Shown: positions 1 to 24,000 of the stretch, piece by piece | How positions within the stretch are numbered: the first letter of the stretch is position 1 | How the letters are laid out: each line of letters starts with the position of its first letter | Origin: an uncultured Nitrososphaerales archaeon | GTDB lineage: Archaea > Thermoproteota > Nitrososphaeria > Conexivisphaerales > Conexivisphaeraceae | Direction of reading: 5' to 3' | NCBI GenBank assembly: GCA_964342765.1 | Contig: CAYFFS010000002.1 | Location: 39,125-63,124 of the forward strand | Length of the DNA stretch: 24,000 nucleotides | Position numbers and translations under genes: made by a program | Notes under the pieces: model-generated | Database searches by the model: none | What the model was told of the DNA's origin: nothing | The model's input: only the letters and a program-made list of their open reading frames with translations

Positions 1-1141
1 ACATTGCCCCTCTAAGGGCTGCATAGGGTATCAGCGAGGCGAAGACGATCGCAGACATCAGGTACCAGAGGCTGTCGTAGCCGAGGCGCGTGAATATCAG
101 GGGTGAGGCGGCGCCCGCCACGACGCCGCTGAGCTGCCAGAAGAAGTTGGCCGCGCCGGTGACGCTGCCCGACCTCCCCGGGCCTCCTATTACGCCTGCG
201 AGCGTGGAGTTGGCCGGCGTTACCATGAACCTGAAGAATCCCATGGCCAGCGCTATGGCAGCGAGCCATATAGGCGCCTTGACGACCGCGAATCCAAGAA
301 TCGTCATGCCATAGGCTGGTATGGATATCAGGAAAGCCCTCCAGAGGCCGAACCTGCCTATCAGGTAGCCCGTGAGGATCGTGGACGCTATTCCGGCCGC
401 GGCCGTCATGGAATATATTTCGCCGGCAAGGACGCCGGACATCCCTATGGACCTGAGGTAATCATAGGCGTAGAACGCGAACGCCCAGTACGCATAGTAG
501 AACAGGAAACCCCCGATGGATAAAAGCGCCACGTCCCTGTTCGCCAGCGCCCTCAGGTCCAGGTTCTCCCCTCTTATCCTCACGTCCTCCATCAGGATAA
601 ACACGGCCGCCGCCGTGGCGGCGGCCGCCAACCCTATGATGTAGTACCCCCACCTCCACCCCAGGTCCTCCGCGGCCAGGGGAAGCCCTATTCCTAGAAG
701 GATTATTGAGAAGGGCCAGGCCAAGCTGTAGTAGCCCATGGCCCTGGCCAGCTCCTTGCCGCTGAACTCGCTCGAGAGGAGCTTCACAGTCGTCGGATAG
801 ATCCAGCCGGCGCTAAGCCCCATGAGGACGCTTCCAACGTACTCGACCAACATGCTTCCGGCGGCTCCGGCGATAAAGGAGGACGCGGCCAGGCCCCCGA
901 GCGCCACGACCATGACGCGCCTTGGGCCCAGGGCATCGGAGGCGAGCCCTGCGGGCACCTGCACGGCTATGTACGCCGCGAAGAACAGGGAGAAGACCAG
1001 CCCGCTCTCGTAGGGCGTGGGCCTGAGGGATGAGTAAGCGGATAGGACGCTCCAGGCGAGCCTTGAGTAATAGCTCAGGAAGAAGGCCGCGAACGACAGG
1101 GCGACATACGCGTAGCCGCGCGCCACGGGCTCTCCAACCAT
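1..1141 (-). CDS. MFS-family transporter, N-terminal ~380 aa (the C-terminus runs off the left edge)
   Basis: Absent from the supplied ORF track because no stop codon lies inside the window. The reverse-strand ATG at 1141-1139 opens a frame with no stop down to position 2 (MVGEPVARGYAYVALSFAAFFLSYYSRLAWSVLSAY...LIPYAALRGAM). The product is a series of hydrophobic helices with an MFS motif-A-like loop (PAGLASDALGPRRVMVV). Confidence 0.8.
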   Translation of the reverse strand, partial: MVGEPVARGYAYVALSFAAFFLSYYSRLAWSVLSAYSSLRPTPYESGLVFSLFFAAYIAVQVPAGLASDALGPRRVMVVALGGLAASSFIAGAAGSMLVEYVGSVLMGLSAGWIYPTTVKLLSSEFSGKELARAMGYYSLAWPFSIILLGIGLPLAAEDLGWRWGYYIIGLAAAATAAAVFILMEDVRIRGENLDLRALANRDVALLSIGGFLFYYAYWAFAFYAYDYLRSIGMSGVLAGEIYSMTAAAGIASTILTGYLIGRFGLWRAFLISIPAYGMTILGFAVVKAPIWLAAIALAMGFFRFMVTPANSTLAGVIGGPGRSGSVTGAANFFWQLSGVVAGAASPLIFTRLGYDSLWYLMSAIVFASLIPYAALRGAM

Positions 1142-1175
1142 ACCTCAGTATTTGGCGTTGCCACGCTAGCACTAA

Positions 1176-1187
1176 GTATATAATTTA
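1176..1187 (-). promoter_or_regulatory. TATA-like box upstream of the MFS gene
   Basis: The minus strand reads TAAATTATATAC, in the 57-bp spacer between the stop at 1199 and ATG 1141. It implies a short leader. Confidence 0.4.
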
Positions 1188-1198
1188 TCCTAATTACA

Positions 1199-1951
1199 TT
1201 ATATTATTAGTTCTGAGAGCAACATGGATAGGATGCCGCTAACGAATATGCCGTCGAACGTGCCGGCCCCACCTATGCTTATCAGCCAGGCCGAGAGCGC
1301 GTCCCCCCTCCTCCATATGTTTAGGACGTCGGCCCCTAATATCGTTCCGTAGACCGCCCCTGCGTAGGATATGGCCGGCACGTACGCCTGCAGTCCAAGC
1401 GGAATGGCCATCGCCATCGATGAGATGAGCGCCGCCAGCGGCGGCATGAACGCGGGCACCACGACGCCAACGCCCCCTATCACCCTCGAGGTTCTGTAGG
1501 TCAGCGCCATGACAATCGCCGTGGTCGCGGCGATCGCCGCGATCAGGTCCCATGACCTAGGGAGCGACGCCGCCGCCCACGTCATGGTCGACGCTAGGAA
1601 GAGCGGCACCAACGCTCCGCCCACGTTCAGGGCTATGAGCGACTCGGCGGCGGCGAGGCGGGGCCTCGCCACGGGCACCGGAAGGCCGAATATCACCACG
1701 TATTCGACCTCTAGCACCTCGACTATGGACCTGCGGCGCGCGACCACTAAGTTCAGGTAGCCGAGGATCGGGGAGAGCGCCAGCAACAGAAGCATGGCGG
1801 GCGCGAGCCACGTGATGCCGAGCGGGCTAAGGGCCTCCGTTAGGGCCCCGGGCAACACGAACGCGACGAGAAGCGGCGCCAGGAATATCAGGAACAGCGC
1901 GCCCAGGATCCCGGGATGCGCCGGGGGCGCAATTATTATACGTCCTCTCAC
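1199..1951 (-). CDS. Polytopic integral membrane protein, possibly DUF1614-like, function unknown
   Basis: 250-aa ORF with a GTG start at 1951. It is almost entirely hydrophobic helices, with glycine-rich motifs NVGGALVP and ISIGGAGTFDGIF. The family name is from memory only. Confidence 0.7.
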   Translation of the reverse strand: MRGRIIIAPPAHPGILGALFLIFLAPLLVAFVLPGALTEALSPLGITWLAPAMLLLLALSPILGYLNLVVARRRSIVEVLEVEYVVIFGLPVPVARPRLAAAESLIALNVGGALVPLFLASTMTWAAASLPRSWDLIAAIAATTAIVMALTYRTSRVIGGVGVVVPAFMPPLAALISSMAMAIPLGLQAYVPAISYAGAVYGTILGADVLNIWRRGDALSAWLISIGGAGTFDGIFVSGILSMLLSELII

Positions 1952-1972
1952 GTGCCGCCTCCTCGGGCATCC

Positions 1973-1981
1973 AATTTAAGG
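1973..1981. promoter_or_regulatory. Single shared TATA-like element (AATTTAAGG) for divergent leaderless genes
   Basis: It is the only A/T-rich element in the 53-bp spacer. Its centre is about 26 nt from GTG 1951 (minus strand) and about 28 nt from ATG 2005 (plus strand). Confidence 0.45.
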
Positions 1982-2004
1982 TTGAAAGCCCTTGGGGACG
2001 TAGG

Positions 2005-2889
2005 ATGACGCCCTTCGAGCTGGTGTCTAAGCACGTGATACCCCACCTCAGGGCGCTTGCTGCGGCGAGGCTGATCGATGGCGGGATGAGCCAAAGTGAG
2101 GTGGCTAGGAGGATAGGCGTCACCCAGCCCATGGTCAGGAGGTACTACGCTGAGAGGACATCAGCGCTTGAGTCCCTAATCGCCGCGGGGATGCCGAGGG
2201 AGGCCGTGGAGCCCATCGCGGAGGTCCTAGCGGAGGCGGCGTCGCGTGGCCACAGCGAATTCCTTTCCGCCCTCAGCTCGATCAGCGCCTCCCTCTTGGG
2301 GGGCGGAAGCCTCTGCTCGCTCCACAGGCGCGTGGACAGGGAGGTCCCGGCCAGCTGCACGCTGTGCTTCGATCTGTTCAGGGGTGCCTCCGATCAATAC
2401 CTGAAGGACGTGGAGAACGCGCTGGCGGAGATCCTGGAAAGCCCTGGATCCCACGAGCTGATACCTGAGGTGGGCATGAACATAGCGCTCGCGCCTCCCG
2501 GGGCCCTAAGCGTGGAGCAGGTTGTGGGAATACCCGGCAGGATAGTCAGGGTGGGAACGCGCGCAGTCGCGGTGGGGAGGCCCGCCTATGGAGGAAGCAG
2601 GCATACGGCCAGCGTGGCCCTCTGGGCGGGGAGGCTCTGGGGGTTCCCCAGGGCAGCAGTGGCCGCGCGGTACGACGAGTCGATAATCAGGGCCGCTGAG
2701 GCCCTGGGCATGCGCGTCCGCAGGCTTGGGGAGCAGGACGGGGAGCCCGACGTGGTCGTGGATCTGGGGGGCCAGGGGGTGGAACCCATAGCCTACTTCC
2801 TCGGGAGGAGCGCCACCGAGGCCGTGAGGAAGGCGATGGCGGCGTTGCGCGCATCGGGCGGCGGGCGACGCGGATTTATCCCGCCTTGA
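2005..2889 (+). CDS. thiR: Transcriptional regulator with N-terminal HTH and C-terminal ThiN (thiamine-phosphate-synthase-like) domain, ThiR-like
   Basis: The N-terminal HTH is MSQSEVARRIGVTQPMVRRY. The C-terminal part carries ThiN-type motifs: IPEVGMNIALAP, VVGIPGRIVRVG, GGSRHTASVALWA, AARYDESIIRAAEALG. A TATA-like box lies 28 nt upstream of the ATG. Confidence 0.7.
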   Translation: MTPFELVSKHVIPHLRALAAARLIDGGMSQSEVARRIGVTQPMVRRYYAERTSALESLIAAGMPREAVEPIAEVLAEAASRGHSEFLSALSSISASLLGGGSLCSLHRRVDREVPASCTLCFDLFRGASDQYLKDVENALAEILESPGSHELIPEVGMNIALAPPGALSVEQVVGIPGRIVRVGTRAVAVGRPAYGGSRHTASVALWAGRLWGFPRAAVAARYDESIIRAAEALGMRVRRLGEQDGEPDVVVDLGGQGVEPIAYFLGRSATEAVRKAMAALRASGGGRRGFIPP

Positions 2890-2890
2890 C

Positions 2891-3565
2891 GTGCTAGTTT
2901 GCGTGCGGTCGGGCAACGCCAGGTGGAGGTCAAGCGAGGGCATAGCGGCCCGCGTGCTGGAGGACCTTGGCTTCAAGATACTGGAGGAGCACCACGCGGT
3001 GACCGTGGACGGCGTTGAGGTGGGGGAGGTGGACATACTCGCCGAGAGGGACGGCGAGCTGTACGCCGTCGAGGTGAAGGCGGGCAGGCTCGACGTCGGA
3101 GGCGTGAGGCAGGCCCACGTCAACGCGGAGATACTGGGCGCCAAGCCCCTGGTGATCTGTCGCGGCTTTTCGGACAGCTCGGCGGAGGCTTTGGCGCGGA
3201 GGCTTGGCGTAGAGGTGATCCTGGAGTCCGATCTATTCCTCGTCGACCCGGATGAGCTCTTCGCCGTAGTCAGGGAGGCGGTCGAGGAGGCGCTGCAGGA
3301 CGTCCTCTCATATCTCGCGCAGGACGTGGAGCTCTCCGAGGACGAACTGAAGTTGCTTGGCGCGATCTCGGAGGCGGACGACGTCCAGGATGCCGCCGAG
3401 AGGTTGGGGGTTGAGCTGAGGGAGCTGGCCTCGCGCTTGGAAACGCTCAGGGCAAAGGGCATCCTGCCCAGGCGGGCCAGCAGCTTCGCTTCGCTCAGGC
3501 GGGCCGCCAAGCTGTTCCTCGCGGCCAAGTCGCTGGGGCGTGAACGGCCCAGCGCGCCGCCCTAG
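2891..3565 (+). CDS. PD-(D/E)xK (RecB/YraN/Hjc-like) nuclease domain protein with a C-terminal HTH-like region
   Basis: The nuclease core is EGIAARVLEDLGFKIL...GEVDILAERDGELYAVEVKAG (a D...E-x-K arrangement). The C-terminal LSEDELKLLGAISEADDVQDAAERLGVELRELASRLETLRAKGIL looks like a wHTH. The first GTG is at 2891, 1 nt after the thiR-like stop. An in-frame GTG at 2903 is an alternative start, placed about 26 nt after an ATTTAT box at 2874-2879. Confidence 0.65.
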   Translation: MLVCVRSGNARWRSSEGIAARVLEDLGFKILEEHHAVTVDGVEVGEVDILAERDGELYAVEVKAGRLDVGGVRQAHVNAEILGAKPLVICRGFSDSSAEALARRLGVEVILESDLFLVDPDELFAVVREAVEEALQDVLSYLAQDVELSEDELKLLGAISEADDVQDAAERLGVELRELASRLETLRAKGILPRRASSFASLRRAAKLFLAAKSLGRERPSAPP

Positions 3566-4932
3566 AGGCCCAGAATTCCCGGCGACATGATGCCGTTCGG
3601 GTCGAAGGTCGACTTGATGGCCCTGATCACATCATAATATTTGCCGAACCGTGGCATCTGATCTGCCCAGAGTGCGCCCATGCGGTAGGGGACCGCCCCC
3701 GACTCCAGGGCGCGCCCCTTCACGTAGTTCCAGGCCTTCAGCGCCCTCTCGCGGGACTCCGGGTCCTTCGGGTCGAAGTAGATCGCGAGCACGGTCACGA
3801 AGCTCCTGTCGGTCATGAAGCCGCCGGCGCCCATCCTCAGGCCATATGATTCGCGCACCTCCGCGGCCAATCCCTCGAAGATCCTTAGATATCTGCCGAG
3901 CGAGCCGAGCGGAACGTGCACCATCAGCGCGGCGCGCCTGCCGGCCCTGTACGCGAAGTCCCTGACCCAAGCGTCCTTCTCCTTTATCAGCCTCTCAGTC
4001 TCAGCTGCCCCTTGGTATCTGCCCTTAACGCCCGCTATCGCGTCGAGCCTTTTCATCTCCATCCTTCCAAGCTCCTCGGTCGCGGCGGCCACCACTATCC
4101 TGAGCCTGTGCCTCCAGGGCGATCCCTCGGGATACAACACGTCGAGCGTCCAGCCGGTCGCCAGGTACGCGTAGATGGTCGGTATCCTGGATCTCCTTAT
4201 CCGATAGAGAGCCGACGCCGCCTCCTCAAGGTCCTCGAACTCGTATACCGCGCCGCCTACCCAACCAGGCGCCTCCTCAACGCGCAGCGCCAGCTCGACT
4301 ATTATGCCGAGCGTGCCCTCGGAGCCCGCGAAAAGGCCTGTCAGGTCGTTCGCCAGGGAGTACCTGTAGAACTGGTGCCCCGACCAGGGGCTCGCCATGG
4401 AGCCCGTCGTGAGGACGCTTCCATCCGGGAGGACGACCTTGAGCCCCAGCACCGCCTCGGCCTGGTTCGCGATGTTAGGCCCGGTGCCCCAGCCGCTTCC
4501 ATGGCTGGAGAAGTTCCCCCCAACGCACCCATGCCAGTTCTCGGGCTCCACCATGACCGACAGGCCGCGCTTTCCCAGCTCCCTCTCGAGCTCGAAGAAC
4601 GTGATCCCCGGCTCGACCCTCACGCTCAGCGATTCCTCGTCCACCTCTATCACGCGGTTCATCCTCCTCATGTCGACCACCACGCTGTTGGGCCTGAGCG
4701 GCACCGCACCCCACAGGCTCGTGCCGCAGCTCCTCACGTAGAGGGGCGTCCTCGTCCTGTTCGCCCACCTGACTATCTCCTGCACCTCCTCGACTCTCGC
4801 GGGCCTCACCGCCGCCACGGGGGGTACGCCCTCGTACGGGCTTGCGTCCCTGGCGTAGCCCTTGAGCCTCTCCGGGTCGGATATCACGTTCTCTGGGCCA
4901 ACTATCGACTCGAGCTCCCTCAGGGCGCTCAT
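3562..4932 (-). CDS. FAD-linked oxidase (GlcD / D-lactate dehydrogenase-like, FAD_binding_4 plus FAD-oxidase C-terminal domain)
   Basis: The 649-aa track ORF is an artefactual upstream extension. The recognisable protein starts at MSALRELESIVGPENVISDPERL (ATG 4932-4930). It carries FAD-binding-type motifs: VAAVRPARVEEVQEIVRWA, VRSCGTSLWGA, VEPGITFFELEREL, VGGNFSSHGSGWG. Its ATG overlaps the stop of the upstream epimerase gene (ATGA). Confidence 0.8.
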   Translation of the reverse strand: MSALRELESIVGPENVISDPERLKGYARDASPYEGVPPVAAVRPARVEEVQEIVRWANRTRTPLYVRSCGTSLWGAVPLRPNSVVVDMRRMNRVIEVDEESLSVRVEPGITFFELERELGKRGLSVMVEPENWHGCVGGNFSSHGSGWGTGPNIANQAEAVLGLKVVLPDGSVLTTGSMASPWSGHQFYRYSLANDLTGLFAGSEGTLGIIVELALRVEEAPGWVGGAVYEFEDLEEAASALYRIRRSRIPTIYAYLATGWTLDVLYPEGSPWRHRLRIVVAAATEELGRMEMKRLDAIAGVKGRYQGAAETERLIKEKDAWVRDFAYRAGRRAALMVHVPLGSLGRYLRIFEGLAAEVRESYGLRMGAGGFMTDRSFVTVLAIYFDPKDPESRERALKAWNYVKGRALESGAVPYRMGALWADQMPRFGKYYDVIRAIKSTFDPNGIMSPGILGL

Positions 4933-5849
4933 ACCTTGGCTCCCAGCTCCCTCAGGTAGTCCAGGACGCCGTCCCTGACTGTGTACTTGGGCCTGTACCC
5001 CAGCTCCTCCCTTATGCGGGAGGCGTCCACGGGGACCCTGACTGTCCTGCCGCCCGGCTCGACCTCGATCTCGGCGGACGGCACGAGCTCCTTCACCATC
5101 ATGGCGAGCTGGCGAAGGCTGATCGCCTCGTCGCACGTGTTGTAGACGCGCCTCCCGTGGCGCTCGACCTCCAGGCCGAACTTCATGACGTTCGCGGACT
5201 CCTTCACGTACTGGAGGACCCAGACGCTGTCGCCCTCCGGGACCCTCACGGGCCTCCCCGAGGCCGCGCCCTCGAAGAGGTCCACCAGGACGTCCATGAA
5301 GCCGGAGCGCTCCCTGCGGGGGCCGAACACGAGCCCCAGCCTCATCCCCAGGACGTCGATGCCGTAGTTCTCGGCGTAGAAGTTCGCGGCGAACTCGTTG
5401 GCCGCGTAGCTCACGCCGTGAGGGCTGACGGGCTTCACAGGCGCGTCCTCGTCCACCCTCTCGCGGCAGTAGAGCTCCGGGGGGCCTAGCTGGGAGTACG
5501 AGCTGGCCCACACGAGCCTGTCCACGTCCATTATCCTCACCGCCTCCAGGACGTTCAGGAACCCGATTACCATCGTCTTGGTCACGTTCATCGGGGTCCA
5601 GGGCGGGGACTCCGCCGCCAGGTAGGCGATCCTGCGGGCCGAGCTGCGCTTCAGCGCGTGGAGTATGTCCGATAGCTCCGTGATGGATCCCCTCTCCACC
5701 TTGACCTTTCCGGCGGCGTCCCCCAGCCTCGAAGTGTTCCCCGAGGGACTGAACACCGTCACCTCCTCGCCCGCCTCGACGAGCATCCTGGTCAGGTGCG
5801 ACCCTATGAAGCCGGTGCCCCCTATGATGAGGTAAGGCCCCAACTCCAT
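4929..5849 (-). CDS. NAD-dependent epimerase/dehydratase (extended SDR)
   Basis: The real start is MELGPYLIIGGTGFIGSHLTRMLVEAGEEV, a Rossmann GxxGxxG fold (ATG 5849-5847, or the adjacent GTG at 5852). The 45 residues upstream in the track ORF are low-complexity read-through. The start overlaps the stop of the MBL gene (TGATG). Confidence 0.8.
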   Translation of the reverse strand: MELGPYLIIGGTGFIGSHLTRMLVEAGEEVTVFSPSGNTSRLGDAAGKVKVERGSITELSDILHALKRSSARRIAYLAAESPPWTPMNVTKTMVIGFLNVLEAVRIMDVDRLVWASSYSQLGPPELYCRERVDEDAPVKPVSPHGVSYAANEFAANFYAENYGIDVLGMRLGLVFGPRRERSGFMDVLVDLFEGAASGRPVRVPEGDSVWVLQYVKESANVMKFGLEVERHGRRVYNTCDEAISLRQLAMMVKELVPSAEIEVEPGGRTVRVPVDASRIREELGYRPKYTVRDGVLDYLRELGAKV

Positions 5850-6508
5850 CACCTGCTCAGGAGCGCCCTCCTCGCGGCCTCCGCCGCCTCGCCGACTATT
5901 GGTTGGCCGTGGCCAGGGAGCAGGACGTCGAAATCCAGGCTCAGGAGCTTCCTGAGGCTCTCCTTCGCCATCTCGTTGTTCCAATCGTATGGGGCGGGGG
6001 ATCCCTGTATGGATCCCTCCCTGACGTTCATGTTGTCCCCGGCGAAAAGCGACCTGCCATCGTAGAGCGCGATGGATCCCGGCGTATGCCCGGGGACGTG
6101 CACGACGCGGAAGCCGAACACGACGTCCCCGTCCTTCAGCAGGGCGTCGGGCTCCACGTGCCTCATGCGGGAGTAGCGCTCGACGACGTCCCTCGGCACG
6201 GTTGAGGGGAAGGGCGGCCTCTCCCTGCCGCTCACGAAGGGGGCGTCCGCCTCATGTACGTACACCTTGGCCCCGGTCGCCTCCTTTAGCTCGGCGGCGG
6301 ATCCCGTGTGATCCATGTGGTAGTGGGTCAGTATTATCGCGGAGACCCTGGGACTTCCAACGTTCCTTATGGCTTCCAGTATCTGGCCGGCGCTTCCCGG
6401 CACGCCCGTGTCGACGATCGCGGCCTCCTTCCCCCTGAGCACCAGGTAGGAGTTCCCGTCCACGCTCTCTATCGGCACGCGAAATATGGAGTAGACGGCC
6501 TCGTGCAT
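5849..6508 (-). CDS. MBL-fold metallo-hydrolase (glyoxalase-II-like superfamily)
   Basis: Metal-binding motif ILTHYHMDHTG, plus VHVPGHTPGS and LLPGHG. The track start at 6634 is unlikely. A TTATAT box on the minus strand (6539-6534) lies 28 nt upstream of the ATG at 6508 (MHEAVYSIFRV...), which fits a leaderless start. The ATG at 6523 is an alternative. Confidence 0.75.
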   Translation of the reverse strand: MHEAVYSIFRVPIESVDGNSYLVLRGKEAAIVDTGVPGSAGQILEAIRNVGSPRVSAIILTHYHMDHTGSAAELKEATGAKVYVHEADAPFVSGRERPPFPSTVPRDVVERYSRMRHVEPDALLKDGDVVFGFRVVHVPGHTPGSIALYDGRSLFAGDNMNVREGSIQGSPAPYDWNNEMAKESLRKLLSLDFDVLLPGHGQPIVGEAAEAARRALLSR

Positions 6509-6533
6509 CCTCAGGATCGGCATCGCGCGAGCG

Positions 6534-6539
6534 ATATAA
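6534..6539 (-). promoter_or_regulatory. TATA-like box of the MBL-epimerase-oxidase operon
   Basis: The minus strand reads CTTATATC, 28 nt upstream of ATG 6508. Confidence 0.45.
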
Positions 6540-6677
6540 GCGTGATGCGCCGTCCACGCCTCGATGCCTCGGATGCCGAGTAGCTGAAAGCAACTTTGCG
6601 CCTCGAGGTCGACTGCGGCGCATGGCGCGTCCATTCGAAATCCGACGTTTACCAGTCTCCTTGCCCGCTATCTCAAC

Positions 6678-6685
6678 GCTTAAAC
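6678..6685 (+). promoter_or_regulatory. TATA-like box of the dph6-like gene
   Basis: GCTTAAAC lies 21-27 nt upstream of ATG 6702 / GTG 6708. Confidence 0.35.
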
Positions 6686-6701
6686 GCCCAGGGCCTCGCG
6701 G

Positions 6702-7331
6702 ATGGACGTGGGCCTGAGGGTCGCGCTTTTCTCGGGGGGCAAGGACTCGGTTTACGCCGCGCTGCTCGAGTGGCCCGTCGACGTGTTTGTGACCTTCGTC
6801 TACGAGTTCCCCCGGCCATCCCCTCACCTGGTGAACCTTCACAAGGTGGTGGAGCTGGCCAACTCAATGTTCGTGCCGATGGTGGTTTTGAGGGTGCATA
6901 GGGGAAGGGAGAAGGAGGAGGAAGCTAAGTTCCTGAGCTCCATAGGCGCATCGCGCATAATAGCTGGCGATCAGAACGTCGAGGATCACCTGAGGTACAT
7001 GGAGGAGCTGGCCGGCATGGTGGGGGCAGAGCTCAGGGAGCCCATATGGGGAATGGATCCGTGGAAGGTCCTGGAGGCCGAGCTCAGGGAGCTTTCGTTC
7101 GTCGTCATAGGGGCCGAGGAAAGGGCGCGCGAGCTGATGTGCTCGCGCGTCGACGGGGCGACCTACAAGGAGTTCCTCGCCTCGATAGAGCGCCTTGGCA
7201 TAGATCCCATAGGGGAGGCTGGCGAATACCATTCGCTCGTGACTAAGGTCGGGAAATTGGGGGTCAGCCTGGAGGTCAAGTGCGAGGGAGTTGAGGACTA
7301 CGGCGGATATCGCGTGGCGCGCCTGCGCTGA
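6702..7331 (+). CDS. dph6: PP-loop ATP pyrophosphatase of the MJ0570/Dph6 family (probable diphthine-ammonia ligase)
   Basis: N-terminal PP-loop ALFSGGKDS, plus EPIWG and GEAGEYHSLV motifs, about 209 aa. The GTG at 6708 is an alternative start. Confidence 0.65.
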   Translation: MDVGLRVALFSGGKDSVYAALLEWPVDVFVTFVYEFPRPSPHLVNLHKVVELANSMFVPMVVLRVHRGREKEEEAKFLSSIGASRIIAGDQNVEDHLRYMEELAGMVGAELREPIWGMDPWKVLEAELRELSFVVIGAEERARELMCSRVDGATYKEFLASIERLGIDPIGEAGEYHSLVTKVGKLGVSLEVKCEGVEDYGGYRVARLR

Positions 7332-7341
7332 TTCGGCTTCA

Positions 7342-7348
7342 TTTATAT
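7342..7348 (+). promoter_or_regulatory. TATA-like box of the ADH/MDR gene
   Basis: TTTATAT is centred 27 nt upstream of GTG 7372. Confidence 0.5.
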
Positions 7349-7371
7349 GATGGCTCCGCCGCCGGATCCTC

Positions 7372-8388
7372 GTGAAGGCTGCGGTCTTCGACAGCCCCGG
7401 CCTGGAGAGGCTCGGCGTGAGGGAGCTGGAGGATCCAAGCCCCGGCCCTCACGAGGTACTCGTGAGGGTCGTCCGTGCCGGCGTGAACCCAATAGATTAC
7501 CTGACGGTGACCGGGGCGAGGAACGCCAGCCCCATGCCGCACGTGCCAGGCGCCGAGTTCGCAGGGATCGTGGAGGAGGTGGGCGAGGGCGTCACGAGGT
7601 TTTCGAGGGGGGACGTCGTGATCGACTACCCCAGGGTGTTCTGCGGCCACTGCGACATGTGCGCTTCCGGCAGGGAGATGCTGTGCCGCGTGGGGGGCGT
7701 CCTGGGGGTCGCGTCCCAGGGCGGATTCTCCGAGCTGGCCGTCGTGCCCGAGGGCTCCTTGGTGAAGGTGGACGGATCCCTGGGCTGGGACCTGCTGGCC
7801 AGCCTGCCGGTCGCCGCGCTCACGGCCTATCACGCGCTGCGCGCCTCGGGGCTCAAGGAGGGCGAAACTGTCGTGGTTGTGGGCGCCTCCGGCAACACCG
7901 GAATGTTCGCTGTCCAGCTAGCGCGCCTGATGGGGGCCCGCGTGGTGGCGATCTCCAGAAGGTCCAGGGACTGGCTGCTCGAAATGGGCGCTGACTACGT
8001 CGTGGACGCCGCATCGGCGAGGGATTTCGTGTCAAGGCTGACCGACGGCAGGATGGCGGACGTCGTAGTGGATCCCTTGGGCTCGGGCACCATTACCTGG
8101 AGCATAGGGCTGCTCGGCCCCGGCGGCAGGCTTGTCAGCTACGGCACCCTCACGGGCCAGTCGGTCGCGGTGGACATGAGGTTCGTCTACTCCAGGGAGA
8201 TATCGATAGTGGGGACCACGGGCGGCAGCAGGTCGGAGCTCATGAGGCTCGTAGGCATATCCTCCCAGCGCGGGCTGAGGGTCCGCGTCTGGAGGAGGTA
8301 CCCCTTGGAGGACGTCAGGGCCGCGCTCGAGGCCCTTTCCTCCCCGGAGAGGGACGGCAGGGTGATGTTGGAGATAGCGCGCGGCTGA
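7372..8388 (+). CDS. Zinc-type alcohol dehydrogenase / medium-chain reductase family oxidoreductase
   Basis: MKAAVFDSPG...EVLVRVVRAGVNPIDY, a structural-Zn cysteine cluster CGHCDMCASGREMLC, and a nucleotide fold VVVVGASGNTGMFAVQLA. The GTG start lies 27 nt downstream of the TTTATAT box. Confidence 0.8.
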   Translation: MKAAVFDSPGLERLGVRELEDPSPGPHEVLVRVVRAGVNPIDYLTVTGARNASPMPHVPGAEFAGIVEEVGEGVTRFSRGDVVIDYPRVFCGHCDMCASGREMLCRVGGVLGVASQGGFSELAVVPEGSLVKVDGSLGWDLLASLPVAALTAYHALRASGLKEGETVVVVGASGNTGMFAVQLARLMGARVVAISRRSRDWLLEMGADYVVDAASARDFVSRLTDGRMADVVVDPLGSGTITWSIGLLGPGGRLVSYGTLTGQSVAVDMRFVYSREISIVGTTGGSRSELMRLVGISSQRGLRVRVWRRYPLEDVRAALEALSSPERDGRVMLEIARG

Positions 8389-8443
8389 GAGGGCGCGTCA
8401 TATGGAAGCTCTTTAGAAAACCCTCCGACGAGGCCCAAACACG

Positions 8444-8449
8444 TTTAAG
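8444..8449 (+). promoter_or_regulatory. TATA-like box of hemA
   Basis: TTTAAG is centred about 25 nt upstream of GTG 8471. Confidence 0.4.
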
Positions 8450-8470
8450 CTCCCCCAGCTGAGCCCCGAC

Positions 8471-9697
8471 GTGCTTGGGGGTCGGGCGGCCATTCCCTCG
8501 ATCGACGGCTACGCGTGCGCGGGCGTGGACTACCGCCTGGCCTCCTCCGAGGTCCTCTCGGCTCTTCAGGAGCCGGATCCCGGCTCAGCCTCCCTGAGGT
8601 TCCTGGAGGAATCCGGGGCCGACGAGGTCGTGCTCCTGCAGACCTGCAACCGCTTTGAGATCTACCTATACTCACGCGACCCGGAGGAGTCCTTGGGCAG
8701 GATCAAGCACTATTTGGTGCGCAGGGCTCGGGTGGAGCCCTACGAGCTGATGGGCCGCGAGGCGGTCGTCCACCTGTTCAGGGTGGCTTCAGGCCTCGAG
8801 TCGATGGTCGTCGGCGAGTACGAGATACTTGGACAAGTGCGCGACGCTTTCCTGAGGTCCAGCTCTGCCGGATCCGCGGGCCCCATGATGAAGGCGCTCT
8901 TCGACTGGGCGGTCAAGGCCGGACGTCGCGCGAGGGCGGAGACCGGCATCTCCCGCGGGTCGGTCAGCCTGGCCAGGTTAGCCGTCGAGGAGGTTTCGAG
9001 GAGGCTTAAACGCAGGGGCCGCGTGCTCGTCGTTGGGGCAGGGCACATGGGCTCGCTGATAGCGTCCTACCTAAGGGAGGCCGGCTTCGAGGACGTCGTG
9101 ATAGCCAATAGGACGTATGAGAGGGCCGCCTCGCTAGCCTCCAGGCTTGGTTACAGGGCGATAGGGCTGGACGACCTGGCGCGCGCGCTGGAGGAGGTAG
9201 ACGCGGTGCTGGTGGCCGTTTCATCGCCGTCCCCCCTGATAAGGCGCGGCATGTTGAGGCCCGGGAGGATCGTGCTGGACATATCGATTCCGGGGGCGGT
9301 TGAGCGCGGCCCCTGCCAGGGCAACGTCCTCACCATAGATGATCTGCTGGGCCTGGCGGACGAAAATCGCCGCAGGAGGGAGAGGGAGGCGGAGGAGGCC
9401 GGAAGGATCGTGGAGGTAGAGGCGGAGGAGTTCGAGTCGCACGTAAGGAGGATGGCCGCGGACGACGTGATAAGGTCGTTCATGGAGAGGGCGGAGTCGA
9501 TAAGGGCGAACGAGCTCGAGCGCGCCCTTAGGATAATCGGAAGAACCGAGGAGGCCGAGGTCCTCGAGGCAATGACGAAGGCCATCGTGAACAAGGTGTC
9601 AGCGCCCATAATAGAGCTCCTGAGGGACGCCGGAGCCCGCGGGGACAGGGAATTGCTGGGGCGCGCTAAGGCCCTGCTCGACGAGCTGGAGCACTAG
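8471..9697 (+). CDS. hemA: Glutamyl-tRNA reductase
   Basis: Catalytic-Cys motif LLQTCNRFEIY, LESMVVGEYEILGQVRDAF, and an NADPH-domain VLVVGAGHMGSL. The exact start is uncertain (GTG 8471). Confidence 0.85.
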   Translation: MLGGRAAIPSIDGYACAGVDYRLASSEVLSALQEPDPGSASLRFLEESGADEVVLLQTCNRFEIYLYSRDPEESLGRIKHYLVRRARVEPYELMGREAVVHLFRVASGLESMVVGEYEILGQVRDAFLRSSSAGSAGPMMKALFDWAVKAGRRARAETGISRGSVSLARLAVEEVSRRLKRRGRVLVVGAGHMGSLIASYLREAGFEDVVIANRTYERAASLASRLGYRAIGLDDLARALEEVDAVLVAVSSPSPLIRRGMLRPGRIVLDISIPGAVERGPCQGNVLTIDDLLGLADENRRRREREAEEAGRIVEVEAEEFESHVRRMAADDVIRSFMERAESIRANELERALRIIGRTEEAEVLEAMTKAIVNKVSAPIIELLRDAGARGDRELLGRAKALLDELEH

Positions 9698-10326
9698 GAG
9701 CCGCTCGTCCCCCTCTTTGGGAGGGACCACCCCCTTTCAAGCGCCAGGATCCTCAGCACGAAGACGAGGGCCGTGACCGCGAGCGCCGCCTGCGCGCGCC
9801 CAACGCCGAACATCGCGAGAACGTAGTAGGCGAAACCCCCTAGGAGCCCCAAGGTGGCGTAGACCTCCTTGTGCATGACCACTGGGACGTCGTTAGCCAG
9901 CAGATCCCTCATTATCCCTCCGCCGCACCCCGTTATCATCGCGGCGAAGGAGACGCCGAGGGGGCCGAGCCCCCTGGAGAACGCCACGTCCGCCCCCAGG
10001 GCGGAGAAGGTCGCGAGTCCCAGGGCATCGGCGTACAGGAAGCCCCTTCTGCCCACGAGGCGGGCGGGCGCAAGCGCGAAGTAAAGCAGCCCGACGAGCA
10101 ACGAGAAGCCCGCGTAGTATTCGTAGCGGAAAGCGGTCGGTGGTATGATGCCGGCTATTAGATCCCTTATCACGCCTCCTCCCAACGCGGTAACCGCCCC
10201 TAGGAACATCGCCCCGAACACGTCGAACCCCTTCTGGACGCCCTTCGCGACGCCCGACATTGTGAAAGACGCTATGCCGACATAGTTCAATAGGTCCAGG
10301 ACCAGTATTATTGTAGACTGATCCAT
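9694..10326 (-). CDS. TRIC-type / UPF0126 (YadS-like) cation-channel membrane protein
   Basis: Two internal repeats, each with the glycine-rich helix motif: TALGGGVIRDL and TGCGGGIMRDLL. About seven hydrophobic helices in 210 aa. Confidence 0.7.
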   Translation of the reverse strand: MDQSTIILVLDLLNYVGIASFTMSGVAKGVQKGFDVFGAMFLGAVTALGGGVIRDLIAGIIPPTAFRYEYYAGFSLLVGLLYFALAPARLVGRRGFLYADALGLATFSALGADVAFSRGLGPLGVSFAAMITGCGGGIMRDLLANDVPVVMHKEVYATLGLLGGFAYYVLAMFGVGRAQAALAVTALVFVLRILALERGWSLPKRGTSGS

Positions 10327-10356
10327 CGTCCGTTGGCTCCTGAGTCCTACTCTCGT

Positions 10357-11226
10357 TTAAAATTGCGTCTGCCCAGCGGGTTCCCTGAGCACCTTGACCT
10401 TGCGCGCGGCCTCCTCGACCTCCAGGGGGGTGAACCAGGGCTGCTTGTCCCTCATCTTAAGAGTCGCGGCAGCCGAGGCCCTGGCCAGGGACTCCTCTAT
10501 GCTCATGCCCTCGGAGCACATGTAGTTGCACAGGGCGGCGGTGAACACGTCCCCCAGGCCTATGGGCTCCCCGTCCAAGCCCTGTATGGGATGGCCCACG
10601 TAGAGGTGGCCGCCGAGCGCCGCGTAAAATGGGTCGCCCGAGTCAGTCACGATGAGGTCGAGCCGGTAGCGCTCGGAGCACTCAGCTATTGATTCCCCGC
10701 GGCATTCAGGCGGGAACTCGTACTTCTCGCCCCTCAGTATGACGCCGCTTCCTCTCAACCTAGCCATGATTTCCCTTACCCTGTCGGCGGAGTTCACGAC
10801 CCTTCCGCCGTCCGCCAGCGCCCTCGCGAAGCCCTGGACGTCAACGATCGTCGTCCCCCTGGACGCCGCCCGCTCCACGAGCTCAAGCGAAATCTCGCCC
10901 AGGGTTCCGGAAATAACGTATGGCCCGCCGCAATCGGCCGGAAGCTCTGGCTCCAGCTCCGGGCTCTCCAAGGCCTTGAGAGTTCTATCCCGGCCGTCGA
11001 CGTCTATCGAGAAAATGGCCTCGCGCCCCTTGACGGCCCTGACCTCTATTCCTGGGAGCCTCCTCAGGCGTCCCGCCGCCTTTCCTTCGACGGTCAAAAT
11101 TACCGCCTCCGCTCCCAGGAGGTGAAGCGCAATTCCGGCGAAGAAAGCCGGCCCTCCGATCCTCTCCGATCCGAGGACGAAGTCCCTCGTCGAGGTGGCT
11201 ACAAGAGTTATGGGCCTTTTCTGCAC
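10357..11226 (-). CDS. PfkB/ribokinase-family carbohydrate or nucleoside kinase
   Basis: 289 aa with a GTG start. The N-terminal GGPAFFAGIAL and the C-terminal anion-hole motif PIGLGDVFTAAL are typical of PfkB kinases. The substrate cannot be inferred. Confidence 0.65.
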   Translation of the reverse strand: MQKRPITLVATSTRDFVLGSERIGGPAFFAGIALHLLGAEAVILTVEGKAAGRLRRLPGIEVRAVKGREAIFSIDVDGRDRTLKALESPELEPELPADCGGPYVISGTLGEISLELVERAASRGTTIVDVQGFARALADGGRVVNSADRVREIMARLRGSGVILRGEKYEFPPECRGESIAECSERYRLDLIVTDSGDPFYAALGGHLYVGHPIQGLDGEPIGLGDVFTAALCNYMCSEGMSIEESLARASAAATLKMRDKQPWFTPLEVEEAARKVKVLREPAGQTQF

Positions 11227-11248
11227 ATCCCTTGGAGGGACGTCGCTT

Positions 11249-11256
11249 CCTTAAAT
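11249..11256 (-). promoter_or_regulatory. TATA-like box of the PfkB kinase gene
   Basis: The minus strand reads ATTTAAGG, the same octamer as in the thiR-like promoter. It is centred about 26 nt upstream of GTG 11226. Confidence 0.45.
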
Positions 11257-11336
11257 CGTTAACAATGTCAAGCGCATACGCTACTAAAAAATTTATTTTA
11301 TTTTCATGTAAAGGGCTCACATGCATAACCTTAATC

Positions 11337-11343
11337 TTTATAT
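11337..11343 (+). promoter_or_regulatory. TATA-like box of the livHMGF operon
   Basis: TTTATAT is centred 30 nt upstream of ATG 11370. Confidence 0.45.
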
Positions 11344-11369
11344 CAGGGATAAGCAAGTAGGGCGAGGCA

Positions 11370-12260
11370 ATGGCGGCTCTCGTAGTGCCTTCTTATATAA
11401 TATCTATATCGATCTATGGCCTCCTCTTCACGAGCATCTACCTGTTGCTGGCGACGGGGCTGACGCTGATCTTCGGCACCCTTAAGCTCGTCAACTTCGC
11501 CCATGGGGATCTGATGGTGCTGGGGGCATTCATCGCCTTCCTGTTCGTGACGATGCTGGGCTGGAGCCCTTACATGGCAATAGTGCCGGCGGTGTTCGTC
11601 ATAGTCGGAATGGGCGTGCTGATCTATAGGTTCGTCCTGAGGCCCGCGGTCAAGGTGGGCCCGGTGAACCAGATACTGTTGACGATCGGCGTCTCGTACG
11701 TCTTGGAGAACGGGCTGGCGTACTACTTCCTACCGGTCTACCGCACCGGCGTGGAGATACCCTCCCCCCTAAGGGGAAGGGGAATTTTGTTGCCCGGGAA
11801 CGTCCTCCTGACCTACGACGACCTGACGATAATACTTACCTCCTGGGTTATAATGCTGGCGCTGTATTACTGGCTGTACAAGACCAACCAAGGCATCGCG
11901 ATAAGGGCCCTGAGCCAGAACCCAATCGGGGCAGATATATCGGGGATAAACGTGGGGACTTTGGGCTACGTCACGTTCATAGTGGGCAGCGCGCTTGCGG
12001 CGATAGCCGGGGCCCTCTACGGAATAGCGTTCACGTTCGATCCGTTCACCGGCATAATCCTCACGCTCGACGCGTTCGCGGTGATGATACTTGGGGGCGT
12101 CGGGAGCGTGCCCGGCACGATCGTGGGCAGCATAGTGATAGGGTTCGCCACCAGCTACGCGAGCTACTACATGGGACAGACGTGGGGTGAGGCGATAGCG
12201 TTCATAATACTGGCGATAATATTGCTCGTCAGGCCCTCAGGGATCTTCAGGGGTGGTTGA
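11370..12260 (+). CDS. livH: Branched-chain amino acid (LIV/HAAT family) ABC transporter permease
   Basis: LivH-type N-terminus (LLATGLTLIFGTLKLVNFAHGDLMVLGAF) and the conserved C-terminal GGVGSVPGTIVGS. Confidence 0.85.
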   Translation: MAALVVPSYIISISIYGLLFTSIYLLLATGLTLIFGTLKLVNFAHGDLMVLGAFIAFLFVTMLGWSPYMAIVPAVFVIVGMGVLIYRFVLRPAVKVGPVNQILLTIGVSYVLENGLAYYFLPVYRTGVEIPSPLRGRGILLPGNVLLTYDDLTIILTSWVIMLALYYWLYKTNQGIAIRALSQNPIGADISGINVGTLGYVTFIVGSALAAIAGALYGIAFTFDPFTGIILTLDAFAVMILGGVGSVPGTIVGSIVIGFATSYASYYMGQTWGEAIAFIILAIILLVRPSGIFRGG

Positions 12261-13242
12261 GTTGAAGTGGGGCCTGGGAACGCTCGCGCTTCGCGCGATA
12301 GCGGTGGCCGCGGCGCTGGCGATCACGGCCGCGGTCTCCTCTTTCATGGGATCATATCCTACCCTCGTCGCCATAACGATAATGGTCTTCTTCGTGTACT
12401 CGATTTCCTGGTCCCTCCTGGCCAACACTGGGATGGTCTCGCTGGGCCAGGCCCTGTTCTTCGCGCTGGGCGCCTACGCGTACGGGATATTCATCACGCG
12501 TTACGGCTGGAACCCAATATTAGCGCTCTTCGTTGGTCCAGTGATGGGCGCGCTGGCGGGCCTAGTCGTCGGGGCGATATCCTCGAGGCTCAGGGACTGG
12601 TACGTCGGGATATTCACGTTCGCCCTGACGCCGGCCGGATACGCGCTTGCCGTCTCCAGCCAGCTTTCGCCGTGGACGGAGGGCGCGATAGGCCTGGCCA
12701 CGCCTCCCTTCCCCCTTCCCACCGAGTACTGGCTGCCCCTGGCCACTGCGCTGGCGTTCGCTGTGTACATGGTCGCGACGCTGATCAAGAGGAGCAGGAT
12801 GGGCTACGCCATGTCCGCCATAAACGACGACGAGGTCGCGGCGAGGACCGTCGGCATAAACTCTCTCCTCTACAAGACCCTGATCTTCGGGATAGCGGGA
12901 TACCTGGGGGCGCTCGCGGGGGCAATGTTCGTCGGGCTCTACACGAGTTACGTGGCCCCGGACTACTTCGGCTACCCTGACCTGAGCTACAGCGTGTGGC
13001 CCATCTTCTACTCCATGATAGGCGGGTTCGGGTCGCCCGAGGGCGTCCTAGTGGGAACTATACTCCTAGATCCTATAGAGACCGCCATAAGGTCCTGGCT
13101 GAGCGGCATCTCCGTCGTCGGAGGGAACCTCGCGCTGGTCATCTTCGGCCTCCTGCTGATCCTGGTGCTCCTCGAGGCGCCAAAGGGTATATATGGTTCG
13201 CTTGAGCGCCGCCTCAGCAGGAGGCCTCGCCGGAGGGCGTGA
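12253..13242 (+). CDS. livM: Branched-chain amino acid (HAAT family) ABC transporter permease
   Basis: LivM-type motifs (GMVSLGQALFFALGAY, AINDDEVAARTVGIN). The GTG at 12253 overlaps the end of livH by 8 nt. The TTG at 12262 is an alternative start. Confidence 0.85.
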   Translation: MVELKWGLGTLALRAIAVAAALAITAAVSSFMGSYPTLVAITIMVFFVYSISWSLLANTGMVSLGQALFFALGAYAYGIFITRYGWNPILALFVGPVMGALAGLVVGAISSRLRDWYVGIFTFALTPAGYALAVSSQLSPWTEGAIGLATPPFPLPTEYWLPLATALAFAVYMVATLIKRSRMGYAMSAINDDEVAARTVGINSLLYKTLIFGIAGYLGALAGAMFVGLYTSYVAPDYFGYPDLSYSVWPIFYSMIGGFGSPEGVLVGTILLDPIETAIRSWLSGISVVGGNLALVIFGLLLILVLLEAPKGIYGSLERRLSRRPRRRA

Positions 13243-13976
13243 GGATGGGGCTTCTGGACGTCTCCGGTGTTGTTAAGAGGTTCGGCGGTCTCACGGCGCT
13301 GAACGGCGTGGACATCTCGGTGCAGGGCGGCGAGCTACTGGGGATCATCGGGCCCAACGGGGCGGGTAAGACGACGCTAGTCAACGTCGTCATGGGCGTC
13401 TACTACCCGGACTCGGGGAGGATAACCTTCGATGGCCACGACATAACCAGGATGCCTCCACACAGGAGGGCCACCCTTGGCATATCTAGGACTTATCAGG
13501 TCCCCCGGCCCTTCAACGGGATGAAGGTGATAGACAACGTCGCGGTCGCCGCCATGTACGGATCGAAGAGGCTCTCTGTCAGGGAGGCCAGGGAGGTGGC
13601 GTCGGAGCTCCTTGAGAAGGTGCGCCTCTCCGAGAGGGCTGAGGATTACCCGGAGTCCCTGAGCGTCGTCGAGCTAAGGAAGCTCGAGCTGGCCAGGGCG
13701 CTCGCCCAGGGAGCTAAGCTCGTGTTCCTGGACGAGGTGAGCGCGGGGCTCGTTGGTGAGGACCTTAGGGAGGTGCTCTCCGTCGTGAGCGGGCTGCACG
13801 AGGGCGGGATGACGATCGTGATGATAGAGCACGTCATGAAGGTGATATTCAACCTGGCCGAGAGGATAGTCGTCATGATGAACGGGCAGAAGTTGGCGGA
13901 GGGGAAGCCCTCCGAGATAGCGTCGGACGCCAGGGTCGTGGAGTCCTACCTGGGAAGGAGGTGGTCCGAGATATGA
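13239..13976 (+). CDS. livG: HAAT-family ABC transporter ATP-binding protein (LivG type)
   Basis: Walker A GPNGAGKTT, LivG-type signature LSVVELRKLELARAL, Walker B LVFLDEVSAG. The likely start is ATG 13245, 7 nt after GGAGGG. The first GTG at 13239 overlaps the livM stop. Confidence 0.85.
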   Translation: MRMGLLDVSGVVKRFGGLTALNGVDISVQGGELLGIIGPNGAGKTTLVNVVMGVYYPDSGRITFDGHDITRMPPHRRATLGISRTYQVPRPFNGMKVIDNVAVAAMYGSKRLSVREAREVASELLEKVRLSERAEDYPESLSVVELRKLELARALAQGAKLVFLDEVSAGLVGEDLREVLSVVSGLHEGGMTIVMIEHVMKVIFNLAERIVVMMNGQKLAEGKPSEIASDARVVESYLGRRWSEI

Positions 13977-14680
13977 GCGACACACTCTCCGTCAGCGGCC
14001 TGGTGAGCGGGTACTACAAGATAAAGGTGCTGAACGAGGTTAGCCTGCGGGTTGGGAAGGGGGAGCTCGTCGGGATCATCGGGCCCAACGGGGCGGGTAA
14101 GACGACCACCCTTCGCACAATAGCCGGTGTGGTGCGCCCATGGTCGGGGAGCGTCCTGCTCGACGGCGTGAACGTGGCCGGTCTCCCCCCTCACAGGATA
14201 GCGAGGATGGGCCTGGGCTACGTGCCGGACAGCAGGGAGCTCTTCCCGAACCTGACGCTCGAGGAGCACCTGAGGCTGGCGCACTCGAGGCTCGGGTCGA
14301 AGGAGGACTTCGGGTCCGCGGTGGATCGCGTCATGGCGCTCTTCCCGCCCCTCAAGGGGAGGATGTCACAGAGGGTCGGCACGATGAGCGGAGGGGAGCA
14401 GCAGATGGTGGCCATAGCGAGGGCGCTGATATCGAGCCCGAAGCTGCTGATGCTGGACGAGCCCTCGACCGGCGTGGCGCCGCGCATCGTGGATAACATC
14501 TACGACGCGCTCAAGTCGCTCAAGGGATCCATGAGCATACTGCTCGTGGAGCAGAACGTCCAGCTGGTCTTCGAGGTGGCGGACCGCGTTTACCTGATGG
14601 ACAGGGGCTCCATAGTGAAGGAGGGCACTCCAGAGGAGCTCGTGAAGGACGAGCTCGTGAGGAGGACTTACCTGGCGTGA
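13973..14680 (+). CDS. livF: HAAT-family ABC transporter ATP-binding protein (LivF type)
   Basis: Walker A GPNGAGKTT, signature MSGGEQQMVAIARAL, Walker B LLMLDEPSTG. The ATG at 13973 overlaps the livG TGA (ATGA) and is preceded by GGAGGTG at 13957-13963. The track start at GTG 13961 is less likely. Confidence 0.85.
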   Translation: MSDTLSVSGLVSGYYKIKVLNEVSLRVGKGELVGIIGPNGAGKTTTLRTIAGVVRPWSGSVLLDGVNVAGLPPHRIARMGLGYVPDSRELFPNLTLEEHLRLAHSRLGSKEDFGSAVDRVMALFPPLKGRMSQRVGTMSGGEQQMVAIARALISSPKLLMLDEPSTGVAPRIVDNIYDALKSLKGSMSILLVEQNVQLVFEVADRVYLMDRGSIVKEGTPEELVKDELVRRTYLA

Positions 14681-14690
14681 AAGGCGCACG

Positions 14691-14699
14691 TTTTGCTTC
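14691..14699 (+). terminator. Possible T-rich termination signal after livF
   Basis: TTTTGCTTC lies 11 nt after the livF stop. It is the only T-run in the 96-bp spacer before the next promoter. Confidence 0.25.
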
Positions 14700-14751
14700 G
14701 TCATAGTTAGTTCGCATTAGCATGCGCCTGGTTAGGGCAGGGCTGTAAAGG

Positions 14752-14758
14752 AATATAT
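14752..14758 (+). promoter_or_regulatory. TATA-like box of the endonuclease-IV-like gene
   Basis: AATATAT is centred 22 nt upstream of ATG 14777. Confidence 0.4.
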
Positions 14759-14776
14759 CGACCCGCCCAGAACTTC

Positions 14777-15721
14777 ATGGGATTGCTGAGGCCCAGCAGG
14801 CTCGCCTTCGGCCCCGCGGGCGTTCCCAGGTCCTCCGCCAAGCGCACCACCGAGGCCGGCATCCTGAGGGTCTCGGAGATGGGCCTCGACGCGATGGAGA
14901 TAGAGTTCGTGCGTGGCGTGAAGATGGGGGCGGACTCCGCAGAGCGCGTCAAGGAGGCCGCGTCCTCGGCTGGGATCCTGCTCACCGTGCACGCGCCCTA
15001 CTACGTGAACTTGTTGTCGGACGACGAGGCTAAGGTCAGGGCTTCCGTGGACAGGATATTGAGCTCGGCGCGCGTCGGGCATGCGGCCGGGGCATGGTCG
15101 GTCGTCTTTCACTCGGGCTACTATGGAAAGCTCACGTCCAAGGAGGCCGTGGAGCGCGTAAGGGAGCACCTGCGCGCGATAACGAGGACGCTCAGGGACG
15201 AGGGCGTCGAGATATGGGTAAGGCCGGAGGTCATGGGGGGCCTGGCCGAGGTCGGCGACCTTGACGAGGTGCTCGACATAGTGGATGGATTGGAGGGGGC
15301 GCTGCCATGCCTGGACTTCGCGCACATGTACGCGAGGTCGCTCGGCGCCCTAAACACGCGCGAGTCGATAAGGGAGGCACTCTCGCGCGTGGAATCCCGC
15401 CTTGGGAGGATAGCTTTCGAGAACTTCCACGCGCACATATCGGGTATGGAGTACGGCCCCAAGGGGGAGAGGAGGCACCTGCCGCTCGAGGAGTCCGACT
15501 TTCGCTGGAGGGATGCGCTCGATGCGCTTAAGGAGTTCGACCCCAAGGGGGCGCTGATCTGCGAGTCACCGCTACTCGAGGACGACGCCGTCCTCCTTAG
15601 GGATCATTACCGCGGCTCACGCGCAAGGCGCAAAAAGCGATGGGATGAGCAGCGCGTAAGCCTTGGCGACGTCCAGCATCTCGCTTATGCTGTTCCTCTC
15701 GTCGGCCGCGTGGGCGTATGA
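14777..15721 (+). CDS. Endonuclease IV-like (AP endonuclease family 2 / xylose-isomerase-like TIM barrel) protein
   Basis: Metal-ligand pattern of the Nfo family: TVHAPYYVNL, VVFHSGYYG, VRPEVMGG, CLDFAHMYA, FHAHISG, LICESPL. The last ~30 aa (GSRARRKKRW...) look like a non-conserved tail running into the convergent gene. Confidence 0.7.
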   Translation: MGLLRPSRLAFGPAGVPRSSAKRTTEAGILRVSEMGLDAMEIEFVRGVKMGADSAERVKEAASSAGILLTVHAPYYVNLLSDDEAKVRASVDRILSSARVGHAAGAWSVVFHSGYYGKLTSKEAVERVREHLRAITRTLRDEGVEIWVRPEVMGGLAEVGDLDEVLDIVDGLEGALPCLDFAHMYARSLGALNTRESIREALSRVESRLGRIAFENFHAHISGMEYGPKGERRHLPLEESDFRWRDALDALKEFDPKGALICESPLLEDDAVLLRDHYRGSRARRKKRWDEQRVSLGDVQHLAYAVPLVGRVGV

Positions 15722-16909
15722 TGTATCCCCGGGGCCATAGGTCAGCGCCTCGATGCCGGCCATCTGGAAGTACCTTGTGTCAAGCCCGCCGGGGCAGACC
15801 GTGAGGCTGGGGCCGTTGCCCTTGACCGCCCTTATGGCTTCCGAGAGGGCAGTGGCCAGCCGCCCCCTCGGATCGACGACCGAGGGCGGGGAGCGCGAGA
15901 TGACGCGCATCTCAACCTCGTAGCCCTCCTCCCTTAGGGGGGCGGCCGCCTCCTCGAGCGCGGAGCGGAGCTCAGCCTCCGCGGACTCCAGGTCCTCCTC
16001 CGGTATGAGCCTCCTGTCTATCGTGAAGGAGTAGCGACCCGGCACGACGTTTACCTTCGCCCCTCCGTGGACCTCGCCCCCCAGGTTCACCGTGGGCCTT
16101 GCGCCGCGCGGGTCCTCGAAGGGGTACGAGCTGATGCGCCCCGATAGCCTCCTCGACAGCGCCCCCGAGAGCGCCGCGGCCAGCTTCGCCATGCCCTCGA
16201 ACGCGTTAAGCCCCAGCCAAGGCGTGGAGCCATGGGCCTGCCTCCCCCTTACCTCGACCTCCGCCCACAGGTTGCCCTTGTTCCCTATCCAGACGTTGCC
16301 CGAGCCGCTGGCCTCAGGCACTATCACGTAGTCCGGGGATACCAGGCCCGAATCCACGAGGTACTTGACGCCCGTCTCCCCTCCGGTCTCCTCGTCGGGC
16401 GTGAAGGACAGCTCGATCGACCCGAGCTCCTCCGCGCCTGCCCTGGAGGCAGCGTGCGCAGCCAGTATCGCCGTGGCCATTCCGCCCTTCATGTCGACCA
16501 CGCCTCTCCCGTAGACGATGTCCCCCTCCACCGTTAGCCTGAAGGGATCCCTGGACCAGCCGTCCCCCGGCGGGACCACGTCGTAGTGGGAGTTGAAGTG
16601 GAGGACGGGCCCCTTTGAGCCAAGGCGGGCCAGCACTATATACCTAGGATGATCGGCGTACGCCGGTATGTACTTCTCCAGGTAGCTCCTCGGCACCTCG
16701 ACCACCCTTACGTCATATCCCGAGTCCTCCATGATCTCCTGAAGGGCCTCCGCCATCTCGCCGTAGGACTCCCCAGGCGGGTTCACCGTTGGTATGGAGA
16801 CGAGCTTCCCCAGGACCTCGAGAAGCCTGTCCTTGCCCAGCACCTCTAGGTGATCTAGCAGCCTCTCCCTCAGCGCGGCCTCGTAGGCGCAGGACGGCAT
16901 TCCGTCCAC
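15617..16909 (-). CDS. M20-family metallopeptidase / deacylase (ArgE/DapE/carboxypeptidase type)
   Basis: LVSIPTVNPPGE, VLHFNSHYDVVP, GRGVVDMKGG, FTPDEETGG. The first GTG is at 16909 and the ATG at 16900 (MPSCAYEAAL) is an equally good start. Confidence 0.8.
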   Translation of the reverse strand: MDGMPSCAYEAALRERLLDHLEVLGKDRLLEVLGKLVSIPTVNPPGESYGEMAEALQEIMEDSGYDVRVVEVPRSYLEKYIPAYADHPRYIVLARLGSKGPVLHFNSHYDVVPPGDGWSRDPFRLTVEGDIVYGRGVVDMKGGMATAILAAHAASRAGAEELGSIELSFTPDEETGGETGVKYLVDSGLVSPDYVIVPEASGSGNVWIGNKGNLWAEVEVRGRQAHGSTPWLGLNAFEGMAKLAAALSGALSRRLSGRISSYPFEDPRGARPTVNLGGEVHGGAKVNVVPGRYSFTIDRRLIPEEDLESAEAELRSALEEAAAPLREEGYEVEMRVISRSPPSVVDPRGRLATALSEAIRAVKGNGPSLTVCPGGLDTRYFQMAGIEALTYGPGDTSYAHAADERNSISEMLDVAKAYALLIPSLFAPCA

Positions 16910-16969
16910 CCTGCCGCACCTTCTTGTATTACCTTTGCGGCCGCGGTTGCCTCAGGAAGGGACAGCGCG

Positions 16970-17075
16970 TGGCGCCGGGGGTGGGATTCGAACCCACACG
17001 GGCTTTCGCCCACAGGCTCTCCAGCCCCTCCATAGGATCTCGAGGCCTGCCCCTTAGCCGCTCGGGCACCCCGGC
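16970..17075 (-). tRNA. tRNA-Ser (anticodon CGA) with a 20-nt intron at 37/38 and an encoded CCA
   Basis: The reverse complement folds as acceptor GCCGGGG/CCCCGGC, anticodon stem CAGGC/GCCTG and loop CT-CGA-G[intron]A. It has a long variable arm (GGGC-GAAA-GCCC), a T arm GTGGG-TTCGAAT-CCCAC, discriminator G and CCA. The intron ATCCTATGGAGGGGCTGGAG is at 17019-17038 and the anticodon at 17040-17042. Confidence 0.9.
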
Positions 17076-17099
17076 TCTTGGCGTTCTTCTCGGAACTCG

Positions 17100-17107
17100 C
17101 TAAAACC
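17100..17107 (-). promoter_or_regulatory. tRNA-Ser promoter (BRE-like purine run plus TATA-like box)
   Basis: The minus strand reads GAAAAGGTTTTAGCG. The box is centred about 28 nt upstream of the mature tRNA 5' end at 17075. Confidence 0.5.
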
Positions 17108-17158
17108 TTTTCGCCGCATGCGGCGAGGGCCGCCAAGCGAGTCGAAATCGCATAACGC

Positions 17159-17165
17159 GTATATT
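17159..17165 (+). promoter_or_regulatory. TATA-like box of the MacB-type ABC module
   Basis: GTATATT is centred 25 nt upstream of the in-frame GTG 17187. Confidence 0.45.
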
Positions 17166-17186
17166 GAGGCGCCCGCGCGCCGCCAC

Positions 17187-17906
17187 GTGCAGGCTCCCTC
17201 CGAGGAGTTCGCGATATATCTGGAGGAGGTGACCAAGGTCTACAGGGGGGCGGTCCCCACGGTTGCCCTGAACAGGGTCACGCTCGGCGTGAGGCGCGGC
17301 GAGTTCGTGTCGATCGTGGGGCCCTCCGGATCCGGCAAGTCGACGCTCCTGCACGTGATGGGGACCTTGGACAGGCCCACGAGCGGCAGGGTCTACATAG
17401 CGGGGCGCGAGGTCAGCGGCCTGGGGGACGCGGAGCTATCGAGGATAAGGAACCGCTACATAGGGTTCGTCTTCCAGGCCTTCAACCTGATAAACCGCAT
17501 GAGCGTCCTGGAGAACGTCGAGCTGCCCCTCATCGCGAGGGGGATGCGCGCCCAGGAAAGGAGGAGGCGCGCGATGGAGGCGCTGAGGCTCCTGGGGGTG
17601 GACCATCTGTGGGCCAAGAGCCCCAGGTTCCTGAGCGGGGGCGAACAGCAGAGGGTCGCCATAGCGAGGGCCCTCGCCCAGGATCCGGAGTTCATACTCG
17701 CGGACGAGCCGACGGGGAACCTTGACTCCAAGAACGCGGAGGTGGTAATGCGCGCCCTCATGGACGTCAACAGGAGGGCCGGCAAGACGGTGATAATGGT
17801 GACCCACAACATGGAGCTCGCCAACATGACCGACAAGATTTACAGGATAAGGGACGGCAGGATAGAGGGCGTCGAGATCCCGAGGAAGGGGGCGGCTGGA
17901 GAATGA
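17187..17906 (+). CDS. ABC transporter ATP-binding protein, MacB/LolD/FtsE type
   Basis: Walker A GPSGSGKST, Q-loop FVFQAFNL, signature LSGGEQQRVAIARAL, Walker B ILADEPTGNLD. The track start ATG 17118 would put the TATATT box (17159-17165) inside the gene. The in-frame GTG at 17187 lies 25 nt downstream of that box and gives a typical N-terminus (..AIYLEEVTKVYRG). Confidence 0.85.
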   Translation: MQAPSEEFAIYLEEVTKVYRGAVPTVALNRVTLGVRRGEFVSIVGPSGSGKSTLLHVMGTLDRPTSGRVYIAGREVSGLGDAELSRIRNRYIGFVFQAFNLINRMSVLENVELPLIARGMRAQERRRRAMEALRLLGVDHLWAKSPRFLSGGEQQRVAIARALAQDPEFILADEPTGNLDSKNAEVVMRALMDVNRRAGKTVIMVTHNMELANMTDKIYRIRDGRIEGVEIPRKGAAGE

Positions 17907-19549
17907 GGCTTGGGCGCAACCTAGCCCTGGCGCTCGCCGCGGCCATCGTCCTGGCCGCGGCCATCCCGGCATCCGCTCAGGTCCTCACCACGGTGCCCCC
18001 CGTCACGATCTCCTACTACGGGTGGGGCACCCCCTCCTCGCCGATGTATCCGTCGTCCGGCGCGGGCCAGGTCCCCTTCACAGTGGAGGTGGTGACGGCC
18101 CCCACCGGAAGCGGAGCCCCTACGGTCGTGGACTACGCCACGCTTAACCTGACGGGCACGCCCCTGACAAACTCCACGGGGGGTTACATCGTGACCGCGG
18201 CGCCCACGCAGATGTCGTCCAACGTCTACCTGCTGACGTTCTACATACAGATACCGCCGGGCGCTCCCCCGGGCCCTTACAACGCGACCCTGAACGTATA
18301 CTACAGCCAGGCCACGACCACGACGTCCTCGAGCGGCGCCACGACAGTGGTGAACTACTACGTGTACTCGGATAACCTGACGGTGACCGTTTACCAGAGG
18401 CCCTCGGCGTCCGTCGAGGTCCGGGCGCCGGACATCTACGCCGGGGGGATCGGGCAGCTCGTCGTCCTCGTCAACGACACGGGCCCGTTCGCGCTGGACG
18501 ACCTCACCGTGTCCGTGCAGTCCGAGCTACCATTGGTCGGAGGCAACGCCAGCTCCCTGGGTGAGCTGGCTCCCGGATCCTCCGCGGCGTTCAGGTTCTA
18601 CCTGAGCGCGCCGCAGTCGCAGCCCCCCGGCTACTACCCTGTGCAGGTGATAGTAGGCTACTGGAGCGGAGGGGCACAGTACTCCTCCACGTACTACGCG
18701 CGCGTCGACGTCATGTCCCAGGTGGGATCCCTCTACGCCTACGCAGTGCCCTCCACGATACCATATCAGAGGAACGACAGCGTTACCATATACGTGGTGA
18801 ACGGGCTGAGCGGCGCCGTGGGCGACGTGGTCGCGTCCCTGGAGCCCTCGCAGGAGTTCTTCATAGCCCAGGGCTACAGGCAATTCGACCTGGGATCCCT
18901 GCCCCCTGGGTCCTCCTCCGCCATATCCCTGAACGTGATACCCCTGGCATCCTCGCCGGGGCCTTCGAACATCGAGCTCCAGGTGTCATACGTTGACCCT
19001 GAGGGGGTGCAGCGGCAGGCCGTGCTCACGGTCCCCATCTACCTGGAGGGGCTGGCGGACGTGTCCTTCAGCCAGGTCTCTGCCTCGCCGTCCCAGTATG
19101 CGAACTCCGCCGCTCAGCCTTCAGACGTCCTGTTCAACGGATCCATGGCAACCGTGTCCGGGATCCTGCTCAACACGGGCACCGACGAGGCCTACTATGG
19201 ATACGTGTACGTTAACGGCTCGATAGTGGGGAACGCCCAGCCCGAGTACGTCGGCAACCTGCCCACGAATTCGCCCACCCCCTTCAGCGTCTCCTTCTAC
19301 GTGCCGCCCGACGTGGCGCCCGGATTCTACACGGTGCATCTCGCGTTCTCGTACCAGGACGAGCTGGGCAACGCGCACGCCGTCTCCTATCAGCTCTTGG
19401 TCCAGGTCGTGCCGGCCCCGTCGGCCCAGCGCGCGGAGTACGGGCACGGATCCGCCGCGGCCTATGCCCTCACGGCTGTGGTAGTGGCGGTCGCGGTCGC
19501 GGTTTCCGTGGTCGCGGCGCGCCGCCGCAGGAGGGAGAGCCAGGCCTGA
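17903..19549 (+). CDS. Secreted, C-terminally membrane-anchored protein with four tandem beta-sandwich (CARDB / COG1361 S-layer-domain-like) repeats
   Basis: Signal peptide MRLGRNLALALAAAIVLAAAIPASA|Q. Four ~110-120 aa modules each end in a (P)PG-aromatic ... Y motif (PPGPYNATLNVYY, PPGYYPVQVIVGY, SPGPSNIELQVSY, APGFYTVHLAFSY). Nine N-x-S/T sequons. C-terminal TM helix ALTAVVVAVAVAVSVVAA followed by RRRRRESQA. The ATG overlaps the ATPase stop (ATGA). Confidence 0.8.
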   Translation: MRLGRNLALALAAAIVLAAAIPASAQVLTTVPPVTISYYGWGTPSSPMYPSSGAGQVPFTVEVVTAPTGSGAPTVVDYATLNLTGTPLTNSTGGYIVTAAPTQMSSNVYLLTFYIQIPPGAPPGPYNATLNVYYSQATTTTSSSGATTVVNYYVYSDNLTVTVYQRPSASVEVRAPDIYAGGIGQLVVLVNDTGPFALDDLTVSVQSELPLVGGNASSLGELAPGSSAAFRFYLSAPQSQPPGYYPVQVIVGYWSGGAQYSSTYYARVDVMSQVGSLYAYAVPSTIPYQRNDSVTIYVVNGLSGAVGDVVASLEPSQEFFIAQGYRQFDLGSLPPGSSSAISLNVIPLASSPGPSNIELQVSYVDPEGVQRQAVLTVPIYLEGLADVSFSQVSASPSQYANSAAQPSDVLFNGSMATVSGILLNTGTDEAYYGYVYVNGSIVGNAQPEYVGNLPTNSPTPFSVSFYVPPDVAPGFYTVHLAFSYQDELGNAHAVSYQLLVQVVPAPSAQRAEYGHGSAAAYALTAVVVAVAVAVSVVAARRRRRESQA

Positions 19550-20799
19550 ACGCGCTGGAGGCCCTCGCGTTCGCACTCAAGGCGCTCAGCGACAGGAGGA
19601 TAAGGTCCGCCCTCACGATAGTCGGCATAATGATAGGGCCGGCCGCGATAATAGGGATAACCTCGCTCACGGGCGGCTACAGCGCCTCCATACAATCCCA
19701 GCTGCTCAAGCTGGGCACGAACACAATACTTGTCACGCCCTCGAACGGCTATTCGCTCACGCAGCGCGACGTCCAGGTGATATCCTCCCTGCCTGAGGTG
19801 GCCGGGGCCTATCCGTTCTACGACGTGCCCGGCTACATAAACACCCCCGCTGGGAGGGAGGAGGTGAGCGTAATAGCGATAGACCTGCAGGGGCTCGTGA
19901 GGACCCTTCCGGGGCTCCAGCTGCAATCGGGATCCCTTCCCCCGCCCACGGAGGCGGCCGAGGCTGTGCTCGGCTACTACGTCGCGAACCCCCAGAACTC
20001 CCAGATGCCCAAGTACTCGGTCGGCAGCGTCGTCACAGTCAACGTCCTCGCGCCGCAGGGAGCCAGCACCAGGAGCTTCCTGGTCTCGGGCGTCTTCCAG
20101 GAGGTCGGCCCCACGTTCATAGCCGACCTCGACCAGTCGATATTCGTGCCGTTGGCCGCCGGGAGGGAGCTCACGGGCAGCCCTTACTACTCCGGGATCC
20201 TGGTCTACGTGTCGAGCTCCAGCGCGGTCAACGCCACGGAGACCAGGATAAAGGACATCTACGGCAACGACGTGAACGTCCTCTCCACCCAGATGGGCAT
20301 AAGCATAGCCAACACGATAATAGGCTACCTCAACATGCTCCTCGTTTCGGCGGCGGGCGTCTCGCTGCTAGTCGCGTTCGTCGGCGTGACCACCACCATG
20401 TACACGAGCGTCGTGGAGAGGACCAGGGAGATCGGGGTGCTGAAGGCCCTGGGCTTCACGAACAGGGACGTGATGTACCTGTTCCTCGCGGAGTCCGCGC
20501 TCATGGGGCTGCTCGGGGGCCTCGCCGGCCTGGCTCTCGGGGTCGGGGTCGCGTACGCGCTCACGGACCTGATGCCCTACATGCTGGGGGGCGGGGATCC
20601 GCGCGGGGCCGCCCCATCGGCGCACTCCGGCTCGGCGCCGGCCGCCGGGATTTCGCTGGGGCACGTGGCGCCGGCCTTCTCCCCCTTCGCGATGGCGCTC
20701 ACCCTAGCCCTCTCAGTCGCGATAGGGCTCGTGGCCGGCCTCGTGCCAGCGTACAGGGCCGCTAGGATGGATCCCGTGACAGCCCTCAGGTACGAGTGA
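19546..20799 (+). CDS. MacB/FtsX-type ABC transporter permease (apparent non-canonical CTG start)
   Basis: The track ORF starts at ATG 19630, in the middle of TM1. The frame is open upstream and encodes the family-typical N-terminus LNALEALAFALKALSDRRIRSALTIVGIMIGPAAIIG. A large extracytoplasmic domain follows, then an FtsX domain (REIGVLKALGFTNRDVMYLFLAESALMGLLGGLAG...LVPAYRAARMDPVTALRYE). There is no ATG/GTG/TTG in frame between the preceding in-frame stop (which lies upstream of 19297) and 19630. CTG 19546 overlaps the upstream TGA. Confidence 0.7.
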   Translation: MNALEALAFALKALSDRRIRSALTIVGIMIGPAAIIGITSLTGGYSASIQSQLLKLGTNTILVTPSNGYSLTQRDVQVISSLPEVAGAYPFYDVPGYINTPAGREEVSVIAIDLQGLVRTLPGLQLQSGSLPPPTEAAEAVLGYYVANPQNSQMPKYSVGSVVTVNVLAPQGASTRSFLVSGVFQEVGPTFIADLDQSIFVPLAAGRELTGSPYYSGILVYVSSSSAVNATETRIKDIYGNDVNVLSTQMGISIANTIIGYLNMLLVSAAGVSLLVAFVGVTTTMYTSVVERTREIGVLKALGFTNRDVMYLFLAESALMGLLGGLAGLALGVGVAYALTDLMPYMLGGGDPRGAAPSAHSGSAPAAGISLGHVAPAFSPFAMALTLALSVAIGLVAGLVPAYRAARMDPVTALRYE

Positions 20800-20854
20800 C
20801 GCCGTTCGGCTTCAACCGGTTCATCCGTTAGCGCGTGGTCGCCGTGTAAGGGAT

Positions 20855-20868
20855 AATTTCGAATTTCG
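20855..20868. repeat. Perfect tandem heptamer AATTTCG x2 upstream of the oxidoreductase promoter
   Basis: AATTTCG at 20855-20861 is immediately repeated at 20862-20868. The block contains a TTCGAA palindrome and ends about 19 nt upstream of the TATA-like box. Confidence 0.6.
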
Positions 20869-20886
20869 ACGCACCTTAGAAAACGG

Positions 20887-20894
20887 TTTTATAG
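20887..20894 (+). promoter_or_regulatory. TATA-like box of the oxidoreductase operon
   Basis: TTTTATAG is preceded by AAAACGG and centred about 33 nt upstream of GTG 20924. Confidence 0.45.
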
Positions 20895-20923
20895 AGAGGG
20901 GGTTCGACCGGGGACCGGAGGGG

Positions 20924-21205
20924 GTGGTCGGTTCGCCGGCCAAGTCCTACGAGATAGTCGTGATAGGGGACAGGTGTAAGGAGTGTTCTCTCTGCATAAA
21001 CGTGTGCCCGAAGGACGTCCTCGCCAGGGGGCAGAGGATGAACAGGAAGGGCTACAGGGCGACCGTCCCCGTCAAGCCAGAGGCCTGCGTGGGCTGCCGC
21101 GTCTGCGAGTGGGCGTGCCCCGACTTCGCGCTCTTCGTGAGGCCCTCCGAGAGGCCCGTGGGCCGCGTCGTGTGGGCTAACGAGGAGGAGGTGATAGCGC
21201 ATTGA
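20924..21205 (+). CDS. 2-oxoacid:ferredoxin oxidoreductase delta subunit (2x[4Fe-4S] ferredoxin-like)
   Basis: Two cluster motifs, CKECSLCINVCP and CVGCRVCEWACP, in a 93-aa protein directly upstream of the alpha subunit. Confidence 0.8.
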   Translation: MVGSPAKSYEIVVIGDRCKECSLCINVCPKDVLARGQRMNRKGYRATVPVKPEACVGCRVCEWACPDFALFVRPSERPVGRVVWANEEEVIAH

Positions 21206-22371
21206 GCTCCCAGAGGGCCGAGTTCCTCAACTCGAACCAGGCCGTGGCCGAGGGGGCGATGGCCGCCGGCCTGGGAGTGTACGTGGGCTACCCGATAACC
21301 CCGTCGAGCGACATGTTCGAGTACCTGTCCGAGGAGCTTCCGAAGAGGGGCGGCGTGGTCTTCCAGGCCGAGGACGAGATAGCCTCGATAAACGCGCTCG
21401 TTGGGGCCTCCCTTGCGGGCGCAAAGGCGATGACCGCGACGAGCGGCCCAGGGTTCAGCCTCATGATGGAGGGGATAGGCTTCGCTGCTATGGTGGAGGC
21501 CCCCCTGGTCGTGGTGGACGTGATGAGGGCGGGGCCCAGCACCGGAATAGCCACCCAGATAGGGCAGGGCGACATATACCAGGCCAGATGGGGCTCCCAC
21601 GGCGTCTACAACCTGGTCGCGTACGCCCCCGCCAGCGCCCAGGAGGCCTACGAGTACGCGATAAGGGCGTTCAACGCCGCCTACACCGTGAGGACTCCCG
21701 TGATACTCATGACCGATGCCATACTTGCGCACACAAGGGAGAGGGTGGTCCTAAGGGATCCGAACGAGATAGGCATCGTGGGGCGCAAGGTCCCGAAGGT
21801 CCCGCCGGATCAGTACAGGCCCTATCGCCCGGATCCTGAGGACCTGGTCCCGCCGATGGCGTTCTACGGCGAGGGCTACCATCCCATAGCTGAGAGCCTC
21901 TCGCACGATGAGAAGGGCTACTACAAGACCGACGACGAGACCTACCGCGCGCTCGTCTCCCGCCTCGTCAGGAAGGTCGAGGTGAACAAGGGGAAGCTGG
22001 TCGCCTCCAAGTCCTACCACGTCGAGGACGCTGAGATATTGTTCGTCGCCATAGGATCCCTCGCCAGGAACCTGCTGGCCGTCGTGAGGGACCTGAGGTC
22101 CCGCGGCGTGAAGGCCGGGATGTTCCGCCCGATATCGCTCTGGCCGTTCGACGATGAGGCGTTCGTCGCGGCGGCCGCCCGCGCCAAGAGCATAGTGACC
22201 GTGGAGCTCAACCAGGGCCAGCTCTATCAGATAATAAAGGGGATACTGTGGGACAACAGAAAGAGAATAGGGGATCCGGCGATCTACAACCTTGATATAC
22301 CGGTGCCGACGCTCCCGACGCCGGACGAGATATTGGGCGAGATAGAGTCGAGGGGGTGGAAGCTATGGTGA
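21202..22371 (+). CDS. 2-oxoacid:ferredoxin oxidoreductase alpha subunit
   Basis: LNSNQAVAEGAMAAGLGVYVGYPITPSSD..., SINALVGASLAGAKAMTATSGPGFSLM. The TTG start overlaps the delta TGA (TTGA), with GGAGGAGGTGA ending 7 nt upstream. Confidence 0.85.
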   Translation: MSSQRAEFLNSNQAVAEGAMAAGLGVYVGYPITPSSDMFEYLSEELPKRGGVVFQAEDEIASINALVGASLAGAKAMTATSGPGFSLMMEGIGFAAMVEAPLVVVDVMRAGPSTGIATQIGQGDIYQARWGSHGVYNLVAYAPASAQEAYEYAIRAFNAAYTVRTPVILMTDAILAHTRERVVLRDPNEIGIVGRKVPKVPPDQYRPYRPDPEDLVPPMAFYGEGYHPIAESLSHDEKGYYKTDDETYRALVSRLVRKVEVNKGKLVASKSYHVEDAEILFVAIGSLARNLLAVVRDLRSRGVKAGMFRPISLWPFDDEAFVAAAARAKSIVTVELNQGQLYQIIKGILWDNRKRIGDPAIYNLDIPVPTLPTPDEILGEIESRGWKLW

Positions 22372-23231
22372 TGCTTCAGGAGAGGCCCTCGCACCCGCTG
22401 GACGCCTACATGAGGACGGACAGGCTGCCCCACATATGGTGTCCCGGGTGCGGGATCGGGATAGCGCTCCAGCAGTTCCTCTGGGCCGTGAAGGAGCTCC
22501 ACGAGGAGGGGAAGCTCGACCCTAACAAGATAGTCTTCGTGACCGGCATAGGCTGCACCGGTCGCGCCTCAGGCTTCGTGAAGTTCGACTCCGCGCACAC
22601 GCCGCACGGCCGCGCCATACCGTTCGCCGTAGGGGTTAAGCTGGCAAATCCGTCCCTCATACCGGTCGTCTTCAGCGGGGACGGCGACATAGCGTCCATA
22701 GGCGGCAACCACATGATCCACGCGGCTAGGAGGAACTTCGACATGCTCGTTATAATGGTGAACAACATGACCTACGGCCTCACGGGCGGCCAGCTGGCCC
22801 CGACGACGCCGCACGGGATCTACTCCACGACGACCCCGAAGGGGAACCCGGAGGCCCCGATAGACGCCACGAAGGTCGTCTACTCGCTCTCGCCCAACTT
22901 CGTCGCCAGGATGAGCATAACCCACCCCAACCTGATACGCGAGACGGTGAAGAAGGCGCTGCTCATGAAGGGGTTCAGGTGGATAGAGGTGCTCTCCACG
23001 TGCCCGGAGATATTCGGGAGGCACATCAACATGAGGGACCCGTACGAGCTGTACTCGCGCCTGAAGCAGGTCGTGAGGTTCAAGAAGGTGTCGAACGCTG
23101 ACGAGATAAAGTACGACTGGAACAGCGAGATAACCTGCGGCGTCTTCCTGGAGAAGAACAACCCAAGCTACATGGAGAACTACCTGTCCATGTACGGGCT
23201 CAAGGAGAAGCTGGAGGTGTTGGCGCCATGA
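22365..23231 (+). CDS. 2-oxoacid:ferredoxin oxidoreductase beta subunit (TPP-binding)
   Basis: WCPGCGIGIA, TGIGCTGR, FSGDGDIASIGGNHMIHAARRN, NNMTYGLTGGQ. The ATG at 22365 follows GGGGGTGG. GTG 22356 and ATG 22371 are in-frame alternatives. Confidence 0.85.
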   Translation: MVMLQERPSHPLDAYMRTDRLPHIWCPGCGIGIALQQFLWAVKELHEEGKLDPNKIVFVTGIGCTGRASGFVKFDSAHTPHGRAIPFAVGVKLANPSLIPVVFSGDGDIASIGGNHMIHAARRNFDMLVIMVNNMTYGLTGGQLAPTTPHGIYSTTTPKGNPEAPIDATKVVYSLSPNFVARMSITHPNLIRETVKKALLMKGFRWIEVLSTCPEIFGRHINMRDPYELYSRLKQVVRFKKVSNADEIKYDWNSEITCGVFLEKNNPSYMENYLSMYGLKEKLEVLAP

Positions 23232-23761
23232 GCTCCAAGCACGAGATAGTGATCGCCGGAAGGGGAGGCCAGGGAATACTCCTGGCCGGCTACATACTCG
23301 GCAAGGCACTAGTCGACGAGGGGTACTACGTCGTCAACTCGGAGGAATACAGCGCGGAGACCAGGGGAGGCGACTCAAAGGCGGAGCTCATAGTGGCAAA
23401 GGACGAGGAGCCGGACCTCATGACGGTGCAGAGGGCGGACATCGCCGTGTTCATGTACACGGATCAGCTCTCGAAGTACTACAGGCTCGTTGGGAAGGGG
23501 GCCACCCTCGTCCTGGACTCCACCTTCATAAAGGAGGCGCCGAAGGACGCCGGGAAGGTCCTCATGGCCCCCTTCACGGAGGTCGCGGAGAAGCGCGTCG
23601 GCAACATAAGGACGGCTAACATGGTAATGCTTGGCTACTTCGCGTCGAAGGTAGGGCTCGTCGGGATCGACACGCTGGTCAGCGCCATGCGCTCGGTCAC
23701 GAACCCCAATTGGGTCGAGGTCAACGAGAGGGCCCTGAGGACCGGCTACGAGCTCCAGTGA
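23228..23761 (+). CDS. 2-oxoacid:ferredoxin oxidoreductase gamma subunit
   Basis: EIVIAGRGGQGILLAGYILGKA...EEYSAETRGGDSKAELIV. The ATG overlaps the beta TGA (ATGA), with GGAGGTG 8 nt upstream. Confidence 0.85.
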   Translation: MSSKHEIVIAGRGGQGILLAGYILGKALVDEGYYVVNSEEYSAETRGGDSKAELIVAKDEEPDLMTVQRADIAVFMYTDQLSKYYRLVGKGATLVLDSTFIKEAPKDAGKVLMAPFTEVAEKRVGNIRTANMVMLGYFASKVGLVGIDTLVSAMRSVTNPNWVEVNERALRTGYELQ

Positions 23762-23918
23762 GTCCCTGCCCGCCCTAGGTAGCAATCACGGGGCGCGTCC
23801 GGCTCGGGGCGGCCCAAGTATCCTCCTGCAACTTCCCCTCCATGCGCGGCCTGGGGAAGGGCCTTTAACGCCTCATGTCGCCAAAGCGAGATCTCAAACA
23901 ATGGGGGACAAGCGAGAC

Positions 23919-23997
23919 TGGTAGCGGGGCCAGGATTCGAACCTGGGATCTCGGGGTTATGAGCCCCGCGGGATAGACCTAGCTTCCCCACCCCGCT
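23919..23997 (-). tRNA. Initiator tRNA-Met (anticodon CAT), CCA encoded
   Basis: The reverse complement is AGCGGGG-TG-GGGA...TCCC-G-CGGGG-CTCATAA-CCCCG-AGATC-CCAGG-TTCGAAT-CCTGG-CCCCGCT-A-CCA. The A1:U72 pair and three consecutive G:C pairs closing the anticodon stem are archaeal initiator hallmarks. Confidence 0.9.
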
Positions 23998-24000
23998 GGG

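Follow-up and report, generated by a model that had tools for sequence, protein, structure and literature searches.

The overlapping genes of the locus

The window (the whole stretch of 24,000 nucleotides that was analysed) is DNA of a Conexivisphaera relative (Nitrososphaeria). It contains three overlapping genes, all on the + strand, which encode in turn an ABC ATPase, a secreted middle protein and a permease. The ATPase (17187..17906, + strand, 239 aa) is of the MacB/LolD/FtsE class, as an earlier note on this DNA had proposed; it matches ABC_tran (2e-33), and its top NCBIfam models are DarD, LolD, FtsE and MacB, with all four scores falling under the equivalog cutoffs. The catalytic motifs are intact in the translation (Walker A, Q-loop, LSGGE signature, Walker B with its glutamate, H-loop). 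The closest solved relative is MJ0796 (3e-65), and Spr0694 and LolD are also among the best. The longest open reading frame begins at ATG 17118 (262 aa), which the earlier note had taken as the start; alignment with four orthologs of 236–238 aa instead favours GTG 17187, the most likely start codon. A TATA-like box, cgtatattg (17158..17166, + strand), lies with its gtatatt ~25 nt upstream of this GTG. This geometry matches that in C. calida, where the ortholog has gtataaaat at an equal distance from its own GTG start. The box is a probable promoter, from which the operon transcript would be leaderless.

Both junctions between the genes, read again from the sequence, are as previously described: the middle-gene ATG overlaps with the TGA stop of the ATPase in ATGA (17903–17906), and the permease CTG with the middle-gene TGA stop in CTGA (19546–19549). 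Overlaps of this kind would lead to the three proteins being produced together and in fixed proportion.

The third gene (19546..20799, + strand) encodes a 417-aa permease. Its assignment to the FtsX/MacB type is borne out by Pfam FtsX (79.2 bits, 3e-22; cutoff 25.5) and MacB_PCD (78.4 bits, 1e-21; cutoff 27), the latter match beginning at residue 21. Hydrophobic segments are found at aa 19–43, 257–290, 309–340 and 374–405, with a large domain between the first two, and the protein is divided into TM1 (aa 19–43), an extracytoplasmic MacB_PCD domain (~aa 44–256) and an FtsX membrane domain (aa 257–405). Solved relatives are Spr0695 (5xu1), MacB, YtrF and LolC/E/F.

The public gene call starts the permease at ATG 19630 (389 aa), a codon that lies inside TM1. 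From the upstream stop at ~19213 to this ATG the frame contains no ATG, GTG or TTG, and the N-terminus read from CTG 19546 aligns with orthologs starting at TTG. Judged from its orthologous position, CTG 19546 is the permease start: the same position is occupied by ATG, TTG or GTG in 29 of 41 other loci, in most of the others a canonical start lies 11 nt upstream, and four start 21–34 nt 3' of the stop. The window is the only locus, set against these 41, with no canonical permease start nearby, and its CTG start makes expression of the permease there uncertain, a point against the machine proposed below. Twelve nucleotides 5' of the permease start, the Arg codons AGG AGG of the middle gene supply a Shine–Dalgarno-like GGAGG (19530..19534, + strand). 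The same motif is present within the final 29 nt of the middle gene at 16 of 42 loci, compared with 3.4% of control windows taken from within these genes, and it may work in permease initiation.

Anatomy of the anchored rod

The middle gene (17903..19549, + strand) encodes a 548-aa secreted, C-terminally anchored protein with four CARDB-like beta-sandwich modules, defined from its sequence, an AlphaFold2 model and profiles. The signal peptide, C-terminal membrane anchor and poly-arginine tail described in the earlier note are each found in the sequence. The signal peptide (aa 1–25; 17903..17977, + strand) is marked by a hydrophobic segment at aa 3–32 and the residues PASA|Q, with cleavage likely at ASA|Q; signal peptides are also present in the orthologs, followed 10–15 residues further on by a conserved W-G motif. 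At the other end, hydropathy and the AlphaFold2 model identify a membrane helix (A518–A539) with an RRRRR stop-transfer tail at aa 540–544 (together 19454..19534, + strand), the helix extending over 519–547 in the model. Helix and basic tail are kept in all orthologs, though the sequence of the helix is not conserved.

Between the two ends, the AlphaFold2 model (mean pLDDT 74.8) has four all-beta modules (34–164, 169–271, 277–382 and 387–503), in agreement with the four beta-sandwich repeats that had been proposed. All six pairs of modules are homologous by hhalign (probability 88–99%, E 3e-6 to 5e-18), D2 and D3 with a probability of 99% and E 5e-18. D1 (aa 34–164; 18002..18394, + strand), which was delimited from the model, conservation across 39 orthologs and hhalign, has near-invariant residues W41, G42, P52, G53, F113, G124 and Y126 in these orthologs and in the model would form the tip of the rod, most distant from the membrane. 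D2 (aa 169–271) and D3 (aa 277–382) make up the variable middle (18407..19048, + strand), the region in which orthologs of 620–690 aa have one additional module and long forms have ~ten. D4 (aa 387–503; 19061..19411, + strand), delimited by the model and ortholog conservation, is membrane-proximal and the most highly conserved module, with 12 positions at 90% or above. Thus, the two end modules are the best conserved and the number of modules varies between them.

CARDB, to which the modules had been likened earlier, matches 21 of 24 members of the family (best E 9e-14). To the window protein itself Pfam CARDB (PF07705) gives no match at E ≤ 0.1; the related NPCBM_assoc is matched instead (28.5 bits, cutoff 24.4, with no single stretch passing by itself) and TRAPPC13_C is matched weakly. 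The rod shares with CARDB/COG1361 'S-layer domain' proteins tandem E-set beta-sandwich modules with an N-x-G-x-x-x-A motif. It differs from them in belonging to a subfamily tied to MacB-type ABC genes and in the layout of this subfamily (signal peptide, conserved tip, variable middle, conserved proximal module, helix and basic tail). A Foldseek search with the rod model returned generic tandem Ig-like proteins only, among which the H. volcanii S-layer protein (7ptp) ranked 30th. At NCBI the orthologs go under the names 'COG1361 S-layer family protein' or 'CARDB domain-containing protein', and the database name is the sole basis for regarding the rod as a putative S-layer-forming protein.

The protein contains nine N-X-S/T sequons, the number previously counted, compared with 3.7 ± 1.7 in shuffled sequences (8 of 2000 reaching nine). 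Its designation as a glycoprotein fits part of the family: sequons are enriched in Conexivisphaera-like clades, whereas orthologs from Caldarchaeales have 0–1 where ~4 are expected. On this evidence glycosylation would be a lineage-specific and not a family-wide trait. We rejected an archaeosortase/exosortase substrate (PGF-CTERM and similar), as none of the NCBIfam sorting-signal models matches the middle protein (the sole match is a weak CcmD on the helix) and no conserved motif precedes the helix. A MacAB-type pump with a membrane-fusion protein as third component was also rejected, since none of the HlyD, BSH, beta-barrel or other adaptor-family Pfam domains is matched and the AlphaFold2 model consists of four beta-sandwiches.

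Linkage of the three genes across archaea

In a neighbourhood census of archaeal loci with enough upstream DNA, the proposed linkage of the middle gene to ATPase and permease genes holds for each related genome that was examined. Together with the predicted beta-sandwich repeats, this decides the refutation test set in the earlier note in favour of its proposal. At all 41 loci (39 non-redundant) the three genes lie on one strand in the order ATPase, rod, permease, with flanking genes that differ, and the start of the middle gene overlaps the ATPase stop in 34 of 39 loci. These loci span Conexivisphaerales, other non-ammonia-oxidising Nitrososphaeria and Caldarchaeales, and each has a single permease gene. 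Long rods of 1245 and 1264 aa (~ten modules) are ABC-linked with the order unchanged. One family member outside the census has a convergent arrangement and is still ABC-linked. Two Methanolobus copies are likewise linked, with the same gene order in a Methanolobus copy. The earlier belief in comparable neighbourhoods elsewhere among archaea is confirmed, the pattern reaching Methanococci and Methanosarcinia. Every family member with context examined is ABC-linked (the 41 census loci and seven others, from three archaeal classes). The linkage of the trio genes is far beyond chance. No characterised member was found in the searchable literature, in agreement with the earlier note, which knew of none, and the trio recurs across archaea, apparently unstudied.

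The rod as a candidate partner of a type VII ABC machine

In Gram-positive bacteria, MacB systems whose adaptors are hexameric (YknX, Spr0693) are established, as is mechanotransmission by MacB (PMC8277102). B. subtilis YknWXYZ and S. pneumoniae Spr0693-0694-0695 resemble the trio in having a separate LolD/MacB-class ATPase, a four-helix permease with a MacB outer domain and, in the operon, a third membrane-anchored extracytoplasmic protein, all in organisms without an outer membrane. For the window permease the best solved relative is Spr0695 (5xu1), and Spr0694 ranks among the best solved relatives of the ATPase. A Firmicute relative with an ATPase of the same class has the ATPase gene followed by genes for a YknX-type adaptor and then the permease. 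Because the rod gene occupies the adaptor slot of this related bacterial operon, the rod most likely serves a type VII ABC machine as its fixed extracytoplasmic partner, in place of the adaptor and unrelated to it. Unlike the Gram-positive proteins, the archaeal third protein is not a membrane-fusion protein but a tandem CARDB-like rod of variable module number; its anchor lies at the C-terminus and its signal peptide is cleaved, whereas the adaptors have an N-terminal anchor, and it shows no sign of the hexameric channel of a YknX-type adaptor. As tandem beta-sandwich rods form no channel like that of the adaptor hexamers, the term 'adaptor' may hold for position only.

Other systems are related at a greater distance. 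MacAB-TolC shares the type VII ABC architecture and the likely principle, an ATP-driven motion of the outer domain working outside the membrane (PMC8277102). It differs in that the MacB ATPase is fused to the permease and that MacA and the outer-membrane duct TolC are needed, both of which are absent here. LolCDE and FtsEX share the permease superfamily and the ATPase class, and both work mechanically on an extracytoplasmic partner; the trio has no LolA-like acceptor, no hydrolase activator and a single permease gene. Both were rejected as identities for the trio. For LolCDE, the lolCE model scores 85.5 bits against a cutoff of 362, LolC 54 against 473 and LolE 37 against 439, with one permease gene present. 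For FtsEX, FtsE scores 206.8 bits against 264.85 and the FtsX models 23–28 against 225–255, and the outer domain is ~210 aa and of the MacB_PCD type.

The interpretation that we favour, with a probability of about one half, is that the trio forms one conserved archaeal type VII (MacB-type) ABC machine in which the rod is the fixed outer partner and substrate is moved outward. It builds on the gene anatomy, the domain content, the homology of the modules, the conserved linkage and overlaps, and the positional equivalence to the adaptor. From these we infer a physical complex, its stoichiometry, its direction of action and the nature of its substrate. The cytoplasmic ATPase and the four-helix permease with its MacB-like outer domain would be joined by the rod as third subunit. 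The rod would be exported via its signal peptide and kept in the membrane by the C-terminal helix and poly-arginine tail, with the helix packing on the permease helices, the conserved membrane-proximal D4 adjoining the permease outer domain and the conserved tip D1 extending into the surface layer or beyond it. Binding and hydrolysis of ATP would set the outer domain in motion, as has been shown for MacB, and this motion, acting with or through the rod, would push substrate (a peptide or lipophilic compound is a candidate) outward from the outer face of the membrane. Roles in S-layer handling or adhesion control, which had been suggested earlier, gained no specific support; the sole comparative clue is the YknX-type adaptor in the bacterial slot, which by analogy suggests that the rod is like an adaptor in being the partner of a machine for expulsion.

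The rod could instead be the cargo, the ABC module extracting its C-terminal helix, much as LolCDE draws lipoproteins from the membrane, and freeing the rod or passing it to the surface layer. The permease does match LolC/E models and structures, weakly, a helix with basic tail that is always kept while its sequence is not conserved would suit a generic handle, and NCBI gives orthologs S-layer family names. We consider this unlikely, however: the stop/start overlaps imply about one transporter per rod, which would be wasteful for an enzyme and its substrate, and no released form, processing motif or sorting-signal match is visible. In addition, the strong conservation of D4 next to the membrane fits a standing interface, and the bacterial counterpart in the equivalent slot is a subunit. 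Similarly improbable in our view is a sensor or regulator, in which ATP-driven motion would switch the conformation of the rod and so regulate adhesion, a signalling partner or an enzyme outside the cell with nothing expelled, by analogy with FtsEX and EnvC or PcsB, or BceAB and BceS. The conserved D1 tip with its invariant W-G motif is a candidate binding site, and a module number of four to ~ten would be expected if reach matters; against this, no conserved hydrolase, kinase or regulator gene adjoins the trio, the flanks varying by lineage, and the permease outer domain is a full-size MacB_PCD and not the small FtsX type, with FtsX equivalog scores far under their cutoffs.

A further alternative, very improbable, is that the middle protein is an ordinary adhesin, S-layer or other surface protein whose gene has only the transcript in common with an unrelated efflux ABC pair. 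Surface proteins with CARDB repeats are common, and 4352 representative clusters are retrieved with the rod family profile (E ≤ 1e-3), ABC linkage having been checked in part of them. The linkage among the census loci and the seven others nevertheless extends over three classes and different flanks, and the rod gene lies between both ABC genes with codon overlaps on either side; chance co-transcription would not have persisted over such distances, and this explanation is disfavoured.

Returning to the machine with the rod as its outer partner, a more tentative extension is that archaea, apparently lacking membrane-fusion proteins here, evolved the C-terminally anchored CARDB rod as an unrelated replacement that assembles with a MacB-type module. 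The machine might then span the space from membrane to surface layer, with the number of modules (four to ~ten) setting its reach. If so, the trio would represent a domain-wide, unstudied class of tripartite envelope machine with a textbook ATPase, MJ0796 of Methanocaldococcus jannaschii (PDB 1F3O, 1L2T), as its motor. MJ0796, to which the window ATPase is closest among solved structures, has been studied as an isolated ATPase only. At the MJ0796-orthologous locus of Methanocaldococcus sp. FS406-22, genes are present for a MacB_PCD/FtsX permease and for a rod-family protein of 507 aa (profile E 6e-39) with a signal peptide, C-terminal membrane helix and basic tail. Its gene order differs from that of the window: because the rod gene lies two genes upstream of the ATPase and is accompanied by other membrane proteins, close coupling of the genes is not a universal feature and additional subunits are possible. 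The order is rod, 170-aa membrane protein, ATPase, 134-aa membrane protein and permease, with Yip1 and SpoIIM-like genes upstream.

Gene order and its conservation

Three open reading frames lie head to tail on the plus strand within positions 17118–20799 of the window: an ATPase gene (17187–17906), a gene for an anchored beta-sandwich protein, here called the rod (17903–19549), and a permease gene (19546–20799). The overlaps reported in the earlier note, ATGA at 17903–17906 and CTGA at 19546–19549, are exact. The ATPase matches the Pfam family ABC_tran at 2e-33; its nearest curated models in NCBIfam are DarD, LolD, FtsE and MacB, and it falls below the equivalog cutoff of every one. Among proteins of solved structure it is closest to MJ0796 of Methanocaldococcus jannaschii (3e-65), an ABC ATPase that ranks with the most used as a model; Spr0694 and LolD come next. 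The permease scores 79 bits against FtsX (cutoff 25.5) and 78 bits against MacB_PCD (cutoff 27) in Pfam. A ~210-residue domain separates the first two of its four hydrophobic segments, and it has Spr0695, MacB, YtrF and LolC/E/F as solved relatives. The extent previously assigned to the ATPase gene stands as an open reading frame, but not as to its start: orthologous ATPases are 236–238 aa long and their alignment favours GTG 17187 over ATG 17118, the longest frame being probably 23 codons too long. A TATA-like gtatatt (box 17158–17166) lies ~25 nt upstream of this GTG, a geometry identical in Conexivisphaera calida, which suggests a leaderless transcript.

The proteins closest to those of the window, which has a G+C content of ~65%, are found in C. 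calida and related metagenome-assembled genomes (69–70% identity). On this similarity the window belongs to a member of the Nitrososphaeria that resembles Conexivisphaera and does not oxidise ammonia. The order ATPase–rod–permease was present in all four homologous contexts examined first, one of them holding a rod of 23% identity with five modules and different flanking genes. Since alignments of the middle protein are too divergent for a pattern search, the wider census used the permease alignment to scan a single genome for each species, and reaches close permease relatives only. It matched 45 archaeal loci, in Conexivisphaerales, other Nitrososphaeria, Caldarchaeales, Pelearchaeum, Terraquivivens and cultured ‘Thermoproteati’ isolates (apparently Tardisphaera); the rod gene was absent from five weak bacterial matches. 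The earlier note had staked its reading on a conserved linkage of the rod to ABC genes, and this test supports it: by reading frames and HMMs, every one of the 41 loci (39 non-redundant) whose upstream DNA is long enough has the three genes in this order on a single strand. A further three loci, at contig ends, contain rod and permease, and another five give no information. In 34 of 39 loci the ATPase stop and the start of the rod gene overlap.

The flanks of the window are housekeeping genes (M20 peptidase, 2-oxoacid:ferredoxin oxidoreductase, LIV-type ABC importer) and give no functional clue, as flanking genes differ between lineages and are not kept with the trio. Downstream lies a four-subunit 2-oxoacid:ferredoxin oxidoreductase operon of overlapping genes (delta, alpha, beta, gamma; 20924–23761), which adjoins the trio in the Conexivisphaera clade only, followed by a tRNA-Met gene on the minus strand (23919–23997). 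A 289-aa reading frame on the minus strand (10357–11226), with no Pfam match at E <= 0.001, is flanked by a glycine-transporter-family gene on one side and the LIV-type importer operon on the other (permeases 11370–13242, ATPases 13239–14680). Two of the public loci, whose numbers carry the prefix L, are irregular. L033 (CAZDUB010000031.1), a 2.5-kb contig labelled uncultured Elusimicrobia, carries an archaeal-type rod C-terminus and permease in a layout nearly identical to that of Caldarchaeales loci such as L046, and is probably a mis-binned archaeal contig. In L039 (3248–5977, Nitrososphaerota), the rod gene falls into three successive reading frames, either as a pseudogene or through frameshift errors of a long-read assembly.

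Anatomy of the rod

The rod has 548 residues, beginning with a hydrophobic signal that ends ..PASA|Q and finishing with a membrane helix (A518–A539) followed by RRRRR. An AlphaFold2 model built from a 14-sequence alignment is all-beta (mean pLDDT 74.8), with modules D1 to D4 at residues 34–164, 169–271, 277–382 and 387–503 and a helix at 519–547. Every pair of modules is homologous in profile–profile comparison (39 orthologs; probability 88–99%, E 3e-6 to 5e-18), so the protein had been rightly described as having four repeats. Pfam CARDB gave no match to the window rod at E <= 0.1, the related NPCBM_assoc being the sole match; CARDB matches 21 of 24 members of the rod family. A Foldseek search of the PDB with the model returned generic tandem Ig-like proteins only: ciliary ASH-domain proteins, integrin alpha legs, complement MG domains and, at rank 30, a Haloferax S-layer protein. 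The best conserved modules are those at the tip (D1) and next to the membrane (D4), and the middle of the rod differs in module number between orthologs. The membrane helix is constant in presence and variable in sequence. An archaeosortase-type C-terminal sorting signal was considered and rejected, there being no match to a sorting-signal model and no conserved motif.

The rod of the window contains nine N-X-S/T sequons, against 3.7 ± 1.7 in shuffled sequences, and enrichment of two- to four-fold is found across the Conexivisphaera-like rods (window, L001–L023). In Caldarchaeales rods (L004, L027–L049) sequons are nearly absent, with 0–1 found against ~4 expected. The earlier description as a glycoprotein thus does not extend to the family: heavy N-glycosylation is, as predicted from sequons, a lineage trait rather than a family-wide one. 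The mature window rod also lacks lysine and cysteine altogether (548 residues), and there are 0–1 lysines in rods of the Conexivisphaera clade (including L001 and L023), compared with 1–6% lysine in other proteins of the window and 17–28 lysines in Caldarchaeales orthologs. This may be an exposed protein's adaptation to hot acidic surroundings.

Reach of the family and the proposed machine

An exhaustive profile search places 4352 representative clusters, ~450 to 1500 aa long, in the rod family at E <= 1e-3, of which 176 reach E <= 1e-30; a word-index profile search gained no further distant members. Linkage to ABC genes is present for every member whose context was examined. The permease is convergent, on the other strand, beside a 539-aa member, while members of 1245 and 1264 aa, with about ten modules, lie between ATPase and permease. 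Methanolobus has one ATPase–rod–permease trio and a second rod gene directly 5' of an ATPase–permease pair. At the locus orthologous to that of MJ0796 in Methanocaldococcus sp. FS406-22 (L058, 1673–8233), a 507-aa rod member (profile E 6e-39) with signal peptide, C-terminal helix and basic tail is encoded two genes 5' of the ATPase. A SpoIIM-like gene, Yip1 and the rod gene come first there, then the genes of the ATPase and a MacB-type permease, each preceded by one for a small membrane protein (170 and 134 aa, respectively), and last a gene for a 336-aa protein without Pfam match. The small membrane proteins may represent additional subunits. The association of rod and ABC genes spans three archaeal classes, and gene order is not fixed everywhere: conservation of the three-gene design reaches from Nitrososphaeria and Caldarchaeales as far as Methanosarcinia, with an altered order in Methanococci. 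A dense MacB-type array was seen in Methanolobus sp. WCC1 (L059, 1–10771), where four FtsX-type permease genes, two ATPases, two rod-family proteins and two Yip1 genes lie within 11 kb, together with a gene for a 370-aa secreted, anchored protein not matched by the rod profile.

Bacterial MacB-type ABC modules are understood as motors that work outside the membrane, with adaptors, lipoprotein carriers or hydrolase activators as their partners; archaea have neither outer membrane nor murein. An ATPase of Tepidanaerobacteraceae, 60% identical to MJ0796, is encoded in an operon with a 559-aa YknX-type membrane-fusion protein and a MacB_PCD/FtsX permease, in that order. The archaeal rod therefore holds the slot of the periplasmic adaptor in this bacterial relative, with a beta-sandwich rod in place of a YknX-type protein. 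It is established that Gram-positive MacB systems can have hexameric adaptors (YknX, Spr0693) and that in MacB the ATP-driven closure is relayed via stalk helices to the outer domain (PMC8277102).

We propose that the trio forms one machine in which a type VII ABC module would have the rod as its fixed outer partner. Coupled translation would make ATPase, rod and permease in proportion, and the rod and the moving outer domain of the permease would together expel a substrate from the outer face of the membrane; that there is such a complex, with a given stoichiometry and a substrate, is our inference. The analogy with adaptors may be true of position only, because a beta-sandwich rod is not an obvious channel. 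As rivals to a fixed partner, the rod could be cargo handled in a Lol-like manner, or the module could act in sensing or regulation, as FtsEX or BceAB do. The census strongly disfavours mere co-transcription of the three genes.

We regard the trio as a MacB-type ABC system, widespread in archaea, whose partner would be of a new class. No study of the trio and no characterised member was found in full-text literature with most subscription journals outside its coverage, and COG1361, where it does appear, is no more than a generic name for an ‘S-layer domain’; comparative-genomics papers may contain an earlier mention. Vague labels (‘S-layer family protein’ beside ‘ABC transporter permease’) are turned into a testable hypothesis of a widespread archaeal envelope machine, for which relatives of Methanocaldococcus and Methanolobus are suggested as tractable organisms, and MJ0796 gains a biological context from its rod-linked locus.

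The start of the permease gene

The permease frame is open from ~19216 and contains no ATG, GTG or TTG until ATG 19630. Numbered from 19546, the MacB_PCD match begins at residue 21, so that ATG 19630 falls inside the first membrane helix, and the 28 residues encoded 5' of it align with ortholog N-termini. The junction reads TTGA in four relatives where the window has CTGA. ATG, TTG or GTG occupies the overlap position in 29 of the 41 other loci; in the rest a canonical start lies mostly 11 nt upstream, or 21–34 nt after the stop in four, leaving the window as the only locus without one nearby. Ortholog alignment and junction comparison thus bear out the position of the unusual CTG start proposed earlier. 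A second public assembly (Logan DRR163693) shows the same CTGA; as it may have been built from the same reads, it excludes an assembly error and nothing more. The permease gene is otherwise intact, with 82% identity to that of C. calida across the full length. The public call (L056, 4728–5897) starts at ATG 19630 and gives 389 aa, dropping the cytoplasmic N-terminus and half of TM1; we consider it truncated, probably a systematic miscall owed to the non-canonical start. The CTG could reflect CUG initiation or re-initiation, or a lowered permease expression in this lineage.

Fusion of rod and permease by programmed frameshifting was rejected, there being no slippery sequence and a canonical permease start in nearly all other loci; the topology of such a fusion is itself permissible, with the RRRRR tail and the permease N-terminus both cytoplasmic. 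Two arginine codons of this stop-transfer tail, AGG AGG (19529–19534), spell GGAGG just 5' of the permease start. The motif occurs at this place in 16 of 42 loci (window and L001–L049), compared with 3.4% of control windows inside the same genes, and the stretch may double as a membrane-topology signal and a ribosome-binding site.

Follow-up and report, generated by a model that had tools for sequence, protein, structure and literature searches.

The window, a 24,000-nucleotide stretch of contig CAYFFS010000002.1, comes from a relative of Conexivisphaera (Nitrososphaerota) and carries a three-gene MacB-type ABC system made up of an ATPase, an anchored surface protein and a permease, together with an initiator-type tRNA gene. 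Its relevant features, in window coordinates, are:

17118..17906, + strand: ABC transporter ATPase that heads the operon (Pfam ABC_tran, E = 2e-33)
17903..19549, + strand: extracytoplasmic repeat protein of 548 aa (from the ORF list; weak NPCBM_assoc match; syntenic in all relatives)
19530..19537, + strand: Shine-Dalgarno (SD)-like GGAGGGAG, within the RRES codons of the upstream gene and 8 nt before the CTG
19546..19548, + strand: CTG at the orthologous permease start position (C at 19546 here, T in all close relatives)
19546..20799, + strand: full-length MacB/FtsX-type ABC permease, 417 aa from the CTG (Pfam, orthologues, AF2, Foldseek)
19547..19549, + strand: TGA ending the upstream gene; the CTG overlaps it as CTGA (sequence, ORF list)
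19549..19629, + strand: 27 codons missing from the annotated permease (amphipathic helix, residues 3–16, and cytoplasmic half of TM1)
19630..19632, + strand: ATG of the internal Met29, the first canonical codon and the automated start, giving 389 aa
23919..23997, − strand: initiator-type tRNA-Met with the normal CAU anticodon (ARAGORN, Rfam)

The ATPase ORF (17118–17906) lies in the same operon as the permease and is syntenic in all relatives. Its orthologues begin 22–26 codons further downstream than 17118 and show no conservation of the extension, and comparison with them suggests that GTG 17187 rather than ATG 17118 is probably its start. The ATPase stop and the start of the surface-protein gene overlap as ATGA, and the 548-aa product of the latter carries a signal peptide at its N-terminus and, at its C-terminus, a TM anchor that is followed by RRRRRESQA. 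The ORF at 21202–22371, considered as a permease paralogue since it has the same 389-aa length, codes instead for a pyruvate/2-oxoacid:ferredoxin oxidoreductase alpha subunit. As read from the sequence, the tRNA-Met has A1:U72 and three G:C pairs closing the anticodon stem; an altered initiator tRNA in the window was rejected, the anticodon being the normal CAU.

Reading the permease frame in reverse from ATG 19630, one codon at a time, we found it open over 19216–19629 with no ATG, GTG or TTG in 138 codons, the nearest in-frame stop 5′ of that ATG being TAA 19213. The original prediction, that no canonical permease start precedes ATG 19630, is thus confirmed (0/138 codons back to TAA 19213); it had read neither stop nor start back to about 19297, which stands, while the end of the open frame can now be placed at 19216. 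Near-cognate codons in this frame are ATT 19324, ATC 19450, CTG 19546, CTG 19555 and ATA 19600, 19618 and 19627. The first of the two CTGs overlaps, as had been claimed, the TGA (19547–19549) that ends the 548-aa ORF, and the 28 codons that run from it to ATG 19630 encode LNALEALAFALKALSDRRIRSALTIVGI, letter for letter the earlier translation. No SD occurs in the sequence ahead of ATG 19630. The window's own permease in the public protein collection (P0001) is a 389-aa protein beginning at this ATG, which is the shortening by automated annotation that had been anticipated.

Read from the CTG, the permease matches Pfam MacB_PCD (PF12704; E = 1.2e-21, residues 21–237, profile positions 1–206 of 207) and FtsX (PF02687; E = 3.3e-22, residues 268–410), and it aligns with orthologues of 401–407 aa at 76–82% identity with 100% of the length covered. 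Its AF2 model (pLDDT 85.9) has helices at residues 3–16, 18–55, 248–291, 306–347 and 380–406, and Kyte-Doolittle peaks fall at about residues 21–41, 257–285, 309–340 and 374–405. Foldseek comparison with MacB, LolE and 5xu1 gave TMq values of 0.61–0.67 (5gko_A, E = 3.7e-22, TMq 0.67; 5xu1_M, TMq 0.64). Its MacB_PCD and FtsX domains, fold and cognate ATPase identify it as a MacB/FtsX-type (type VII) ABC permease. All 30 family-invariant residues are present, three of them (R20, T24 and G27) within the 28-residue N-terminal segment, and no further lesion was seen in the permease or the rest of the operon by Pfam search and invariant-residue alignment. A start at ATG 19630 would cut into MacB_PCD, because the first profile position of the domain falls on residue 21 of the protein as read from the CTG, and it loses helix 3–16 and half of helix 18–55. 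Four TM helices with a large extracytoplasmic domain after TM1 are obtained only with the start at 19546. The earlier view that a start at 19630 leaves TM1 too short was borne out by its 19-residue Kyte-Doolittle maximum, 2.07 with the extension but 1.14 when truncated. Moreover, the solved homologue 5XU1_M begins about three residues after the CTG position.

Alignment with orthologues, which the original prediction had proposed as its check, showed that all 11 syntenic Conexivisphaera-clade loci (about five distinct lineages) start at the codon equivalent to 19546, a TTG overlapping the upstream stop as TTGA. None starts at the equivalent of Met29 (0/11), which is internal in every orthologue, 28 codons into the protein. 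With TTG at this column in 11/11 relatives, the ancestral start was therefore TTG, and its first base has undergone a T-to-C transition in the window genome, not the A-to-C change of an ancestral ATGA that had been suggested. In the upstream frame the C is silent (GCT to GCC, Ala), and the change follows the strong GC3 bias of the genome: GC3 in the window is 0.86, and GCC is about six times commoner than GCT (140 versus 24). Alignment with the start codon of all 11 relatives, GGAGGGAG 8 nt 5′ as at other genes, and the position of R20, T24, G27 and half of TM1 5′ of the first canonical codon mark the CTG as a probable near-cognate start. For the 27 codons that follow it, dN/dS was 0.10 against L004, 0.29 against L003 and 0.18 against L001, compared with 0.15–0.20 for the rest of the gene; the values against L002 were high (0.31/0.41), and with only 27 codons all such estimates are noisy. 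By comparison with three of the four relatives, then, these codons appear to be under purifying selection like the rest of the gene.

The sequence context of the CTG is that of other genes in the window. We confirmed GGAGGGAG at 19530–19537, 8 nt 5′ of the CTG, and the three genes with which the original prediction had compared it all carry the claimed motifs at the claimed spacings (GGAGGTG 8 nt before ATG 23228, GGAGGAGGTGA 7 nt before TTG 21202 and GGAGGTG 9 nt before ATG 13973); measured from the GGAGG core, the distance to the CTG is 10–11 nt, as at these genes. Permease orthologues have AGGAGG or GGGAGG in the same place, and compensatory strengthening of the SD in the window was rejected, AGGAGG being present also in L001 and L003. 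The CTGA at 19546–19549, conserved as TTGA in relatives, constitutes an overlap of the termination-reinitiation kind, and four other NTGA overlaps occur in the window (GTGA 13239, ATGA 17903, TTGA 21202 and ATGA 23228). Experiments in an archaeon have demonstrated termination-reinitiation at 4-nt overlaps, and translational coupling of the ATGA type has been shown for both Haloferax volcanii and E. coli (Huber et al. 2019, PMC6728339; PMC10666635). The window junction resembles those cases in its 4-nt NTGA overlap, in joining co-directional genes for subunits of one complex, and in having the SD inside the upstream gene at normal spacing, but differs from the junctions in PMC6728339 in that the start codon is CTG; CTG, TTGA and GTGA are absent from the main text of that paper.

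Since the CTG stands where the closest relatives have TTG, it is therefore probably still the start, and standard annotation would have cut off 28 essential residues. We consider codon 19546 the likely true start of the permease, and SD-assisted termination-reinitiation at CUG the best reading of how it is used, one that we hold with reasonable though by no means full confidence. The ancestral TTGA would have changed from T to C at its first base, a four-fold degenerate third position of the upstream Ala codon, where start-codon function would be the only opposing force. Ribosomes would terminate translation of the surface-protein gene at UGA 19547–19549, be held there by pairing of the 16S 3′ end with GGAGG(GAG) 8–11 nt upstream, and reinitiate on the overlapping CUG with the ordinary initiator tRNA (CAU). 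The C:U first-position mismatch would be tolerated much as is U:U at the UUG starts heavily used in this clade. The product would be a Met-initiated 417-aa permease with TM1 intact, its output probably lower than from UUG. The permease is probably still translated, from an unusual start codon.

CTG is found at the same permease start column in two other archaeal lineages, one represented by L054 and the other by L008, L055 and L056, the latter three coming from two samples and independent assemblies, mutually 99.9% identical and with 71% nucleotide identity to L054. In both, the CTG lies 7–8 codons after an in-frame stop and has a GGTGAG SD, and no canonical codon precedes TM1; their sister lineages have ATG, GTG or TTG at this column. 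All four NTG variants are thus seen at one conserved permease start column with a conserved SD, and ACG occupies it in Ca. Terraquivivens (two assemblies). At the ATPase/surface-protein junction of L002, CTGA replaces the ATGA or GTGA of relatives and is followed by a signal peptide, with no canonical start for 30 codons. A scan of NTGA junctions gave two credible CTGA overlaps among some 45–50 plausible NTGA overlaps in about 250 kb: 2 of 10 CTGA candidates (window 19546 and L094 8364) combined an SD with a conserved, protein-like N-terminus and had no canonical start close by, and the other eight were rejected at the level of the scan, having a canonical start 3–8 codons downstream or lying in apparent off-frame open stretches in GC-rich DNA. 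Among shorter database homologues, a further apparently non-canonical case, P0021 (387 aa, starting VRSVLT), was discarded as a gene-caller error, a TTG with GGAGGTGA being present 15 codons upstream (L095). It serves as a control and is no non-canonical case. Taken with purifying selection on the N-terminal codons, recurrence at conserved start columns points indirectly to the use of CUG for initiation.

TTG is retained in all 11 closest relatives, a sign that CTG is disfavoured. We weighed a recent loss of function, in which a real T-to-C change abolishes, or nearly abolishes, the permease and leaves a young pseudogene or only a non-functional fragment starting at Met29, the conserved look of the gene reflecting too little time for decay. 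CUG is generally a poor initiator in prokaryotes (PMC2830850), and the dN/dS values offer no protection here, because pairwise dN/dS integrates over the whole divergence and is therefore blind to a recent start loss. Nonetheless, neither the operon nor the permease has any other lesion, and CTG stands in for the usual start in three other places (L054, the L008 group and the L002 junction) with the gene intact in each, which is hard to reconcile with CTG as a null allele. We regard loss of function as unlikely.

A less likely explanation still is an error of base calling, assembly or consensus, the true base being T (TTG) and the C being artefactual or a minority allele chosen in assembly. The window sequence is unreplicated in every collection searched: its protein cluster has a single member, and genome and metagenome contig scans gave no match above 85% identity and hence no replicate of the C, because the species has been seen only once in these collections. 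Errors of this kind, moreover, classically show up as a one-base difference at a site that does not otherwise vary among relatives. Real substitutions relative to these relatives are, however, abundant (pS about 0.4–0.5) and vastly outnumber expected consensus errors, the C matches the mutational and compositional bias of the genome, and the identical change recurs in independent assemblies from two samples of another lineage (L055 and L056).

Initiation at another non-canonical codon downstream, CTG 19555 or ATA 19600, is very improbable. Both are in frame, and the product from ATA 19600 (M-RSALTIVGIMIG...) would retain a complete hydrophobic TM1 and lose only the amphipathic helix. Neither, however, coincides with the start codon conserved among orthologues; ATA 19600 follows directly on AGGAGG with no spacer at all, and CTG 19555 is 17 nt from the SD, against 7–9 nt at functional genes here. 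Residues 2–18, moreover, are conserved and appear to be under purifying selection. ATG 19630 as a real and sufficient start of a 389-aa protein, suggested by its being the first canonical codon and the one used for P0001, is scarcely credible: it lies in the middle of predicted helix 18–55, discards three invariant residues, brings TM1 hydropathy below threshold, lacks an SD and corresponds to an internal Met in all orthologues. Finally, the programmed −1 frameshift earlier offered as an alternative, fusing the anchored surface protein to the permease, fits the −1 difference between the frames and a compatible topology, but we dropped it as having next to no chance, since the doubly open region 19213–19549 contains no zero-frame X XXY YYZ heptamer, as had been stated (CCCCC at 19278 being its sole homopolymer), permease-frame translation upstream of 19546 gives Arg/Gly/Ala-rich off-frame sequence, and all orthologues have a separate TTG start with an SD at the junction.

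Among the closest known systems are the MacB/LolCE/FtsX (type VII) permeases, such as S. pneumoniae Spr0695 (5XU1), A. baumannii MacB (5GKO) and E. coli LolE (7ARH). As in these, the window permease contains MacB_PCD and FtsX domains and four TM helices, TM1 and TM2 being separated by a large extracytoplasmic domain and TM1 preceded by a short amphipathic N-terminal helix, and its operon encodes an ABC ATPase separately. Unlike these systems, that in the window is archaeal, and the MacA-type adaptor is replaced by a conserved partner of 516–548 aa with a signal peptide, Ig-like repeats and a C-terminal anchor.

Initiation at CTG is itself already known in prokaryotes. CTG starts have been documented by proteomics for RpsL and Deide_03051 of Deinococcus (PMC2830850), where a CTG start of the E. 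coli plasmid protein RepA is also cited, and CTG opens about 5% of the novel sORFs detected by Ribo-seq in Methanosarcina mazei (PMC11456600). The reviews of archaeal initiation consulted name AUG, GUG and UUG only (PMC7531240, PMC4705826), and no reporter measurements of CUG initiation in archaea turned up in the literature searched. Like the known cases, the permease has a near-cognate NUG at a conserved position that is overlooked by gene callers, and the argument for it is the conservation of residues encoded ahead of any canonical codon. It differs from Deinococcus rpsL, where CTG is clade-wide, in that the CTG is a derived state in one genome against TTG in close relatives, and from the Deinococcus and M. 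mazei examples, which have peptide or Ribo-seq support, in being predicted from sequence comparison; the gene concerned is a full-size membrane-protein gene of a Nitrososphaerota archaeon.

The deposited 389-aa permease, which lacks the amphipathic helix and half of TM1, is an annotation error, and without its N-terminal part the protein would be mis-modelled as a three-TM fragment; the L002 surface protein likewise loses its signal peptide by annotation. The occurrence of CTG at conserved start columns in several archaeal lineages, independent of one another, suggests that gene finders, with their ATG/GTG/TTG start set, are a little too restrictive for TACK archaea that are GC-rich and SD-dependent. 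More tentatively, at SD-led, translationally coupled internal cistrons of SD-using TACK archaea (Nitrososphaerota, Caldarchaeales) there may be almost no constraint on the first start-codon base, with CUG and perhaps ACG as rare functional starts that persist through speciation, helped by GC-biased drift at the four-fold degenerate site of NTGA overlaps. If so, callers restricted to ATG, GTG and TTG would systematically truncate such genes, losing signal peptides or first TM helices. As base 19546 is silent upstream, it is constrained by start-codon function only, so that the permease site offers a natural experiment on the weight that start-codon identity carries where initiation is coupled to termination of the preceding gene.

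Codon-by-codon reading of the permease frame (the codon phase of ATG 19630) back to the preceding in-frame stop, TAA 19213, revealed no ATG, GTG or TTG in any of the 138 codons at 19216-19629, as the original prediction had held for the region before ATG 19630; the frame is indeed open in the stretch read at that time, and its limit is now corrected, since it stays open back to 19216. The permease belongs to the following arrangement:

17118-17906: ABC ATPase (ABC_tran, 2e-33)
17903-19549: surface protein of 548 aa, with signal peptide and weak Ig-like repeat matches (NPCBM_assoc)
19546-20799 (+): permease, read from CTG 19546 (MacB_PCD 1.2e-21; FtsX 3.3e-22)
20924-23761: four subunits of a 2-oxoacid:ferredoxin oxidoreductase, downstream of the permease
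23919-23997 (-): initiator-type tRNA-Met (A1:U72; GGG/CCC closing the anticodon stem; anticodon CAU)

The upstream ORF 17903-19549 ends in TGA (19547-19549), which overlaps CTG 19546-19548 to give CTGA; GGAGGGAG lies upstream at 19530-19537. The Shine-Dalgarno (SD) sequence and the 4-nt overlap are both intact. The SD geometry described earlier for starts at 13973, 21202 and 23228 was right in all three cases; the 389-aa ORF at 21202, considered as a paralogous permease, is instead the oxidoreductase alpha subunit. At the C-terminus of the surface protein a TM segment precedes RRRRRESQA.

The best database matches to the permease were from Conexivisphaera calida (79-82% identity) and uncultured Conexivisphaera and Nitrososphaeria MAGs. 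These orthologues, of 401-407 aa and starting MNVLEAFTFALKALRDRKVRSALTIIGIMIG (or with L in JGI translations), cover 100% of the CTG-started query, and the window's own deposited product, truncated to 389 aa as had been anticipated, only 93%. All close loci fetched share the order ATPase, surface protein (516-544 aa), permease and oxidoreductase genes. TTG aligns with 19546 in 11 of 11 (L001-L006, L039-L042 and L096; roughly five distinct lineages), where it overlaps the upstream stop as TTGA and starts the permease. A start site at 19546 is thus well supported, and the change proposed earlier, A-to-C in an ancestral ATGA, gives way to a well-supported T-to-C transition, a single change at the ancestral start codon's first base, which separates the window from its relatives. 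In the upstream frame that transition is silent, falling on the last sense codon's third base (GCT to GCC, Ala), and it follows compositional bias, given a GC3 of 0.86 in window genes and 140 GCC against 24 GCT; only a start-codon role holds the relatives' T against this bias.

The 28 residues before Met29 (ATG 19630) carry conserved structure. In the CTG-started protein, position 1 of the MacB_PCD profile falls on residue 21, and a start at residue 29 thus cuts into the domain, and R20, T24 and G27 are invariant among 44 aligned homologues. In the AlphaFold2 model (pLDDT 85.9) a short helix (3-16) precedes a long one (18-55), TM1 running on into the stalk, with Met29 mid-helix. Kyte-Doolittle hydropathy (19 residues) peaks at 2.07 at residues 23-41 but reaches at most 1.14 from Met29; a product of ATG 19630 would be without functional TM1. 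Foldseek grouped the predicted model with MacB, LolE and 5XU1 (TMq 0.61-0.67), a likeness of fold; residue 3 of 5XU1 chain M, the solved S. pneumoniae homologue, aligns to residue 6, placing its N-terminus almost at the CTG.

Codons 2-28 (27 codons, with no overlap with the upstream gene) showed 8.0 synonymous and 3.0 non-synonymous differences from L004 (dN/dS ~0.10), with dN/dS of 0.18 against L001 and 0.29 against L003, compared to 0.15-0.20 for the rest of the gene; against L002 it was high, 27 codons giving a noisy estimate. On these values the segment has been evolving like a protein-coding stretch for most of the divergence, with which a very recent start loss would stay compatible. A database protein of 387 aa (P0021; L095, 1947-2010) was also called from inside TM1, at a GTG. 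In this control a TTG occurs 15 codons earlier, with GGAGGTGA 10 nt upstream of it; its short form is an ordinary gene-caller error, the same region being lost for a different reason.

Distant archaeal homologues (33-39% identity) were screened for loci in which the stretch from the preceding stop to TM1 holds no canonical codon. These, and a close relative, gave:

L054 2107; L008 3001; L055 3001; L056 1138: CTG at the permease start column (peat-soil metagenomes, two further Nitrososphaerales lineages)
L002 1364-1367 (the junction at L094 8364-8367, on one contig): CTGA overlap at the start of the surface-protein gene (ATGA or GTGA in relatives)
L011 2995; L070 2998: ACG in the start column of the permease, immediately preceded by GGGGGAGAAGGAG and 7 codons past TAG

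The peat-soil group shares the motif GGTGA(G/C), 6-7 nt, then NTG-CGN; the NTG is mostly TTG, but ATG in L007/L048 and GTG in L058. In the four CTG loci the codon follows an in-frame stop by 7-8 codons and has GGTGAG as its SD, and no canonical codon precedes the Met29 equivalent; surface protein and permease share a frame, with only the stop and 6-7 codons between. L055 and L056, from different samples, match at all but 1 of 1371 nt, nucleotide identity between L054 and L008/L055/L056 is only 71%, and a neighbour-joining tree placed CTG loci, the window counted, in three separate places. The ATPase/surface protein junction is ATGA in the window, L001 and L003 and GTGA in L004; in L002, whose permease is 78% identical to the window's, the CTGA has the conserved SD GGGGGTGAG upstream, a clean signal peptide (LRARPALLALLALLALLAAPRAALAQQ) after it and no canonical start within the next 30 codons, and JGI called the protein from GTG 1454 (516 aa, without signal peptide). 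L011 (Ca. Terraquivivens tengchongensis, Caldarchaeales) and the matching metagenome contig L070 have no ATG, GTG or TTG before the inside of TM1; their ACG is possibly a start codon, possibly something else. A crude scan of ~250 kb of these loci for NTGA junctions counted T 19, G 17, A 11 and C 10, and only two of the 10 CTGA appear credible, the window's and that at L094 8364 (the L002 junction). Also in L094, an uncalled TrpA-like frame (15665-16360; VIAYLTIGYPTPELF), open for >120 codons, follows a TrpB-like gene (PALP, ending 15668); it opens as CTGA over the stop of trpB, a GTG follows 4 codons downstream, and its start is therefore ambiguous.

The window's species occurs once in all collections searched, so that C at 19546 is unreplicated, and every close relative keeps TTG; both count against CUG use. 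On these grounds a recent inactivating mutation retains a minor share of the probability, with the TTG of the relatives in its favour and the other intact genes that have CTG at a conserved start column on the other side, and a base-call or consensus error, which the unreplicated C would permit, is rather less likely still, CTG recurring at such columns elsewhere. As alternative near-cognate starts, CTG 19555 and ATA 19600 have the wrong SD spacing (17 and 0 nt) and lie away from the conserved start. A -1 shift fusing surface protein and permease, raised in the original prediction, is rejected, since 19213-19549 holds no X XXY YYZ heptamer in the zero frame (the one homopolymer there being CCCCC at 19278), frame-1 translation before 19546 yields off-frame, Arg/Gly/Ala-rich sequence, and orthologues have their own start; so is an altered initiator tRNA, the tRNA-Met keeping its normal CAU anticodon. 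That tRNA, with CCA encoded, sits right at the window's end, just past the oxidoreductase operon.

Elsewhere around the operon, the ATPase ORF from ATG 17118 is ~23 codons longer than its orthologues, in a stretch that is not conserved, and GTG 17187, aligned with their starts, is the likelier start. A 103-nt tRNA at 16973-17075 (-), immediately before the operon and divergently oriented (Rfam, 45 bits; missed by ARAGORN), probably contains an intron and a long variable arm and, from the anticodon region CTCGAGA, is possibly Ser-CGA. From Conexivisphaerales through to soil Nitrososphaerales, the window (17118-20799) and all syntenic loci keep the three-gene module of an ABC ATPase, a signal-peptide Ig-like repeat protein (516-548 aa) with C-terminal TM anchor, which takes the place of a MacA-type partner, and a MacB-type permease.

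We infer, in agreement with the original prediction, that CUG is actually used for permease initiation, because intact genes repeatedly show CTG at a conserved start column, in one case with replication; because the non-canonical codons there are all single-mismatch near-cognates; because the SD and 4-nt overlap are intact, an arrangement that experiments in archaea show to support termination-reinitiation (PMC6728339, PMC10666635); and because the clade relies heavily on UUG, already a pyrimidine:pyrimidine first-position mismatch with CAU. The reviews of archaeal initiation consulted list AUG, GUG and UUG only (PMC7531240, PMC4705826); CTG starts are established by proteomics in bacteria (PMC2830850) and, in an archaeon, some Ribo-seq sORFs carry them (PMC11456600). 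The window junction would thus be a further, translationally coupled example of near-cognate CUG initiation and no new kind of system, with a truncated deposited permease as the concrete annotation error caused by its CTG start; the part worth following is that conserved start columns in TACK archaea repeatedly hold CTG (and ACG).
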